Origin: an uncultured delta proteobacterium
Lineage (GTDB): Bacteria; Desulfobacterota; Binatia; Binatales; Binataceae
Length of the DNA: 64,000 bases
Direction: 5' to 3'
Assembly: GCA_963808235.1 (NCBI GenBank)
Contig: CAWEEQ010000004.1
Location: 3,744,001 to 3,808,000 of the forward strand
Position 1 is the stretch's first letter. Every line of letters begins with the position of its first letter. A model generated the notes under the pieces. That model had not been told where the DNA came from. It ran no database searches and worked only from the letters and a program-made list of their open reading frames with translations. A program made the position numbers and the translations under genes. Of this stretch, positions 1-64,000 are shown one piece after another.

Positions 1-1083
1 ACGACCATCGGCGCGGCCAATTATCTGCTCAACGAAAATGAGCATCTCGGACGCGCGCTCAGGGCTCGGGCGCGGCGATGGCTCCGGCGCTGGACGGTGT
101 CGGACGGGCTGGTCGATCCCGAGCCGGCGGCGATTGCGGCGCTCGGACGTCATCAGATGTCGGCGCGTTCCTATTCGCCGACCGCGTTGCAGAACTTCGC
201 CGCCTGCCCGTATCGATTTTTCCTGCAAGCGATTCATCGGCTGGAGCCGCGCGAGGAACCCGAAGCGATCGAGGCGCTCGATCCGCTGACGCGGGGCGGA
301 CTGTTTGCGGAAGTTCAATACGAAATCCTGTCGGCGCTGCGCGAGATCGAAGCGTTGCCGGTCACGCCGGAAACTCTCGACGACGCATTCGATTTGCTCG
401 ACGAGCAGTTGGAGAAAGTCGCGGCGAGTTCACATGACAAGCTGGCGCCCGCGATCGAGCGGGTCTGGCGCGATGGAATCGACTCGATCCGTGCCGACTT
501 GCGTGAATGGCTCCGGCGCGCGGCAAGCGATCCGGAGCACTGGCGGCCCGAATGGTTCGAGCTTGGGTTCGGACTGAGCGATCGGGAGCAGGCGGATCCG
601 CGCAGTTCGACGGCGCCGGTTGAAATCGAAGGCGGTCTTCGCTTGCGCGGGTCGATCGATCTGCTCGAGCGCGATCCGGCGGGACGAATTCGAGTGACCG
701 ATCACAAGACCGGAAAAGTCCGCGCCGCGAAGAATTTCGTGATCGGCGGAGGCAAGACTCTGCAGCCGGTTTTTTATGCGCTCGCCGCGGAAAAGGTTTT
801 GCACGAGCCGATATACGCGGGACGCCTTTATTACTGCACAGCGACCGGCGGCTACGAGGAGCGCGTGGTCGAGATCGACGAACGCGCGCGAATCGCGGCG
901 CGCGATTTCGCCACGATCGTCAGAGAGGCTCTGGAGGCGGGTTTCCTGCCCGCCGCGCCGGATGCTCGAGAATGCGATTGGTGCGACTACAAGCGCGTCT
1001 GCGGACCATACGAGGAGCGGCGCGTGGCGATGAAACCCAAAGCGCGGCTTGCGTCGCTCAAGAAGCTTCGCGAGATGTCGTGA
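1..1083 (+). CDS. addB: AddB/RexB-like PD-(D/E)XK nuclease subunit, C-terminal part (gene runs off the left edge)
   Basis: Frame 1 is open from base 1. Motifs SPTALQNFAACPYRFF, RGSIDLLE...VTDHKTG, LQPVFY and CDWCDYKRVC (Fe-S staple cysteines). Directly upstream of a UvrD-family helicase-nuclease. Confidence 0.8.
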   Translation, partial: TTIGAANYLLNENEHLGRALRARARRWLRRWTVSDGLVDPEPAAIAALGRHQMSARSYSPTALQNFAACPYRFFLQAIHRLEPREEPEAIEALDPLTRGGLFAEVQYEILSALREIEALPVTPETLDDAFDLLDEQLEKVAASSHDKLAPAIERVWRDGIDSIRADLREWLRRAASDPEHWRPEWFELGFGLSDREQADPRSSTAPVEIEGGLRLRGSIDLLERDPAGRIRVTDHKTGKVRAAKNFVIGGGKTLQPVFYALAAEKVLHEPIYAGRLYYCTATGGYEERVVEIDERARIAARDFATIVREALEAGFLPAAPDARECDWCDYKRVCGPYEERRVAMKPKARLASLKKLREMS

Positions 1084-1088
1084 CCCCG

Positions 1089-4000
1089 ATGAATACGACC
1101 AGCATCGCCGATCAGCAGGTGCGCGCGCGGATTCGCGACGACCTCGAAACCACCCTGGTGATCGAGGCGGCGGCAGGAACCGGCAAGACGACGGCGCTGG
1201 TGAATCGAATCGTGTCGGTGGTCGGCTCAGGGCGGGGCGAACTCGCGCGGATCGTCGCGGTGACGTTCACCGAGAAAGCGGCGGGCGAGTTGAAGCTCCG
1301 ACTGCGCGGCGAGATCGAGCAGGCGCGTCATGCGCCCGGACTTACTCGCGAGGTCAGCGCGCGCCTTGACGAAGCGCTCCGGCAACTCGAAGAAGCGCGA
1401 ATCGGCACGATTCATTCTTTTTGCGCAGACCTGCTGCGCGAGCGGCCGGTGGAGGCGCAGGTCGATCCGCGGTTCGAAGTCGCGCCCGAGGAAATCTCCG
1501 GGGAGATGTTCGACGCGGCGTTCGATCGATGGTTCGAAAAGGTGCTCGCCAATCCCGGCGAAGGGATGCGCCGATTGCTCAGGAGGCGCGACTTGTCGGC
1601 GCGCAGCGGTCCGCGAGCGATCGCGCGGCGCGCGGCGAACGAACTTCTGAACTGGCGCGACTTCGATACGCCGTGGCAACCCTCGCCGCTCGCGCGGGAC
1701 GGCGAGATCGACGCGATCGTCGCCGAAGTTGAGGCGCTGGGCGAACTCGCACGCACCGCGGAGCCTGACGACTGGCTGGGCAAGGGCCTCGACGCGATCG
1801 CGCGTCCGGTGCGTGAAGCGACCCGCCTGGAAGCGGTGCGGGGCCGCGACTACGACGCGCTCGAAGCGGTGCTGGTATCGCTCGCGACCGGCAGGCGCTG
1901 GGAGTGGAAGGGATACGGAGGCGGATTTGGCGATGTCGAGCGCGGCGAAGTTTTCCGCCGGCGCGCCGAGTTGCACGAGCGGCTCAAGAAGTTCCGTGAC
2001 GACGCGGGGGCAAATCTGGCGCCGATTCTGCGCGAAGAATTGTGGCCGATGGTCGCGATCTACGAAGACATGAAGCGGCGCGCGGGCCGGCTCGATTTCC
2101 TCGACTTGCTGCTGGTCGCGCGCAATCTCGTCCGCGACAATCCGGCGGTGCGCGCTGAATTGCAGGATCGATTCACGCACATCTTTGTCGATGAATTCCA
2201 GGATACCGATCCGCTGCAGGCGGAAATTCTGCTCCTGCTCTCGTCCGCAGATCCCGTCGAGTCGAATTGGCGGCAAGTACAACCGCGTCCGGGCAAGCTG
2301 TTTATCGTCGGCGATCCCAAGCAATCGATTTACCGTTTCCGCCGCGCCGACGTTTCGCTCTACCAGGACGTGAAACAAATGCTGCTCAGCCGCGGCGCCG
2401 CGCTCGAGAATCTCACCGTGAGTTTTCGCGCGACGCCTCAGATTCAAGATGCGGTGAATGCGGCATTTGCGCCGTTGATGAGCGAGGAATCGCGCACGCA
2501 GCCGGTCTATGCGCCGTTGACGCCGTTTCGTGCCGGTGTGGAGACACAACCCTCGATCGTCGTGCTCCCGGTGCCGGAGCCGTACGGCGATTTCGGGCGC
2601 GTGGTTGATTGGAAGATCGACGAGTCGATTCCCGAGGCGATTGCCGCGTATGCGCGATGGCTCGTGGTCGAGAGCGGATGGACGGTGACCGAGCGCGAGG
2701 CGCCCGAGGTGCGGGTGCCGATTCGTCCCCGGCACATATGTATTTTGTTCCGCCGCATGAATTCGTTCGGACGCGACGTGACGCGGCCTTATTTGCGCGC
2801 GCTCGAAGCGCGCCATCTGCCGCATGTGCTGGTCAAGGGTGGTTCATTCAACGAGCGCGAGGAAGTGATCGCGATCCGAAATCTGCTTGGTGCGATCGAA
2901 CGTCCCGAAGACGAGTTGCTGGTGTTTGCGGCGCTGCGCGGGCCGATCTTCGCGCTGTCGGATGCCGCGCTGCTCGAATTCCATGAGACGCAGGGCAGCC
3001 TGCATCCATTTCGCAAGCTGAAACCCGAGCCATCGCAAAGCGTTCTCGAAGTGAGCCGCGCGCTCGAGGTGATCAAGGGATTGCATCGCGGCCGAAATCG
3101 CCGCCCGATCGCGGAGACGCTCGCGATGCTGCTCGCGAAGACGCGCGCGCACGCGGGAATCGCTATTTGGCCGACCGGCGAGCAGGCGCTCGCGAATATC
3201 ATGCGAATCATGGATCAGGCGCGGCGCTACGAGGCGAGAAGCGGTGCGACGTCGTTTCGCGCGTTCGTCGATGAACTCGAAGCGCGCGCCGAGCGCGACG
3301 AAGCCAGCGAGACGCCGATTGTGGAGGAAGGCACGGAGGGCGTGCGCATCATGACGGTGCATCGCGCGAAGGGCCTTGAGTTCCCGGTCGTCATCTTCGC
3401 GGACCCGACTTGCAACGAGACGCGCGCGGAGGCGTCGCGATATATCGAGCCGGCCGGCAAAATCGCGGCGATGGAACTTGCGGGATGCGCGCCGCGCGAG
3501 CTCCAGGAGCATCGCGAAGAAGAGCATCGCCGCGACAAGGAGGAAGCGATCCGCCTGCTCTACGTGGCGGCGACTCGCGCGCGCGATCTGATCGTGGTGC
3601 CGGCGGTTGGCGATGAGCTGCCGGGAATTGGCGACGGCGAAGATGACGGATGGCTCGCCAAGCTGAGTCCGGTCGTTTTTCCGGCGACGGCAAATCGGCG
3701 GGCTCCGCTGACGCGGACTCCCGCGGGATGCCCGGATTTCGGCGACGACAGCGTGCTCACGCGGCCCAATCGCGCGCCGGACAAGATGAAGTCGGTAGCG
3801 CCGGGACTTCATCGCGCGACGGCGGGCGCTCACCAGGTCGTTTGGTGGGATCCTTCGCGGCTCATCTTGCATGTCGAAGAGGCGATGGGGCTCAGGCAGA
3901 ACAAGCTGCTGCAGGCCGACGAGAACAAGCTAATCTCGATCCGCGGAATGAAGACGCACGAGGTCTGGACCGCGAAAAGAGTGGAGATGTTGGCGGCGGG

Positions 4001-4562
4001 AATCGCGCCATCGATTACCGTCGCGACTGCGACCGAGCTTGCGATTGCGCAGCCGGCGATTGGGCTTGAATTTGCAGGCGAGATAGCGGTTGAAGAAACC
4101 CGGCGCGATCGCGGAAGGCCGCATGGCAAGCGCTTCGGCACGCTGGTGCATCTGACGATGCTCCGGGCGGGATTCGACGCCGGCGCGAGCGAGGTCGGCA
4201 TGATCGCGGCGAGCGCCGGCAGGATGATCGGCGCGTCGCCGGATGAAGTCGCCGCGGCGACGGCGGCGGTAGTCGCAGCGCTCGATTCGGCGCTTATCCG
4301 GCGCGCCAAGAGCGCGGACCTCGTGATGCGCGAGTGTCCGCTGATGGTGCGGCTCGAAGACGGCGTCATGCTCGAAGGTATCGCGGACCTGGCGTTTGCC
4401 GAGGGATCTAGGCGCGCCGCCAAGTGGACGGTGGTCGATTTCAAAACCGACCTCGAGATCGCGCCGCGGCTCGACGAGTATCGCGCCCAGATCGGTCTAT
4501 ATATGCACGCGATCACGCAAAGCACGCGCCGCCCGTCTACGGGCGCGATCTTGTGGATTTGA
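1089..4562 (+). CDS. addA: AddA/UvrD-family ATP-dependent helicase with C-terminal nuclease
   Basis: AAAGTGKT Walker A, TFTEKAA, TIHSF, DEFQD, GDPKQSIYRFR, MTVHRAKGLEF, LYVAATRAR, and C-terminal GIADL..VVDFKT..Q..LY. ATG 5 nt after the addB stop. Confidence 0.85.
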   Translation: MNTTSIADQQVRARIRDDLETTLVIEAAAGTGKTTALVNRIVSVVGSGRGELARIVAVTFTEKAAGELKLRLRGEIEQARHAPGLTREVSARLDEALRQLEEARIGTIHSFCADLLRERPVEAQVDPRFEVAPEEISGEMFDAAFDRWFEKVLANPGEGMRRLLRRRDLSARSGPRAIARRAANELLNWRDFDTPWQPSPLARDGEIDAIVAEVEALGELARTAEPDDWLGKGLDAIARPVREATRLEAVRGRDYDALEAVLVSLATGRRWEWKGYGGGFGDVERGEVFRRRAELHERLKKFRDDAGANLAPILREELWPMVAIYEDMKRRAGRLDFLDLLLVARNLVRDNPAVRAELQDRFTHIFVDEFQDTDPLQAEILLLLSSADPVESNWRQVQPRPGKLFIVGDPKQSIYRFRRADVSLYQDVKQMLLSRGAALENLTVSFRATPQIQDAVNAAFAPLMSEESRTQPVYAPLTPFRAGVETQPSIVVLPVPEPYGDFGRVVDWKIDESIPEAIAAYARWLVVESGWTVTEREAPEVRVPIRPRHICILFRRMNSFGRDVTRPYLRALEARHLPHVLVKGGSFNEREEVIAIRNLLGAIERPEDELLVFAALRGPIFALSDAALLEFHETQGSLHPFRKLKPEPSQSVLEVSRALEVIKGLHRGRNRRPIAETLAMLLAKTRAHAGIAIWPTGEQALANIMRIMDQARRYEARSGATSFRAFVDELEARAERDEASETPIVEEGTEGVRIMTVHRAKGLEFPVVIFADPTCNETRAEASRYIEPAGKIAAMELAGCAPRELQEHREEEHRRDKEEAIRLLYVAATRARDLIVVPAVGDELPGIGDGEDDGWLAKLSPVVFPATANRRAPLTRTPAGCPDFGDDSVLTRPNRAPDKMKSVAPGLHRATAGAHQVVWWDPSRLILHVEEAMGLRQNKLLQADENKLISIRGMKTHEVWTAKRVEMLAAGIAPSITVATATELAIAQPAIGLEFAGEIAVEETRRDRGRPHGKRFGTLVHLTMLRAGFDAGASEVGMIAASAGRMIGASPDEVAAATAAVVAALDSALIRRAKSADLVMRECPLMVRLEDGVMLEGIADLAFAEGSRRAAKWTVVDFKTDLEIAPRLDEYRAQIGLYMHAITQSTRRPSTGAILWI

Positions 4563-4580
4563 GTTTCTTGCCGACTGGTT

Positions 4581-4614
4581 CCCCTTCCCTCGAGGGAAGG
4601 GGTCAGGGGTTAGG
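4581..4614. repeat. 22-bp perfect palindrome CCCCTTCCCTCGAGGGAAGGGG plus TCAGGGGTTAGG tail (REP-like element or terminator after addA)
   Basis: Palindrome at 4581-4602 read directly. Resembles the CCCTCTCCC..GGGAGAGGG..GGGGTGAGG class of intergenic repeats. Confidence 0.5.
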
Positions 4615-4691
4615 TAGGCCCGGTCCCACTCGCGCCGCCAAATATCTTCCGCTATTGCTTTGTGGTCAAATCTCGATTGAGGCGACTATCG

Positions 4692-5790
4692 ATGGCAATA
4701 GACATTATATACGGAGAACGAGTGACCGAGGGCGTCGAGGCGGACGCGAACACCGGTGGGCTGTGGCTGAACGGCGCCGACCTCGAGCGCGTCTCGGGCT
4801 GGACGCATAAGGCCGCAGGGATTCTGCAAGGGCGAGGTCTGCGTGCCGGTGCCGGCCGCGCGCCAAAGTGAGTTCGTTCACGGCGACGATTACAACCTGG
4901 CGGCGCTCGCGGAGATGCTCGGGCAGCCGATGGTCGCCGACGCGGAAAATCACGCGTACTGCTTTGGCGAGGCTGCGGACGAGCGCAAGCGAATCCTGAC
5001 CTCGCTCGACGCGCCGGATTTCAGCTTGCCCGATCTCGACGGCCGGACGCATTCGCTGTCGAAGTATCGCGGCAAAAAAGTTCTTCTCGTTTCATGGGCC
5101 TCGTGGTGAGGATGCCGCTTCGACCTGCCAGTCTGGCAGGCTCTTTACGAAGAACTCGGACCGAGTGGATTTGTGCCAATCGCGATCGCATTTGACAGCG
5201 GCGGCAATGCTGCCACCGAGCCGTGGATCAAGGCGGCCAAGCCCACTTATCCGTGCCTTATCGATCGACGCCACGTGGTCGCCGAGCTTTACGATATGGT
5301 CAATGTGCCGACCGCGGTCTGGATCGACGAGCGCGGCAAGATTGTCCGGCCGAGCGAGCCCGCGGGCGTGACCGACGCGTTCCGCAAGATGAATCGGACC
5401 AACTTTTCGATTCCTACCGACGCGATGAACGAGCTGCAGGCCAAGCGCAAAGCGTACCTCGATGCGCTTCGCGACTGGGTAGCGAAAGGCGCCAAGAGCA
5501 GGTTCGCGCTCGACGGGGCCGAGGTGCTCCGCCGGATGCATACTCCCGACGCCAAACAGGTGCGCGCCGCCGCAAACTTCCGGCTCGGCGAATATCTGTT
5601 CGAGCACGGCCACGCGGCTGCGGCGCAAAAGTATTTCGAAGAAGCGAAGCGGCTTCGTCCGGAGAGCTGGAATTACAAGCGCCAGGCATGGGCGCTCGAA
5701 GATCCGATGAAACCGGGCGGGCCCGAGTTCTGGGCCGCGGTCGATTCGCTCGGCGAAGGGAAATACTACCCCGGTGCCGAAGACATATAG
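4692..5790 (+). CDS. Thioredoxin-fold (ResA/TlpA-like, WAxxUGC motif) selenoprotein; Sec at TGA 5107-5109; apparent +1 frameshift at ~4812
   Basis: Three ORF pieces join. MAIDIIY...WTHK, one extra G at ~4812, PQGFCKGEVCVPVP...APDFSLPDLDG...KVLLVSWASW-TGA-GCRFDLPVWQ, continuing in frame into ORF 5173-5790. SECIS-like hairpin follows the TGA. Confidence 0.85.
5124..5140 (+). promoter_or_regulatory. Putative bacterial SECIS hairpin
   Basis: CCTGCCA-GTC-TGGCAGG stem-loop beginning 14 nt after the in-frame TGA. G-first apical loop resembles the E. coli fdhF SECIS minihelix. Confidence 0.75.
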
Positions 5791-6679
5791 CAATCGCGAG
5801 ATCCTGGTCGTGGGATATGGATCGTTGCTGAGCGGATACGGCCTGCTCGCGCAGCGGCGCGGCGGGGCGAGCCGGCTAATCGCGCGCGACGTCGAGCGGG
5901 TCTCGATTCGTAACGCGCGGCGCGGACTCGCCAAGCCGTCGAGTCACGGCAGTTACCTCGCGATGGATATCGAACCGGTCGATCGACGAGCGTCGATTAC
6001 CGCATCGACTGGACTGGGCGGCGTCGGAATCGGCGGCCTGCTTCTGACTTTCGATCGCGAGTGCGCGCCGCTGATTGCGCGGCGCGAGGAATACGAGGCC
6101 GGCGCGTTCGAGCGGCTGATTGGGCTGGCCGATCGCGCGGGCGTCCCGCTCGGCGAATACCTGATGGAGCTCGCAAGCGGAACGAATTTCGATCTGCTCG
6201 CGTATCGAATCGCACTCCGCACGATGCTCGGCTACACGTCGCCCGGCTACATTTTCCATCCGATCCAAATCGACGACGGGCGTATCGCGATAATCGCGAT
6301 AGGGTCAGGATTTGAAGGGAGCGGAGATCCGCGGATTGTGTCGCGGCGCCAGCAATTCGGGATGGATCGACTGCTCACGCTCGACGAGGCGCTGCGGCTC
6401 GAAATTCCCGATTTCGACCGCGCCGGACAAATCGGCTACTACGCCGAATGTCTGCTCGGCGGACTGCACGGAGTGGCGGTCGGCGATCTCGCGAATCGGT
6501 TCGACCCGGACGCTCCGTGGCTGCGCGAGCTCGACGATCACTTCGCACGAGTGGCGAGTGGCGAGCGGGCAAGATTTATCGAGGCCACCTCTCTGGATGA
6601 CGCGCGTTACGAGGCAAGGTTTTCCAGCCGTCATGAAAACCTTGCCGCGCTTCTGAAAACCGCGAGCGTGGAACCATGA
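5774..6679 (+). CDS. Hypothetical protein with gamma-glutamylcyclotransferase-like N-terminal motif
   Basis: 301-aa ORF starting ILVVGYGSLL (GGCT/ChaC-like YGSL), later RREEY. Overlaps both neighbours. Confidence 0.55.
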   Translation: MPKTYSNREILVVGYGSLLSGYGLLAQRRGGASRLIARDVERVSIRNARRGLAKPSSHGSYLAMDIEPVDRRASITASTGLGGVGIGGLLLTFDRECAPLIARREEYEAGAFERLIGLADRAGVPLGEYLMELASGTNFDLLAYRIALRTMLGYTSPGYIFHPIQIDDGRIAIIAIGSGFEGSGDPRIVSRRQQFGMDRLLTLDEALRLEIPDFDRAGQIGYYAECLLGGLHGVAVGDLANRFDPDAPWLRELDDHFARVASGERARFIEATSLDDARYEARFSSRHENLAALLKTASVEP

Positions 6680-7185
6680 CGACGCCTGTCGACTCGAAAT
6701 TTTCGATTCACGTGGCGAAGGAAAATCTGAAATTCTCCGCCGCGCATTTCATCGCCTATCCGGGATTCCGCGAGCCGCTGCATGGCCACAACTACCAGGT
6801 CGGTGTTTACGTCGAAGGCAAGCTCGCAAGCACCGGCTACGTGATCGATTTCGGGCTGATCAAAAAACTTACCAAAGAGATCGTCGATCGACTCGACGAG
6901 CGAACGATCATCCCGGCCAACAGCGATTGCCTGAAAATTGAAGGACCCAAGGACGGGAAGGTGCGAATCTTTTACGAGCGCGACGAGTTCGTGCTCCCCG
7001 CGGCCGACGTATGCCTGGTTCCGATCGTGCACAGCTCGGCGGAGGAACTCGCACGCTACATATGGAACGAGCTGGCGGCGGCGCTGATCGCACGCGGTGC
7101 ACTCAGGGAAGTGACGACGATGGAAATTTCAGTGGCCGAGGGTCCCGGCCAGTCGGCGCACTATCGCAGTCAGACCTCCTCCTAA
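6676..7185 (+). CDS. queD: 6-pyruvoyl-tetrahydropterin synthase / QueD family protein
   Basis: FSAAHF, LHGHNY, GYVIDFG and SSAEELA motifs; ATGA overlap with the upstream gene. Confidence 0.8.
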   Translation: MTTPVDSKFSIHVAKENLKFSAAHFIAYPGFREPLHGHNYQVGVYVEGKLASTGYVIDFGLIKKLTKEIVDRLDERTIIPANSDCLKIEGPKDGKVRIFYERDEFVLPAADVCLVPIVHSSAEELARYIWNELAAALIARGALREVTTMEISVAEGPGQSAHYRSQTSS

Positions 7186-7229
7186 GCTGAAGTTCATTCC
7201 GCGCGGGCGCAATTGCGATGGCGATCTCG
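7140..7229 (+). repeat. 90-bp direct repeat, left copy (includes the last 46 nt of the queD-like gene)
   Basis: GGGTCCCGGCC...GCGATCTCG is identical to 12650-12739; flanking bases differ. Confidence 0.95.
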
Positions 7230-7304
7230 TCGCCGCCCGAGAATCGCGGAGAAATTGACGCGGCGCCGCAGAAAATCCGGAAGATCGATCGACTCTCCGG
7301 AAAC

Positions 7305-7682
7305 TCAATCTCCTATTTTAATCGCTTCCGCGGTGCATGCGACTCTGGACCAACAGTCTCTAAGCAGCGCTCCCCCAGTGCCGCTCCCGCACGTGACGTT
7401 GGTGATCCCATTGGCGCTCATCGCGCCGGCTTTAGTCCGCAGTTGATCGGTCACGCCTTGCTCGGTTGGTTGATCGTCCCACAGAGCGAATTTGCATGCG
7501 CTGGCATCGATCGGCCCGAGCGTAGTGTATTTGAGACTGGCGAGATCGCCGGGTTGATACACTTTCACCTGTGCGGTCTGCTCAGGTACCACAGGAATGC
7601 CTTCCCGCAAATTGCAGCCCGCGACGACCACTACCAATAGTCCAGTACTCAATCCAGACAACATATTTTTGTAGCTAATCAT
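7305..7682 (-). CDS. RcsF-like lipoprotein (125 aa)
   Basis: GAGG RBS then MISYK...LLVVVVAG-C lipobox. Mature part VKVY...YTTLGPIDASAC...A..MSANGI...C...DCWSRVACTAEAI has the 4-Cys pattern and layout of E. coli RcsF. Confidence 0.7.
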   Translation of the reverse strand: MISYKNMLSGLSTGLLVVVVAGCNLREGIPVVPEQTAQVKVYQPGDLASLKYTTLGPIDASACKFALWDDQPTEQGVTDQLRTKAGAMSANGITNVTCGSGTGGALLRDCWSRVACTAEAIKIGD

Positions 7683-8147
7683 CGCTAACCTCGAATTTCC
7701 GTTTTTGAAACCGGATTCATTCGCATCAAGACCACGCGTTTGAAAACACAAAGTTGGAGCCCGGATTTGATTCCAAATACTTTGCAGGGCACCGCACCCG
7801 GCGCGTTCTGCCTCGCCTTGGTAAAAGAACACCGAAACTGGTGGCTTTCCTCTCTGAATTGTTTATTCCCCGCCGTGGGAATATGGCTCGGAGTGTGACA
7901 CTCGCGCAAGCGAAACAGTCCGTAAGGGCTACCGTTGAAAGGAGAAACTGAATCTAGACGCCTCTTCGCTTGCCGGCGGGCTGGCCGGATGCGTGTACGC
8001 GCCGCATAAACTTGACGCTCATTTTCGAGCCTTGCGACGCGAAAAAGCTAAATATATAAGGCGTTGCACGTATAGACCGTCAAGAGGTGTCCTAGTACAC
8101 TGCCACTGGCGTTGCATTACGCTCGGCTCTGAAGTCTTTACAGGGAC

Positions 8148-11100
8148 ATGCGCTGTCTATCGTGCGGATACGAAAATCCGCCGGACCGCGAGGGGTTCTG
8201 CGGAAAATGTGGCGCATCCTTGGCCGCCACACCGTTCTCCACGTCGACTATCCGCCCGCAAGCAGCCCGGCCGCCATCACTTTCTTTCGGCTCAGGCCGC
8301 TATCGCGCGATTCGTCTGCTTGGCGAAGGCAGCAACAAGAGAGTCTACCTGGCCCGCGACACCAGTCTCGATCGCGACGTGGCCATCGCGGTCCTCAGGA
8401 CCGAAGGACTCGACGAGGCGGGATGCGCACGTGTCCGCCGCGAGGCGCGGGCCATGGCCAGGCTCGGTGACCATCCAAATGTCGTCACGGTCTACGATGT
8501 CGGCGAAGAAAATGGCCAGCCATTCATCGTCAGCCAGTACATGGCTGGAGGCACGGTCGAAGATTTACTGGCCCGGTCGGCGAATCACCGCTTGCCGGTT
8601 GATCAGGTGCTGAAAATCGCGCTCGAAGCCTGCGAGGCTTTGGGACACTCGCATTCGTGCGGCATCGTTCATCGCGATTTCAAACCGGGAAACATCTTTC
8701 TGACCCAGGACGGCAAGTGCAAACTGGGTGACTTCGGCCTCGCCCTAACGATTGGCCAATCGCGCCTGACGGCAGTCAACATAATCGTCGGCACGGTTAG
8801 TTACATGCCACCCGAAGGAATTCTTGGCAAGCCGCTCGACGCGCGCGGCGATCTCTACTCACTTGGGGCCACCCTATACGACATGATAACCGGCCAGCCG
8901 CCCTTCGTGGGCGATGACCTGCGGACGATTCTGGCCCAACATGTCAACAGGGAGCCAGTGCCCCCGTCAACGCTCGCTCCCGGAACGCCCCGCGCGCTAG
9001 ACGAAATCGTCCTGACACTTCTGAAAAAGGACCCCGCAGAACGGCCCCCGAACGCGACCGCAGTGCGAAACAGGCTGCGGATGCTGGCGGCCTCGCCGAA
9101 GACTTCGATGGAGTTGCTGGCGTCCAGCGTGATGCTGGAACGCCCAAATCTGGGCCTCCACCTAGCCCTGGGCGGAACGTACAGCATCCTGTTTTCGGAC
9201 ATAGAGAATTCGACCGCGATGAACGAGGCGCTCGGCGACCAGAAATTTCACGAAGTGCTTCAAATGCACAATTCGATCATCCGCGGGCAGGTCGAAAGTC
9301 ACGGCGGCTTTGAAGTCAAGTCAATGGGCGACGGATTCATGATCACATTCTCGAGCACGCGGCAAGCGCTGGAATGCGCGATCGGCATCCAGCGACAGCT
9401 CGCGGCCTACAGTGATCAGCATCCGAGACAGCCTATCCGCGTCCGAATCGGACTGCACGTTGGCGAGGCGATCAAGGAGGGCCGCGACTTCTTCGGCAGA
9501 AGCGTGAATATGGCCGCGCGGATCGGGGCCAAGGCTCAAGGCGGTACGATCCTGGTGTCTTCGACGTTCAAGGAAGTGACCGAGGGCAGCGGCGGCTTCC
9601 GCTTCGATCACGGCCGCGCGTTTGAACTGCAGGGCTTTTCGGGAATCCATCGCCTTTACCAAGTGGCCTGGCGGGATGAAGAACGCACCTGTCCCAATTG
9701 CTCGAAGCGAATTTCTGCATCATCTCACTCCTGTCCGAATTGTTCGATCTTGTTGCCCGCGATGCCATTTTCGACGCCTCCGGCACCGGACGAGGAGGTG
9801 CCGGCGGGCATCTGTAAGAAATGCGGCCGTGGGATTCCCGTCGATGCGCGCTTTTGTCCGTACTGCAGTGCTGACTTGACGCCACGTCCCGCGATAGTGC
9901 TCGAAGCCGACCAAGCCGCGGATCTTCAGCCAGATCCTGTCGCGCCGGCGTTGGTGCTCGGCGAGGGACAAGCCGCTGGTTTTCAGCATGGTCCTATCGC
10001 GTCTGGCCGAGCGGGGCGTGCATCAACACTTTTGGCGATTGGAGCGATCAGCATTTTCATTACCGCAATCGGCTTCACCGCAACCTACTACTACAAGGAC
10101 ACTTATCTGCCACGGCAGCGGGCGGCGGCCGAAGCTCGTGCCAAGACCGAGAAGGAGGCACAGGCGCAAGCCGCCGCGCAGGAAGCTGAAAGGGCAAAGA
10201 CGGCAGCAGCGACCGAGCAGACGCGACGCAAGGCTGCGGCGCAGCAACAGGCGGCCGCAGAGGAGCACTATGCGAAGTTGAACGTTCAGCTCGAGAAGGC
10301 TGTCGCCGCGGTCCGGCACGCGAAGGCGGGAAGCGAGGCGGAGAAACAGTTTCGCGAGAATGCGATCTCAATTGCGCTCCAGATGAATCCGCCGCCGGCG
10401 ATTCCAGAAGCGGCGCGCCAGCTGCTCAGCGAGGGTGATGGCACGATGAGTCGCGCAACGACCACCTTCGACTATAACGCGGCAGCCGAAAAATATCGCC
10501 GCGCGCTCTGGCTCGCACCATGGCTCGCCTCAGGCTATCAACGATTGGCTCAGGCCGAAGAGAAAGCCGGCAATCTGGAAGCGGCGGTCGGAGCGCTGAA
10601 CTACTGTAGCGCGGGGGTGCGCGACGCTTCGGCCCGCGCAGAGGTACTCAAGAAGGTTGTGGCGATCCAAGCCCAGATCGGAACATTGAAGAAAGAAGCT
10701 GAACTCAAACAAGAGGCGGAGGCGCAGGCCAGGCTCGAAGCATCGAAGAAGGAAGCCGAGCTCAAGCGACAGGCCGACGCACAGGCCAAGCTCGAAGCAT
10801 CGAACAAAGAAGCGGACCTCAAGAGACAGGCTGAAGCGCAGGCCAGGCTCGAAGCTTTGAAGAAGAATTCTGGGGAAGAACAATCCGACGAAAAGGGGAA
10901 TGACAAATCAGCCGAGAGCTCCAACCAAGCTTCTACGGAGCCGAAGTCTGGCGGTCCCCAAGTGCAAGCCGAGCCGAAACCAAAGCCGGAACCCTCTGAC
11001 CAAACCGCTCCTTGCGCCGCCGCTCTTGCGAGCAGGGACTACGCGGCGGCGCTGTCGTCATGTTCGACGGCCGCAGCCCAAGGTGATTCGCACGCGGAGA

Positions 11101-11489
11101 GCAACCTTGGCGTCATGTACCAAAACGGGCTCGGGGTGCCCAAGGACAACGCTGAGGCGCTCAACTGGTACCTCAAGGCGGCGGCCCAGGGGAACGCGGC
11201 TGCTCAGAATTCCTTGGGCGACGTGTACCTATACGGAGTCGGAGCACGGCAGAATTATATAGAAGCGCTGGACTGGTATCAGAAAGCCGCCAGGCAGGGC
11301 GTGGCGAATGCAATGTTCTCTCTGGGCTACATGTACGAGCAGGGTTTGGGTGTCGGGGTGGACAACACGCGGGCCGTTGAATGGTATCAAAAGGCCGCGA
11401 AGCTGGGCTCCGCTGAGGCGAAGAAACGGCTTGGTTCCGGAACCATTCCAAGCAACCCCGCAGTCTACACCAGCGATCCTTCGCCATGA
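8148..11489 (+). CDS. Membrane-anchored Ser/Thr kinase - class III nucleotide cyclase fusion with zinc ribbons, TPR-like helices and Sel1 repeats
   Basis: N-terminal CLSC..FCGKC; LGEGSNKRVY, HRDFKPGN, DFG, YMPPE; cyclase LFSDIENST, VKSMGDG, RIGLHVG, DFFGRSVNMAARI; CPNC..CPNC and CKKC..FCPYC; TM LLAIGAISIFITAIGFTATYYY; Sel1 repeats (NLGVMYQNGLGV..WY.KAA.QG). Confidence 0.9.
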   Translation: MRCLSCGYENPPDREGFCGKCGASLAATPFSTSTIRPQAARPPSLSFGSGRYRAIRLLGEGSNKRVYLARDTSLDRDVAIAVLRTEGLDEAGCARVRREARAMARLGDHPNVVTVYDVGEENGQPFIVSQYMAGGTVEDLLARSANHRLPVDQVLKIALEACEALGHSHSCGIVHRDFKPGNIFLTQDGKCKLGDFGLALTIGQSRLTAVNIIVGTVSYMPPEGILGKPLDARGDLYSLGATLYDMITGQPPFVGDDLRTILAQHVNREPVPPSTLAPGTPRALDEIVLTLLKKDPAERPPNATAVRNRLRMLAASPKTSMELLASSVMLERPNLGLHLALGGTYSILFSDIENSTAMNEALGDQKFHEVLQMHNSIIRGQVESHGGFEVKSMGDGFMITFSSTRQALECAIGIQRQLAAYSDQHPRQPIRVRIGLHVGEAIKEGRDFFGRSVNMAARIGAKAQGGTILVSSTFKEVTEGSGGFRFDHGRAFELQGFSGIHRLYQVAWRDEERTCPNCSKRISASSHSCPNCSILLPAMPFSTPPAPDEEVPAGICKKCGRGIPVDARFCPYCSADLTPRPAIVLEADQAADLQPDPVAPALVLGEGQAAGFQHGPIASGRAGRASTLLAIGAISIFITAIGFTATYYYKDTYLPRQRAAAEARAKTEKEAQAQAAAQEAERAKTAAATEQTRRKAAAQQQAAAEEHYAKLNVQLEKAVAAVRHAKAGSEAEKQFRENAISIALQMNPPPAIPEAARQLLSEGDGTMSRATTTFDYNAAAEKYRRALWLAPWLASGYQRLAQAEEKAGNLEAAVGALNYCSAGVRDASARAEVLKKVVAIQAQIGTLKKEAELKQEAEAQARLEASKKEAELKRQADAQAKLEASNKEADLKRQAEAQARLEALKKNSGEEQSDEKGNDKSAESSNQASTEPKSGGPQVQAEPKPKPEPSDQTAPCAAALASRDYAAALSSCSTAAAQGDSHAESNLGVMYQNGLGVPKDNAEALNWYLKAAAQGNAAAQNSLGDVYLYGVGARQNYIEALDWYQKAARQGVANAMFSLGYMYEQGLGVGVDNTRAVEWYQKAAKLGSAEAKKRLGSGTIPSNPAVYTSDPSP
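10689..10859 (+). repeat. Three 57-bp coding tandem repeats (19-aa unit KKEAELKRQAEAQARLEAS)
   Basis: Units start at 10689, 10746 and 10803. Confidence 0.85.
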
Positions 11490-11652
11490 CGTGAAGAAAT
11501 CTCTCGCGATTTTGTTCAGCCGAGCTTCAGAAGATCAAACGGTTTACTTGCAGCTAGCCCGCCGTCTGCCACTGTTGACACGTCTAAAGCGCGGTGACAG
11601 GATGTTTGCCGTTTCCGCCGTTTCGTCAGCAATTCAAGTCCGGGGGGAGTTT

Positions 11653-12102
11653 ATGAAGCGGTATCTCGTATTCCTTGTGGCTGTGCTTGGGTTGCAGAGC
11701 CATGGATGTGCTTCGATATTTTGGGGTACTCACCAGGATCTCTCCATTGACAGCACGCCAAGTGGGACGCTCGCCAGTCTCTCCGATGGACAGAGCTGTA
11801 CAACGCCATGCAAAGTTCGAATTTCGCGAGGAACCACATATGCGATCAAATTTTCGAAGGACAACTGTGTTGGCCAGACTGAAATGGTCTCCAGCACTGT
11901 ATCAGGGGGTGCAATGGCAGTTTCCTTGATAGGAATCCCGGCGGGTACAATCATTGATTACATGGACGGCGCTGTTTACAGCGCTGACCCAAATCCAGTG
12001 AGTTCCTCGCTTGAATGCAAGCTCCCGTCAGTAGCTAATGCTCCTGCACCTGAAGCTCCGGCGATACTTCCTACAAAAGCTTCGGCCTCTACCTCGCCCT
12101 AG
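11653..12102 (+). CDS. PEGA-like domain lipoprotein 1
   Basis: GGGAG RBS; MKRYLVFLVAVLGLQSHG-C; SIDSTPSG..CTTPC; hydrophobic segment then IIDYMDGAVY..PNPV. Confidence 0.75.
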   Translation: MKRYLVFLVAVLGLQSHGCASIFWGTHQDLSIDSTPSGTLASLSDGQSCTTPCKVRISRGTTYAIKFSKDNCVGQTEMVSSTVSGGAMAVSLIGIPAGTIIDYMDGAVYSADPNPVSSSLECKLPSVANAPAPEAPAILPTKASASTSP

Positions 12103-12152
12103 ACTTCGCGATTGATCCCAAGACCGAAGAGAATTCGGCCCAAGGAGTATCC

Positions 12153-12608
12153 ATGAAGAGACTTCTTGTATGCCTTGTCGCCGTGCTGGGACTGCTGAAT
12201 CATGGATGCGCTTCAGCTATTAGAGGAACTAGCGAAGACCTTTCCATCGAGAGCACACCGAATGCCGCGGTTGCAACTCTTTCTGACGGACAAACTTGTA
12301 CCACACCCTGCACGTTGCGAATTTCAAGAGGAAAAGCTTACGACGTCAAATTTTCAAAAAGCGGCTGCATCGACCAGACTGAAGTCGTTCAACCACATGC
12401 CTCGGGCAGTGGAGTAGCGGAAGCCCTTTTCCCGTTGTTGACCTATTCTCTGGTAGTCGATTCGATGAACGGAGCCATTTACGACGCCAAACCAAATCCC
12501 GTGACTTCGAACCTTCAATGTATGCCCTCATCTGAGCCCACCTTTTTGGCCCCGGTGACTTCATCGGCGTCCGCTCCCAAAGCCGCTGCGTCTGATTTGC
12601 CAAAGTGA
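12153..12608 (+). CDS. PEGA-like domain lipoprotein 2 (paralogue of the preceding gene)
   Basis: AAGGAG RBS; MKRLLVCLVAVLGLLNHG-C; SIESTPNA..LSDGQTCTTPC..ISRG..Y..KFSK; VVDSMNGAIY..PNPV. Confidence 0.75.
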   Translation: MKRLLVCLVAVLGLLNHGCASAIRGTSEDLSIESTPNAAVATLSDGQTCTTPCTLRISRGKAYDVKFSKSGCIDQTEVVQPHASGSGVAEALFPLLTYSLVVDSMNGAIYDAKPNPVTSNLQCMPSSEPTFLAPVTSSASAPKAAASDLPK

Positions 12609-12649
12609 TCTTCTTCATCCCCGCGGTCAACGAGTCGACCCAACTCTTC

Positions 12650-12739
12650 GGGTCCCGGCCAGTCGGCGCACTATCGCAGTCAGACCTCCTCCTAAGCTGA
12701 AGTTCATTCCGCGCGGGCGCAATTGCGATGGCGATCTCG
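12650..12739 (+). repeat. 90-bp direct repeat, right copy
   Basis: Identical to 7140-7229. Confidence 0.95.
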
Positions 12740-12902
12740 CGATTGCCGATTCGAGTGCCCCGCGTGACTAAAAGTCGATTTGCGTTCACCTTTCCTGCTC
12801 ACCAACGGTCCATAGTCTGTCAACCGCAAGCGTATCGTGCGACGATCTTCCTGCAGCGCGGCGGCGGCCTTTAATCGCCGGTTGCGGGGGAAGATCGAGG
12901 GG

Positions 12903-13940
12903 GTGTCTGTCCAGCCGAAATTCATGGAGCCCGAAGCTCCTTTTGCGGTCGAGCGGGTCCTCGTTGGAGAGCATCCCGCGATCGTCAAGCTGCGCGCTCT
13001 GATCGAGCGCGTCGCCCCAACCGAGGCGACCGTGCTGATCATCGGTGAGAGCGGGACCGGCAAAGAAGTGGTCGCGCAGGCGATTCACGCACTCTCGCCG
13101 CGGAACCTGATGCCGTTTGTGCCGGTGAACTGCGCCGCGATTCCTCACGACCTGCTTGAATCCGAAATGTTTGGACATGAGCGGGGCGCATTCACCGGCG
13201 CCGCTGGATCGCGCCATGGGCTTCTGACTACCGCCGATAAAGGCACGATCTTTCTCGACGAAATCGGCGAGATGCCCAATGGCTTGCAGGCCAAGCTGCT
13301 GCGCGTGCTGGAAGACGGCGCGGTGCGGCCAGTCGGCTCCGATCGCGCGAGCCGGGTAAACGTGCGGGTGATTGCCGCGAGCAATGTCGATCTCGCCAAA
13401 GCGGTTGACAAGGGTGCGTTTCGCGCCGACCTTTTCTACCGGCTGCAAGTCGTGCCGATCGTGATTCCTCCGATGCGCGAGCGGCGATCGGATACTCCGC
13501 TGCTCACCGAATTTTTCCTCGATCGGGTTCGCGATCGCACTCCCGGCCGGAGCATCGCAATCAGCCGCGAGGCGATGGTGGCGCTGTGGTCTTACGATTG
13601 GCCGGGCAACGTGCGCGAGCTCGAGCATATGGTCGAGCGGCTGGCGATCCTGTGCGAAGATTCGATCATCGACATTCCGCTACTGCCCGAGAGCCTCGCG
13701 CTTGGCGCGCGTCCGGCGGCGGCCCCGATTCCAGTCCGGCTTGGCGAGACTGGGGTGAACCTCAACGACTTGGTACGGGAATTGGAGGGTAGACTGATAA
13801 ACGATGCACTAAAGCAGAGCGGAGGAAACAAACAGGCTGCGGCGCGACTGCTCGGACTGAAGCGGACGACATTTTCCGCGAAGCTGCGGCGCTGCGGCGT
13901 GATAGCTACGGCATCTTCGGACGAGAACGAGGAAGACTAG
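12903..13940 (+). CDS. Sigma-54-dependent transcriptional activator (AAA+ and Fis HTH, no N-terminal sensory domain); start uncertain (12903 GTG or 12924 ATG)
   Basis: [46 protein letters not shown], and [20 protein letters not shown]. Confidence 0.9.
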
Positions 13941-13956
13941 CCGGGCAAGGATTGGT

Positions 13957-14406
13957 ATGGACGAAGCAATCAGAGCGCCCCAGATAATGATCGTTGACGA
14001 CGATCAGGACACAGTTGCAATCCTGGCGCGGCATCTGCAACGCGAAGGCTTTGTCCCAATAGAAGCCCACTCCGGCGCCCAGTGTCTCAAACTGGTACTG
14101 GAGAACGAAGTCGACGTGATCCTGCTCGATCTCATGATGCCGGAGATGGACGGGTTCCAGGTGGTCAAAGAACTCAGGAAAAATCCCGTCACCGCGGAGA
14201 TCCCGATAATCATGATCACCGCGCGCGACGACCTGGACGCGCGGGCTGAGGGGATGCGCCTCGGGGTCAGCGACTTCCTTGCCAAGCCGGTGTTCCGCCG
14301 TCAGCTCGCGAGCCGGGTCCGCGCGCAGCTGGAGGTGGTGGAGACGGCGCGCAACGCGACGGCCGCGATGGATCGACTCGACGCGGCCACCAAGCGGTCG
14401 CACTAA
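13957..14406 (+). CDS. Single-domain response regulator (receiver)
   Basis: IMIVDDD, ILLDLMMPEMDG, ITAR, FLAKP. Confidence 0.9.
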   Translation: MDEAIRAPQIMIVDDDQDTVAILARHLQREGFVPIEAHSGAQCLKLVLENEVDVILLDLMMPEMDGFQVVKELRKNPVTAEIPIIMITARDDLDARAEGMRLGVSDFLAKPVFRRQLASRVRAQLEVVETARNATAAMDRLDAATKRSH

Positions 14407-14571
14407 ACGCTGACGCGAATCGATTTCAACGTCGACCGATGCAGTCCGTGCGCTGCACGTTATTGCATTGCGATCTCCCGAGCCCTTCGATTACAAGTTA
14501 AGCGTTCGTATTGTCGGCGGTTCGTTTTGAATCGATCGTCCTGAATCGACCGCTCAAGGAGAAAATTCGCG

Positions 14572-14940
14572 ATGAACGGCGACTCCCGCACCCAGCAATC
14601 CCACGTAATCGCCGCGCTCTCATACCTGCTCGGCTTTATCACCGGCCTGATTTTCCTTTACATCGAGCCGTACAGCCAGGACGACTACGTCCGCTTCCAC
14701 GCGCGCCAGTCGATCGGGTTTTCGGTCGCATGGTTTGCGATAAGTGTGATCCTCGGCGTGTTTATCGCGGTGCTGCCACAATTTCTGAGCGTGATCCTGG
14801 GCTTTCTGCTCGACATCATCGACATTGCGCTCGCGTGCTACTGGATCTTCCTGATGTACAAGGCGTACAGCGGCGAGCGCTATCGCATTCCCGAGCTTGC
14901 GGACATCGTCGATAGCATCGCGGGCACTCCCGCCGCTTAA
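14572..14940 (+). CDS. DUF4870-like small membrane protein
   Basis: AAGGAG RBS; AALSYLLG..VRFHARQS..MYKAYSGERYRIP; three TM segments. Confidence 0.75.
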   Translation: MNGDSRTQQSHVIAALSYLLGFITGLIFLYIEPYSQDDYVRFHARQSIGFSVAWFAISVILGVFIAVLPQFLSVILGFLLDIIDIALACYWIFLMYKAYSGERYRIPELADIVDSIAGTPAA

Positions 14941-14975
14941 GCTCGCTCCAGTCGCGCGGCGCAAGCTCTGAAGTT

Positions 14976-17312
14976 CTATTTCTCGGTGGACGCGATGGCT
15001 GCAGATGCCTCCGCGGCTACGGCCTCGGCGGCCGGCGTGTTGTCGGCCGGCTGAGCGTTGGCCGGCTGATCCTCAGCAGGATGGTCTTCAGCGGGATGAT
15101 CTTCGGCCGCCGCGTCGTTTAGATGGCCGTCGGCGATTGTGACGGGCGCGCGCGTCTGCGCTTGTATATTTGCGATTCCCTGGGTCGCGAGTTTCAGGCT
15201 CGGCTCGAGGTTGATAGCGTCGAGCACGCGGCGGGAAACTTCATCGGTGATCTGCGGCGCGGTGCGGGACTCGGCCGGGTAGCGGATAATTATCTCGAGG
15301 CCGGACTGGCTAAGATGCATGCGGCTCTGCGGCTTGGGCGTTTCGAGGATGATGTTGAGATCGTGTTCGAGATGCCGAAATTCGGCGAGCACGCGGTCGC
15401 GATAACGCGCGAAGACTTCATCGACGGCGTCGAGCAGGCGTTTTTCCGCGAGCCGGTAATCGCAATCCGGCGCAAGCGTGAGCCGGATCTCGTTCCACAC
15501 GAAGCTGGTCCCGGGCGCCTGCTTGAAAAAGTTTCCCGACGGCTGGAACACGACCGCATTTGAGAACACCACTACGCGGCCGGTGGGCTGGCGATGGGTC
15601 CCGCTGCCGCTGAGTTCCATCATCGAGAGCTTCACCAATCCAATATCGATCACGTCGCCGGTGACGCCGCCGATTTGCACCCGATCGCCGGCCTTGATTC
15701 CGAATCGTCCGATCAGAAAGAAGTAGCCCGCGATCGACAGGATCACGTTCTGCAGCGCGACCGCGATTCCGGCGGCGGCGAATCCAACCACGGTCGCGGC
15801 CGAGCCGAGCTCGTCGGAGAAGTTGAGCAGCACCACGGCGAGAATGAGCAGGCCGATCACCAGCCGGCGCGCCGCCAGCACCTGCCCGCGGCGGCGGATA
15901 TCCTGCACGTAGCGATGCGTGAGCCATCGCCACACCTGCCCGCCGAGAAAGATCACGCCCAAGGCGGCGGCAAGTCCGAACAGCCGGAAAATCAGGCGCC
16001 TGAACTCCGTGGTCCAGCGATCGTTGATCGTCGCGCGCCAGCGCTCGAGGTTGTTGGTATAGATCCCCAGCAGCACCATCTGCTTGGACAGCGGCAGAGC
16101 GCTCGCGCTCGCGATTTTGTGCTCGGCGAGTAAATTCTCGAAGGCTTGCTTGCGATCCTGGAGCGTCGCCACATTGCCGGCCCCCCCGGTCTGGGCGAGT
16201 TGGTAGCCGCCGGCGTCAAGCGCGCCGATTCGTTTGAGAATCGGATCGCGAACCTGTTTGATTCGCGCGGCCAGCGCCCTGGTCTGATCGGCGCTCCGCT
16301 CAAGCGAATCCATCCTGCCCTGGAGCGCGATTAGATCCGTGGTGAGGCTCAGAATGCCTGACGGTTCGACGGCTGGGTGCGCCGGTACAACGGGCTTGGC
16401 GTTACGCTCTGCGTCGGAGATCGAATGATCGAGTTGATCGATTTCTCCGGCCAGAGATTGTTCGGGCGCCGCGCTGCCGGCTTGGAATTGCACGAATGCG
16501 TTCAGCGCGTCGATCCGCGCGTTGACCAGATCGAGCTCGTTTTGTGCGCTCGCGATCTCGGCGGAGAGCGCCGCACGCTGCTTAGCGGGCGACTTCTTCA
16601 GCTGCGCTCGCAGATCCCTCAGATGCGCCTGCAACGCGGTCGCGCTCGCTTGCATCTGAACGAACTTTTGCTTGATGTCGCTGGGGGTGTCGGATGCCGT
16701 CGGCGCCGCGACGACCTCCGCGGGTGCGGCGCTGCCCGTCTTTTGCGTGGGCTTGACCGTGGTCTGCCCGGTGGTTGCGGCGATAAAGGTCGCCTGCGCG
16801 CGCGCGTACTCGAAAGCAAGACTCAGGATCTGGTTCGCGACCTGGCGGTCATCGGCGAAGAAAAGCGTTTCTTCAGGCTCGACGACCAGTTGGCCCTCGG
16901 TGCCGAGATGGCGGTACCAGCCGATCACATCACTCAGATACGCGATGACGGTTTGCGGATTCGTCGGCGAGAACGTGGCTTGTTTCTGCGCCGCGGAACT
17001 CGGGCCTGCGGACGGCGGCGCGGCAGCAGACGTGGGATTGGTGGCTTGAGAACTCGCGAGCGGGGAAGGAGCGGCTGCGATCGCGCCGGTACTTGCGCTC
17101 GAACTTAAGCTCGAACTTGCGCCGATTCTCGATGCCGGCATTGCAGTGGACAGTGCCGAAGGCGCGAGACTCGCAGCCAGCGAGCGCCGCGTCGATCCGA
17201 AAATGGCGGCGGTCGCACCGAGCGAGGCGACCGCCACGATGACGAGCGGTATCGTGCTGTTACGACGGCGGATTCCGATAGATGAAAGTGGGGTCTTGCG
17301 ACGCGAACGCAT
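14976..17312 (-). CDS. Large MscS-family mechanosensitive channel with periplasmic coiled-coil region
   Basis: GFAAAGIAVALQNVILSIAG, IKAGDRVQIGGVTGDVIDIG, GRVVVFSN; long N-terminal helical region. Confidence 0.85.
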   Translation of the reverse strand: MRSRRKTPLSSIGIRRRNSTIPLVIVAVASLGATAAIFGSTRRSLAASLAPSALSTAMPASRIGASSSLSSSASTGAIAAAPSPLASSQATNPTSAAAPPSAGPSSAAQKQATFSPTNPQTVIAYLSDVIGWYRHLGTEGQLVVEPEETLFFADDRQVANQILSLAFEYARAQATFIAATTGQTTVKPTQKTGSAAPAEVVAAPTASDTPSDIKQKFVQMQASATALQAHLRDLRAQLKKSPAKQRAALSAEIASAQNELDLVNARIDALNAFVQFQAGSAAPEQSLAGEIDQLDHSISDAERNAKPVVPAHPAVEPSGILSLTTDLIALQGRMDSLERSADQTRALAARIKQVRDPILKRIGALDAGGYQLAQTGGAGNVATLQDRKQAFENLLAEHKIASASALPLSKQMVLLGIYTNNLERWRATINDRWTTEFRRLIFRLFGLAAALGVIFLGGQVWRWLTHRYVQDIRRRGQVLAARRLVIGLLILAVVLLNFSDELGSAATVVGFAAAGIAVALQNVILSIAGYFFLIGRFGIKAGDRVQIGGVTGDVIDIGLVKLSMMELSGSGTHRQPTGRVVVFSNAVVFQPSGNFFKQAPGTSFVWNEIRLTLAPDCDYRLAEKRLLDAVDEVFARYRDRVLAEFRHLEHDLNIILETPKPQSRMHLSQSGLEIIIRYPAESRTAPQITDEVSRRVLDAINLEPSLKLATQGIANIQAQTRAPVTIADGHLNDAAAEDHPAEDHPAEDQPANAQPADNTPAAEAVAAEASAAIASTEK

Positions 17313-17609
17313 CAGGAAACCTTACCATGCGGTCCGAGAGCAGTTCGATCAGGGGTAAGAATTGCGCAGAGCAGATGTTGCGAGAAGAGTAATTTATACC
17401 ACCTGTTGTGGCTTTGGGAAGACCAGGCTCTATGCGTAGCTTCGTTCCGTCAAAAATGTTTTCGTTCATCCCCAAGGTGAGAGGCGCGCATTAAGCTCGA
17501 CGACAGGCGCCGCTCACGACCGCGCGCGACTGCATCGCGCGCGACGACTCTCACCGGTAAGGCGAACAGGCGCATAAGAATCGTCGCGTCGGCTCTTAGC
17601 GAAGTGTGC

Positions 17610-18686
17610 TCAGTAGCCCTGCGCTGCGACGCTGGGCTCGGGCGCGAGATCGGCGTAACGCGATGGAGGCGTCCATGGGATGTTGAGCGCGTCGAATTCG
17701 CGCATCAGGGCGTCGACGTCTTTGACGTTAGCGGTCTTCCGGATCAGATCGCGGACCATCAGAGGCCGGTCGGTGAGGCGCTGACGAATCATCGTGCGAA
17801 TTCCGCGCTCGGCCAAATCGTTCACCACCTTGCGCCCGGAAATCGGCTTGCCGTCCAGCGTGAGCAGCGTGCGCGCCTGGATTTCGGACAGCGCGGTGCG
17901 CAGGTACTCGACGTGCGGCGATTCGTCGGAGCGGATATAGCGGACCAGGTTGGCGGCGTCCTCGGGCGCGTCGGAGACTTCGGGATCGGAAAGGATCTCC
18001 TCGGCCCATGCGAACGTCGAGGCGGCGAAGACCTCTATCGCGAGCACGTTGGCCATGAAGCGAATCAGTCGCTCGACCGGCTCGCCGAGCTCGGGGAAAA
18101 GAGCGGCCGGCTGGCCGCCGCGGCGCGCGATGATAGCGGTGTAAATTTCCGGAGAGATAGCGGGATTGGACAGCGCCGCGTCGCGGGCAGCGTCCCACAT
18201 CTGGCGATGACCGCCCTCCTCGGACCATCCCGCCTCGTCGCGCGCATGCGCTTCGAAAAGTCCGGAGCTCAGATGAGCGAGCGCGGTGCCGGCGGTGTCC
18301 TCGCGGATGAAAGTGTTGAGTGGCGGCACGGGCAGCTCGCGGATCATCGCGCCGAAGCCCTCGACGATCGCGATTTCGGAGAGCCATCGCACCATCGGCT
18401 CGCGCACGCCGGAGCGAAGCAGGAATTTTACCTGCGCGACATTAGGCACCTGCGGCGAGACGGTGTCGGCGGGAATCTCGAACAACGCGGTGCCCGAGGT
18501 CGCGACGTGCTGCTCCTGCCACGCCTTGATAGCGGGCACGCGAAACGCGGTCCGCGGCGAGCGATAGTTGCCGTCGGCATCGAAGCCGCCATGGCACTTG
18601 ACGCCCTTGACGACCAGAGCCTCGCGAGTCGAAACGTTGGCAAGAATTTCCTCAGTGGAGAAAGTCAGTTGCGATTCATGCGGCAT
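17610..18686 (-). CDS. Hypothetical ferritin-like (di-iron carboxylate) protein
   Basis: 358-aa ORF with IVEGFG, HARDE..GGH, IEVFA and IRSDESPHV motifs. Confidence 0.55.
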   Translation of the reverse strand: MPHESQLTFSTEEILANVSTREALVVKGVKCHGGFDADGNYRSPRTAFRVPAIKAWQEQHVATSGTALFEIPADTVSPQVPNVAQVKFLLRSGVREPMVRWLSEIAIVEGFGAMIRELPVPPLNTFIREDTAGTALAHLSSGLFEAHARDEAGWSEEGGHRQMWDAARDAALSNPAISPEIYTAIIARRGGQPAALFPELGEPVERLIRFMANVLAIEVFAASTFAWAEEILSDPEVSDAPEDAANLVRYIRSDESPHVEYLRTALSEIQARTLLTLDGKPISGRKVVNDLAERGIRTMIRQRLTDRPLMVRDLIRKTANVKDVDALMREFDALNIPWTPPSRYADLAPEPSVAAQGY

Positions 18687-18754
18687 CGTTCACCTGGATT
18701 CGCTTCGGTTTGATAGCTCCGCGCAAAAGCTCGGGCGGAGAGCGCGTTTACCTG

Positions 18755-18788
18755 CCCTAACATACGTTAGGGACTCAGAATGAGTCAA
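18755..18788 (-). promoter_or_regulatory. Putative sigma70 promoter (TTGACT-N18-TATGTT) overlapped by two inverted repeats
   Basis: CCCTAAC-ATAC-GTTAGGG (18755-18772) and GACTCA-GAA-TGAGTC (18772-18786), upstream of the ferritin-like gene. Confidence 0.5.
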
Positions 18789-18817
18789 CGCCGTGCGAGA
18801 CGAGGGAGCCCGCGACA

Positions 18818-19033
18818 TTACGCGGGGAAGAAATCTACGGGCTCGCCGTGGTACTGGAGGATTGCGACCAGGCCGGCGATGCCCATCAGCAGGATCACGA
18901 TGCTTGCGATTCGTGCGCGGCGCGGCGTGTACTGCGCTTCCATCGAGGACATGTAAAGCTCCGGCCAGATGATTCCGCAGAGGCCGCCTGCGACGACGAT
19001 TCCCGAGATCAACAATTCTACCGTGCGGGTCAC
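18818..19033 (-). CDS. Small two-TM membrane protein
   Basis: 71-aa ORF with two hydrophobic helices. Confidence 0.5.
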   Translation of the reverse strand: MTRTVELLISGIVVAGGLCGIIWPELYMSSMEAQYTPRRARIASIVILLMGIAGLVAILQYHGEPVDFFPA

Positions 19034-19119
19034 GTTTGTATTTTAGCCGAAGGCTTGCGACAAATCCTCTGAGGTTGCGTTAATGGTTCCGATGCCAGGG
19101 AGTCGTTGGCATTACTGCA

Positions 19120-21001
19120 ATGGAGCAAGGGACCAGTATCGAAAATAAGTTGGGCTCCAAAGCGCTCGACGAGAAAAGATTCCGCTCCGTCATCAGGCGG
19201 GCGGTCCTGGTGCCATTCATCCTGGTCGCCGTGTTTGCGACTGGAATGCTGTGGGAACTCAACTCCCGCGTCCAGGATGCGGCATGGGTCGACCACACCG
19301 ACCGGGCTATCGGGATCGGGCAGGAAGTCGCATTTGATTTCGCGGACTCGTCGGCCAATATTCGCGGCTACCTGCTGGTAGGCGACGAGTCGATGCTCGC
19401 GGGATTTCAGAATTCATATGCGGAGGCGCAAAAGGACCTCGGAACGCTGAGTGCTTTGGTGCGCGACAATTCGTCCCAGGTCGAGCGGCTTCAGCGCGTC
19501 GTTCGTATCGGCGATGAATGGAAGAGATATGCGGATCAGGAACTCACGTTCAAAAAAACCGAAGGCGACTATCGAACCGTCATACGCTCCGGCGAGACCA
19601 TCAAGCGCATGGCGGAGATTCAGGACGGGCTTTCCAAATTTGCGGCGGCAGAAAACGAGTTGCGCGTGGAGCGCAGCGCGGCCTCGGGACGGGCCGAATT
19701 TTACGCGATAATTTTCCTGAGCGCGGCCTCGCTGGCGATCGGCAGCCTGCTGGCGCTCCTTGCGCGGAGCGACGTCGAGACGGTGGCCGCTATGTTTGGA
19801 ACGGCACTGCAAAATGAGGCGACCGCACGCGCCCAAGCCGAGGCGGCCAGCCACGCCAAGGACGAGTTTCTCGGCACGGTATCGCACGAATTGCGCAACC
19901 CGCTCAATTCCGTGCTGATGTGGGCGCGCGCGCTGCAGGGTGGAGAAGCTAATCCGGACCGGATGAAGCGCGGGTTGGAGGCTATCGAGCGCGGGGCAAG
20001 GTCACAGGCGGAGATGATCGAGGATTTGATCGACACGGCGCGAATCGAGTCCGGAAAGTTGCGGCTCGATGTTCGTCCGCTCGAACGTCGCGCCGCTGAT
20101 CGAGGCGGCAATCGAGACCGTGCTGCCGGCCGCGGAGAGCAAACAGATAAGAATCCAGGCGGTGCTGGATCCTAACACCGGCCGGGTCGCCGGCGACGCG
20201 CAAAGATTGCAGCAGGTGTTCTGGAACCTGCTCTCCAACGCGGTGAAGTTCACACCTAAAGACGGCCGAATCCAGGTGCAGCTCGAGCGGATCAATTCGC
20301 ACCTTGAAGTCTCGGTCAGCGATACCGGACGGGGAATAGAGGCGAGCGAGTTGGGAAGAGTCTTTGACCGCTTTTGGCAGGCCGATACCGCCTCGCAACG
20401 CGACTATCGCGGACTCGGGCTCGGACTGTCGATCACGCGCAACATCCTCGAACTGCACGGCGGGAGCATCAGCGTCAGCAGCGACGGAGTCGGCAAGGGC
20501 GCGGTATTCAGGGTGCGCTTGCCAATCATGATCGCGGCAGAACTGTCGACCTCGCTCCGGCGGCATCCCACGGTAAGCGACAGCGCCAATTTGGTGCCGT
20601 CGACCAGGCTCGACGGCGTATCGGTATTGGCGGTCGACGACGAACGCGATGCGGCATTGGCAGTTCAGGCGCTGCTCGCCGGAATCGGCGCAAATGTGCG
20701 AGTCGCGAATTCGGCCGACGAGGCGCTGACGATATTAAAGGAATGGACACCCGACGTGATCGTTTCCGATATCGGAATGCCGGGTACCGACGGAATCCAG
20801 CTGATGGAGCAGATCCGAAAGAGCAATTCGGAGCGCGGCCGCGAAATTCCAGCATTGGCGCTGACCGCGTACGGCAGAGTGGACGACAAGATCAAAATAA
20901 TCGAGGCGGGATACCAGGCGCATGTGATCAAGCCGGTCGATGCGAGCGAGCTAGCCGCAGTGATCGCAAGCCTCGCCAGCCGGCGAAATCAGAAGGAGTG
21001 A
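19120..21001 (+). CDS. CHASE3 hybrid sensor histidine kinase/response regulator; +1 frameshift at ~20085
   Basis: TM-CHASE3(WVDHT..RGYLL)-TM, H-box SHELRNPL, N-box QVFWNLLSNAVKFT, GLGLGL, and REC SDIGMP. Frames join at DVRPLE[C]VAPLIE. Confidence 0.85.
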
Positions 21002-21074
21002 ACTTGATTGTGGTGAAACCCGCGGTGGGTTTCACAACTTCCTTCGGCAGGGGTGACCCCTGCACCCAATGTTC
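21000..21074. repeat. Structured dispersed repeat, copy 1 (similar to 34836-34908)
   Basis: GAAC..TGTGGTGAAACCC-GCGGT-GGGTTTCAC..GCAGGGG-TGA-CCCCTGC..CAATGTTC. Confidence 0.8.
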
Positions 21075-21154
21075 AGAAAGTTGCTGACTGTATCGCCGGT
21101 CTCGGTCCTTTGCATCCCCGATGCTGCCTTTGTAGCGTAAACTCTTAACGGCCC

Positions 21155-22744
21155 ATGGCTGCGACTCCGAAACCTCCTGTCCCGCAATCGCACGAGGTCC
21201 ACGATTTTACCTCGACGCGTAAGTGGATCATCGCGTTCTCGGTGATGCTCGGTACCGTGCTCGAGGTCCTCGACAGCTCGATCGTAAACGTCTCGCTGCC
21301 GCATATGCAGGGTAGTTTCTCCGCCAGCGTCGACGAGATCGCGTGGGTGGTGACGTCGTACCTGGTCGCCGCGGGAATCATGATCCCGATGACCGGATGG
21401 ATCGCGGAGCGGTTCGGGCGCAAGCGATACTTCGTGGCGTCGATCACGATGTTTATCGTTTCGTCGGCGCTGTGCGGAGTCGCGCAATCGCTCAACCAGA
21501 TCGTCTTCTTCCGCCTGATGCAGGGCGCCGCGGGCGCCGCGATGATGCCGCTGTCGCAGGCGATCCTGATGGAGACTTTTCCGCCCCGCGAGCAGGCGAT
21601 GGCGATGGCGGTGTGGGGAATCGGGATGATGGTCGCGCCGATCATGGGCCCGACGATCGGCGGCTATATCACCGACGCATGGAGCTGGCGCTGGAACTTC
21701 TACATCAACGTGCCGATCGGCACGCTCGCGGCGTTCATGGTGTATCGATTCGTCGACGATCCGAGCTACATGCGCAACCTGCGCCGCGCCCGCGTCGACT
21801 ACCTCGGAATCCTGTGCCTGTTCGTCTCGCTCGGACTCGGTGAGATCGTGCTCGATCGCGGCGAGCGCGCCGACTGGTTCCATAGCCCGTGGGTGGTTTA
21901 CTGCACGGCCACCGCGCTTATCTCGCTGGCGGTACTGATCTATCACGAGCTGCACACCGAAGATCCGGTCGTCGATTTGAGCATCCTCGAGAACATGAAC
22001 TTCACCCTGCCGGTCACGCTGGTGATTTTTCTGACCTTCACGCTCTATGGCACCGCGATCTTGAATCCGGTTTTTCTGCAGGAGACGCTCGGCTACACGG
22101 CGTCGAAGGCGGGACTCGTGATGGCGCCGCGCGGGTTCGGCACCATGTTCGCGATGATCGTGCTCGGTACAATCGCGCGCCGCGGAGGCGATATCCGGCC
22201 GCTGGTCGGAATCGGTTTTATCCTGGTTGGACTCGCTATGTGGCAAATGTCGGGATTGAACCTTGCCTCCGACGTGCGGCGAATCGTGTGGCCGACGGTG
22301 ATTCAAGGGCTCGGCACGGGCCTTATCTTCCCAGGGCTTTCGGCGGCGGCGCTGAGCTCGATGGAGAAGTTCAAGATGGGCCGCGCGGCGAGCCTCTATT
22401 CAGTAACGCGAAACCTGGGCGCCGCGATCGGCACCTCGTATCTGACCACGCTGCTGATACATCGGCAGCAGGTGAATCAGAGCTACCTGGTCGAGCACGT
22501 CACGGTCTTCACGCTGCCGCGGCTGAATATGCCCGGTGCGCGCGGGATGAGCCTCGCGCAGCAATACACGATGGGCGACAAGCACGGGATGATGATGCTT
22601 TACGGGATGGTGCAGCGGCAGGCGATGATGCTGTCGTTCAACGACATCTACCGAATCCTGTGCGTGATGATGCTGCTGCTCGTGCCGACCTTCCTCTTCC
22701 TGAAGCGCGACACGCGCAACCTCCCCGCCGAAGCCGCGCACTGA
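21155..22744 (+). CDS. DHA2 (EmrB/QacA) family MFS efflux transporter
   Basis: LDSSIVNVSLP, WVVTSY, GWIAERFGRKR, GPTIGG, WRWNFYINVPIG. Confidence 0.9.
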   Translation: MAATPKPPVPQSHEVHDFTSTRKWIIAFSVMLGTVLEVLDSSIVNVSLPHMQGSFSASVDEIAWVVTSYLVAAGIMIPMTGWIAERFGRKRYFVASITMFIVSSALCGVAQSLNQIVFFRLMQGAAGAAMMPLSQAILMETFPPREQAMAMAVWGIGMMVAPIMGPTIGGYITDAWSWRWNFYINVPIGTLAAFMVYRFVDDPSYMRNLRRARVDYLGILCLFVSLGLGEIVLDRGERADWFHSPWVVYCTATALISLAVLIYHELHTEDPVVDLSILENMNFTLPVTLVIFLTFTLYGTAILNPVFLQETLGYTASKAGLVMAPRGFGTMFAMIVLGTIARRGGDIRPLVGIGFILVGLAMWQMSGLNLASDVRRIVWPTVIQGLGTGLIFPGLSAAALSSMEKFKMGRAASLYSVTRNLGAAIGTSYLTTLLIHRQQVNQSYLVEHVTVFTLPRLNMPGARGMSLAQQYTMGDKHGMMMLYGMVQRQAMMLSFNDIYRILCVMMLLLVPTFLFLKRDTRNLPAEAAH

Positions 22745-22758
22745 GACTCGAGGGACTT

Positions 22759-23793
22759 TCAGGCGGCGGCTGATCGCGATTTGGACGGGCGCGATGCGTG
22801 TCCGAAACGCGCGTCGAGGGTAGCCTGCGCTTGGTTCATCACGTCGTGCACGATTTGGCCTGCCGGCTTGACTGAATTGATCAGACCCGCACTCTGCCCG
22901 CATGCCATGCCGCCCTCTTCGATCTTGCCCTCATAGCGCGCTTTTTCGGCGAGCGGAAATCCATATTCGACGGACTGAATCGGGAACGGCTTTATCTCGG
23001 CTTCGCGGCCGACCCACGACTCGGTGAACTTGTTGCGGATGAGGCGGCATGGCTTGCCGCTGTGGCATCGCGTGATCGTGGTGCCTTCTTCGTCGATCTC
23101 GACCACTTTGTTCTTGTAGTTCGGATGCGCGAACGCCTCGACTGATGCGATGAGCCTGCTGCCCATCCAGACTCCCTCTGCGCCGAGCGCGAGTGCCGCC
23201 AGCAGTCCGCGTCCATCGGCGAGGCCGCCCGCTGCCAGCACCGGAACCCGGACCGCGTCGACGATTTGCGGGACCAGCGACATCGTGCCGATTCGTCCGG
23301 TATGCCCGCCCGCCTCATGCCCCTGTGCGATGATCACGTCCACGCCCGACGCTTCGAGGCGCCGCGCCTGCTTCACGTTGCCGCATAGCGACATCACGAC
23401 CACACCGGATTTGTGCGCCTGGCCGATTATTCCGGCGGGATTGCCAAGACCCGAAACGATCACCGGGATGTTCTCTTCGAAGGTGATGTCGATAAGCCTC
23501 CGGACGTTCGAGGCGTAGCTGATCACGGTAGCGCTGTTCGGATCGGCCTTCACTTCGGCAAAAAGAATGTCGACGCCGAACGGGCGCTCGGTCATCGAGC
23601 GGCAGCGCCGGATTTGTTCTTTTAATTCACGCGCGCCCATCGAGCCCGACCCGATACATCCGAGTCCGCCCGCGTTGGAGACTGCGGCGGCGAGTTCCGC
23701 GTGCGCAACAAACCCCATTCCGGCTTGAAAGACTGGATATTTGATTCCGAGCCGCGCGCAGATTGGAGTGTCGAATATCGGATCGAAGTTCAT
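22759..23793 (-). CDS. Nitronate monooxygenase / FabK-like FMN oxidoreductase
   Basis: LGIKYPVFQAGM, AVSNAGGLG, QGHEAGGHTG, AAGGLADGRG, GQSAGLI. Confidence 0.88.
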   Translation of the reverse strand: MNFDPIFDTPICARLGIKYPVFQAGMGFVAHAELAAAVSNAGGLGCIGSGSMGARELKEQIRRCRSMTERPFGVDILFAEVKADPNSATVISYASNVRRLIDITFEENIPVIVSGLGNPAGIIGQAHKSGVVVMSLCGNVKQARRLEASGVDVIIAQGHEAGGHTGRIGTMSLVPQIVDAVRVPVLAAGGLADGRGLLAALALGAEGVWMGSRLIASVEAFAHPNYKNKVVEIDEEGTTITRCHSGKPCRLIRNKFTESWVGREAEIKPFPIQSVEYGFPLAEKARYEGKIEEGGMACGQSAGLINSVKPAGQIVHDVMNQAQATLDARFGHASRPSKSRSAAA

Positions 23794-24469
23794 TAGACCA
23801 CCTCATTTTGCCGCCCCGACCGGTCGGCATCTTGGGTGAAAAAGCGCACGGGGGCGCGCGGTTGTCAAGTTTGGCGCGAATCTTAATCGGTCGCACACAT
23901 GTTGCCCGACCTCGGTGCGCGCGCTAATTAAGATGCCGTCACCTTGGTACGACAGTATTTGGTCAAGGTAGCAATTGTAGGTCTTTAAACGTCGCGCGAA
24001 TCGCAAAGGCCAAGCTTGGGGTTTGACCTCGGTAACGACGCGCGCTTTTCCATCGAGCCGCTGCTTGGATTGAGTTGTGGTGTGGGGCAGGCGGGCGGGC
24101 GTCACGGATCCTGAGCTGAGCCAGGGCTGGTGGGCTGATCAAAAGAGCCGGTGCGCATGGCGCGAGTTTGTGTTGGCGCTTTTCGATCGAGTAGCCCCGA
24201 AGTCGACGTCGGCGGGCGTCGGCGCTGGCGTTATTATTCAAAGCGCCAGGCGATGCCGGCTGGCAGACGCGCTCACGGTTCTGCCGGTATCGATCTCCCT
24301 TCCGTCTCCTTTCCGCGAATTTCTCACAGTTACAATTTAAAATTCCAAAACTTTGTGGAATGTTCCCCCGTGATCTCGGGCGCTAATGTTTCGCGTCGAT
24401 TCGTGCGTTCTCACGCGCTTCGACACGTGCCATTTCGACCCACACTCGAAGCCTTGGGAGGTTGAGCCT

Positions 24470-25168
24470 GTGCGAAATGGTCCCCTGGTTCATAGACGCG
24501 CTTATGCCTCGCGATTTGCGGGGGGCGCGCCGTCGCCTCTCGAGCGTTTGCAGGCACTGACCGCATTCGGAGCGCCGCGGACATTTTCGCACCGCGCGAG
24601 CAGCGTCCCCGTCGAAGTTGCGGAACCCGAGACGCACCGCCTGCAGCTCGGCAGCCGCCTGCCGATCAACCTGCGTCACTTCCTCGCCGCGGAGCTGGGC
24701 GCCTCGATGCGAATCGAGGACGACTCGATTGTCGCCCTGGTCCCGCGTTCGAGTGAGACCCTTATGCGCGAGCTGGCCCGCGCGATTCGCCGATTTTCGG
24801 CCGAGCGCGCGCGCGAGGTGTGGTGCGAGTGCGCGATGAGCCTGGAGCGTCTCCAGCGCGAGTTCTTTGCGGAGCCGAGCGATGTACGCGGCCCGGTGGT
24901 GTTATGCCTTCGATGCGCCTGCGTGGGCGCCGGTCCGCTCGATCAGCATTGCGGCGCTCGATGCATCGCGGTTCACCTCGGCGCCGAAGTGCGCGCGCAA
25001 CAGCTTGAGGGAAAGTGCGTTGACGGGGCGCTGACGCCCGACGCGCTGCACTGCGCGGTCGAAAATTTCAGGACGCGCCGCGCCGGCGACAGCCTGCCGC
25101 ATTACGATCTCGACTGCTACGTGGCGGGCGGACAGGTTATCTTCACCTGGCGTCCGTTGCAGGCTTAG
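24470..25168 (+). CDS. Hypothetical Cys-rich protein (GTG start after GGGAGG)
   Basis: Long ORF with host-like codon usage; WCEC, CLRCAC, HCGARC. Confidence 0.55.
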   Translation: MRNGPLVHRRAYASRFAGGAPSPLERLQALTAFGAPRTFSHRASSVPVEVAEPETHRLQLGSRLPINLRHFLAAELGASMRIEDDSIVALVPRSSETLMRELARAIRRFSAERAREVWCECAMSLERLQREFFAEPSDVRGPVVLCLRCACVGAGPLDQHCGARCIAVHLGAEVRAQQLEGKCVDGALTPDALHCAVENFRTRRAGDSLPHYDLDCYVAGGQVIFTWRPLQA

Positions 25169-25183
25169 GAAGCGGATTCGCTG

Positions 25184-25218
25184 AAAAGAAAACGGGTGCT
25201 TGATTTCTCGAGCACCCG
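25184..25218 (-). terminator. Intrinsic terminator downstream of rpsU
   Basis: Stem CGGGTGCT../..AGCACCCG (25193-25218) followed on the minus strand by TTTTCTTTT. Confidence 0.75.
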
Positions 25219-25241
25219 ATGATGATCAAAATTTTCGATTG

Positions 25242-25439
25242 TTACATCGCGGAGGCGCGACGGCGGCGCTGTTCCTTGCGGCGGCGGCGCTGGGCCTCGG
25301 ACCGCTTGCGTTTGCGCCGCACGCTGGGCTTCTCGTAAAAGGCCCGCTTCTTCATCTCTTTGAAGACGCCCTCCTTGGCCAGCTTGCGTTTGAGCACTCG
25401 CATCGCCTGATCAAGAGAGCCTTCGACCCGTATTTCCAT
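25242..25439 (-). CDS. rpsU: 30S ribosomal protein bS21
   Basis: MEIRVEGSLDQAMRVLKRKL..FYEKPSVRRKRK; GGAGG RBS. Confidence 0.95.
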   Translation of the reverse strand: MEIRVEGSLDQAMRVLKRKLAKEGVFKEMKKRAFYEKPSVRRKRKRSEAQRRRRKEQRRRRASAM

Positions 25440-25564
25440 AGTCCTCCGTCGCCGGTCCAAAGTCCGTACGATGATTAGCCTACCGAGTCTAGGTCCGCCG
25501 ATAGTGAGAGTCAACCGGCGACCGCGTTTGAGGAAGCGCCGCAGTTCCATATAGATCGTCTGCA

Positions 25565-25954
25565 ATGAGGCTCAGCCACGTAATCGCGCTCGCGGTGGTG
25601 GGCTGGTGCTTGTTTTGTGGCACGCCAACAAGAACGCAAAGTAGCGCGATCCCCGATTCCGGTATTCGGGGCGTCGCAGGTTGTCCGCCGAGTTGGGGTA
25701 ATGCGCCGGCAGGGGATCCGACCTTCAAATGTGGTGGGATCGTCGAGTCTGAGACCGGTAAGGATATCGGGGAAATTACTTGCCATGTGCTGACCGCGGG
25801 CTTTTCCGTACCGCTACCTCCCGGAAAATATGTCGTTCACCTGCAAGCCGGAAATGAGACTCGAACCGGAAGCGTGGTCGTGGAAGAACACAAATGGACG
25901 GACATTGAGCCTTGGTCCAAGGTCTGTCGACCTCTTCCGGGACAGCCTATTTAG
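25565..25954 (+). CDS. Small secreted hypothetical protein
   Basis: Signal-like N-terminus; FSVPLPPGKYVV beta-sandwich-like motif; several Cys. Confidence 0.5.
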   Translation: MRLSHVIALAVVGWCLFCGTPTRTQSSAIPDSGIRGVAGCPPSWGNAPAGDPTFKCGGIVESETGKDIGEITCHVLTAGFSVPLPPGKYVVHLQAGNETRTGSVVVEEHKWTDIEPWSKVCRPLPGQPI

Positions 25955-26124
25955 CCGGGCAAATTAAGCCTCTTCAAGTTTCAATAACGCCAGCGATCGA
26001 AGAAGTGGCCGGCGGACACTGGCTCGTTTTGGAGGTCATCTGCCGATCTCGCAACTCTTCCTCATGCGCATAACGCGCTTTTGGAATCGAGATCGTCGCG
26101 GGAGGTGACCCTACACTGTAATAA

Positions 26125-26685
26125 CTATGTCCGGTTGGCGTAGGTTGGCGACTTCTTGATTGCTTCGAAGACGAAGTAAGAATCGATTTCATGCACGCGC
26201 GCGCCGCCGAAGATGCTGCGGAGTTTGTTCTCGTACCAGGTCCGGCGTTTTGTCACGAGGTACATCGCGCCGCCAAGCTCAAGGCGGTTGAATCCTTTCT
26301 CGATGAAGTGCTTCGGTACCGAGAAGTCCACGTGATACGGCGGGTTGCAGATGATTTTGGTGAAGTTGGTCTCACGTAGATCGCGGAATCCGTCGCTCAG
26401 GACGACGTTCGCGCCGTCGATACCGTTGAGCGCGAGGTTTTTCGCGGCGTACTCTATTGCAGTTCGATCGTTGTCGAGCATCCATACAAGGTCGCCTCCG
26501 ATCACCTTCGCCGCGTAGATTCCGACCAGGCCGTAACCGCATCCGAGGTCGAGGATCTTGTCGCTTGGTTCAAACTTGATGCGGGACAGCATCGCGAGCG
26601 TGCCCTGATCCGGCTTCTTCGGCGAGAACAGGCTCGGTTCCGTTTCGAAGCGTAGCTCGATGCCGGCGACATTGGCGTGGATCAT
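26125..26685 (-). CDS. Class I SAM-dependent methyltransferase (small RsmC/MTS-like); start may be 26703
   Basis: LFSPKKPDQGT, ILDLGCGYG, IICNPPYH. Confidence 0.85.
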   Translation of the reverse strand: MIHANVAGIELRFETEPSLFSPKKPDQGTLAMLSRIKFEPSDKILDLGCGYGLVGIYAAKVIGGDLVWMLDNDRTAIEYAAKNLALNGIDGANVVLSDGFRDLRETNFTKIICNPPYHVDFSVPKHFIEKGFNRLELGGAMYLVTKRRTWYENKLRSIFGGARVHEIDSYFVFEAIKKSPTYANRT

Positions 26686-26752
26686 GGATTTGCTATTCTG
26701 CACGATCGGCTAATCGTATAAATCGATCTCTGTGGCGGAAAGGAGCATCGAG

Positions 26753-27532
26753 ATGGATTTGGGACTGCAAAATAAAGTCGCGCTAGTCACCGGCGCCAGC
26801 CGCGGTCTCGGCCGCGCGATGGCGCATGCGCTCGCCGACGAAGGAATGTCCGTGAGCATATGCGCTCGCACCGAGCAGACCTTGACCGAGGCGGTCGCGG
26901 CGATCGCGAAGTCCGGATCGATGGCGCGGCCTGCGATGGGAATCGTCGCCGATATCACCAAGCTTGCGGACGCGCAGAAATGGATCGATGAATCGGTCAA
27001 GCGATTCGGAGGAATCGACGTGTTGGTCAACAACGCGGGTGGCGCACAGCCGGGCGCGCTCGCCGAGCTGCCCGAATCGGCATGGCAAGAGCAATTCGAT
27101 CTGAACTTGTTTGCGCCAGTCAGGCTCGCGCGTCTATCCGCGCCGCACATGGAACGACGCGGCGGCGGTTCGATCATCAATATCGGATCGATCTACGGAC
27201 GCGAGTCGGGCGGGCCGCTGACCTACAACGCTTCCAAGGCTGCGCTGCATTCATTCACCAAGATGCTCGCGCGGGAGTTCGCGCCCAAAAATATCCGCGT
27301 CAACACAATCGCGCCCGGCTCGATTCTGACGGCGGGCGGCAACTGGGAGCGCCGCTTCCGCGAAGATCCGGCCTTCGAGAAAGACTTCATCCTCCACGAG
27401 ATGCCGGCCGGCCGGCTCGGCCGCCCCGAGGAAGTCGCGTATGCGGTTGTGATGCTCGCGTCGCCGCGCGCGAGCTGGATCACCGGCGCTAATATCCCGG
27501 TGGACGGCGCGCAGAGTCGTTCGATTCTTTGA
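26753..27532 (+). CDS. SDR family NAD(P)-dependent oxidoreductase
   Basis: AGGAG RBS; TGASRGLG, NNAG, YNASK. Confidence 0.92.
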   Translation: MDLGLQNKVALVTGASRGLGRAMAHALADEGMSVSICARTEQTLTEAVAAIAKSGSMARPAMGIVADITKLADAQKWIDESVKRFGGIDVLVNNAGGAQPGALAELPESAWQEQFDLNLFAPVRLARLSAPHMERRGGGSIINIGSIYGRESGGPLTYNASKAALHSFTKMLAREFAPKNIRVNTIAPGSILTAGGNWERRFREDPAFEKDFILHEMPAGRLGRPEEVAYAVVMLASPRASWITGANIPVDGAQSRSIL

Positions 27533-27537
27533 TTGCG

Positions 27538-28641
27538 ATGACGCGTGACGGCCGTTTTCGCTTGATTGCATCCGCGGCGATAATTCTCGCGCTTGCGGGA
27601 TGCAGCTCGCCGCTGCCGAGCACCGACCTTCCGCCGGCGCGATTCGTTCAGCCGGCGCCGGAGTTTCCCGGCCTTCGCGACTACCGCGGGATAGTGGATT
27701 TGGCCATCAAGCCTTCGGGACTCGATCAATCGGCGGTCGCGGATCTCGCCAAGACGGCGCAAATCGATTTCGTCGTGCTAGGCGATTCCGTCAAACCCGG
27801 AGACACGGATTTCGGAATCGGCGGATTCACGGATGACATCCTTTTCATCCCGGGCGGCGCATTCCGGGTCAACGGGGGCGAGATTGTGGCGGTCAATCTG
27901 CACGCAGCGGTCGCGCCGAATCTGAATCCGGTCGATCTGATGGCCGCGATACACGATCAGGGCGGACTCGGCATCGCGCGCGACCCCGCGAAATTTTCGT
28001 CGTCGGCGGACTACGCGCTGGCCGACGCGATCGAGGTGTACAATCAACGCTCGGCGTGGATCGCCGAGAGCGCGACGACGCTTTACTTGCGCGCGATTTT
28101 TTTCGGCACCGATCATTTTCTGTCCGCGCTCGAGGTGCGCCCCGACGCGAACCTCGCGCTCTACGACAAGATGACGTCGGGCGCGCGGGTCACGATGCTT
28201 GCCGGATTCGGGCAGGCCGACGATTTGGCCGTGTTCGGGACGAAGGTTGGAACTCTGCAGCAACTGTTTCTTTTCTACACGACGCATCTGATTGCGCGCG
28301 AGCGCGATACCGCGCCGCTGCTCGAGGCGCTCCGGCTCGGCCACTCGTACGTAAGTTTTGATTATCTCGGTTACGTCGGCGCGTTCGCGTTCTTCGCGCA
28401 AAGCGGCGAGGCCAAGACAATGATGGGCGACGAAGTGCAAAGTGCGCCCGGACTCAAGCTCACCGCCGAGCTGCCGGCACAGGCGGATCGAATCGTGATG
28501 TATCAAAATGGCGCCGAAGTCGCCTCAGCCGAAAATGCTATCAAGCTCGAGTTCGCGCCGAAGTCGCCCGGCGCGTATCGAATCGAGGCTTATCGCAACG
28601 GTCGGATGTGGATTCTCTCCAACCCTGTGTACGTGCGATAA
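27538..28641 (+). CDS. Lipoprotein with degenerate PHP-like domain and C-terminal beta domain
   Basis: LALAG-C lipobox; IHDQGGL, AIEVYN, LEALRLGHSY, GAYRIEA..WILSNPVYV. Typical PHP His ligands are not evident. Confidence 0.55.
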   Translation: MTRDGRFRLIASAAIILALAGCSSPLPSTDLPPARFVQPAPEFPGLRDYRGIVDLAIKPSGLDQSAVADLAKTAQIDFVVLGDSVKPGDTDFGIGGFTDDILFIPGGAFRVNGGEIVAVNLHAAVAPNLNPVDLMAAIHDQGGLGIARDPAKFSSSADYALADAIEVYNQRSAWIAESATTLYLRAIFFGTDHFLSALEVRPDANLALYDKMTSGARVTMLAGFGQADDLAVFGTKVGTLQQLFLFYTTHLIARERDTAPLLEALRLGHSYVSFDYLGYVGAFAFFAQSGEAKTMMGDEVQSAPGLKLTAELPAQADRIVMYQNGAEVASAENAIKLEFAPKSPGAYRIEAYRNGRMWILSNPVYVR

Positions 28642-28661
28642 GCCGGTTGGAGGGCTAACTT

Positions 28662-29984
28662 ATGCGAATCATGAGACGCATCGGTTGCGCGGCTTTGCTC
28701 TTCCTCCAGATTTTTGCTTTCTCGATCCCCGCGAGCGCCGCGGTCACCGCCGGCGATCTGATCACGAACGAAAATGCGGCGACGGTTGCCAACCTGGTCA
28801 GCCCCGGCAATTTCGTGCTGGTCGAACAAGGCATGCGAATGACGATCGTGCCGACCGGGCAGCTCGATTGGCCGCCTCCGTACAAAGCGGCGACTGAAAA
28901 GTATTCGCCGCAAGTCGCGCTCAACGCGAAAGGCGAGCTGCAGAAATATGTTGCGGGCTTGCCGTTTCCTTTTGTCGATCTGAATGATCCCCAGGCCGCC
29001 AATAAGATCGTCTGGAATTTCAGCTATGGTCCCCAGGCCGCCGATTTTATCCATGCCCGCAACGTCGAGACCTCGAGCTATCGAGACGTGGGCCCATACG
29101 GTTCATTTCTTTCCGAAATTCTGCCCGCGGAACTTTTTCATTCGACGGCGGCTCATCTGGTCGTTTACAACATGGTCGGGCGAACCGAACTACCGCCGAT
29201 CCCGACCGATCCCAACGTCGCGAAAACCGGCGTTCGCTCGCGATTTTATCTCGGTCCGATCATGGAAGGCGGTGGAGCGTTCCTGCGGTACCGCTTTGTC
29301 GATCCCAATCGCGAGGATGCTGCCTGGTATTATTCTCTCGGCCGAGTCTCGGCGAGCATGCTATCCACCTCGACCGGAGCGACGATTCTGGATCCGGATT
29401 CCTACGGCGGATTTGGCGCCAAGGTAGAAGATTTCAACTACCGGCTCTTGGGACTGCGACCGATGCTTGCGTCGGTGCATGCGGAGCACTCGCCGGAGAC
29501 GCCGTGCCCATTCGACAACGATCGCACCATCTGTCCGGAAAACTGGGAGATGCGACAGTTGTACGTGATCGAGGCGACTGCGAAGGCGCCTTCCGTACCG
29601 CAGAAGATCGCCCGCGGCGGTATGAGCATTCCAAAGCGCATCCTCTATATCGACTCCGAAGGTTGGTTCATCACCGCGTCCGACCAATACGACAAGGACG
29701 GCGCGCTCTGGAAGACGCTGGCGATTTTCACCGCGTATCGCGACCGCGGGATGCCGACTGCGCGCGAGGCCGTTTACCCCTTCAAACGGATGATCGAGAC
29801 CGCGATCGTCGATGAAGACATCCAGACCGGGTTTTCGACCGTCTCGTACATGCCGGGAAAAGAATCCGAAGAGCGTGAGGGCTGGTATATCGATCCTGGC
29901 GTAGCGCCGTCATCGACGGCCGCAACCTCGGCAATCGTGAATCGTCCAGCTGCCATCACGCGTCCGGCAGCCACCGCGCGATAA
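28662..29984 (+). CDS. DUF1329-domain periplasmic protein
   Basis: Signal peptide; YVAGLPFP..DPQAA.K..WN; NWEMRQLYVIE; KRILYID..DQYDKDGALWK. Confidence 0.8.
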   Translation: MRIMRRIGCAALLFLQIFAFSIPASAAVTAGDLITNENAATVANLVSPGNFVLVEQGMRMTIVPTGQLDWPPPYKAATEKYSPQVALNAKGELQKYVAGLPFPFVDLNDPQAANKIVWNFSYGPQAADFIHARNVETSSYRDVGPYGSFLSEILPAELFHSTAAHLVVYNMVGRTELPPIPTDPNVAKTGVRSRFYLGPIMEGGGAFLRYRFVDPNREDAAWYYSLGRVSASMLSTSTGATILDPDSYGGFGAKVEDFNYRLLGLRPMLASVHAEHSPETPCPFDNDRTICPENWEMRQLYVIEATAKAPSVPQKIARGGMSIPKRILYIDSEGWFITASDQYDKDGALWKTLAIFTAYRDRGMPTAREAVYPFKRMIETAIVDEDIQTGFSTVSYMPGKESEEREGWYIDPGVAPSSTAATSAIVNRPAAITRPAATAR

Positions 29985-29993
29985 ACGCTCGCG

Positions 29994-32114
29994 CTAAGGA
30001 CTCGCGGGACCAATCGCGATTCCCTCCGCAGTATCAAGTCCGGTAAAAGGACCGCCGATTTTGCCTAGCGGGGCCGCATCGCCGTTGCTCCCGGCCGCAA
30101 AGATCAAGATAGGACCGGTAGTGACAAACGTCCCAACCTCAAAGAATCCACCGCTGGAGGCGCCGTCCGCGGCGCCGATGCTCTGTCCTACGCACACAAA
30201 AGGGGATCTGGAACCGTTTAATACATAAATGTTCCCGTTTGAGTCGAGCGAGATTCCAAAAGGAAACTGAAGTCCGGTATTCGAACCGGTGATTGTGGCG
30301 ATCGGCGTGGCGTCGCCGTTGCTGCCGGGCGCGAAGACCGTGACGCTTCCGTGGCCGCTTGGAAAACAGCAGCCACGCGTGCATTTCGTGAGGCCTTCGT
30401 TCGTCACATAGATGCTTCCACTACGATCCACAGCTACCGCCGAAGGGTTGGCAATCCTGGTTTCGGGACCCCCAATAATGGCGCTGGGATTGACGTCACC
30501 GGCGCTGCCCGATGGATAGACCGCAACGTCGCCGGAGCCGCCATGGGGACAAGGCTTCAGCGTACATTGACCAGCTATATAGAGTTTGCCGCTTGGTCCC
30601 ACTGACATGCCGGTCGCAAAGCCGCTTTGGCCGAGGCCAACATTGAGCGTGGACATCGGCGTCGCATCGCCGACGCTGCCTGCTGCATACGCGGTGACAA
30701 CGCTTTCGATATTCAGCACATAGATGTTGCCACTGGAATCGGTTGCGATTTTCATCGGGATATCAAGTCCCGTGTCGGCGCCCTCGATCGTCGCCTGAGG
30801 CGCGCCGGTCGCATAGCTGCCGGCAGGATAGATATCGATCCTGCCCTCTCCGCCGGCGCTAGCGAGCGGGTTCGACACGTACAGGTTTCCCATGGAATCC
30901 GCGGCGACGTCGGTAGCGAAAGGAAGTCCGGTGAAATTGCTGGTGATCGTCATCGTCGGTGTCGCATCGCCACTACTGCCGGTCTCGTAGACGGTAACGC
31001 TGCCGCTCACGCCGGGACCGCCGTTGCTGTTCAATACGTAAAGGTTCCCGCCGGGATCCAGGGCGAGGCTGTTGGGTTCTGACAGCCCCGTATCGGCGCC
31101 GGCGATGACGGTGCTCGGGAACACGTCGCCGTTGCTACCGGACGCGAAAACATTGACGCGGAAATCAGTGCCGCTGCAGAGGCTCGCGCAAATCAGAACG
31201 GTCGCGTACAGGTTGCCATTGGAGTCAATCCCGAAGGCTTCGAAATTCTGTAGTCCTGTATTGTCGCCGGCGATAGTCGTGCTCGGCGACGCATTACCCT
31301 TGCTGCCGGCAGGATAGACGGTGATGCTCCCACCGCTAGCAGTCTTGTTGTTAGCTGTCTGGAGGTTGGCCACGTAGATGTTACCGCTCGAATCCAGCGC
31401 GATGCCGAACGGAAAAGAAAGTCCCGTCCCCGCGCCGCTGATCGTCGCGACGGGCGCGATGTTCCCGTTCCCGCCGGCCTCATATACCGTAATCCTGCCC
31501 TTGTCGAGACTCTCGCCGTGCACGGCCGGGCCGCCCAGTTCGTTCGCGACGTAGATTTTGTTCTGGGCGTCAATCGCGATACCGGTCGCCTCATTAAGCA
31601 GAGTTTTCGATCCGGCGATTGTGGCGACGGGAGCCTCGTTGAGAATTCCGGTGCTCATCCCGAGCGGCGGATAGACTCTGATGCTCCTTTCCATGCTGTT
31701 CAGCACGTAGATCTTTCCGCTCGCATCCAGTGCGATCCCGGCTGGATTGGAGAGCCGGGTCTTGTCGCCGCCGATCACAACTAGAGGTGGCACGTTGCCG
31801 TTGGCATTCGCCGCATAGATCGTGACGGTGTTGGTCGCACGATTTGTAACGTAGATCCTGCCGCTCGCATCCCTGGCGATTCCGCTCGGAGCCGCCATAT
31901 CGGTCGTCAGCGCGATTGGCGCAACGTCGCCGCGACTCGCGATGGAATATGCGGTCACGTTGTTGGGGCTGGCGACGAAGATGGTCGGCTTCGTTCCGGC
32001 CGCCGCATTGCGGATCGGCGCGATCGCGCTCAAGCCTGCCACGAGAGCAGCAAACGCGATAGTCGTTGCGGCGTTTTTCACTTTCACCGGAATTGTCACT
32101 TTTTCACTTTTCAC
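29994..32114 (-). CDS. Secreted NHL-repeat (beta-propeller) protein, about 12 blades; start uncertain
   Basis: Signal peptide; recurrent GIALDSSGNIYVAN..SITVY.AGS.G...P..TI.G..TGL units. Confidence 0.85.
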   Translation of the reverse strand: MKSEKVTIPVKVKNAATTIAFAALVAGLSAIAPIRNAAAGTKPTIFVASPNNVTAYSIASRGDVAPIALTTDMAAPSGIARDASGRIYVTNRATNTVTIYAANANGNVPPLVVIGGDKTRLSNPAGIALDASGKIYVLNSMERSIRVYPPLGMSTGILNEAPVATIAGSKTLLNEATGIAIDAQNKIYVANELGGPAVHGESLDKGRITVYEAGGNGNIAPVATISGAGTGLSFPFGIALDSSGNIYVANLQTANNKTASGGSITVYPAGSKGNASPSTTIAGDNTGLQNFEAFGIDSNGNLYATVLICASLCSGTDFRVNVFASGSNGDVFPSTVIAGADTGLSEPNSLALDPGGNLYVLNSNGGPGVSGSVTVYETGSSGDATPTMTITSNFTGLPFATDVAADSMGNLYVSNPLASAGGEGRIDIYPAGSYATGAPQATIEGADTGLDIPMKIATDSSGNIYVLNIESVVTAYAAGSVGDATPMSTLNVGLGQSGFATGMSVGPSGKLYIAGQCTLKPCPHGGSGDVAVYPSGSAGDVNPSAIIGGPETRIANPSAVAVDRSGSIYVTNEGLTKCTRGCCFPSGHGSVTVFAPGSNGDATPIATITGSNTGLQFPFGISLDSNGNIYVLNGSRSPFVCVGQSIGAADGASSGGFFEVGTFVTTGPILIFAAGSNGDAAPLGKIGGPFTGLDTAEGIAIGPASP

Positions 32115-32190
32115 TTTTCAGTTATTCACGCCGCTCCAGAGTTGCGCCATGCTCACACGGTATGCAAACCAGGAGTCCAACGATGAGTGA

Positions 32191-33417
32191 CTATTTGATG
32201 TTGTCGGCGATGTACTGGAAGACTTCGCGCCAGTATGGCGGGTCGATGCCGTCCTTGTCGGCGGTCCGCACGATCACGATCTTCGTTCGTGGCGAGACGA
32301 ATATGAACTGGCCATAAGTTCCGATGCCCATGTAGCTGTAGTCGTCGCCCTGGTTTGATACGCCCCACCAGAAATATTTGTAGTAGCCGCCTCCGATCTG
32401 CCATCGAGAGAACGTCTCCCATGGACGGCGGTCGTTCGGATCCCTGGTAGTTGATTCATCGACCCAACGCTGCGGGATAATTTGCTTGCCCTCCCAATTG
32501 CCGCGATTCAAATAGAGCCGGCCGAACTTCGCTAAATCGATCGCTCTCGCGTTCAACAGTATGGGTGTCAGCTCAAAATCGTCCTGCTCGCTGTCGATAC
32601 TCCAGGTTGCCGGATATTCCATGCCGATTGGCTTCCAGATTTTTTCCTGGAGATATTTGCTCGGCGTGCTACCGGTGGTCCGTTCGAGGATTATGCCGAT
32701 AAGCTCGGTGTTGAAGTTGTTGTAGTGAAATGATTGTCCCGGCGGCTCCATAACCTTCAGATCAGATAGCAGTAGCTGTCGCAGATTGGGGTAGTAGCCG
32801 GCCAATACAAATTCATCCCACGGGAAAAAACTTATCCGGTACTGAATCCCCGATCCCATCGTCAGAAGATTTCTGATCGTAATCGCGTCGAAGCCCTGGG
32901 CTTTCAGCTCCGGCAGATAATTCGTGATCGGATCGTCGAGGCTCTTGATTCGACCCTCGGAGATGGCGATGCCGACCAGGGCTCCGGTGAAGGATTTCGA
33001 CACCGACCATGCGGTGCACAGAGAGTCTCGCGCGAAGCCGTTGAAATAATCCTCGCGGAGCACCTGGTTGTCTCTGATCACGACGAATGCGTGGGTGCCC
33101 GAAGTGCGCAGCAGCTCATCGAGCGCGACTCGCTTCACGACTCCGTCTGCGTTGTATTCAACTGTATCGGGAACGCTCTTCCGATCGCCTTGTGCAAAGT
33201 GAAACGCGGGCGGCGCATTCTCGATGGTGTGGTACCCGTAATGTCGGTAGTCGTCGGAGCGCGATGAAACGAGAAATTGTGCGCCCCACACGAAATAGCG
33301 GTAAAGGTACCCCGGTTGCGTCCACGCGGCGGCGCTCGCCGCCGAGGCGAAGAGCAGACCCACGGCCAAGCCAGCGAACAGCGCTGTGACGGCAACCGAA
33401 CGGCGGCGAAAACTCAT
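32191..33417 (-). CDS. Beta-lactamase-family serine hydrolase, exported
   Basis: SVSK (SxxK), YNN, LLTMGSG; signal MSFRRRS..ASA; ATGA overlap with miaB. Confidence 0.85.
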   Translation of the reverse strand: MSFRRRSVAVTALFAGLAVGLLFASAASAAAWTQPGYLYRYFVWGAQFLVSSRSDDYRHYGYHTIENAPPAFHFAQGDRKSVPDTVEYNADGVVKRVALDELLRTSGTHAFVVIRDNQVLREDYFNGFARDSLCTAWSVSKSFTGALVGIAISEGRIKSLDDPITNYLPELKAQGFDAITIRNLLTMGSGIQYRISFFPWDEFVLAGYYPNLRQLLLSDLKVMEPPGQSFHYNNFNTELIGIILERTTGSTPSKYLQEKIWKPIGMEYPATWSIDSEQDDFELTPILLNARAIDLAKFGRLYLNRGNWEGKQIIPQRWVDESTTRDPNDRRPWETFSRWQIGGGYYKYFWWGVSNQGDDYSYMGIGTYGQFIFVSPRTKIVIVRTADKDGIDPPYWREVFQYIADNIK

Positions 33418-34739
33418 GCGATCGAGCACATCAGGGAATGGCCGGTCGCGGAATCGACTCGCACATTGACCGTGTCGCCGGCGGCGATTCCCTCTGCGCC
33501 GGCAAAAATCGCGGTCTTGTATTGCGGCGTCTTGCCCGCGAGCATCCCGCCGCCGCGCCGCGCGGGACCCTCGACCAGCACCGGAAATTCGCGCCCGATC
33601 ATCGCGCGATTGCGCGCAGCCGACATTTCCTCCTGCATCGCGATCAGCTCGATCAGCCTGCGTCCCTTTATTTCTTCGCTGACTGAATCGCCAAGCCTGT
33701 AGGCTCGGGTATGCTCACGCGCCGAATATTTGAACATGAACGCCGCGTCGTAGCCGACGGAGCGCATCAACGCTGTGGTCGCCTCGAAATCGGAATCCGT
33801 CTCGCCGTGGAAGCCGACGATGATGTCCGTCGATAGCGCTAGGTTCGGTATTGCCGCGCGCACCCGCTCGACCAGGTCGATGTATTCGCGAACTGAGTAG
33901 CCACGTTCCATCGCGGCTAGAATCCGATCCGATCCCGACTGCAGCGGCAGATGCAGATACGGCTGAACCTTCGCCACTGTAGACATCGCCTCGATCACCG
34001 AATTGCTCATGTCACTCGGATGAGGCGAGGTAAATCGAATCCTCTCGATCCCGTCGATCGTCGCGATCATCCTGAGCAGCGCGCCGAAATCGACGTCCTC
34101 GAAGCGATACGCATTGACGGTTTGTCCAAGCAGCACGACCTCTTTGACGCCGTGCGCGGCGAGTTCGCGAATCTCGCGCATCAGGTCGGAGGGCGGAATC
34201 GAGCGCTCGCGTCCGCGCACGTAAGGCACCACGCAGAACGCGCAAAAACGGTCGCATCCACGCATCGCGGTCACGTACGCGCGCACGCCCGGCGCGAAGT
34301 CGGGGGTGATGTCGGCGTAGGTCTCTGCGCGATCGAGCCGCACGTCGATCGAGGCGTCGAAGCCGGTTCGTGCCAGCATCTCGGGCAGCCGCCGATAACT
34401 GTCCGGACCGGCGATGACGTCAAGGTACGCGGCCTTTTCGGTCAAAGCGGTGCGATTGTTCTGCGCCATGCACCCGAGGATGCCCAGCTTCACTTCCGGC
34501 CGCGAATTCTTCACCCGCGCGAGCTCGTTAAGCCTGCGCAGCACGCGTTCTTCGGCATGCTCTCGAATCGCGCAAGTGTTGAGCAGGATTACGTCGGCCG
34601 ATTCCGGACCGGGCGCGGTGACATAGCCGGCGCGCCGCAAAACCGCCGTGATCGTCTCTGAATCAGCGACGTTCATCTGGCATCCGTAGGTCTCAAGATA
34701 AACCCGCAGCGCCCCGCTCGATGCGACTCTCGGTTCCAT
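33414..34739 (-). CDS. miaB: tRNA-2-methylthio-N6-dimethylallyladenosine synthase
   Basis: TYGCQMNVADSE, NTCAIRE, GCMAQ, GCDRFCAFCVVP, FTSPHP, C-terminal TRAM domain. Confidence 0.93.
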   Translation of the reverse strand: MEPRVASSGALRVYLETYGCQMNVADSETITAVLRRAGYVTAPGPESADVILLNTCAIREHAEERVLRRLNELARVKNSRPEVKLGILGCMAQNNRTALTEKAAYLDVIAGPDSYRRLPEMLARTGFDASIDVRLDRAETYADITPDFAPGVRAYVTAMRGCDRFCAFCVVPYVRGRERSIPPSDLMREIRELAAHGVKEVVLLGQTVNAYRFEDVDFGALLRMIATIDGIERIRFTSPHPSDMSNSVIEAMSTVAKVQPYLHLPLQSGSDRILAAMERGYSVREYIDLVERVRAAIPNLALSTDIIVGFHGETDSDFEATTALMRSVGYDAAFMFKYSAREHTRAYRLGDSVSEEIKGRRLIELIAMQEEMSAARNRAMIGREFPVLVEGPARRGGGMLAGKTPQYKTAIFAGAEGIAAGDTVNVRVDSATGHSLMCSIA

Positions 34740-34835
34740 AAATGGAAAACAATCTTAGGCGACCCCGCCGCGTCGACACAACGCGGCCCGAATGGAAAGC
34801 GATGGTGATCGCGAGCGCTAGCAGCGGGAATAGAG

Positions 34836-34908
34836 GAACTTAATTGTAGTGAAATCCGCCGTGGGTTTTCACACTTCCTTGGGCAGGGGTGACCCTGCAC
34901 CAATGTTC
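34836..34908. repeat. Structured dispersed repeat, copy 2
   Basis: GAACTTAATTGTAGTGAAATCCGCCGTGGGTTTTCACACTTCCTTGGGCAGGGGTGACCCTGCACCAATGTTC aligns with 21000-21074. Confidence 0.8.
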
Positions 34909-34974
34909 CGGCATGCATTTCGCGAGCGCACTTGAGTCTTGCCGCGAGCCTGCGGGCTGTTTAAGTTTCTGCCG

Positions 34975-35172
34975 ATGCCGGAGCAGCGCAGGCCGTCGTT
35001 CGAGCGGATGGAAGCTTCACTGCTGGCGTGTCCGAAGTGCAAGCGCGCGGTGAAGGTGCGCAAGCGCCTGCTGCTCGTGCTGCCGCAGGGTGACAAGTAT
35101 CTGTACGTATGCCCCGATTGCGGCTCGACCTGCGGCGAGACGATCGAGACTCCGCCGCCCTTAGCGCGCTGA
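34975..35172 (+). CDS. Small zinc-ribbon protein
   Basis: CPKC...VRKRLLLVLP.G.KY.Y.CPDCG. Confidence 0.65.
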   Translation: MPEQRRPSFERMEASLLACPKCKRAVKVRKRLLLVLPQGDKYLYVCPDCGSTCGETIETPPPLAR

Positions 35173-35182
35173 CGCCCGAGCG

Positions 35183-35728
35183 CTACGGCTTGTCGTACAT
35201 CCCATCGAGGTCACGCAGCGCACGCTCGAGGATTTCGCGCACCCGTGCGATTCGCTCTTGCGATGCGGTCTCGCCCGCCACTGCCCGAAACGCCGCCTTG
35301 ACCAGACGCTCGGCCGGTCCGCGAATCTCGGCCGCGTCGGGATCGAGCGCATTGCGCCATCCGGCCCATCGCCGCGCGCGCCACCAGATGCGGCGGACGG
35401 TCTCGTCCTCGCGCTTGATTTCTTCGGAGCCGGCCTCTGTGATCGCGTAGACGCGCTTGCCTTCCTTCGAGTCCGACGAAATCAGTCCTTCATCCTCGAG
35501 TTGTTGGAGCGTCGGATAAACCGTTCCGGCGCTGGCCTTGTAAATTCCGCCGGAGCGTTCCTCGAGCTGACGCATCAGCTCGTAGCCATGCTTGGGACCT
35601 TCGGCGATTAAGGAGAGCAGCGCGAGCCGGACTTCGCCGGGTCCGAAAAATCGCGCGCGCATTCCCATCATGCCGAACTCGGCCCAATGTGAACGCCGCC
35701 GGTGAAATCGAGTACCGCAGACCATCAT
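35183..35728 (-). CDS. PadR-family transcriptional regulator
   Basis: GGAGG RBS; PKHGYELM..SAGTVYPTLQQLEDEG..KRVYAITEAG. Confidence 0.92.
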   Translation of the reverse strand: MMVCGTRFHRRRSHWAEFGMMGMRARFFGPGEVRLALLSLIAEGPKHGYELMRQLEERSGGIYKASAGTVYPTLQQLEDEGLISSDSKEGKRVYAITEAGSEEIKREDETVRRIWWRARRWAGWRNALDPDAAEIRGPAERLVKAAFRAVAGETASQERIARVREILERALRDLDGMYDKP

Positions 35729-35778
35729 GTCGTGACCTCCAATGCCGCGAACGCAGCAGCGTCAAACATGATGGAAGG

Positions 35779-35794
35779 TATATCGTACGATATA
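35779..35794. promoter_or_regulatory. Perfect 16-bp palindrome TATATCGTACGATATA, likely PadR autoregulatory operator
   Basis: Lies between a minus-strand TTGACT (-35, 35800-35805) and the padR start. Confidence 0.65.
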
Positions 35795-35842
35795 GCAACA
35801 GTCAATCAGCACGATGCTGACTAACCGCGCAATTTCGCTCGG

Positions 35843-36247
35843 CTATCCGTTCACGTGTACTGATGCCGGTTCGATCTCGTACGTCACTCGCATTTCACCG
35901 GGCTGCCGAAATGGATACTTATCCTGCCCCAGGTACTTCTTGGCCAGGCTATCGATATGCGCGTCGGCATTCTTGTCATCCTCGCGCACTACCGGCCCAC
36001 GAATTCCCACGTAGCGGTACGGATTGTCGGGGTCGATGATCGCGAGCGCGACCTTCGCGCCGACCTTCATGTTGCGCGCCTTGACCCGGCCGCGCGCCGT
36101 GTTGATGCGAATTTTTCCGTTCGTGTAGTCGAACCATACCGGCGTGACTTGGGGCGATCCGTCGGGCATCACGGTAGCGATGCTGGCGAGGGCTTTTTTG
36201 CCGGTGAAGAGGTCGAGATATTTTTCGGGGATCGTCTTGGATGCCAT
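35843..36247 (-). CDS. PPOX-class F420-dependent oxidoreductase-like protein
   Basis: AGGAG RBS; ATVMPDGSPQVTPVW, NTARGRVKARN, DPDNPYRY, LAKKYLG. Confidence 0.88.
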   Translation of the reverse strand: MASKTIPEKYLDLFTGKKALASIATVMPDGSPQVTPVWFDYTNGKIRINTARGRVKARNMKVGAKVALAIIDPDNPYRYVGIRGPVVREDDKNADAHIDSLAKKYLGQDKYPFRQPGEMRVTYEIEPASVHVNG

Positions 36248-36429
36248 CGGCGGTACTCCTTGAATCTCGGAGGGATTGGTCCAGATTAGTCGATCGCTCG
36301 GTTGAGGCAACGCCGCAAAATGTGCGGTTAATTTGACAGCCTCAATTGCATGGGTTATTAGCCAAGTCTAAGCTCAGACCTTGCCACGCGACGCGGGCAG
36401 TTCCCGTTTGCGTTGAGGAGTGTTTTGCG

Positions 36430-36970
36430 ATGGCGCTGTTCACCAAAGAGCCCGAAAAAAATCTCAAGATTCAACCGACCGTTACTGGCCCGACCCCAAC
36501 TGTCTCTCCGGCGCCGCTCCCGATTTCGAGCGCGCCGTCTTCGCCGCGCGCGAGCGCATCAGTTTCGGGCGAGGGTCGCGCGTGTCTCGATCGCGGATCG
36601 AAGATCACCGGCAAGGTTTCGTTCGAGGGACCCGCTCGAATCGACGGCGAGGTCGACGGCGAGATCAGCGGCAAGGATAGCGTCGCGATCAGCGAGAGCG
36701 CGATCGTGACGGCGCAGATTCGCGCTGCCTCGGTGTCGGTCGCGGGCAAGGTCAGCGGCGACATCGTTGCGACCCAGACGAATCGAGATTCGCCCGGGCG
36801 CCAAGGTCAGCGGAAATATCACGGCGCCGGTGCTGGTGGTGCACGAAGGCGCGCTCTTCGAGGGGCACTGCTCGATGCAGCCCGAGGGCGTGCGCGACGA
36901 TCGCAGGATCACGGTATTCCCCAAGGAGGAGCGCGTGGCGCAGGCCGCCGGCGGGCAGAAACAGGCCTGA
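36430..36970 (+). CDS. Bactofilin (polymer-forming cytoskeletal protein); +1 frameshift at ~36778
   Basis: GAGGAG RBS; ITGKVSFEGPARIDGEVDGEI..VSGDIVATQ[A]RIEIRPGAKVSGNITAP..EGALFEGHCSM. Confidence 0.85.
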
Positions 36971-37085
36971 TTTTCCGTCGGGCCAGTCTTTCTGTCTGAT
37001 TCGTTCGGCAGCCGAAAAGTTCGCGTTCCCGATCTTCAAATGACCGAGACTATTTTGATAATCCCCGCCGGGGAGATGCCGTAAA

Positions 37086-37538
37086 ATGCACATCCCACCG
37101 AACTGGGGAACGTTTTTTGCGCTGATTGTTTCCTTTCTGGTTTTCTGGTTTATATTCAGCCGACTATTTTTTCGCCCGTTCCTGAACCTGCTCGCCCAGC
37201 GCGAGCGAAGATTCAAGGACCTGAGCGATCGCACCGAGCAATTGATCAAGGAAGCGCGCGCCGCCGAAGAGGAGCGCGAGAAGCGGCTCGCGGCTGTGCG
37301 GCGCGATAGTCTCGGCAAGCGCGATGCCGAACGCCGCAAGGCCGAGGCGGATGCCGCGCAAATGATGGAGGCGGCCAAAGCGGAGGCGCGCGCGTCGCTC
37401 GACCAGGTGCAGGAAAAAATAGAAGCGGAGCTGAAAGCCGCCGAGAGCGAGCTTGAGCACATGGGACACAATCTCGCGCAGGAACTCGCCGAGCGCGTCC
37501 TCGGCCGTCCGCTAAACCGTCAAAGCGGGCAAAACTGA
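37086..37538 (+). CDS. atpF: F0F1 ATP synthase subunit b'
   Basis: N-terminal TM (..LFFRPFL...RE) plus charged coiled coil; first of two b-type genes. Confidence 0.8.
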   Translation: MHIPPNWGTFFALIVSFLVFWFIFSRLFFRPFLNLLAQRERRFKDLSDRTEQLIKEARAAEEEREKRLAAVRRDSLGKRDAERRKAEADAAQMMEAAKAEARASLDQVQEKIEAELKAAESELEHMGHNLAQELAERVLGRPLNRQSGQN

Positions 37539-37556
37539 TTTCGTAGCAATTCTCAG

Positions 37557-38135
37557 ATGAAGAAGTGGATGATATCAGCGACGATTTTGATCGCCGCGCT
37601 ATTTCCCCAAATTGCGAGCGCCGCGGCCGAAGCGCCCGAGGAACGCGGCTCGTGGCTGCTGCTGTTCTTCTTCGTCGTCAATTTCCTCCTGTTCGGATGG
37701 GTGCTGGTACATTTCGCGGTTCCGCTCGCGCGAAAATTCTTCGCCGATCGCGCCACCATGATTCGTTCGGGTTTGTCGCGCGCGCAAGACGCGTTTGCGC
37801 AAGCGCAGGACATGGCCAACAAGGCCGCGGCGCGGATGGCTTCTCTCGAAGCGGAGCTCAGAAAAACGGCGGCTGAAATCGAAGAAGAAACCGCGTTCCA
37901 GGTCGCCAAAGTCGGCGAACTCGCAAAATCCACCGGCGACAGAATCCGTCGCGATGCTGTCGTCAGCACCTCGGCCTTGTCCGAGGCGGCGCGCCGCCGC
38001 GTTCGCGCACGCCTGGCAGAGTCCGCCGCGACCCTCGCCCGCGATCTGATCGGGCGCGATTTCCAGGACAATGACCAGGGCCGCCTGATTGAAGGCTTCA
38101 TGGATCAAATCGGCAACGGCGGTGCTCGCCGATGA
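37557..38135 (+). CDS. atpF: F0F1 ATP synthase subunit b
   Basis: VNFLLF TM, coiled coil, DQGRLI end; precedes atpH. Confidence 0.8.
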   Translation: MKKWMISATILIAALFPQIASAAAEAPEERGSWLLLFFFVVNFLLFGWVLVHFAVPLARKFFADRATMIRSGLSRAQDAFAQAQDMANKAAARMASLEAELRKTAAEIEEETAFQVAKVGELAKSTGDRIRRDAVVSTSALSEAARRRVRARLAESAATLARDLIGRDFQDNDQGRLIEGFMDQIGNGGARR

Positions 38136-38665
38136 AAGGTTCGCGAGTCGCAAGGCGTTATGCGCGCGCACTGCTCGATCTTGCAGAGAAGGGCAATGAG
38201 GAGAAGTGGGGCGCCGAGCTCGAGCGGCTGGCCGCGATGGTCGAGTCGCCGGAGCTTATCGTGCGCCTGACCTCGCCCGAAATCTCGGAGCAGGCGCGGC
38301 AGACTGCGATGACCAAAATTGCGGAACGCCTGGGCCTGAGTGTTCAGCTCCAATCGTTCGCCGCGGTGGTCGCGCGCCACGGGCGGATTCGTGACCTCGG
38401 CGCGATCGCCGAGTCGTATCGTGACTTGCTCGACAAAAGTATGAACCGCGAGCGCGCGACGCTTACCTTTGCGATTCAACCGTTGGACGCGGAAGTGGCG
38501 CGCTTGGTTGGCAGCCTCGAACGAATCGCGGCGAAGAAAATAATTCCAACTGTGAAAATCGATCCGGCCCTGCTCGGCGGCGTCACGGCGGAACTGGGTG
38601 GAAAAACTTACGACGGCAGCCTTGCAACCCGCCTCGCCGAGGCAAAGCAGAGGCTTGCGAGCTAG
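38132..38665 (+). CDS. atpH: ATP synthase delta subunit
   Basis: VARRYARAL, IDPALLGGV..YDGSLATRL. Confidence 0.92.
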   Translation: MKGSRVARRYARALLDLAEKGNEEKWGAELERLAAMVESPELIVRLTSPEISEQARQTAMTKIAERLGLSVQLQSFAAVVARHGRIRDLGAIAESYRDLLDKSMNRERATLTFAIQPLDAEVARLVGSLERIAAKKIIPTVKIDPALLGGVTAELGGKTYDGSLATRLAEAKQRLAS

Positions 38666-38689
38666 CCGAAGGTATCGACGACAAAAACT

Positions 38690-40231
38690 ATGGCGGAAAT
38701 CAGACCATCGGAAATCAGCGAGATCCTCAAAAACGAGATCAAAGGCTTTGAGGGTAGCGTCTCCATACGCGAGACCGGCCGCGTGCTCTCATGCGGCGAC
38801 GGTATCGCGCGAATCTACGGATTGCAGAACGCCGCGATGAGCGAGCTGCTCGAGTTTCCGCATCAGATCTACGGAATCGTGATGAACCTCGAGGAGGATA
38901 ACGTCGGCGCGGCGTTGTTCGGCGATCCGCAGGCGATCCAGGAAGGCGACGAGGTCAAGCGCACCGGCAAAATCGCCGAAGTCCCGGTTGGCGAAGGTCT
39001 GCTCGGCCGGGTCGTCAACGCGCTCGGTCAGCCTATAGATGATAAGGGGCCCATCAGATCGACCGAGACACGGCGAATCGAAATCAAGGCGCCCGGGATC
39101 ATCCGCCGCCAGCCCGTCAAAGAGCCGCTGCAAACCGGAATCAAGGCGATCGACACGATGCTTGTGATCGGGCGGGGGCAGCGCGAACTGATCATCGGCG
39201 ATCGGCAGACCGGCAAGACCGCAATTGCAATCGATACGATCATCAATCAACGCGGTCAGAACATGCATTGCATCTACGTCGCGATCGGGCAGAAGCGCTC
39301 AACCGTGGCGCAGGTTGTCGAACGGCTGACCAGCGCCGGCGCGATGGAGTTTACCACCGTGGTTGCGGCGACCGCGTCGGAAGCGGCGCCGCTCCAGTTC
39401 ATCGCGCCGTACAGCGGATGCACGATGGGCGAGTATTTCCGCGACAACGGCAAGAACGCGCTGCTGGTTTACGACGATCTGAGCAAGCATGCGCAGGCCT
39501 ATCGCCAGTTGTCGCTGCTGCTGCGCCGTCCGCCCGGACGCGAGGCGTATCCCGGCGACGTTTTTTATCTGCACTCGCGACTGCTCGAGCGCGCCGCCAA
39601 AATGTCCGACGAGATGGGCGGCGGCTCGCTGACCGCGCTGCCGGTAATCGAGACCCAGGAAGGCGACGTGTCGGCCTACATCCCGACCAACGTCATTTCG
39701 ATCACCGACGGCCAGATAATTCTCGACAAGGACCTATTCAACTCCAACGTGCGTCCCGCGGTGAACGTGGGCCTCTCAGTATCGCGAGTTGGATTCTCGG
39801 CCGCGGTCAAAGCGATCAAGCAGGTTGCTGGCACCCTCAAGCTCGACCTGGCGCAGTTTCGCGAGATGGCGGCGTTTGCGCAGTTTGGCTCGGATCTCGA
39901 CGCGTCGTCGCAGCGACTCCTCGATCGCGGCGCGCGGCTGACCGAGATGCTCAAACAAAATCAGTACAGTCCGCTGCCGATGGAAAAAGAGGTGCTGATC
40001 ATTTTCGCGGCGCGAGAAGGCTACTTCGACAAGCTCTCGGTCGAACAGATTCGCCCGTTCGAGGCGGGGCTCTACACGCTGTTCGATGCGCGTCACGCCG
40101 ACCTACTCGCCGAGATCAAGGAGAAGCGCGAGATTTCCGACGACCTCAACAAGCGGCTCAAAGCCGGCCTCGACGCGTACGAGAAATCTTTCCTCGCCGA
40201 AAATACCAAGCCGGCATCCACTGCCGCCTGA
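38690..40231 (+). CDS. atpA: ATP synthase alpha subunit
   Basis: [29 protein letters not shown]. Confidence 0.99.
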
Positions 40232-40250
40232 GCTAAGGTAACGCTCGACG

Positions 40251-42621
<2,371 letters not shown>

Positions 42622-42636
42622 CTCGGGAAATCGCGA

Positions 42637-43059
42637 ATGGCCGCGACTTTCAAATTTCGACTGATAACCCCGACCGGTATCGTCTTCGAGGACTCGGTCG
42701 AAGAAGTCTCCGCCATCGGCCCGCTCGGCGAGTTCGGCGTGCTGCCGGATCACATCAACTTCATCACCTCGCTGGTCCCCGGAGTCCTTGAGGCGCGGAT
42801 TGCCGAGGGTCGCACGATGCATTGGGTAGTGTCGGGCGGTCTGGCGGAAGTGAAGGACGGTGTCCTGACAGTGCTCGCTAGCGGCGCCGAAAAACCGGAG
42901 ACTATCGACGCGGCAAGCGCCGCCGCGGAGGTGCAGGCGGCCGACAGCAAGTTCTCGACTTTGAGCTTCTACGACCCGGCCTACGCGCCCGCGCAGGAAG
43001 CCCTGTTGCTCGCGCGCGCTCGCGTCGAAGCCGCCGGATTGAAGGCAGCGTCGCGCTAG
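42637..43059 (+). CDS. atpC: ATP synthase epsilon subunit
   Basis: LITPTG, GEFGVLPDH, VSGGLAEV. Confidence 0.95.
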   Translation: MAATFKFRLITPTGIVFEDSVEEVSAIGPLGEFGVLPDHINFITSLVPGVLEARIAEGRTMHWVVSGGLAEVKDGVLTVLASGAEKPETIDAASAAAEVQAADSKFSTLSFYDPAYAPAQEALLLARARVEAAGLKAASR

Positions 43060-43098
43060 TTTTCGTTTTTTGTTCTCCCCACTGACCGATATTTGTGA

Positions 43099-43114
43099 TG
43101 TTTCACGTGAAACA
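43099..43114. other. parS: parS centromere-like site
   Basis: Perfect consensus palindrome TGTTTCACGTGAAACA (extends to 18 bp) in an AT-rich intergenic spacer. Confidence 0.9.
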
Positions 43115-43191
43115 TTTTTGACGAAAATCCCAACAAGTAAGCGGTGTTTAGATCAATTAGATCGTCAATTTGACGCCATTTGTCGCGCACC

Positions 43192-44322
43192 ATGAAGCAC
43201 TCGACTCAAGTGCAGCTCATCCATGAGATCTTCGACGCCATTGATCGCGGCACGCCGCCGATGGCCCAGAAGTTCACTCGCAACGACACCTCCGCGTACA
43301 CATCGCCGGAGCGCGTGGCTCGCGAGCGCGAGGTGCTCTTCCGGCATCATCCGATCGTCGTCGGCTTCAGCTCGCAGATTCCAAATCCCGGTGACTACCT
43401 GACCGAGGATCTCGCGCCGGTTCCGATCCTGGTGGTGCGCAACGGGTCGGGCGAGCTGCGCGCGTTCGTTAATATCTGCCGCCATCGCGGCGCCAAGCTG
43501 GTCGCTGGATGCGGCGCCGACGCGCGCCGATTTTCATGTCCGTATCACGCGTGGACTTACGACACGGACGGGCACCTGGTCGCGATTCCCGATGAGTACG
43601 GTTTCGAAGGCCTCGATCGCGCGGCGAGTGGACTGGTCGCACTGCCGGCCGCCGAAAAGTACGGCCTCATCTTTGTGACGCCTGCGCCGGGCGACGCGAT
43701 TGATATCGACGCGACGCTCGGTGGACTCGCCGAAGATATCGAATCGTACCGGATCGGATCGTTCACGCATCAGGAGACGCGGATCGTGCGCCGACGGATG
43801 AATTGGAAGCTGGTCAGCGACACCTTCTGGGAGGCGTACCATATCAAGGTGCTGCACGCGGGGAATGTCGGGCCGCTGTTCGTGAAAAATCTCGCGATGT
43901 TCGACGCGTTCGGCCGCAACCATCGCTACGTCGGCGTGCGCAAGTCAATCGAGAAGCTGCGTGATCTTCCGGAAGAAAAGTGGGACCTGATTCCGCACGC
44001 GACGTTGCTGATGAATCTGTTTCCGAACACGATCCTGGTGATGCAATCCGATCACGCCGAGGTCTATCGCATTTTTCCAGCTGGCCCGCACTCCGCCGGT
44101 GAGAGTGTCACCGCGATAAGTATCCTCGCGCCCGAGTCGTCGCCGAAATGGACGCGCGCGATGGACCTGCTCCTCGGCGTCGTCGAGCAGGATTTCGCCG
44201 TGGGCGAAGGGATTCAGCACGGATTCGAATCCGGCGCGATCCGAAAAGTGATGTACGGCCGTTACGAAAACGCGCTCGAACATTTCCATCGCTCGATCCG
44301 CGAAGCCCTCGGCGAGTCCTGA
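43192..44322 (+). CDS. Rieske aromatic ring-hydroxylating oxygenase alpha subunit
   Basis: CRHRG..CPYHAW Rieske motif; NWK..EAYH....H mononuclear Fe site; EQD. Confidence 0.9.
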   Translation: MKHSTQVQLIHEIFDAIDRGTPPMAQKFTRNDTSAYTSPERVAREREVLFRHHPIVVGFSSQIPNPGDYLTEDLAPVPILVVRNGSGELRAFVNICRHRGAKLVAGCGADARRFSCPYHAWTYDTDGHLVAIPDEYGFEGLDRAASGLVALPAAEKYGLIFVTPAPGDAIDIDATLGGLAEDIESYRIGSFTHQETRIVRRRMNWKLVSDTFWEAYHIKVLHAGNVGPLFVKNLAMFDAFGRNHRYVGVRKSIEKLRDLPEEKWDLIPHATLLMNLFPNTILVMQSDHAEVYRIFPAGPHSAGESVTAISILAPESSPKWTRAMDLLLGVVEQDFAVGEGIQHGFESGAIRKVMYGRYENALEHFHRSIREALGES

Positions 44323-44333
44323 ATCGAGATCGG

Positions 44334-45614
44334 CTACGATTTGCTGAGGCTGGACAGGCGCGCGAAGAAATCCGGAAATGTTTTCGCGACGCATCCTGGC
44401 TGCTTGATCTTGATGCCCGCGAGCTTCAAGCCGAGCACGGCGAAGCTCATCGCGATTCGGTGATCGTCGTAAGTCTCGATTGGCGCCGGGCGCATCGTTG
44501 AGGGCCGAATCTCGAGGCCGTCTTCGGTTTCGCTGACGTCCGCGCCGATCCGTCTGAGCTCAGTTGCGAGAACGCGGATACGATCACTTTCGTGATGACG
44601 GATAAAAGCGACGTTGCGGATTCTGGTCGGGGACGACGCGAACGGAGCGAGTGCGGCCAGCGTCGACACCATGTCCGGCATCGCATTCATCGCGACGTCC
44701 ACGCCGGCGAGCTGCCCGGTGCCGACAACTTCAACGCAATCAGGATGCCAGTTTACGCGCGCGCCCATCCGCTGCAGCACGCCGAGAAATCCGACGTCGC
44801 CCTGCACCGAGTTGGGCGTGAGCCCCTCGATTTTGACCGTCCCGCCCACCAGCGCTGCCGCCGCGGCGAAGTAGCTCGCACTCGACGCATCAGGTTCGAC
44901 CGCGAAGCGCTGCGCGCGATACCACTGCCCGCCGGGCACCACGATCTGATCTCCCTCGATCGAGTTGTGCGCGCCCCACGCTTCCATCAGGCGCAGTGTC
45001 ATGTCGATGAACGGGCGTGCTGCGTCGCCGATCACGCGAAGCTTGAGCCCGGCTTTCCAGATTGGCGCCGGCATGAGCATCGCGGATACGAACTGCGACG
45101 ATACACGCGCGTCGATCGAGGTCTCCCCGCCTTCGAAGCGCGCGCGCGATGCATCGACGATCACCGGGGGGCAGTTGTTGTTGCGTTCGCTATAGACGCT
45201 TGCGCCGAGACGCTGCATCGCATCGAGCTGGGGGCCCATCGGCCGCTGACGCATCCGCTGATTACCATCGATGCGGAAGCGACCCTCGCCGAGCGTGACC
45301 ATCGCGACTATGAATCGCATCACGGTGCCGGCGCCGCCGACAAAGATTTCGCCGCCATGGGCCGGGATGACGCCGCCGCGTCCGCCGACCGTTATGCGGC
45401 TCGCGATCTCATCAACCTCGACGATAAACCCCATCACCCGGAGCGCGTCGGTCATGTAGCGCGTGTCGTCGCTCAGCAGCACCGAATCGATCACCGAGCG
45501 GCCCTGCGCCATCGCCGCCAGGACCATCGCGCGATTCGTGATGCTCTTGGAGCCCGGTACGGCGATCCGGGCGTCGAGAGGCCCGGATACGGGGGTGATT
45601 TCGATTTCGTCCAC
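44334..45614 (-). CDS. aroA: 3-phosphoshikimate 1-carboxyvinyltransferase (EPSP synthase)
   Basis: PGSKSITNR, AGTVMR, SSQFVS, HESDRI, DHRIAMSF, VAKTFP. Confidence 0.96.
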   Translation of the reverse strand: MDEIEITPVSGPLDARIAVPGSKSITNRAMVLAAMAQGRSVIDSVLLSDDTRYMTDALRVMGFIVEVDEIASRITVGGRGGVIPAHGGEIFVGGAGTVMRFIVAMVTLGEGRFRIDGNQRMRQRPMGPQLDAMQRLGASVYSERNNNCPPVIVDASRARFEGGETSIDARVSSQFVSAMLMPAPIWKAGLKLRVIGDAARPFIDMTLRLMEAWGAHNSIEGDQIVVPGGQWYRAQRFAVEPDASSASYFAAAAALVGGTVKIEGLTPNSVQGDVGFLGVLQRMGARVNWHPDCVEVVGTGQLAGVDVAMNAMPDMVSTLAALAPFASSPTRIRNVAFIRHHESDRIRVLATELRRIGADVSETEDGLEIRPSTMRPAPIETYDDHRIAMSFAVLGLKLAGIKIKQPGCVAKTFPDFFARLSSLSKS

Positions 45615-45805
45615 AGGAATGAGGCTCTACAGCTTATATAAATACAGATTAACCGCGCCATTTGGAGTGTCACAAGCGCAGGACCGCATCGCTAAGCCGG
45701 ATAAGTCGCCCAAAGGACGGGGGAGCAGGTTATTGCCTCATTTGCGACGCTACGATTAGAGTATCCACGGTAATCCGAAGCAGGCCCACGCCGAGGGGGA
45801 TACTT

Positions 45806-46354
45806 ATGAGCCTCAGAAAGATGTTGCTGCCCGCCGCGATGCTGATCGCCGTAATCGCAATGCTTGCGCCGCGTGCCAGTGCGCAAACGATGGGTGAGTA
45901 CGCGACCACGACCGCGGGAGTGGGAACCGGGGGCGGATCGATGGGCACGAGCATGTCGCCGTCGTCGATGGGTTCAAGTGACAGCGGTGGAAGCTCAGGG
46001 ACTTGGGGAGCCAGCGGACTCGGCAGCGGTTGGGCCGACCGCGCCGGAGCGGCTGCCGGATCAAGCTTGGGATCGGATTTCGAATCACGGGCCGGCGGTC
46101 TGTCGAACGGTAATGCCGGCGAATCACGATGGGCGGGGACCGGGATTTCCAGCCACGGGACAGAGAGCCGACTCGGCGCATCGGGCGGAACCGGCGCATC
46201 GGATCGATTCGGCGCGTCGTCGGGTCGATTTTCGAGCGGAGACCGGTTCACCGCGAACGAGCGTTTCTCCTCGGAGAGCCGCTGGCCAGGGAGTTCATTG
46301 TCATCGAATCAGTCGGGACTGGACACTAAGTTCAATTCGATTAACGGGAACTGA
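45806..46354 (+). CDS. Secreted Gly/Ser-rich low-complexity protein
   Basis: GAGGGG RBS; signal peptide ending ASA-Q; G/S-rich body with recurring R-(F/W). Confidence 0.7.
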   Translation: MSLRKMLLPAAMLIAVIAMLAPRASAQTMGEYATTTAGVGTGGGSMGTSMSPSSMGSSDSGGSSGTWGASGLGSGWADRAGAAAGSSLGSDFESRAGGLSNGNAGESRWAGTGISSHGTESRLGASGGTGASDRFGASSGRFSSGDRFTANERFSSESRWPGSSLSSNQSGLDTKFNSINGN

Positions 46355-46613
46355 CTTTCTCACTGTCCCAAGCGCCGACGGATTGCGACGGTGTGCCGGC
46401 GTAAGCTGAGCAGCGTTCAATGCCCACTCAGCTGGAATTCCCACTGACAAGATTTGCCGTCGGCCGCAACTGACACCTTGTAGCTAGCGCCGGAATGAAG
46501 GCGCGCGCGGGGTCAGCGATCGACCTGTGGGTCGCCGCCCCTTCCATCGCTTACCGTTCAGCTTCCAACTCGCAAAGCGCTTAGACTCTCGTTCCCGATC
46601 ACGTGAGATTGAA

Positions 46614-47720
46614 ATGCGCTTCATATCCGGTCGAGAACTGAATCGTGCCTATTACAGTGAGGCGGTAGCGCCGATTCTTGCGGACGATTTTCCTGAGCTG
46701 CGACATGCCGCGGTGCTGATCGGGCCGGGCTCCGACGTATTGGGTTACGACTCAGAGCGGTCGACCGATCACGGCTGGGGTCCGCGAGTACTCTTGTTTC
46801 TGGCCGAGGGTGACCGACAGTCGATAGCGGGTTCGGTAAGCGAAAGACTGAAAACGCGTCTGCCGGCGAATTTCCGTGGTTTCGATACGAGCTTCGCGAA
46901 TCCGGACGCGAAAGGCGTTCGGTGGATGGAGCACGCTGACCCGGGCCGTGTGGCTCACCTGGTCGAGATTCATTCGGTGCGGGAGTTTGTCCGCGGAATG
47001 CTCGGCATCGATCTCAACACTCCGCTGAGAAACGTTGACTGGATGCTGATGCCGCAGCAGCAGCTGCTTGAAGTGACCAGCGGGGATGTCTATCGCGACG
47101 ACCTTGGCGAACTCACCTGGCTTCGAACAACGCTCGCATGGTACCCACGCGACGTGTGGCTTCTATTGATGGCGGCGCAATGGAAACGAATCGCGCAGGA
47201 AGAACCGTTCGCTGCGCGATGCGGCGAAGCCGGTGACGATCTCGGCTCGCGAATCGTCGCGGCGCGGCTGGTGCGCGACCTGGTTCGCCTGTGCTTTCTC
47301 ATCGAACGCCGCTACGCTCCCTACAGCAAGTGGCTGGGGACCGCGTTTTCGCGTTTGAGTTGCGCGCCACAACTGAATGGGGTGTTGCGCGGGGCGCTGT
47401 CCGCCGATTCGTGGCATGGACGCGAAGATCATCTCTGTGCTGCCTACGAAACGGTCGCCGGCCTGCACAACGCGCTGAACGTCACGCCCAAGTTGGACGT
47501 GAAGGTTCGCAATTTCCACGATCGTCCGTACCGGGTACTCGATGCGGAACGCTTTTCCTCGGCGCTCATCGAGTCGATAGAAGATCCAAAGCTTCGGCAG
47601 ATCTGCTCGACAACCGGACTGGTTGGCGCGGTCGATCAGTTCGCCGACAACACGGACCTGCTTGATAGACCCGACCTGTGCGCGCGACTGGCCGCGCTGT
47701 TCACTGAGCCTCGAAAATAG
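46614..47720 (+). CDS. DUF4037-domain protein
   Basis: GPGSDVLGYD..STDHGWGPR, WYPRDVW, RYAPYSKWLG. Confidence 0.8.
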   Translation: MRFISGRELNRAYYSEAVAPILADDFPELRHAAVLIGPGSDVLGYDSERSTDHGWGPRVLLFLAEGDRQSIAGSVSERLKTRLPANFRGFDTSFANPDAKGVRWMEHADPGRVAHLVEIHSVREFVRGMLGIDLNTPLRNVDWMLMPQQQLLEVTSGDVYRDDLGELTWLRTTLAWYPRDVWLLLMAAQWKRIAQEEPFAARCGEAGDDLGSRIVAARLVRDLVRLCFLIERRYAPYSKWLGTAFSRLSCAPQLNGVLRGALSADSWHGREDHLCAAYETVAGLHNALNVTPKLDVKVRNFHDRPYRVLDAERFSSALIESIEDPKLRQICSTTGLVGAVDQFADNTDLLDRPDLCARLAALFTEPRK

Positions 47721-47748
47721 CGACCTGGGTGCGTTGCCAGCGTATCGC

Positions 47749-48555
47749 CTAAAACAGTGCGCCGATAAAGTGCTCTAGCTCCAGGTTGAACTTGGTGATC
47801 ACGCGGTCGGAGCCGCGGGTCAGGCCGATGCCGGGGCCGAAGTTGTATTCGATTCCGCCCGGCAACTCGCCTTTCAGCACCGGAAAGATATAGTGCTGCT
47901 GCTGGTGCAGAGGATCGTTGTCTTCGATCAGGCCGAGCGCGCCGTAGAACTCGAGGCCCGGCGAAATCGATCGCAGGTAGTCGTAATAGATGCCGGCGGC
48001 GTAGCCGAACTCGAATCCCTTGTTCTTGTTGGGCCCGACGAAGACCGCTTTTTCGAAAATCGGATTGAGTGCGATTTCGAACCGCCTGAAATCTTTCTCG
48101 ATGATCGGTTTCAGCTCAAGCTCGAGCTGGTTGTCGTCGAATTGCGGTGTGCGATGCCATTCCATCTCGGCGTACCAGCCGAAATCGACGGGCAATTCGC
48201 CCTGCTCGAACAGGCTGCCGCGCAAGCGAAACTTTGAACCCGCGTATTGAAACGAATTCGCATTCGGACGCGCGAGATTCAGATACGCGGCGCACTCGAT
48301 GTGGTCCGTGAGTCCGTAAGTTAGTTCGAACGCCGGGCGATACATTGCCTGGCTCGGGAAACTTCCCGCCGACGTGCCCGCGTCGCCGTGATTATGGCCG
48401 CTCGGCACGAAGCTGTTGAGAGATTCGAGTTCCACCATGCCCTTGCCTTCAGTCTGATATGGGTACACCTCGAACTCGAAGGGATCGACTTGCGCGGAGG
48501 CGTCGGCGGCGATCAGCAACAGCGTCGCGACGAGAAAAATCGCGCGCACGTTCAC
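47749..48555 (-). CDS. Putative outer-membrane beta-barrel protein
   Basis: Signal peptide; FEFEVYPY, ELTYGLTD, amphipathic strands, C-terminal Phe. Confidence 0.6.
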   Translation of the reverse strand: MNVRAIFLVATLLLIAADASAQVDPFEFEVYPYQTEGKGMVELESLNSFVPSGHNHGDAGTSAGSFPSQAMYRPAFELTYGLTDHIECAAYLNLARPNANSFQYAGSKFRLRGSLFEQGELPVDFGWYAEMEWHRTPQFDDNQLELELKPIIEKDFRRFEIALNPIFEKAVFVGPNKNKGFEFGYAAGIYYDYLRSISPGLEFYGALGLIEDNDPLHQQQHYIFPVLKGELPGGIEYNFGPGIGLTRGSDRVITKFNLELEHFIGALF

Positions 48556-49025
48556 GGCATACTCCGCTCGCCAGACGCCGGCTGTTGCGAGGGTTTTTCA
48601 GCCGCGATCCATCGCGTGATTGCGGCGCGCTCGACGGAGGTCAGACGCGCGCCAGGATGCATCGCGCGGTAGTACCATGGAGGCATCGCGTCCGTTGCAA
48701 TCAGACGCGCTACTTCATCGAGCTTTTGATCCTCGGTACCCGGGTCAGAGGTGTAGTCGGTCCAGGCGGAGAAGTTCAGGCGGCGCCGTCCTTCTTCGAC
48801 CTCATAATGAATCCACCATGAGACCGGCGCCACGCCGCTGTACCACGGCCATCGGGTTTCATTCGAATGGCAATCGTAACAGGAGCGGCGAAGCGCATCT
48901 TTGACGGCGGGCGGCGCCGACAAGTCGCCATGCGCGGCCGGATTTGAACGATCGAAGCGCACGAATTGCGCAGCCAGCAGTGCGAACGCGGATGACCAAA
49001 GGGTCGCTCGCAACGCGCGACCCAT
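48552..49025 (-). CDS. Haem-binding-domain monoheme c-type cytochrome
   Basis: SCYDCHSN.T.WPWYS.VAPVSW, LNFS.W, MPP..Y..MH. Confidence 0.85.
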   Translation of the reverse strand: MGRALRATLWSSAFALLAAQFVRFDRSNPAAHGDLSAPPAVKDALRRSCYDCHSNETRWPWYSGVAPVSWWIHYEVEEGRRRLNFSAWTDYTSDPGTEDQKLDEVARLIATDAMPPWYYRAMHPGARLTSVERAAITRWIAAEKPSQQPASGERSMP

Positions 49026-49032
49026 CCGAGCA

Positions 49033-49389
49033 TCAGTGCGAAAGAATCTCGCCGGTGGTGGCGCCGTGGCTGAAATCGTCGAAGAACGGATAGGTCCCGG
49101 GCGCGAGTGCCGGGATGTACACCGTAATGGTCTGGCCGGGTTGAACGACGCGCTCGCGATGCAGCTGGAAGCTTTCGAATTCCACCGCCGTATCGCCCGC
49201 GTTGGTGACCTGCAGTTTGACCGGCGTATTGGCAGGCAGGGTCAGACGCGCCGGCTCAACGGTGCCATGACTGAATCGCAGTTGCGAAGAATCGTCTGCG
49301 GCGCGCGCCGGCGCCGAAGATATAGTGAGCATTGCAAGGCACACGAACATGACGGTCATGGTTTTGGCGATCGAGGTATACGAGAACAT
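49033..49389 (-). CDS. Cupredoxin-domain protein (EfeO/FtrB-like)
   Basis: AAGGAG RBS; signal peptide; EFES.QL.RERVV.PG, L.PGTYPFFDDF. Confidence 0.8.
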   Translation of the reverse strand: MFSYTSIAKTMTVMFVCLAMLTISSAPARAADDSSQLRFSHGTVEPARLTLPANTPVKLQVTNAGDTAVEFESFQLHRERVVQPGQTITVYIPALAPGTYPFFDDFSHGATTGEILSH

Positions 49390-49412
49390 CAGTCTGGCGG
49401 CAGCTCCTTGAG

Positions 49413-49431
49413 ATTGAGAATGATTCTCAAT
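49413..49431. promoter_or_regulatory. Fur-box-like operator
   Basis: Perfect 9-1-9 palindrome ATTGAGAAT-G-ATTCTCAAT between a minus-strand TTGACA (49451-49456) and the cupredoxin RBS. Confidence 0.8.
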
Positions 49432-49649
49432 TACATAATGGTGCCGTCTCTGTCAAGCGGGCCTGGATGCTGACGACCCTCGCGACGGCGTCATGAGCGA
49501 GATATTCCTAAATGGCTTTACGCAGTATCTAGATGCCGTTTGCGCGACTCTCGCCCATCACCACACGATTTTCTTGACTACTCGACGCGGGGGGAATAGT
49601 TGATACACAGGCGTGTTTCCAATCGCTAGCCAGCTTCGACGGCCGGCTA

Positions 49650-50771
49650 ATGCGATCGATGGGACTTGTTGCTGCGGAGAAGGCGTTGGCTGGGACGAAG
49701 TTGTTGTCGAATCGTATAGGACGGTCAATTGCCGCGATTACGCTGGCAATGGCGCTGGGCTTTGCGGCTCCGCTCAACGCGCGGGCCGAGACCGAATTGC
49801 CGTTCCCCCGTCCCGCCTCGATTGAACCCAACATAAAATTCTGGGTCGATGTCTTTACCGCATATTCGGATCGCGATTTCATCGTGGTCGATCGCGACAA
49901 CGTCTGGCGCACTTACCAGGTGTACCATTTGCCGGGCGAAGGTCAGCCGACGCGCGAAGATATCGAGTGGGCGAACTCTTACCTCAAGATAAAGTACGCT
50001 GACATCCTGAATCGGCTCGCATCGGGGCGTGATCCTTCGGACGACGAAGAACGCCGAGTCGCCGCGATGTTCAAGGGCGAGCCGGCGGGCGCCTATGCTA
50101 CAGCCGCGCAGAATTTGCGCGTGCAGGAGGGATTGCGCGAGCAGTTCCACGAAGGTCTGCTGCGCAGCCGCTACTATCGTCCGACGATGGAACGGATTTT
50201 TCGCACCGCCGGAGTTCCGCCGGAACTGGTGACGCTCGCGCACGTCGAGTCGGGCTTCTACGGCGGCTCGCGATCGAGCGCCGGCGCGGTGGGAATCTGG
50301 CAATTCACGCGTGACACCGGCAAGCACTACATGAAGATCACGCGCTATCACGACGATCGCCTGAATCCGGACCGCGAGACCATGGCTGCCGCCAAGCTGC
50401 TTCGGTCCAACTACGACACGCTCGGCGACTGGCCGCTTGCGATCACCGCTTACAATTACGGGACCGGCGGAGTGGCGCGCGCCGCGGGGATTTACGGCGG
50501 CGACTACTCAGAGATGGTTCAGCACTATCAGGGGCCGCATTTCGGATTCGCAGTGAAGAACTACTACTCGGAGTTCCTGGCGGCGATGCAAGTGCATCGC
50601 TACGAGGACAAGTATTTCCCGGGTATCGAGGACGAAGCCTCCATTCGGCCGGCGCCGATCAAGACTGATTTTCCGCGACCCAGGCATTCCACGAAGTCGC
50701 ACACGTCACATCTTCGCCACGTCTCCGCGAAGACCCATCATTCGAAAAAGACCGTCGCTCAGAAGACCTGA
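49650..50771 (+). CDS. Lytic transglycosylase (SLT/MltD-like); start uncertain
   Basis: HVESGF..SSAGAVGIWQF, WPLAITAYNYG, FGFAVKNYY. Confidence 0.88.
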   Translation: MRSMGLVAAEKALAGTKLLSNRIGRSIAAITLAMALGFAAPLNARAETELPFPRPASIEPNIKFWVDVFTAYSDRDFIVVDRDNVWRTYQVYHLPGEGQPTREDIEWANSYLKIKYADILNRLASGRDPSDDEERRVAAMFKGEPAGAYATAAQNLRVQEGLREQFHEGLLRSRYYRPTMERIFRTAGVPPELVTLAHVESGFYGGSRSSAGAVGIWQFTRDTGKHYMKITRYHDDRLNPDRETMAAAKLLRSNYDTLGDWPLAITAYNYGTGGVARAAGIYGGDYSEMVQHYQGPHFGFAVKNYYSEFLAAMQVHRYEDKYFPGIEDEASIRPAPIKTDFPRPRHSTKSHTSHLRHVSAKTHHSKKTVAQKT

Positions 50772-50781
50772 GCCCCGTTGC

Positions 50782-51456
50782 TCACGCTCGCGAACTTGCT
50801 TCCGCGACCTTGGTGTGCGGACTGATCGCGCGGTAGCTGGGACGGTCGCGCAACCGCTTCAGGTACGCGTCGACTTTCGGGAACGCGTCGAGCTTCATCG
50901 CGTCGACCTCGAGCACCATCGCGAGCGCCATCATCGGCACGTCGGCCAGCGAAAATTCTCCGCACGCATAAGCGCCGGTGCCGGATTTGCCGAGCACCCG
51001 TTCGAGGAAGGGCAGATCGCGCGAGCGTAAAAGCTCGCGGCCCTTTTCCATCGCCTCGGCGTTACGCTTGGCGGGCTCGCTCCAATACGCCATCCAGATG
51101 AGCGGGACGCTTCCGATCAGCATCGCTTCGTCGGCGAAATTTTCGATCTCGCGAACACGCATCCTAAGCGTAGGATCGGAGGGCATTAGGCGCGGCGGTC
51201 CGTAGCGCTCTTCGAGGTACTCGTCGATCACGGTCGAATCGAAAATAGTGAGCTCGCCGTCTTCGAGGTAAGGAACCTTGCCGAGCGGATGCTTCGCCAG
51301 CATCTCGGGCGGCTTCTTCCACAGATTTCCGGGCGGCAGGTTCTCGATTCGATACGCGAGACTTTTTTCTTCGAGCACGACTTTGGTTTTGCACGCGTGC
51401 GTCGAGCGCAGCGTGCCCCAGGGATAATCACGCTCGGTAGTGTAGAGAATGATCAC
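50782..51456 (-). CDS. Glutathione S-transferase family protein
   Basis: AAGGAG RBS; HPLGKVPYL..FDSTVIDEYL, FSLADV, RPSY. Confidence 0.88.
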   Translation of the reverse strand: MIILYTTERDYPWGTLRSTHACKTKVVLEEKSLAYRIENLPPGNLWKKPPEMLAKHPLGKVPYLEDGELTIFDSTVIDEYLEERYGPPRLMPSDPTLRMRVREIENFADEAMLIGSVPLIWMAYWSEPAKRNAEAMEKGRELLRSRDLPFLERVLGKSGTGAYACGEFSLADVPMMALAMVLEVDAMKLDAFPKVDAYLKRLRDRPSYRAISPHTKVAEASSRA

Positions 51457-51577
51457 GGCGCAACTCCTTTGGTTCGGGACTCATGGCGGCGAGTGTAACA
51501 TCGGCTCGACCGCGCCGGTCAATCTATCGCATCTAATCGCGCGCGCGGGGAACCTGCCTCTGTTATCGTTTCAATAG

Positions 51578-54538
51578 ATGCAGCGCCGGTCCGTACAATC
51601 TTCGGAATTGACGGTTCTCGCCGATCGCTTGAAACGGCGGCTGGGGAATTTTCGCCTCGCCGAACAAGCGCTCGCGGCGGTCACCAGGCGCGCGCCGGAC
51701 GAGAGGCTGGCGCTCGCATTTTTGCTCAAACTCGCTGAGGATTCCGCACGAGAGCTGAAAAGTGTCCTGCGCGATCGCGCCGCTGGAGAAGACCTGATCT
51801 TTTGCCTCGGTTCGTCGGAACTGGTCGCTACCGAACTGTCCTCGGCAAAAACGCGATGGGACGAACTGTTCCTAGATGCGCGCGCCGCAACCATGGATGG
51901 GCTGCTTGCGGCCATGCGGCAAGACAGGCCTGCGCACGACGCGCCGGATCGCCAGCGCGCCGCCGCAGAGTTGGGCCAATACATGCGCCGGATGCGGGTG
52001 CGGGTCGCGATTGCCGATTTGCTCGATCGGATCGGCGTCGCGGACACGGCGCGCGCGATGTCGGAGCTCGGGGACGAATGTATCCGCATGGCGTTCGCTC
52101 TTGCGACTCGTTTTCTCGGCGAGCGCGCGGCTGAGGTCGGCCGCTTTTGCGTGCTCGCGATGGGCAAGCTCGGGGCGCGCGAGCTTAACCTGAGCTCGGA
52201 TGTCGATCTGATTTATCTTCACGAACCGTCAGGCTCTCCCGACGGAACCGAGGCCGCGGCCCGCCTCGGCGAATGGTTCACCGAGATTTTGTCCGCCGGA
52301 TGTTTCCGAATAGACCTGCGGCTTCGACCGGGCGGCCGTTTCGCATCGCTAGTCACTCCGGTCGAAGGCGCGATCGGGTATTACCAGAGCCTCGGTCAGA
52401 CTTGGGAACGCGCGGCGCTGCTGCGCGCGCGGCCGGTCGCCGGTGCGCTCGAAATCGGGCACCGATTGCTCGCCGACCTTGGCCACTTCGTATTTCGAAG
52501 CTACCTGGACTTCGATACTCTGCGCGATTTGCGCGCGATGAAGCGGCAGATCGAAGCCGAACTGCGAACGCCCGCGATGATCGAACGCAACATCAAGCTC
52601 GGCCGCGGCGGAATTCGCGAACTCGAGTTTATCGTGCAGGCGCTGACGCTGATTTACGGCGGACGCGATCGGCGGCTTCGCGTCGGCGGGACCTTCGACG
52701 CGCTCAAGATACTCGATTCGCTCGAATACCTCCCGTCTTCGCGGGCGCACGAGCTTGCCGACGCGTACCTGTTCCTGCGCGACGTCGAGCACAAGCTGCA
52801 AGTCGTCGCCGGCCTGCAGACGCATGTGATCCCGGCTGGCGACAGCGCGATACGAGCACTTGCGACGCGGATGGGTTTCGGCAAGGAGGCGCGAGCGCTC
52901 GAGGAATTCAGCGCGCAGCTTGAATCTCATCGCGCGCTGATCGCGACGCAGTTCCGCGAAACTCTTGCCGGCGGCGAAGAACAATCTATCCGCTGGGTTT
53001 CCGATGCCGCCGAGCTGGCCTGGAATTCGGCTTACGATTCCGAAGCCGCGGCCCCCTACCTGGGCGAGCTCGGCTTCGCGCGGCCAAACGAAAGCGCTCG
53101 CCATCTCGAGCTGCTCGCGAGAGGTCCGTCGCACGCTCCGACCAGTCCGCGGCGGCGTGAATTGCTGGAGCGGCTCGGACCGGTCCTCCTCGATGAAATC
53201 AGTCCGCTTCCAGACCCCGACCTGGCGCTGATGAATCTTGCCGAGTTTATCGCCGCGATTGGCGCGCGCACTTCGTTCCTGGCCCTCCTCGAACAGCATC
53301 CCGCGACGCGCCGAATCCTGCTCCGCCTGTTTGCGTCGAGCGCATATCTTTCGACAATTTTTATCCACCATCCCGATATGCTCGACACGCTGGTGCGCTC
53401 GGACCTGGTCCGGGTGCGGCGCGAACGCGTCGAGCTTCGTGCGGAAATCGCGGGACAGATGGCGGCGAGTCCGGATTTCGAGAGCAAGCTCGACGCATTG
53501 CGCGCGTTCCGGCATCAGGAGTTTCTGCGCATCGCAATTGCCGACCTGGCAGGCGATCTTGAACTCTTCGAGGTCGAACGCGAGCTTACTTACCTCGCCG
53601 AGACCGTGCTCGACGAGGCGATGGCGCTCGCGCGGGTTCAGATCGAGGCGCGTTTCGAGATTCCTGGAACGATGCGCCTGTGCGCGATCGCGATGGGCCG
53701 GCTGGGTGCGGGCGAGATGTCGTATAACTCCGACCTTGATCTGATTTTCGTTTACGACGATCGCGCCGAGGTGGCCGCAGGGAGCCGCGAGATCGCGTCG
53801 CGAATCACGCAGAAGCTGATCGCGATACTCGAATCAAGAACGCGCGAGGGATACGCGTACAAGCTCGATCTGCGGCTTCGTCCGTCGGGCAACGCGGGTC
53901 CGCTGGTCACGTCGTTGCAAGGCTTTCGCGACTATCATCGGCAAAGCTCGGCGGTTTGGGAGCGGCAGGCGCTGGTGCGCGCGCGGGTGATAACCGGAGA
54001 TCCGGAACTCAGCCGCGAAGTCGAAGCTACGCGCGAGGAATTCGTTTTCGGGCGCGGGCTCAGCCGGGCGCAAGTTGCGGAGATCGCGGCGATGCGCACG
54101 CGGATGGAGAACGAGATCGGCGCCGAGGACAAGTCGCGGCTCAATATCAAGCAGGGCCACGGCGGCTTGGTGGACGTGGAGTTCCTGGCGCAGATGATGG
54201 CGCTGCGTCACGGCTATCGCAGCAGCGAGCTGCGCGCGCGCGACACGATGGGACTTCTGAACGCGCTCGACAAGCTTCATTTTCTCGCGCATGCCGACGC
54301 GATTACTCTTGAAGACGATTTCCGGTTTCTCTCGCGGCTCGAAAATCGGCTCAGAATAGAGAGCGACCAGCCCGCGTGGGCGCTGCCAACCTCGCCCGCG
54401 GCGCTCAGACCGCTCGCGCGCCGGATGGGATTCGAAGGCGCGGACGCCGCAGCCCGCCTGCTCGCCGAACTCGAGACGCGCCGCAACCGAATCCGCCAGA
54501 TCTTCGAGCGCTACTTCGCCGCCGAGCTTGCAGACTGA
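51578..54538 (+). CDS. glnE: Bifunctional glutamine synthetase adenylyltransferase/adenylyl-removing enzyme
   Basis: Two NTase domains: MGKLGARELNLSSDVDL and MGRLGAGEMSYNSDLDL; DLRLRP twice; KLGRGGIRELEF. Confidence 0.95.
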   Translation: MQRRSVQSSELTVLADRLKRRLGNFRLAEQALAAVTRRAPDERLALAFLLKLAEDSARELKSVLRDRAAGEDLIFCLGSSELVATELSSAKTRWDELFLDARAATMDGLLAAMRQDRPAHDAPDRQRAAAELGQYMRRMRVRVAIADLLDRIGVADTARAMSELGDECIRMAFALATRFLGERAAEVGRFCVLAMGKLGARELNLSSDVDLIYLHEPSGSPDGTEAAARLGEWFTEILSAGCFRIDLRLRPGGRFASLVTPVEGAIGYYQSLGQTWERAALLRARPVAGALEIGHRLLADLGHFVFRSYLDFDTLRDLRAMKRQIEAELRTPAMIERNIKLGRGGIRELEFIVQALTLIYGGRDRRLRVGGTFDALKILDSLEYLPSSRAHELADAYLFLRDVEHKLQVVAGLQTHVIPAGDSAIRALATRMGFGKEARALEEFSAQLESHRALIATQFRETLAGGEEQSIRWVSDAAELAWNSAYDSEAAAPYLGELGFARPNESARHLELLARGPSHAPTSPRRRELLERLGPVLLDEISPLPDPDLALMNLAEFIAAIGARTSFLALLEQHPATRRILLRLFASSAYLSTIFIHHPDMLDTLVRSDLVRVRRERVELRAEIAGQMAASPDFESKLDALRAFRHQEFLRIAIADLAGDLELFEVERELTYLAETVLDEAMALARVQIEARFEIPGTMRLCAIAMGRLGAGEMSYNSDLDLIFVYDDRAEVAAGSREIASRITQKLIAILESRTREGYAYKLDLRLRPSGNAGPLVTSLQGFRDYHRQSSAVWERQALVRARVITGDPELSREVEATREEFVFGRGLSRAQVAEIAAMRTRMENEIGAEDKSRLNIKQGHGGLVDVEFLAQMMALRHGYRSSELRARDTMGLLNALDKLHFLAHADAITLEDDFRFLSRLENRLRIESDQPAWALPTSPAALRPLARRMGFEGADAAARLLAELETRRNRIRQIFERYFAAELAD

Positions 54539-54561
54539 GGACCGGCGCGCGCCATGCGAGC

Positions 54562-56715
54562 TCACTCGAAATCCAGCTTCACTCCTGCCAGGAATGTGAC
54601 CGGCGGCGCCTTGAAGCCGAACGCCTCCGAATAATTGCGGTCAATCGCATTTGTTACGCGCGCGAAAACTTCCTCGTTGTGCACGAAGTTGAGCGGCGCG
54701 CCGAGCGCGTACGACGCAACCACATCAACGCGATGATACGCGTCGTGGTTGGCGATGGTGCCTTCAGGCGTGATGTCGTCACGATCGCCCACGAATATGT
54801 AGTTCACGCTGGCGGTGATTCGATCGCGCGGAAGAAAACTACCGCTGCGCACGTATTGCAACAGCACCGACGCCGAATGCTTTGGCACCCGCAGCGGACG
54901 CGGCGGCGTCAAAAACGCTTTTTTGAAATTGAGCGGCGCGTCTTTGTGCGTCTCGTCGAGCACGGTCACATTGCCGCCAAACGTCAGCCCCTTGACGATC
55001 GTAACTTGCGGCACGATCTCGATCCCCTGCACGTCCACGCGCGCGGCGTTACCCGCCTCCGAGCCGAATGCGCAACTGGTTGGATTCGTTTTGCATGGCA
55101 CGGTGACGATCAAATCGTGCACGCGGCGCGAAAAGTAGGTGGCGGTAAATGACGCCATCTCGCCGAAGGTGGTCGTAAAGCCGCCGTCGTACTCGCTCGA
55201 TGTTTCGGGCTGCAGATTCGGATTGCCGAAGCCGGGAAAGTCGAGTTCGTTGAACGAGGGCGCGCGAAAGCCTTCGCTATAGCTGCCGCGCAGCGTCGTC
55301 GAGATTTTGTCGATCGGAATCGCGACCGACCACGACGGGCTTACCTCTTTGCCGAACTGGCTGTTGCCATCCACGCGAAACCCGCCGGTCGCGAGCAGAT
55401 GCCCGTCGAATAAGCTCGCCTCCTGCTCGAGGTATCCGGCGTACTCCTGGCGGCGCGCGCTGAAATTCGTGGTCGAAAGCCCGAAACCTGGAGTCACGCT
55501 CGCGCCGAAGTCGCGAACCCATCGATCCTTGAAATCAAAACCCGCCAGCGTGCGAAAGCCCTTCGCCCAGGACGACTCACTTCGCGACCAGGTGTACACC
55601 GCGTTCAGCTCGCCGCCGCGAACCTCGTCGGGAATGCGATCCACCTCGCTGCCCGCAAAGCCGGCGAACGGAACCTCGTTGATGCGAATATCGTCGCGCA
55701 CGAAGAATGCGTTCGCGGTCGCGACGAACTGATCGCTGAAATGATGTTCGATCGCGCCATTGAAGAGCATGAATTCGTGACGCTGATGCGCGGTCGGGTT
55801 GTCGACAATCGGGGGAAAGTTCGATATCGAAAAATGCGACAGGCTTACGTTGGAGCGGAAGTAGCGCGCAAACCCGCGGATGATCGTGTCGTCGGTCAGG
55901 TGATAGTCGAGTCGGACATTTCCGGCCAGATTGTCCGAGCTGTCATTGTTGTGCCGGTAGCCCTCAGTCGAGAAGTACGACAGCGCACCCGAGTAATCGA
56001 GCTTTCCTTCCGCACCGCCGAACGTTGCGACCTGCCGGTTGCTCGCGTGATTGCCGCCCTCGGAAAGTAGACTCGCTTTCGGTGCGCCCTCGCCCTCCGG
56101 CGAAATGAGCTGGACCACGCCGCCGATCGCCTGCGAACCATACAGCGATCCGCCGGCGCCGCGCAGAACCTCGACGCGGTCAAGATTGTCGGTGGTCAGG
56201 TTCGCAAAATCGAAGCTGCCGGTCGCACCCGCGTTAACCTCGACGCCATCGACCAGCACCAGCGTCTGCGATGCAGTCGCGCCGCGAATCGATACATCGG
56301 TCTCGGCACCGGGTGAGCCGGTTTGCGTAACCTGCACGCCGGGCACTTCACGCAGAACATCTTCGACCTTGTCGATTTTCTGCGCTTCGATTTGCGGGCC
56401 TTCGACCACCGTGATCGTGGTGCCGATCTCCGAGATCGGCTGCTCGATTTTGGTCGCCGTCACGACGACCGGATTGAGCTTTTGCGCCTGCTCTTTCGGT
56501 GTCGCCGGATTGCCCGATGTGCTCTTCGTGTTTGCAGACGGCGTCTGCGCGGACGGTTTTTGCGCTGCGGAGTTCTTCCCGCTCGCCGAAGGAGTAGCGG
56601 CGGCTTGCGGGGGCGTCGATGCCGACTGATCCGCGCGCGCGACCGGACCAAGCATCAGTGTGATAACGATCGTCGCCAAGATCGTCGGGATGACTCGATG
56701 AAATATTTGCCGCAT
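54562..56715 (-). CDS. btuB: TonB-dependent receptor, probable corrinoid (B12) transporter
   Basis: GGAGGGAG RBS; VVVTATK TonB-box region, plug (VEVLRG..SLYGSQAIGGV), GFRAP, NLQPE; downstream of a cobalamin riboswitch. Confidence 0.85.
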   Translation of the reverse strand: MRQIFHRVIPTILATIVITLMLGPVARADQSASTPPQAAATPSASGKNSAAQKPSAQTPSANTKSTSGNPATPKEQAQKLNPVVVTATKIEQPISEIGTTITVVEGPQIEAQKIDKVEDVLREVPGVQVTQTGSPGAETDVSIRGATASQTLVLVDGVEVNAGATGSFDFANLTTDNLDRVEVLRGAGGSLYGSQAIGGVVQLISPEGEGAPKASLLSEGGNHASNRQVATFGGAEGKLDYSGALSYFSTEGYRHNNDSSDNLAGNVRLDYHLTDDTIIRGFARYFRSNVSLSHFSISNFPPIVDNPTAHQRHEFMLFNGAIEHHFSDQFVATANAFFVRDDIRINEVPFAGFAGSEVDRIPDEVRGGELNAVYTWSRSESSWAKGFRTLAGFDFKDRWVRDFGASVTPGFGLSTTNFSARRQEYAGYLEQEASLFDGHLLATGGFRVDGNSQFGKEVSPSWSVAIPIDKISTTLRGSYSEGFRAPSFNELDFPGFGNPNLQPETSSEYDGGFTTTFGEMASFTATYFSRRVHDLIVTVPCKTNPTSCAFGSEAGNAARVDVQGIEIVPQVTIVKGLTFGGNVTVLDETHKDAPLNFKKAFLTPPRPLRVPKHSASVLLQYVRSGSFLPRDRITASVNYIFVGDRDDITPEGTIANHDAYHRVDVVASYALGAPLNFVHNEEVFARVTNAIDRNYSEAFGFKAPPVTFLAGVKLDFE

Positions 56716-56773
56716 GAACTCCCTCCGAGTTCGTTCGGCTGCCGGCGCGCGAGCGGGAGCGATCAGGCGTTTC

Positions 56774-56814
56774 AAGAAAAAGCCCCATCCCTCGCGTATC
56801 GAAGGATCGGGCTT
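56774..56814 (-). terminator. Attenuator hairpin in the riboswitch expression platform
   Basis: Minus strand AAGCCCGATCCTTCG..CGAGGGATGGGGCTT followed by TTTCTT, between the aptamer and the btuB start. Confidence 0.65.
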
Positions 56815-56862
56815 CAGGAAATCCGTGCCTGAGGCCACCCTCCCCGCGGAAGGCAGACAGTT

Positions 56863-57005
56863 AGTGACCCGGCCGGTCTCCTGGCTTGGGGTTCGTCCTT
56901 GGGCCCGCCTTCCCGCCTAAGCGGTGGCATCGTGGGCCTTCGTCCCCCCACACAGTTGCGGGGCAGCGCCGGATTTCAACCGGCTTCCCGAGCACCGGGT
57001 GCGGC
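56863..57005 (-). ncRNA. Cobalamin riboswitch
   Basis: Minus strand GGGAAGCCGGTTGAAATCCGGCGCTGCCCCGCAACTGTG ... GGGAAGG ... AAGCCAGGAGACCGGCC (B12 box). Confidence 0.92.
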
Positions 57006-57104
57006 CAGAACGTTACGCGGGGCACTGTGCGTAGTCAACCTCCGCTGGCGCATCGGAAAATTTTCGTCACGTCCGATGCGATCGTGTACGCTGGGATGAT
57101 TCGC

Positions 57105-57620
57105 ATGGCTCCGATCACGCTAATCACCGGCGGCGCGCGCAGCGGCAAGAGTACTCATGCGCTCAAGCTCGCGGCAGCGTATCGCCGAAAATTTTTCGTC
57201 GCGACCGCGCAGGCGCTCGATGATGAGATGACGGCGCGGATCGAGTTCCATCGCGAAACCCGTCCGTCGGAATTCCAGACCGTCGAGGAGCCGGTGCAGG
57301 TCGTGGCAGCGATGGAACGGCTCAAGGAACGCGCCGACGTCGTGGTGCTTGATTGCCTGACCCTGTGGATTTCCAACCTGATGCAGCTACACGACCAGGA
57401 TGATCCGATCCTGGCCGATGCAGACCGGCTCGCGCAAATTCTGAAGGGCTCAGCGTTCGCGAGTATCGTTGTGAGCGACGAAGTGGGATGGGGCGTCGTG
57501 CCGGACCATCCGATGGGCCGTCGCTTTCGTGACTTGCTCGGATGGACCAATCAGAAAATCGCGTCGGTGGCTGATGACGTGGTGCTGATGGTCGCCGGCT
57601 ATCCGATCAAAGTGAAGTGA
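57105..57620 (+). CDS. cobU: Adenosylcobinamide kinase/phosphate guanylyltransferase
   Basis: ITGGARSGKS, DDEMTARI..H, LDCLTLWISN, FRDLLG..NQ. Confidence 0.93.
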   Translation: MAPITLITGGARSGKSTHALKLAAAYRRKFFVATAQALDDEMTARIEFHRETRPSEFQTVEEPVQVVAAMERLKERADVVVLDCLTLWISNLMQLHDQDDPILADADRLAQILKGSAFASIVVSDEVGWGVVPDHPMGRRFRDLLGWTNQKIASVADDVVLMVAGYPIKVK

Positions 57621-57629
57621 TCGTCAAGA

Positions 57630-58409
57630 TCATGACGACAGCGCAGCCAGCACCGCGACTTCCACCAGTTCGCTGCACGCGCCGATAAGATCGCCAGTCA
57701 CCCCGCCGAGCCATCGTTTGTAAAACGATCGCATCGCGATAACGACCACGGCCGCCACGATCAGTGCCTTGGCGCCGCGGAATTTTGCCGCCAGCACAAA
57801 AATGATCGGCAAGATGAAAACGAGTTTGCGCCGCGGCCAGCGTTCAGTGTTTGCAAGCAACGTCGATCCTGCTCCGTCGATGCGCAAGTAGTCGATTCGA
57901 CGCCCGACCAGGACCATCGCATAGCGCGCGAGACCGGGCGCAAGTATCAGCGCAAAGTACCGGGCCTGTCCCGCGAGTGTCGAGAGCGCGAGAATTTTGA
58001 GGATCAGATCGAAGAAAATCGCGATCGCGCCGAATGTGCCGACTCGGCTGTCGCGCAAGATCTCGAGTGCGCGCTCGCGATCTCGTCCCGCACCAAGCGC
58101 GTCCGCGGTGTCGGCCAATCCGTCAAGATGGACCGCGCCGGTGATCACGACGAGCGACAGGACGACGAGCACCGAGCGCATCACCTGGCCGAATGCATAA
58201 GACAAGATCACGTCCTCGCCGCATAACGCGAAGCCGAGCATGAATCCGACAATAGGGAACCACTCGAACGACGCCGCAACCGCATCTTCCGACGCGCGGT
58301 TATTGTCTATTACCGGGATGATGGTGAGAAAGCCGACGGCGAGCGACAGCTCGGCGAAAAATCCAGACGCAGGTGTGACGTCGATCGAGCGGTTCGCGTC
58401 GTCGCTCAT
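57630..58409 (-). CDS. cobS: Adenosylcobinamide-GDP ribazoletransferase
   Basis: FLTIIP, TGAVHLDGLADTAD, DSRVGTFG, GGVTGDLIGA. Confidence 0.93.
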   Translation of the reverse strand: MSDDANRSIDVTPASGFFAELSLAVGFLTIIPVIDNNRASEDAVAASFEWFPIVGFMLGFALCGEDVILSYAFGQVMRSVLVVLSLVVITGAVHLDGLADTADALGAGRDRERALEILRDSRVGTFGAIAIFFDLILKILALSTLAGQARYFALILAPGLARYAMVLVGRRIDYLRIDGAGSTLLANTERWPRRKLVFILPIIFVLAAKFRGAKALIVAAVVVIAMRSFYKRWLGGVTGDLIGACSELVEVAVLAALSS

Positions 58410-59470
58410 CGAAGCTTGCCCGTCACGCCGGCGCTCGCAAAGGTCGCCATGTTCTTGAACAGATCGAGCGCCGCTTCGATCACATTCATCGCCAGCGCAG
58501 CGCCGGATCCCTCGCCGAGTCTCAAATCGAGATCGAGTATCGGGCGCACCTTAAGATGCTCCAGCGCGAGCGCGTGGCCGCCTTCCGCCGAACGATGACT
58601 GAACAGCAGGTGTTGGCACGATCCGGGATGAATTTGTTCGGCGATTGCGGACGCAGCGGTCGCGATAAAGCCGTCGACGACCACCGGAACATTGAGCGCC
58701 GCTCCGCCAAGGCATACTCCGGCCATCGCGGCAATCTCGAAACCGCCCAGCGCCGCGAGCATCGACATGCCGTTACCGAGCGCGTCGCGATGAAGCTCGA
58801 GCGCGCGAACGACTACCTCAGTCTTGCGGCGCACGCCAACGTCGTCGAGGCCGGTGCCTCGGCCAACCATCGCGTCCGGCGCGATATGAGTGATCGCGGA
58901 GAGGATCGCGGCGGCCGATGTGCTGTTCGCGATTCCCATCTCGCCGATGCCGATCAGAGTTGTGCCGCTCCGAGCGAGATCGCGCGCCACTTCGATTCCA
59001 ACTTCGAGCGCGCGCGTCGTTTCGGCGGGCGTCATCGCGGGGCCGCGGGCGAAGTTGGCGGTGCCGGCACCGACGCGTCTATAGGTCACTCCCGCGAGTG
59101 GGGTCGCGCTGGTGTCGATCTTCACGCCGACATCGATCACCTTGAGCGCGTAGCCGAAGCGCCTCGCGAGCACGCTGATCGCGGCGCCACCAGCCGCGAT
59201 GTTGCGCAGCATCTCGGCGGTCACGGCCTGCGGATACGCGCTGACGCCTTCGTCGGCGATGCCATGATCACTGACAAACACCGCGATTGCTCCGCGGCCC
59301 ATCTGCGCCGAGCCGTCGCGGCGGATCGCGGCATAGCGGCGCACGAGTTCCTCGAGATAGCCGAGACTGCCGACCGGCTTGGTGAGCGAGTTGAGACGTT
59401 GGTCTGCGATGCGCGCGCTCTGTTTGTCGAGCGGCGCGATGGCCGCGAGCGTTTCTTTCAGGAGTGACAT
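58406..59470 (-). CDS. cobT: Nicotinate-nucleotide-dimethylbenzimidazole phosphoribosyltransferase
   Basis: LTKPVGSLG, DHG..GVSAYP, GEMGIANST, LRLGEGSGA. Confidence 0.95.
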   Translation of the reverse strand: MSLLKETLAAIAPLDKQSARIADQRLNSLTKPVGSLGYLEELVRRYAAIRRDGSAQMGRGAIAVFVSDHGIADEGVSAYPQAVTAEMLRNIAAGGAAISVLARRFGYALKVIDVGVKIDTSATPLAGVTYRRVGAGTANFARGPAMTPAETTRALEVGIEVARDLARSGTTLIGIGEMGIANSTSAAAILSAITHIAPDAMVGRGTGLDDVGVRRKTEVVVRALELHRDALGNGMSMLAALGGFEIAAMAGVCLGGAALNVPVVVDGFIATAASAIAEQIHPGSCQHLLFSHRSAEGGHALALEHLKVRPILDLDLRLGEGSGAALAMNVIEAALDLFKNMATFASAGVTGKLR

Positions 59471-59473
59471 GGG

Positions 59474-60253
59474 TCAACGGCGCGACGGTGGATCGTCGGG
59501 CGAGTCCTCGGGAAAGATCGCGAGCCAGATCGACGGATCCTCGATTTTTTCCTTCAGCTTATCGTCCGAGGTCCCTGCGCCGCTCCAGGTGTCGAAGTGA
59601 ATGAGCGAGCGCGGCGGTAATCGCTCCGCCCATTGCGCACTCGCGAGCACCGGCCGATCAGGAAAATCGCGCACGTAGCCGATACAAAGATATGCGACCG
59701 GGATCGCGTCATCGGGAATCCCGAAAATATCCGCGAGCGCATCGTTGCGCAGGATACTCACCCATCCGACGCCGAGACCTTCCGCGCGTGCCGCGAGCCA
59801 TAGATTTTCAACTGCGAGACAGGCCGAATAGATCTCAACGTCGCGGATGCTCGTCTTGCCGAGCACTGCCGGACCGAACCGCTCTGGGGTGCACGTCACG
59901 ATCAGATTGATCGGCGCCTCGAGGATGCCTTCGAGCTTGAGCGAGAGAAACTTCTCGCGGCGAGCGCCGGTGAACTGCGCGGCATTCTTCGCGCGCTCAG
60001 TTTCGAAGATTTCCTTGACCCGTCGACGCGCCTCGACGCTGCGCACCACGACAAAGTCCCAAGGCTGGGTGAATCCGACGCTCGCGGCATGATGCGCTGC
60101 GATGAGCACTCGGGCCAGCGCGTCGTCGGGGATCGGATCGGCGGTGAACTCGCGGATGTCGCGGCGGCGGAAGATCGCCTCGTAGAGCCCGCGCTTCAGC
60201 GCGTCAGCAAATTCATTGCGATCGCGAGGCGAGGATTTTGCCGGCGAGGTCAT
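59474..60253 (-). CDS. bluB: 5,6-dimethylbenzimidazole synthase
   Basis: RRDIR.F, ASVGFTQPW, LKLEGI.EAP, NLWLAARAEGLGVGWVS. Confidence 0.92.
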   Translation of the reverse strand: MTSPAKSSPRDRNEFADALKRGLYEAIFRRRDIREFTADPIPDDALARVLIAAHHAASVGFTQPWDFVVVRSVEARRRVKEIFETERAKNAAQFTGARREKFLSLKLEGILEAPINLIVTCTPERFGPAVLGKTSIRDVEIYSACLAVENLWLAARAEGLGVGWVSILRNDALADIFGIPDDAIPVAYLCIGYVRDFPDRPVLASAQWAERLPPRSLIHFDTWSGAGTSDDKLKEKIEDPSIWLAIFPEDSPDDPPSRR

Positions 60254-60334
60254 CGCAGAATTCAGGAGAAAAAAATGAAAGAGGAGGACGGGGGCCAACG
60301 CGGCGGCTGCGCCCGCCCTCCAAATCGTTACGGC

Positions 60335-60856
60335 CTAAGCGGCGGCCTTTTTGGCCGCTTCGAGTGCGGCTTCGTAGTTGGGCTGATTGGCGACTTCCTT
60401 GACGTATTCGACGTAGGTCACCTTGTCGTTCTTGTCGACGACGAAAACACATCGCGCTAGCAAATGCAGCTCCTTGATCAGCACGCCGTAGTTGGTGCCG
60501 AAGTCCGCGGTCTTGAAATCGCTCAGCGTCGTCACCTTGTCGACGCCGGCCGCGCCGCACCATCGCGCCTGCGCGAACGGCAGGTCCATCGAGACGCTCA
60601 GAATCTCGATGCCGCCCGGCAGCTTCGACGCCTCCTCATTGAAGCGGCGCGTTTCCGCGTCGCATACCGGTGTGTCGAGCGACGGTATCGTCGTGATGAC
60701 CTTTACCTTGCCCTTGAACTGGTCGAGCGTCGCCGGCCTCATGCTCTTGTCGGTAACGTTGAAGTTCGGTGCCTTCTGTCCGACTTTTACTTCGGAGCCA
60801 ACCAGGGTCATCGGGTTTCCCCGCATAGTAACAGCGCCTTTGCGTTCTTCCGCCAT
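60335..60856 (-). CDS. tpx: Thiol peroxidase (atypical 2-Cys Prx)
   Basis: PSLDTPVC, DLPFAQARWC. Confidence 0.95.
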   Translation of the reverse strand: MAEERKGAVTMRGNPMTLVGSEVKVGQKAPNFNVTDKSMRPATLDQFKGKVKVITTIPSLDTPVCDAETRRFNEEASKLPGGIEILSVSMDLPFAQARWCGAAGVDKVTTLSDFKTADFGTNYGVLIKELHLLARCVFVVDKNDKVTYVEYVKEVANQPNYEAALEAAKKAAA

Positions 60857-60964
60857 AAGTAAAATCTCCTTGGTGATGATGAATGGAAAAAGGAATCGCG
60901 AACAAGGAGACTTTAACTCGCGCCGCGCGCGGCGGCAAACAGAGTCGCGCGTCGCTCGCTGATG

Positions 60965-61360
60965 TTAGAGCGCCTTGATTGCGAGCGCGATCACACTGCC
61001 GAGAATCAGGGTGACGTTGATCACGCCCGTCGCCATCGCTCCCGGCGCGCGTTTGGCCGCCGCGCTGAGATAGCCCGAGGCGTAGATGATCCGCGCGATC
61101 AGGAACAATGCTCCGAGCGCTACGCCGAAGTGATAGTTCACGGTTAGCGAGAAAATCCACACTGCAGGAAGGAACACAATCAGGGATTCGAGCGTGTTCT
61201 CATGGACCCGAAAATAACGCTCGAAATCCGGATTGCCGGTGGTGGCGGGCGCCTCGACTCCATACTTCACCCGCGCGCGACCGACCATGACGCCGAGTAT
61301 CGAGTACTCGAGCAGCGCGAGCACCGTAATCATCGCAAGTTCGTGGTAAGTTCCATTCAT
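60965..61360 (-). CDS. MAPEG-family membrane protein
   Basis: VGRARVKYGVEAPATTG..FERYFRVHENTLE, R..YA.GY. Confidence 0.9.
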   Translation of the reverse strand: MNGTYHELAMITVLALLEYSILGVMVGRARVKYGVEAPATTGNPDFERYFRVHENTLESLIVFLPAVWIFSLTVNYHFGVALGALFLIARIIYASGYLSAAAKRAPGAMATGVINVTLILGSVIALAIKAL

Positions 61361-61456
61361 CGCCTCCACCTCCTCCCCATGGTTGTTGCCGCGTCCGCAG
61401 TTGGTATGAAGCTACTCGCGCACGACGCAAAGCGCGAGATCATATGCTCGCGCCGG

Positions 61457-62317
61457 TTAGTCGCGCCGAAACTTCTGTTGACGCTCGGCTTCGAGCGCGT
61501 CCGCTACCTCGCGGCTCGGCGGCGTCGGCATCCAGCCTTTCGTATAGTCGCGCTCTTCCCAGCTTCGATCGTTCTCGTCCCAAACGTAGGGCAGCTTTAC
61601 GATCGTGCCGGGTGACCTGATCGTCTCGAACGCGTGCATCGCGTCGATCACGATTTGGCGCTGAAGCTCGGGCTGGTCAGGCGGGCCGGTCTGATGCCCC
61701 AGTGGAAAGTTCACGAACACCGCACGCGGCGGATTGACCGCCTGCGTGATGTCGAGCGCCGAGGTCATGCAGAGAGTTGGGATTCCCGATTCTTCGACCA
61801 CTCGTGCGATCAGTCCAACGGACTGATGGCAGACGGGTCATGCGGGGACCAGGTAGAGCACGTCGGCGTGGGCGCGCTTCAGCTCACCCGCGATTTGCGG
61901 GGCGAGTTCTTCGCGGACTTTTCGCGCGGAATAGATTCCGCCCATGAAGCTGAACGCCGGATCGGCAAGCTCGCCGATCACGCCGCGCGCTTCGAGTTCA
62001 CGCATGCGCTCGAGCGGGAACACGCAATTTGGATCGCGCTGCGCGTCCGCGGTCGGATAGCCGAAGTGCCAGATACTCAAGTCGGCGCGAGTCGCACTTT
62101 TCGGGATGCGCCGATACGACGCGTCCTCGTGATGGAACCGCGGCTGATCGCGGTACATCACTCCGCCCGAACTAATCAGCGCGACCTTGCACTCAGAGAT
62201 TGGCTTTGAGAGCGGCGTGAACGGAGGCGCGCCGTCATTCTCGACCCATCGATAGGGCGTGAAGTCGCTGTAGAGATCGCGGGTTCGTGGAATATACGCG
62301 ACGGGCATCGTCGTCAT
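61457..62317 (-). CDS. GrdB/PrdB-like (glycine/sarcosine/betaine/proline reductase B family) selenoprotein, Sec at TGA 61838-61840
   Basis: ORFs 61838-62317 and 61457-61801 are in frame: ..ALISSGG..DPNCVFPL..LVPA-TGA-PVCHQSVGLIARVVEESGIPT..PPRA..FPLGH. SECIS-like hairpin follows. Confidence 0.9.
61809..61827 (-). promoter_or_regulatory. Putative bacterial SECIS hairpin
   Basis: ATCAGTCC-GTT-GGACTGAT perfect stem, beginning 10 nt after the TGA, with a G-first loop. Confidence 0.8.
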
Positions 62318-62349
62318 TCTCCTTCGGAACTACACTCGCAAAGATCCTG

Positions 62350-63126
62350 TCATGCCGCGTCCGGCGGGAACATCATCTTGCCGGCCTTGAATTCACGCGT
62401 CACAAAGTCCGCGAATCCACGCCGGATTGGCCACTCCAAACGGCTGTCGCGCCAATGTACTTTGCCGTCAGGACCCTCGAACTCGCTGATAATATCATGC
62501 CCCTTCGCGAGCGCGCTTTTAAGCCGCTCGAGATCAGCCGCGACGCTGCCGACCGCGCGCGTCCGGAGCGTCCAGGCCGCGAGCCGCGGATACAGTTTCA
62601 TCGAGATTCGCATCGCGCCCGCGGACGGCACGTAGCAGATCGCCGCGAGGTCGGCCACGCTCATCGCGCCGCAGAAGAACTCGCGCTCGCCGATTTCGCG
62701 TTCGAGCCGCGCTAGCAGTTGCGAGAATTCGTCGCGTGCTGCGTCGATCATTGCGGCCGATTCGGGAGCGTCCTTGCGCGCTGTGGCGATCCAGAATCCA
62801 TAGCTGACCGCGTCGAAGGTGCGATCGCACAAATCTTCGATCATGCGCATGCGCGCGCGCTCATACGGATCTGCAGGAAACATGGCGGGATTGGGAAACG
62901 CGTCTTCGAGATACTCGCAGATGATGGTGGAATCGGCGATCGTGCGGCCGTCGTCGAGGACCAGGGTCGGAACCTCAGCTCGCGCGGAGGCGACCCGCAA
63001 ATCTTCTTTTCTGTCCAGAGAGTAGCATCGCTCGACCGGCTCGAAATCGATCTTTTTGAGCTCGAGCATCATCCGAACCTTGCGCGCGTAAGGGCTGGTG
63101 GCGAATGTGAACAGTTTCATAGGCAT
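62350..63126 (-). CDS. Glutathione S-transferase family protein
   Basis: TSPYARKVR, EVPTL..DSTIICEYL, SVADL; C-terminal extension WRDSRLEW. Confidence 0.88.
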   Translation of the reverse strand: MPMKLFTFATSPYARKVRMMLELKKIDFEPVERCYSLDRKEDLRVASARAEVPTLVLDDGRTIADSTIICEYLEDAFPNPAMFPADPYERARMRMIEDLCDRTFDAVSYGFWIATARKDAPESAAMIDAARDEFSQLLARLEREIGEREFFCGAMSVADLAAICYVPSAGAMRISMKLYPRLAAWTLRTRAVGSVAADLERLKSALAKGHDIISEFEGPDGKVHWRDSRLEWPIRRGFADFVTREFKAGKMMFPPDAA

Positions 63127-63134
63127 CGGCTGGG

Positions 63135-64000
63135 TTATTTCAAACCCGGTAAAACGTCGGCGCCGAATCGATCCAGCGAGCGCCGTGCCTTCGCGGGATC
63201 GAGTCCGGGGAGCTGAGTCACTACTATAAGCTCGGTCATTGGAGTCGATTCGAGTATCTCCGCAAGGCGTGCGCTTACTTCACCGGCCGTTCCCAACACG
63301 CTGGTCTTGCGCAGCCGCTCCGGGTCGGGACGAATCAGCACCTTGCTCTGATCGGTGGTCCCGGCCGCCGCCGACAGCCATTTGCCGTATAGCTCGGCCT
63401 GGTACATGAGCGCGTCACGCGTGTCGCGCCAAGCCTGTTCTTCCGAATCCGCGACGTATACTACGCGGCTGTTCACGATACTGTAGCGGGCCGGATCTTT
63501 GCCGCGCGCCTTCAACGCCTCTATATAGATTCCAATTTCCCTTCGCCCTCCGACGCAAGCAAACCCCAGATCAAGCTCGGCGGCGCGGCGAATCGCTTCC
63601 GCAGCGCCCGCACCCCAAAGCAACTCCGGATGCGGCCGGCTTATGGGACGCGGAAGCACGCGCACGTCGCGGAACTTGAAATACTTTCCGTCGAAGCTGA
63701 ATCGCTCTCCAGTCCACGCGAGTTTCAAAATTTCGAGCGTCTCGAGCGTCCTGCCCAACCGCTGGGCGCGCGGTACCCCGAAGCCCTCGAACTCCTCGGC
63801 GCGGTAGCCGAGGCCGATCCCGAGCCGCAGCCGTCCGCCTGAAACCACATCGACGAAGGCGGCATCCTCGGCGAGCTTGAGCGGATGATGAAACGGCGCG
63901 AGCAGGACGTAGGTGCCGATAGTGACTCGCGTGGTGCGCGCCGCGATCGCCGCCGCCGCAGGCATCAGCGCCGGCAGGTATCCGTCGTCGGTGAAATGAT
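63135..64000 (-). CDS. LLM-class flavin-dependent oxidoreductase (N-terminus beyond the window)
   Basis: HFTDDGYLP, AAIAART, HPLKLAED..SGGRLRLGIGLGY..EF. Confidence 0.9.
   Translation of the reverse strand, partial: HFTDDGYLPALMPAAAAIAARTTRVTIGTYVLLAPFHHPLKLAEDAAFVDVVSGGRLRLGIGLGYRAEEFEGFGVPRAQRLGRTLETLEILKLAWTGERFSFDGKYFKFRDVRVLPRPISRPHPELLWGAGAAEAIRRAAELDLGFACVGGRREIGIYIEALKARGKDPARYSIVNSRVVYVADSEEQAWRDTRDALMYQAELYGKWLSAAAGTTDQSKVLIRPDPERLRKTSVLGTAGEVSARLAEILESTPMTELIVVTQLPGLDPAKARRSLDRFGADVLPGLK

Follow-up and report, generated by a model that had tools for sequence, protein, structure and literature searches.

The 3' ends of protein-coding genes such as fda, rlmH and icd are not unusual targets of integrative elements. 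ICESt1 and ICESt3 are found at fda, SCC and the ccr-less pseudo-SCC elements at rlmH/orfX, and phage 21 and e14 at icd. An island in the chromosome of Candidatus Binatus, located in the 64-kb window studied here (the whole stretch of 64,000 nucleotides that was analyzed and to which all coordinates refer), resembles these elements. The duplication contains the 3' end of the target gene, the gene is kept whole and an orphan 3' fragment lies at the far end. In contrast to the island, the known elements are served by a dedicated recombinase, either their own or a borrowed one, and their repeats end near the gene end; no recombinase was found in the 64 kb of the window, and the repeat extends 44 nt into a lineage-specific spacer. 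Integration of the Campbell type is known from suicide plasmids and from Hfr formation through shared IS copies. Here the likeness is that the shared segment becomes a perfect direct repeat which flanks the insert, that no site-specific recombinase takes part and that the event is reversible in the same way. However, the island contains neither a replicon nor a transfer function.

CIMEs are described as elements without integration and transfer genes in which attL and attR are kept (PMC5704250). The island likewise lacks integration and transfer genes, and only host recombination or factors acting in trans could move it. It differs in that it has no ICE or IME remnant and in that no cognate integrase-bearing element occupies the site in 80 relatives. 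Moreover, its repeat is long (90 bp), half of it is unconserved spacer and any att function is putative. For IS1549 and IS1634, long and variable target duplications of 8-514 bp are reported, by a mechanism described as not understood (PMC2266710). The 90-bp direct repeat, made from the target, lies within this range, but those insertion sequences are 1.5-2 kb in size with their own transposase and ends, and the island has neither. More generally, the means of mobility is stated to be not known for most genomic islands (bioRxiv 10.64898/2026.01.13.699239). No ICE or IME that uses the queD site was seen in the 80 loci, and in a literature search on queD as an integration site of genomic islands the gene came up only as an entry in an expression table.

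The island and its flanks are organized as follows (coordinates, strand, feature):

6676..7185, plus strand, PTPS/QueD-like gene, 169 aa (Pfam PF01242 PTPS, E 1.9e-23)
7140..7229, plus strand, repeat R1: last 46 nt of the queD-like CDS including its stop codon (7183-7185), and 44 nt of spacer
7230..12649, no strand assigned, inserted cassette of 5,420 bp (GC 57.8% versus 61.2% in the window)
7305..7682, minus strand, small lipoprotein, RcsF/DUF4156-like, 125 aa (Pfam RcsF, E 1.5e-5)
8148..11489, plus strand, Ser/Thr kinase/cyclase/Sel1 protein, 1,113 aa (Pfam Pkinase 1.2e-46, Guanylate_cyc 6e-20, Sel1 4.8e-33, DZR 1.1e-10)
10668..10865, plus strand, 57-nt tandem repeats in the kinase gene, with coiled-coil-like EAELK...QAEAQARLEASKK units
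11653..12102, plus strand, PEGA-like lipoprotein 1, 149 aa (Pfam PEGA, E 0.0099 on a longer ORF)
12153..12608, plus strand, PEGA-like lipoprotein 2, 151 aa (Pfam PEGA, E 6.3e-4; 20.0 bits versus a cut-off of 20.8)
12650..12739, plus strand, repeat R2: orphan queD 3' end and spacer, running into the native sequence before the sigma-54 activator gene
12837..13940, plus strand, sigma-54-dependent transcriptional activator with AAA+ domain and Fis-type HTH (Pfam Sigma54_activat 2.1e-68, HTH_8 1.6e-11)
13957..14406, plus strand, response-regulator receiver protein (Pfam Response_reg 1.8e-29), part of the conserved synteny

R1 and R2 are identical at 90 of 90 nt, and their starts are 5,510 nt apart. 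A 48-nt sub-pattern, searched with at most three mismatches, matches the window only at these two sites, and two or more matches occurred in 0 of 100 shuffles. The exact 90-bp repeat of the original prediction was thus recovered, with two copies in the window. Since the queD-like ORF extends from 6676 to a TAA stop codon at 7183-7185, the repeat consists of the last 46 nt of the CDS and 44 nt downstream, which is also what had been proposed. The left edge of R1 falls among the codons for AEGPGQ(S/A)A, a motif found throughout the family and the best conserved one that the queD-like gene encodes. Two palindromes suggested for the repeat, TGAAGTTCA and CGCAATTGCG, are present at 7188-7196 and 7208-7217, respectively, and neither is conserved in the nearest relative (locus L001). 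The edges of the repeat are sharp, and no homology was detected past them when 200 nt of each island end were compared with the opposite flank (p = 0.18-0.40, 300 shuffles each). A weak queD-like 22-mer, 18 nt before R2, was attributed to chance (p = 0.18 versus shuffles).

The 90-mer does not behave as a structured RNA (z = +1.76; 197 of 200 shuffles fold at least equally well). It was also rejected as a terminator: four terminator-like sites were found between 6900 and 13000, compared with a shuffle mean of 7.2, and none of them lies in R1 or R2. A cobalamin riboswitch was the sole Rfam match in the window, and no tRNA genes were detected there. The start of the queD-like gene overlaps the stop codon of an upstream 301-aa ORF, and the gene is intact because R1 supplies its last 46 nt. 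Translation of the activator may start at an ATG at 12924 instead of 12837. Since queD is completed by R1 and the activator retains its whole upstream region through R2, the insertion is neutral to either gene.

For comparison we used 80 Binataceae loci with queD homologues of 72-91% identity, each taken with +/-10 kb. The sigma-54 activator is located downstream of queD in 75 of them and is its ancestral downstream neighbour. In 74 of the 75 loci with this arrangement the site is empty, with a queD-activator gap of 89-272 nt, so that the empty site sought in relatives was found. No element was detected at the exact position of the island in the 80 relatives, and different cargo at the site, for which a search had likewise been suggested, was seen in one locus (L032). 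In L001 both R1 and R2 align to a single interval (1107-1185), and the repeat sequence is held once. The flanks are colinear with L001 at 86.2% and 85.7% identity; from 12650 on, the window aligns with L001 1107-3419 at the latter value. Across the 80 loci the repeat has one long match only, the single copy in L001 (91% over 47 nt), and was rejected as an interspersed element on this ground. All other matches are 19-27 nt long and fall on the 3' end of the orthologous queD genes. The last 44 nt of the repeat are spacer; this part shows little conservation in L001 and is missing from more distant relatives. Neither the island DNA nor any of the three small cargo proteins has a match in the 80 loci, and the kinase has two partial domain matches only. 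The 5,420 bp between the repeats are therefore a lineage-specific insertion, given the empty sites in relatives and the single copy of the repeat in L001.

The zero differences in 90 nt between R1 and R2 correspond to a divergence of at most 3.3% (95% bound), compared with about 14% between the flanks of the window and L001. Based on these sequence distances a recent insertion, as originally proposed, is plausible. The empty sites also uphold the insertion that had been predicted for the queD 3' end. An attL/attR identity of the repeats, which had been raised as well, was not confirmed: no integrase, no remnant of one and no cognate element at the site in 80 relatives were found, and 44 nt of the repeat are unconserved spacer.

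No recombinase or transposase Pfam families were found in the 62 scanned ORFs of the window, which represent 64 kb of the genome (11 + 51 ORFs, 19 of the 51 without any Pfam match). Nine alternative-frame ORFs in the non-coding parts of the island contained no recombinase or transposase either, and a recombinase-free island, as predicted, is confirmed at the level of Pfam. No ICE or IME remnant was detected in the coding and non-coding parts of the island at Pfam E <= 1, and no integrase, excisionase, relaxase or remnants of these in the island or the 64-kb window. Pfam families for phage, replication or transfer functions are absent from the island. Terminal inverted repeats were not detected (first versus reverse-complemented last 60, 100 and 150 nt: p = 0.06, 0.21 and 0.42, 500 shuffles each). 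Blastn of the 5,420 bp against 50,697 phage and 72,556 plasmid records gave no match, and a phage or plasmid origin was rejected. Relatives have an ordinary intergenic spacer at the empty site, an argument against a chromosomal dif at this position.

The cargo consists of a large signalling protein and three small lipoproteins. The 1,113-aa protein combines a Zn-ribbon, a Ser/Thr kinase, a class III nucleotidyl cyclase, a double Zn-ribbon, an Ala/Glu-rich region and Sel1 repeats; a membrane segment is predicted, judged by eye from the translation. Its best relative shows 81% identity (P0121), and many Binataceae paralogues were found at 50-69%. Its gene makes up 62% of the island, and its GC3 (0.687, z -0.4) is typical of the window. 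The small lipoprotein encoded at 7305..7682, for which we chose Met51 of the ORF as the start, has a signal ending in LLVVVVAGC. Its RcsF match (25.4 bits) is below the cut-off of 29, and Atlas leads at 0.94-0.95 point to unnamed, DUF4156 and RcsF clusters. PEGA-like lipoprotein 1 is 56% identical to lipoprotein 2 and 79% identical to P0244. For lipoprotein 2, all 30 of 30 Atlas matches (0.97) are in PEGA clusters, and its relatives P0242 and P0243 show 88-89% identity. The three lipoprotein genes have a GC3 of 0.49-0.60 (0.595, z -1.6 for the one at 7305..7682; 0.493, z -2.9 for PEGA-like 1; 0.493 for PEGA-like 2) versus 0.72 +/- 0.08 in the other 51 ORFs scanned. As the composition of the kinase gene is native-like, the cargo is not uniformly foreign. 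Among the relatives of the cargo, P0243 and P0244 are recorded on a contig of 19,168 bp, P0121 on one of 6,640 bp, P0242 on one of 1,316 bp and a protein identical to PEGA-like lipoprotein 2 on one of 5,480 bp.

From its domains the cargo looks like an envelope-signalling module. Sigma-54 promoters tying the island to the neighbouring activator were considered and rejected: 48 matches were found in the window, where 58 were expected, and the GG is missing from the two that precede cargo genes. A function in anti-phage defence was rejected as well. The only PADLOC matches, to PD-T4-6 and other kinase models, fall on the kinase domain (residues about 46-320); none was obtained for the other three cargo proteins and the alternative-frame ORF 7218-7640.

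In a scan of 1.44 Mb (the 80 related loci and the window), exact direct repeats of at least 90 nt outside tandem paralogue genes were limited to two cases, the 90-mer of the window and a 126-mer in L069. The L069 insert is flanked by a perfect 126-bp direct repeat of a helicase gene 3' end (1 nt, the last 40 helicase codons with the stop codon, and 2 nt). It is integrase-less, with neither a recombinase nor terminal inverted repeats detected, and its site is empty in relatives. In the perfect repeat of a conserved gene 3' end, the low GC content of the cargo (49.5% versus 66% in L069), the missing recombinase and the empty site in relatives it is similar to the window island. The two differ in their cargo, which in L069 is a DUF433/PIN_10 pair (toxin-antitoxin) and an HTH gene (1,266 bp). 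In addition, an inverted 71-nt helicase fragment (86% identical), bounded by GAAG/CTTC microhomology, is located directly before the second repeat of L069, and the window island has no comparable fragment. The ends of the two inserts share no similarity.

L032 carries a different 4.9-kb cargo between queD and the activator, with boundaries other than those of the window island. Here a flanking duplication of 127 bp with 82% identity lies upstream of the activator. L032 is a short-read MAG, and neither copy of its activator upstream region matches the other loci at the blastn level. Its IS1595 family transposase was the only transposase seen. A repeat of 66-68 nt (85%) in L075 was dropped as a flanked insert, because it is part of a tandem paralogue array shared with L073. 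Two-copy repeats in L029, L072, L060, L067, L068, L012 and L007 were left out of the case count. Duplications of about 90-130 bp thus flank inserts at three sites of this one conserved neighbourhood in three genomes (queD in the window, the helicase gene in L069 and the region before the activator in L032). With different sites in each genome, a generic process is easier to assume than three separate site-specific systems.

We tentatively regard the island as a passive cassette bounded by duplicated target sequence, which would have entered by host recombination or repair and could leave by homologous loop-out. It would then be a fairly ordinary accessory islet of the Candidatus Binatus chromosome between the queD-like and activator genes, and a passenger, as it brings no mobility function with it. 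The 90-bp repeat would be a duplicate of the pre-insertion site (46 nt of gene end and 44 nt of spacer), most likely made at entry by host recombination or repair without an element-encoded integrase. Two routes may be envisaged: a single Campbell-type crossover of the chromosome with a DNA circle that shared the 90 bp, or an insertion by staggered break or template switch in which the target was copied. The repeats would then allow homologous loop-out as a 5,510-bp circle and an exact return to the empty site, and we prefer this exit to a site-specific attL/attR reading. The spacer half of the repeat, unconserved in L001, seems to fit a local target duplication at least as well as an attL/attR pair. 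If both copies are the local target, identity of the spacer is automatic, whereas the att model needs a donor from the same lineage. We infer the mechanisms of entry and exit, like the function of the cargo, from the sequence.

Several points speak against the passive cassette. The Campbell route would call for a source of a circle with exactly these 90 bp, and we know of no well-established bacterial process that makes target duplications of about 100 bp without a transposase. The left edge within a conserved motif and the covered gene end, which recur in L069, are as for a target-restoring element. The view is of 64 kb of the genome, and an integrase may sit elsewhere. The composition of the kinase gene is native-like. 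Finally, the two analogues, L032 and L069, are diverged or complex and belong to other genomes.

A possible but less probable explanation is a decayed or non-autonomous CIME-like element, which a tyrosine or serine recombinase would have inserted at an attB over the queD 3' end, with the integrase lost or acting in trans. The 90-bp repeats would then be the attL/attR identity block. Direct repeats that contain the target gene 3' end and keep the gene intact would be expected of such an element, the invariant AEGPGQ(S/A)A codons at the left edge would provide a sensible conserved attB, and the empty sites in relatives and the atypical GC3 of the three lipoprotein genes point the same way. L069 shows the same architecture at another conserved gene; its toxin-antitoxin and HTH cargo is of a type often left in element remnants, and a diverged target-gene fragment adjoins the second repeat. 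However, neither the island nor the 64-kb window contains an integrase, excisionase, relaxase or remnant, and 0 of 80 relatives carry an element at the exact position, the L032 insertion having other boundaries. The identity block would also include 44 nt of lineage-specific spacer, and the cargo is without a typical mobile-element gene, its kinase belonging to a large native Binataceae paralogue family.

That the structure is an assembly artefact appears improbable. Either R2 would not exist in the DNA, or the assembler would have threaded a free 5,510-bp circle into an empty-site chromosome with which it has the 90 bp in common. Perfect identity of the repeats is what such an artefact would produce, and the other perfect case, L069, likewise comes from a metagenome assembly. 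Furthermore, a protein identical to PEGA-like lipoprotein 2 is recorded on one contig only, of 5,480 bp. This length equals 5,420 + 2x30, as for the island interior in a k = 31 graph that branches at both ends, and would be consistent with a mixed or circular state. On the other hand, any long read exceeds 90 bp, as does the largest k of common short-read assemblers, so that crossing reads give unambiguous flanks. An identical queD protein on a 3.85-Mb contig, which may not be the source of the window, suggests long-read data. ORFs are intact across the window, and the flanking duplication of L032, a short-read MAG, with copies that have diverged to 82% identity, indicates that such structures are natural.

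We consider it very unlikely that the island is a transposable but non-autonomous unit which an IS1634/IS1549-like transposase, of the kind making long and variable duplications, moves in trans. The lengths of 90 and 126 bp are within the reported range, and variable lengths at different sites suit a transposase more than an integrase. But terminal inverted repeats are missing from both the window island and the L069 insert, whose ends are dissimilar, no transposase is encoded in the window and the one in L032 is of another family (IS1595). An ancestral cassette that was lost in the other lineages is hardly credible: it is a formal possibility only, in which the repeats would favour repeated precise loss, and it is opposed by the 74 of 75 informative loci that are empty over 72-91% queD identity, by the absence of the cargo from all 80 loci within +/-10 kb and by repeats that are identical although the flanks are about 14% diverged from L001.

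The passive cassette makes a clean and small case from an uncultured soil lineage, with the pre-insertion site given by 74 relatives, no mobility gene and an exact duplication. The island would be ordinary if it were a decayed att-flanked element or an artefact. If host recombination or repair made the duplication, accessory cassettes could enter and leave the neighbourhood of core genes without dedicated machinery, and this would affect how one interprets MAG pangenomes and 'integration hot spots'. A broader and rather doubtful extension is that Binataceae possess a new, integrase-independent uptake, in which about 90-130 bp of target are duplicated and small cassettes are repeatedly and harmlessly placed at conserved gene ends. 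It might be due to replicative template switching or to an enzyme that acts in trans and makes a long stagger, and its candidate cases are queD in the window (90 bp), the helicase gene in L069 (126 bp) and L032 (127 bp, 82%). If this were true, the repeats would make such cassettes reversible and exchangeable units which are moved by ordinary homologous recombination.

The perfect 90-bp direct repeat of the original prediction was recovered both by the repeat search and in the raw sequence (100% identity, spacing 5,510 nt). Its two copies, R1 and R2, enclose an island of 5,420 bp with four genes, located between a queD-like gene and a sigma-54 activator gene. The features are:

6676-7185: PTPS/QueD-family ORF, stop at 7183-7185; Pfam PF01242 (6-pyruvoyl-tetrahydropterin synthase), E 1.9e-23
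7140-7229: R1, first copy of the repeat
Island, minus strand: small lipoprotein; weak RcsF match (E 1.5e-5, below the curated cut-off)
8148-11489: 1,113-aa kinase; Zn-ribbon, Ser/Thr kinase, class III cyclase, double Zn-ribbon
Island, with lipoprotein 2 (PEGA2) at 12153-12608: two PEGA-like lipoproteins, paralogues with 56% mutual identity
12650-12739: R2, second copy of the repeat

Given the position of the queD-like stop codon, the repeat consists of the last 46 nt of the coding sequence and 44 nt downstream, as predicted, and the two small palindromes are present in the raw sequence where they had been placed. With up to 3 mismatches allowed, a 48-nt piece of the repeat matches the 64-kb window at these 2 sites only; two matches were not reached in any of 100 shuffles. 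The repeat ends abruptly on both sides. Similarity between the 200 nt inside either island end and the opposite chromosomal flank stays at the level of shuffled sequences (p = 0.18-0.40), and a queD-like match of 22 nt just 5' of R2 is therefore regarded as chance. Folded as RNA, the repeat is not structured; it matches no Rfam family and is distinct from the interspersed repeats found in these genomes.

One such interspersed family has a REP- or MITE-like appearance and no relation to the 90-bp repeat; its intergenic members are about 80-95 nt long, with two hairpins, GTGAAACCC-ACGG-TGGGTTTCAC and GCAGGGGTGACCCCTGC. Members lie in either orientation (31 of the 81 sequences gave 89 blastn hits), in the window at 21013-21079 and 34840-34901 and, for example, in the related locus L016 at 7403-7496, 8804-8889, 15129-15210 and 16431-16508, and are often present on both sides of the thioredoxin-fold gene.

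Close relatives of the queD-like protein number in the hundreds, and those that are named belong to Candidatus Binataceae or Binatus. For comparison, one genome per GTDB species was scanned; this yielded 80 loci, none from the window's own genome, in which the queD homologue has 72-91% identity and is accompanied by up to 10 kb on either side. The gene order revealed by tblastn with the window proteins is conserved: UvrD-type helicase, thioredoxin-fold/TPR protein (weak Pfam matches), a 301-aa protein of no family, queD, sigma-54 activator, receiver protein and DUF4870 protein. Outside the island, the window carries housekeeping genes (ATP synthase, cobalamin salvage, EPSP synthase and others). 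A cobalamin riboswitch (56854-57024, minus strand; Rfam RF00174, 101 bits) lies directly 5' of a TonB-dependent receptor gene (54562-56838, minus strand) beside cobU/cobS/cobT-like genes. The 778-aa ORF at 14976-17312 (minus strand) contains several hydrophobic stretches and has no Pfam match at E ≤ 1e-5; it was found in many relatives and is missing at the corresponding position from L001, the nearest relative.

The activator gene is located 3' of queD in 75 of the 80 loci. In 74 of these, the gap between the tblastn matches is 89-272 nt, so that the empty site looked for in relatives was found; the sole exception, L032, has a gap of 4,920 nt and holds 4.9 kb of other genes, which represents a different cargo at the same site. 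The remaining five loci are uninformative or rearranged: L035 stops 1,469 nt past queD, and L042, L054, L056 and L062 continue for at least 9,240 nt past queD without an activator, with unrelated housekeeping genes 3' of queD in L056. Across the 80 loci, the three small cargo proteins gave no tblastn match (E ≤ 1e-8), the kinase gave two partial domain matches only, and the island DNA gave none. In L001, the left flank of the window aligns as far as position 1185 (86.2%) and the right flank from position 1107 (85.7%). R1 and R2 consequently share one L001 interval, which indicates that the cassette was inserted in the lineage of the window, as confirmed by the empty sites, and that the repeat is a duplicated pre-existing site. 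With 0 differences in 90 nt, R1 and R2 are at most 3.3% diverged (95% bound), compared with about 14% in the flanks against L001. On this comparison, the duplication, or the most recent homogenisation of R1 and R2, probably took place long after the window's lineage had separated from the nearest species sampled, in agreement with the recent event that had been proposed.

Judged by its domains, the cargo looks like an envelope-signalling module. The kinase further contains a hydrophobic segment, an Ala/Glu-rich repeat region and Sel1 repeats; it belongs to a large kinase-cyclase family with named matches nearly all from Binataceae (best relative 81% identity, others ≤69%). Three to four 57-nt tandem units in its gene (10668-10865; 77-84% identical) correspond in the protein to a repetitive stretch rich in Ala, Glu and Lys, which lies between the membrane segment and the Sel1 repeats. 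The atlas lead for PEGA is 0.97, with 30/30 matches in PEGA clusters; that for the small lipoprotein is a mixture of unnamed, DUF4156 and RcsF clusters. The PEGA proteins matched few relatives (9); orthologues have 88-89% identity to lipoprotein 2 and 79% to lipoprotein 1, and two of them share one 19,168-bp contig. P0247, a 229-aa protein of another assembly, combines a stretch like the periplasmic Ala-rich region of the kinase with a PEGA-lipoprotein-like stretch. This suggests that the kinase and PEGA genes are adjacent in relatives too, fused or frameshifted in P0247. The module is thus present elsewhere in related organisms. GC3 is 0.49-0.60 in the three lipoprotein genes and 0.687 in the kinase gene, compared with 0.72 ± 0.08 in the other 51 ORFs.

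Recombinase, transposase, relaxase and phage families were detected neither in the four cargo genes nor in nine alternative-frame ORFs of the non-coding parts of the island (E ≤ 1), so the description as integrase-free holds. The other 51 window ORFs showed none at E ≤ 1e-5 (19 of them are without a Pfam match). The island has no match in plasmid and phage collections, and the defence-system search (PADLOC) matched the kinase domain alone.

Insertions were also observed in two related loci:

L032, 4637-9528: insert at the queD-activator site; SmaI-type endonuclease, N4/N6 methylase, IS1595-family transposase, DUF3800
L069, 7485-7610 and 8877-9002: perfect direct repeat of 126 bp

In L032, a 28-nt tmRNA 3'-end piece follows right after the queD stop (~4640-4667; 93% to the L072 tmRNA), which is the usual mark of an element formerly in ssrA. 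About 127 nt of the activator upstream region occur twice with 82% identity (6569-6692 and 9383-9509) and flank the transposase-DUF3800 part. A 19-nt palindromic unit, AATGTTTCACGTGAAACAT, is found twice at 9195-9242. The L069 repeat covers the 3' end of the helicase gene: 1 nt and its last 40 codons, followed by the stop and 2 nt. Its insert of 1,266 bp (49.5% GC vs 66% GC of the locus) carries an HTH (HTH_66) gene and a DUF433/PIN_10 pair, with no recombinase among its genes; in the closest relatives, the helicase gene is followed by the 301-aa gene at ~60-75 nt. Just 5' of the second copy lies an inverted fragment of 71 nt (8810-8880; 86% identical) from the corresponding part of a helicase gene, which is bounded by GAAG/CTTC microhomology and shows two 1-nt indels relative to the resident copy. 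Outside paralogous genes, the window 90-mer and the L069 126-mer are the only long exact repeats in 1.44 Mb, and most other size differences in the neighbourhood seem to lack a flanking repeat. Tandem paralogous units of ~1 kb (80-90% identical) follow the DUF4870 gene in L073 (12885-17236), and a shorter version of this array in L075 (12762-14244) has a 66-68-nt repeat that includes a terminator-like hairpin after DUF4870.

We tentatively prefer an entry independent of a recombinase, in which the target segment would have been duplicated from the local site at the moment of insertion, through a staggered break, a template switch or a single homologous crossover with circular DNA having the same segment. 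This would explain why the copies are identical, why the right edge is arbitrary and why the sites vary. However, it has no well-documented bacterial precedent except for the autonomous insertion sequences IS1549/IS1634, whose long duplications of 8-514 bp are unexplained (PMC2266710). Site-specific integration of a CIME-like (cis-mobilizable) element, close to the att-flanked island originally proposed, appears doubtful. It accounts for the start of the repeat in the most conserved queD codons, AEGPGQ(S/A)A, and for the coverage of the gene end, and the island, with repeats and without integration genes, fits the definition of a CIME (PMC5704250). In contrast, there is no trace of an integrase, none of the 80 related species has such an element at the queD position, the cargo lacks genes characteristic of mobile elements, spacer unconserved even in L001 makes up half of the identity block, and three duplicated sites within a few kb would require three specificities. 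Of the att-flanked island, the insertion is upheld by the empty sites; the identity as attL/attR is not.

An assembly artefact is improbable. In the protein collection (entries P0241 and P0001), the identical queD protein is recorded on a contig of 3,849,788 bp, and the only contig listed for the identical PEGA2 protein has 5,480 bp. This length equals 5,420 + 2 x 30, i.e., a k = 31 graph segment of the island interior, branched at both ends, which would fit a real repeat, a presence/absence mixture or a free circle equally. The record may be a separate k = 31-type island contig or an empty-site relative. The whole island on this contig would predict a kinase entry too, but the kinase has no identical entry (best 81%). 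Terminal inverted repeats are absent from the island ends, and mobilisation in trans by a long-stagger transposase is very improbable. A cassette ancestral at this site, set against the empty sites, has a negligible chance.

Homologous recombination can act on 90 identical bases arranged as a direct repeat, so precise loss of the cassette to an empty site and a 5,510-bp circle would be expected whichever route of entry applies. The cassette is a small non-autonomous accessory unit bounded by a long exact target duplication, and a variant of an already known kind of structure. Its interest would be higher if the ~100-bp duplications in three genomes had one recombinase-independent cause.

Follow-up and report, generated by a model that had tools for sequence, protein, structure and literature searches.

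The four genes described here lie in the chromosome of an uncultured soil bacterium, within a window of 64,000 nucleotides, the whole stretch of DNA that was analysed. They are enclosed by two direct repeats of 90 nucleotides, at positions 7140-7229 and 12650-12739, that are 100% identical and spaced 5510 nucleotides apart; a count over the whole 4.59-Mb genome (G000) gives these two copies only. The left copy is native target sequence, made of the last 46 nucleotides of a PTPS/QueD-like gene (6676-7185) followed by 44 nucleotides of spacer, and from the right copy the native spacer runs on to a gene for a sigma-54 activator (12837-13940). These two flanking genes are immediate neighbours in 19 of 20 published loci of the same genus, and in 20 of 22 once the unpublished genomes G023 and G018 are counted. 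At the empty site of G019, the alignment runs straight across the junctions, and the 90-bp sequence is present once. The same chromosomal site in G014 holds other cargo: a restriction-modification pair (a SmaI-like restriction enzyme and a methylase), an IS1595 transposase and a DUF3800 gene. The gap between the PTPS and activator genes is a variable site, and the block is a strain-specific insertion of 5.4 kb in a Candidatus Binatus-like genome. Features of an integrative island are present, namely direct repeats of target sequence at the flanks and empty sites in relatives; no integrase or recombinase family is reported by Pfam among the four products of the insert. The block is likely to have arrived as a circle of DNA, by recombination through the 90-bp sequence that is now repeated on either side of it.

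The repeats enclose four genes, as the original prediction had it, and the four reading frames are intact; no further open reading frame of at least 60 amino acids in the insert is credited as a gene. The gene at 7305-7682, on the minus strand, encodes a lipoprotein of 125 amino acids with a predicted RcsF fold. It is divergent from the gene at 8148-11489, on the plus strand, which encodes a bitopic receptor of 1113 amino acids. The region between them (7683-8147, 465 bp, GC content 0.52) is presumed to hold both promoters; a search of this region for sigma-70-like promoters found no match. Two genes for PEGA-like lipoproteins follow on the plus strand: the first (11653-12102, 149 amino acids) starts 163 nucleotides past the stop codon of the receptor gene, and the second (12153-12608, 151 amino acids) starts 50 nucleotides after the first. 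GC3 is 0.49-0.60 in the lipoprotein genes against 0.69 in the receptor gene, a gap that hints at a mosaic origin.

The receptor had been described as a succession of zinc ribbon, kinase, cyclase, further zinc ribbons, one transmembrane helix, coiled coil, TPR and Sel1 region, and all of this stands except the TPR: Pfam reports Sel1 alone. The N-terminal zinc ribbon (residues 3-22) is visible as CxxC...CxxC. Pfam then places a Hanks kinase domain (Pkinase, E 1.2e-46) at residues 52-304 (DNA 8301-9059), a class III adenylyl cyclase domain (Guanylate_cyc, E 6e-20) at residues 346-498 (DNA 9183-9641), zinc ribbons at residues 512-577, and three Sel1 stretches (4.8e-33); these, together with PDB Sel1 matches, locate the Sel1 repeats at about residues 975-1096 (DNA 11070-11435). 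Hydropathy detects a single hydrophobic segment, at residues 626-648 (DNA 10023-10091); the kinase and the cyclase should therefore be inside, and residues 649-1113 outside. The transmembrane helix is followed by a coiled-coil periplasmic stalk, rich in alanine, glutamate and lysine, where three tandem units of 57 nucleotides (10668-10865, plus strand), with 77-80% identity between copies, encode 19-residue repeats of the form KKEAELK.QA.AQA.LEAS.

Both enzymatic domains have intact catalytic motifs and are predicted to be competent. The best solved relatives of the kinase are PknB (E 9e-56) and StkP (E 2e-49), and alignment A5 shows no variation at its residues H175-R176-D177, N182 and D195-F196-G197. 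When it is aligned to PknB, no catalytic lysine is found in strand beta3 (VAIK): the beta3 lysine of PknB, K40, aligns with A81, and a lysine, K64, stands at the third-glycine position of the glycine loop. The cyclase is 50% identical to the Ma1120 protein over 167 residues. Alignment to this protein finds six residues in place (D351, K391, D395, D447, N454 and R458), which we take to supply two metal aspartates, a lysine/aspartate substrate pair, and an asparagine and an arginine with transition-state roles.

The receptor is one variant of a large Binatia family in which a constant kinase-cyclase cassette is combined with varying C-terminal modules. Among the best 120 homologues, to which all the family figures refer, the module is SPOR in 30 cases, PF13211 in 30, Sel1 in 4, TonB_C in one and TPR only in one, so that 66 of the 120 join the cassette to an envelope-type or repeat module; the others carry AAA_16/STAND (44) or no further module (10). 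The HRD motif is present in all 120, and DFG in 117. A regular expression for a lysine in the glycine loop with alanine or serine at the beta3 position matches 101 of them, and the 12 that were inspected among the 19 non-matches also have the glycine-loop lysine pattern. A lysine shift of the WNK type thus seems common to the whole family; three other kinases of G000 have the canonical placement.

The product of 7305-7682 fails the curated cut-offs for RcsF both in Pfam (PF16358, E 5.8e-6, 26.7 bits against a cut-off of 29, and 26.2 bits in the genome search) and in NCBIfam (equivalog NF008048, 24.9 bits against 140). Its matches among PDB sequences are RcsF only, and a profile of its family, built on 103 sequences, reaches RcsF in the PDB with E 3.1e-16, the first non-RcsF match being at E 0.14. 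The pLDDT of the AF2 model is 81 for the whole chain and exceeds 90 in the core. Foldseek, applied to this model, returns E. coli RcsF at each of ranks 1 to 5 (E 1.3e-6 to 1.2e-4, target-normalised TM 0.72-0.86), the best being 2y1b, with a TM of 0.85 and an rmsd of 1.8 A over 87 columns. On this model, the protein has a genuine RcsF fold and is a structural relative of E. coli RcsF, in agreement with the original prediction. All 15 aligned sequences have its cysteines C63, C98, C110 and C116, and the lipobox of the protein is canonical (LLVVVVAG-C23); a lipobox-like motif is found in 80 of the 89 stand-alone members of the family. The environmental family comprises 571 clusters at 50% identity, for E-values up to 0.001. 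It also includes fusions to trypsin-like or caspase peptidases.

The partners of RcsF in the Rcs relay had already been reported as missing from the window. The same holds for IgaA (PF07095) at the scale of the genome: G000, at 93% completeness, gives 0 matches, and among 14 genomes the control is positive in E. coli only. The block is therefore not an Rcs relay, and any signalling by the RcsF-like protein needs another partner.

The two PEGA-like lipoproteins are paralogues, 52% identical, and score 17.5 and 20.0 bits against Pfam PEGA (PF08308), below its cut-off of 20.8 bits. For the second, the nearest ESM Atlas clusters have 51-60% PEGA members, with scores of 0.96-0.97, and relatives in metagenomes reach 88-89% identity, PF08308 being precomputed for 4 of 8 relatives. 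Three lipoproteins had been announced: the RcsF-like one conforms fully, but the PEGA-like pair has a histidine at position -2 of the lipobox (SHGC, NHGC), which is off-consensus. All 14 aligned relatives nevertheless keep the glycine and cysteine, within lipoboxes of an ordinary kind (ASGC, LSGC, FAGC). In P0289, a protein from a metagenome, a PEGA-like domain is fused to what is left of the receptor stalk (77% identity over 87 residues); the order receptor, then PEGA-like, therefore existed in another lineage. This fusion and the frameshifted P0013 suggest that the block decays in some lineages.

The reading that we tentatively adopt, with a probability of about 0.42, is that the block is a portable cassette of sensors and receptor, in which a bitopic kinase-cyclase would take its input from envelope lipoproteins; what is suggested is that the four proteins act as one system. 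The periplasmic Sel1 module, on its coiled-coil stalk, is linked by one transmembrane helix to two cytoplasmic outputs: the Hanks kinase, which like WNK kinases has its catalytic lysine displaced to the glycine loop, and the class III adenylyl cyclase, which is active only as a dimer. The three lipoproteins would belong to the same device, on its envelope side: the RcsF-fold protein and the two PEGA-like proteins would signal the condition of the outer membrane or cell wall to the receptor ectodomain, either directly or through a shared envelope ligand, and autophosphorylation of the kinase and synthesis of cAMP would then be set jointly by changes in the pairing of the stalk. In this scheme, all physical contacts, the nature of the signal and the joint control of both outputs are what we infer; that the lipoproteins bind the Sel1 ectodomain directly would be pure conjecture.

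However, one more paralogue of the abundant Binatia kinase-cyclase family and a separate envelope module of RcsF-like and PEGA-like lipoproteins may merely be travelling together as independent cargo, each with a function of its own. This is the main rival, and a quite plausible one, if short of an even bet. The recurrence of the full set in other genomes, which had been put forward as a check of the original prediction, was not observed: the genomes and metagenome loci searched contain no second locus with all four genes, and no kinase-cyclase-Sel1 gene lies near the other RcsF-like loci examined. Parts of the set do recur. In G051 and G054, a PEGA-like gene is followed by an RcsF-like gene on the same strand, 29-124 nucleotides apart, in an apparent operon; no kinase or cyclase is found within about 9-10 kb of this pair, and the closest kinase-cyclase homologues of the same genus (G008, G004) have neither an RcsF-like nor a PEGA-like neighbour, as expected of independent cargo. 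The unequal frequencies of the two lipoprotein families (among 41 genomes, PEGA-like genes in 17 and RcsF-like genes in 5) point the same way, as do the GC3 gap and the site itself, which the cargo of G014 shows to be a hot spot for insertions in general. Of 165 family genomes, 21 have RcsF-like genes. Such genes stand with no kinase-cyclase or PEGA-like partner nearby in G002, G016, G046, G410, G420 and G271; six of six RcsF-like metagenome loci also have neither partner, four of them with less than 2.5 kb of flank, and one has housekeeping neighbours. The divergent orientation of the RcsF-like gene relative to the receptor gene also weighs against a single system.

Against independent cargo stands a second, independent arrangement of an RcsF-like gene with a bitopic kinase. 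Eight published genomes of three other genera (G063, G432, G183, G199, G438, G439, G440, G457) have a cluster of genes for FHA, zinc-ribbon-TM, bitopic Hanks kinase, PHP and RcsF-like proteins, and the RcsF-like gene of G199 shares an overlap of 4 nucleotides with the PHP gene. The kinase of this cluster has the motif GGGGMK and lacks the beta3 lysine: it is of the WNK type, as in the receptor. Since the cluster is one inherited locus, it must be counted as one event, not eight, and since the periplasmic tail of its kinase is not Sel1, no common docking domain is evident. Chance is also a poor explanation of the block itself: with only 7 Pkinase matches in the 4.59 Mb of G000, finding a kinase beside an RcsF-like gene is an event of about 1%, by an arithmetic estimate. 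Finally, P0289 shows that the order of receptor and PEGA-like genes was kept through 23-36% protein divergence.

It is improbable that the block is anti-phage cargo, a PD-T4-6-like kinase fused to a nucleotide cyclase that would act by abortive infection from a defence hot spot. The PADLOC models of PD-T4-6 do match receptor residues 46-320 (E 2e-86), there are weak NCBIfam matches to the MADS6 and PglW kinases, and G014 has its SmaI-like enzyme and methylase at the same site. However, the PADLOC matches, for which PADLOC gives no cut-off, are confined to the generic kinase domain (for example, model positions 12-290 of 510), and the three lipoproteins match 0 families each; the cyclase is closest to a housekeeping-type adenylyl cyclase, Ma1120; and a large periplasmic Sel1 domain, in a family that swaps in SPOR and other cell-wall modules, fits the sensing of the envelope and not of a cytoplasmic invader. 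Hardly credible is an assembly artefact, in which an insert from another replicon or strain was wrongly joined at the repeat: although none of the contigs listed from the sequencing runs bridges either junction, and the assembly is of metagenome type, with 4 contigs and 93% completeness, the repeat is native to exactly this site, the flanks continue correctly on both sides, contigs from 4 runs of one study, maybe of the source sample, contain pieces of the insert with 0 differences, and an exact copy of the product of the last gene is on a contig of 5,480 bp, the length of the 5,420-bp unique insert plus 30 nucleotides of repeat at each end, as expected of a short-read assembly that breaks at repeats.

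Several known systems resemble parts of the proposed sensor-receptor cassette. The RcsF-like protein shares with E. coli RcsF (PF16358; PDB 2y1b, 2l8y, 6t1w, 9biy) the size of a lipoprotein of about 125-134 amino acids, the modelled fold and all four disulfide cysteines, which align, at an identity of about 20%. Its genomic setting is different from that of the Rcs system: in place of Rcs genes, RcsF-like genes here have those of Hanks kinases and PEGA-like lipoproteins as neighbours. The linker that precedes the folded domain of E. coli RcsF is long, whereas here about 14 residues separate the lipid cysteine from the folded domain.

The layout of the receptor is that of the PASTA kinases (PknB/StkP), with a cytoplasmic kinase, one transmembrane helix and envelope-facing repeats, but here the repeats are Sel1 on a coiled coil instead of PASTA, and a cyclase and zinc ribbons stand between kinase and membrane. 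As in WNK kinases, the catalytic lysine of the receptor is displaced to the position of the third glycine in GxGxxG, a feature that, among functional ePKs, Kannan et al. (2007; PMC1821047) ascribe to WNK only. The receptor shows no specific kinship in sequence with WNK kinases; the nearest solved relatives are bacterial kinases of the PknB type, and the shift is therefore, most simply, convergent. The cyclase domain, for all its 50% identity to mycobacterial Ma1120 (PDB 4wp9), is part of a receptor, unlike Ma1120, which is a stand-alone soluble enzyme. Kinase-cyclase fusions already have a named NCBIfam architecture, the TOMM kinase/cyclase fusion TIGR03903; membership of the receptor was rejected, at 122.3 bits against a cut-off of 705.75, and there are no TOMM genes in the block. 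Lastly, periplasmic Sel1 regulators and adaptors (weak NCBIfam matches to ExoR, MotX and AlgK; PDB matches 4bwr and 6ok3) also expose to the periplasm Sel1 repeats, a module generally used for protein-protein contacts; the NCBIfam matches of the receptor are all far below the cut-offs, and its Sel1 module is covalently tied to enzymatic outputs.

Four genes lie between two perfect direct repeats of 90 nucleotides, at positions 7140-7229 and 12650-12739, of which the genome holds no further copy. They encode an RcsF-like lipoprotein (7305-7682, minus strand), a receptor (8148-11489, plus strand) and two PEGA-like lipoproteins (11653-12102 and 12153-12608, both on the plus strand). The original prediction, that four genes are confined between identical repeats, is borne out, and so is the topology that it gave the receptor, with the catalytic domains on one side of a single membrane segment. 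Pfam identifies a Pkinase domain at residues 52-304, a Guanylate_cyc domain at 346-498, zinc ribbons at 512-577 and three stretches of Sel1 repeats; a further CxxC...CxxC ribbon is visible in the sequence at residues 3-22. Since the only hydrophobic segment is at residues 626-648, the enzymatic half is predicted to be cytoplasmic, and residues 649-1113 to be periplasmic. The periplasmic part consists of a stalk rich in Ala, Glu and Lys, which contains three 19-residue repeats (10668-10865), then a low-complexity linker, and then the Sel1 repeats, at about residues 975-1096, whose best solved relatives are the Sel1 proteins 4bwr and 6ok3. The cyclase domain shares 50% of its residues with mycobacterial Ma1120 (E 3e-45), and keeps residues D351, K391, D395, D447, N454 and R458, whose roles we take to be those assigned in the class III literature.

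RcsF is the textbook outer-membrane lipoprotein that senses envelope damage, and it is regarded as confined to the enterobacteria and their Rcs phosphorelay. As a single sequence, the RcsF-like protein falls under the cut-offs of Pfam and NCBIfam, and all five of its matches among PDB sequences are RcsF (best E 0.0025). A profile of its family, with 103 members, matches E. coli RcsF in the PDB at E 3.1e-16, the next chain that is not RcsF having E 0.14. A first structural model, based on 13 close relatives, was unusable (pLDDT 44.7) and was superseded by a model based on the 103-row alignment; in it the pLDDT is 81 for the whole protein and exceeds 90 at residues 40-100 and 111-125. The first five Foldseek ranks for this model are all E. 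coli RcsF: 2y1b (E 1.3e-6, TM 0.85, rmsd 1.8 A), then 9biy_B, 2l8y, and chains C and D of 6t1w. The lipobox cysteine is conserved, as are four further cysteines with which the cysteines of E. coli RcsF align. The Foldseek and profile matches thus speak against a product lacking the RcsF fold, and the RcsF-like assignment of the 7305-7682 product holds at the level of a predicted model. A search of the genome for IgaA, with a control that was positive in E. coli only, did not find it; taken with the predicted fold, this points to a protein that has the RcsF fold but does not belong to the Rcs relay.

The family is large: searched as a profile against 1.84 billion representatives, it yields 571 clusters with an E value of 0.001 or less, of which 192 have one of 1e-10 or less. 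Among the 149 best new members, 91 have 100-180 amino acids and 27 have 300-400. When ten of the long proteins were scanned, six were found to be joined to a trypsin-like peptidase, one of these six also to OmpH, two to a caspase and one to DUF4410, and the tenth had nothing further. In metagenome proteins of 260-560 amino acids, the RcsF-like domain is N-terminal and continues into an S1 peptidase, a caspase (C14), OmpH or DUF4410 (fusion proteins P0138, P0159, P0177, P0182, P0192, P0194, P0141, P0240 and P0145). The RcsF fold may be a module in general use among periplasmic or outer-membrane proteins. The ESM Atlas neighbours include one cluster automatically named RcsF family, with PF16358 in 17% of its members, which we regard as a lead only. 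A limited literature search, on main texts, found no paper for the term “RcsF-like”, and a 2026 study (PMC13614576) reports very few unique RcsF homologues from broad searches.

The closest relatives of the receptor kinase (DNA 8301-9059) are PknB (E 9e-56), then StkP, but the beta3 lysine of PknB, K40, is aligned to an alanine, A81. A lysine, K64, takes the place of the third glycine in the G loop (GEGSNK), and the HRD and DFG motifs are intact. This is the arrangement of the WNK kinases: a passage of Kannan et al. 2007 (PMC1821047) describes a lysine in the G loop as peculiar to them among functional ePKs. The genome has seven Pkinase matches, the receptor being the sole kinase-cyclase fusion among them, and three other kinases are canonical, with GxGxxG and VA[IV]K. 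Limited searches of the literature, again on main texts, found no paper describing the WNK-type arrangement in bacteria, and nothing relevant on kinase-cyclase fusions; the text of the main Binatota genome paper has no occurrence of kinase, signal transduction or lipoprotein.

The arrangement is common among relatives of the receptor. Of 8,000 candidates scored, 3,811 proteins have E up to 1e-10, and in the best 120 the HRD motif is present in all and DFG in 117. The G-loop lysine together with a beta3 Ala or Ser is matched as a pattern in 101 of them, and the same arrangement is visible by eye in the 12 that were printed of the 19 non-matches. The C-terminal modules of these 120 homologues, tallied from precomputed Pfam lists, vary: AAA_16 and TPR are added in 44, which are long cytoplasmic STAND-like forms, SPOR (PF05036) in 30, PF13211 in 30, Sel1 in four, two of them without cyclase, TonB_C (PF03544) in one, TPR only in one, and nothing further in 10. 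Metagenome data hold one full-length orthologue (protein P0014, 81% identity, 98% coverage), and the best match within the genus, in G008, is only 53% identical, over residues 1-546. The receptor homologues in G008 and in another genome, G004, have no lipoprotein neighbours.

The two PEGA-like lipoproteins are 52% identical to each other and both fall just under the Pfam PEGA cut-off; neither an NCBIfam family nor a solved relative was found for them. Their ESM Atlas neighbours are PEGA clusters, and all 14 aligned relatives keep the lipobox Gly-Cys. The genome encodes a third, distant PEGA-like lipoprotein (L035:9395-9889, on contig 4 at about 178.4 kb), next to genes for a large NHL-repeat-like protein and an NtrC-type regulator and to Tad-pilus-like membrane genes, with no RcsF-like gene nearby. 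A prediction of the complex of the ectodomain (735-1113) with PEGA-like 2 (20-125) and the RcsF-like protein (24-125), run without controls, gave a score of 0.00 and a mark of 0.32, which speaks neither for nor against binding. Physical contact among the four proteins is proposed here purely by inference.

Do these genes keep company elsewhere? RcsF-like genes are sporadic: they are present in 6 of 47 genomes of the genus and in 21 of 165 genomes of the family (7 of 30 genera), including the present one with its islet. At the level of the class they are found in 12 of 401 genomes, all within this one family, or in 17 of 401 with a broader profile. In 12 of the 21 genomes, from four genera, the gene closes a cluster encoding an FHA membrane protein, a Zn-ribbon transmembrane protein, a bitopic Hanks kinase and a PHP phosphoesterase, and is followed by a luciferase-like oxidoreductase, then by a convergent ClC channel. 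The cluster was verified in G063, G432, G183, G199, G438, G439, G440 and G457, and in the unpublished genomes G390, G469 and G470; the unpublished G244 is listed only. No conclusion depends on the unpublished genomes. The PHP and RcsF-like genes of G199 overlap by 4 nucleotides. The kinase of the cluster (L100:6-1484, L098:7583-9106) shows this lysine shift too (GGGGMK, followed by CAFAE or CALAE), with Ala or Ser in place of the beta3 Lys, and HRD and DFG intact. The orthologous kinase-PHP locus of the present genome has no RcsF-like gene.

Eukaryotic WNK kinases are chloride-sensitive. A ClC-type channel gene is convergent to the kinase/PHP cluster, with or without the RcsF-like gene, in every genome examined (L098:11135-13153, minus strand; L097; L099; L100:2133-3650, minus strand); this is curious, and may be a coincidence.

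A second association is with PEGA-like genes: in G051 and G054, one lies directly upstream of the RcsF-like gene on the same strand, and for about 9-10 kb around there is neither a kinase nor a cyclase. Neither partner is near the RcsF-like genes of G002, G016, G046, G410 (two copies) and G420 (split), nor near the frameshifted copy of G271, the closest to that of the islet at 62%. The two copies of G410 (L094, L095) have identical scores and lie near the ends of contigs C1 and C2; they are probably one repeated or doubly assembled region. In G010, a PEGA-like gene begins 221 nucleotides from the contig start, and no Sel1-like reading frame was found within those 221 nucleotides.

Metagenome loci with RcsF-like relatives at 60-75% show a partner in none of six cases, four of which have less than 2.5 kb of flank; in one of them, flanked by 5 kb on either side, the neighbours are housekeeping genes. 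Metagenome relatives of the RcsF-like protein (75%) and of two PEGA-like proteins (88% and 59%) have in common a longest contig of 19,168 bp; the receptor orthologue at 81% belongs to a contig of 6,640 bp, and an RcsF-like relative at 85% to one of 373 kb. The placement on one contig of P0003, P0285 and P0286, and likewise of P0013 and P0289, rests only on equal contig sizes and sources. P0289, with 229 amino acids, joins in a single reading frame 87 residues of stalk remnant, 77% identical to receptor residues 667-749 (10146-10394), and a PEGA-like domain, and shares contig size and source with a frameshifted RcsF-like fragment. It appears to be a degenerate relative of the islet, most of its receptor gene having been deleted. 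These proteins hint at relatives of the islet.

The exact four-gene set is unique among the genomes examined, so that, strictly speaking, no conserved “system” is established, and what recurs is the pairing of the RcsF-like gene with PEGA-like genes or with bitopic kinases. That the four genes are independent cargo is a serious contender. It has to accommodate an RcsF-like gene found twice beside bitopic kinases of WNK type and several times beside PEGA-like lipoproteins, with a chance of adjacency to a kinase of about 1%, by our own estimate from the seven kinase matches. These recurring pairings narrowly favour a sensor-receptor cassette, to which we give a probability of roughly 0.4.

The genome comprises 4.59 Mb in four contigs and is 93% complete, the window being in contig 4; the names of homologues (Candidatus Binataceae, Candidatus Binatus) place it in or near Candidatus Binatus. 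The left repeat is made up of the end of a PTPS/QueD-like gene (6676-7185; Pfam PTPS, E 1.9e-23) and 44 further nucleotides, and the right repeat continues into the spacer preceding a sigma-54 activator gene (12837-13940). The activator directly follows PTPS in 20 of the 22 other genomes of the genus (19 of 20 without the unpublished G023 and G018), and in the closest relative, G019, with a PTPS 92% identical, the alignment runs unbroken from the left flank through a single 90-nucleotide copy into the right flank. Consequently, the 5.4 kb are an insertion, and the repeat is native sequence that was duplicated. GC3 is 0.49-0.60 in the lipoprotein genes, compared with 0.69 in the receptor gene and 0.73 in flanking genes. 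The activator has AAA+ and HTH domains with only about 40 residues N-terminal of them, and the separate 149-residue protein that follows it (12837-14406) has, by eye, the look of a stand-alone receiver domain.

Pfam finds no recombinase among the products of the insert. Integration mediated by a tRNA or an integrase was dropped, as the block has no integrase, and so was IS-mediated transposition, as a transposase is lacking and the 90-bp repeat belongs to the native sequence. The simplest reading is that a circular molecule would have entered by recombining through the 90-nucleotide stretch.

The exception among the relatives is G014, a different species of the genus, where another insertion of about 4.9 kb occupies the same spacer (L078, G014:C65:4000-20000, positions 623-5541), with a SmaI-like endonuclease, an N4/N6 methylase, an IS1595 transposase and a DUF3800 protein; it has a 90-nucleotide direct repeat of 83% identity (L078, 2580-2669 and 5395-5484). 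The site is thus an insertion hot spot. This, and matches of the kinase domain to PADLOC models, are the two points in favour of a defence role for the islet, which we consider improbable. A misassembly, of which one could think as the junctions are spanned by no independent read, is more improbable still, given that the repeat is native and the flanks are correct.

The sequencing runs comprise four DNA runs from one study, with no RNA run, and give short, low-depth contigs only. Among the pieces listed, none was seen to bridge a junction, nor was an empty-site or circular joint seen in these contigs. In contigs from two of the runs (X1, X2), position 12191 is followed, after a single extra letter, by 7073, a joint that is at odds with excision at the 90-bp repeats.

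Here, an RcsF fold with the same four cysteines is predicted in an uncultured soil phylum, beside Hanks kinases and in a genome in which IgaA was not found; its family has hundreds of sequence clusters, in some of which the domain is fused to a periplasmic protease. Assuming that the lipoprotein reports to the kinase-cyclase, the fold of RcsF would serve for envelope sensing in general and would have been connected in evolution to very dissimilar transducers; the islet would be a tractable case for asking what this fold detects, and the bacterial kinases with the WNK lysine a natural test of an unusual active site. A broader conjecture, doubtful as a whole, is that RcsF did not originate in the enterobacteria but is a late offshoot of an old and widespread family of envelope lipoproteins; in the Binataceae, these would sense the outer membrane on behalf of bitopic Hanks kinases of WNK type, the islet being a portable sensor-receptor cassette. 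It would then turn the status of the outer membrane or cell wall into protein phosphorylation and cAMP simultaneously, and would be a eukaryote-style counterpart of the RcsF-IgaA-RcsCDB relay.
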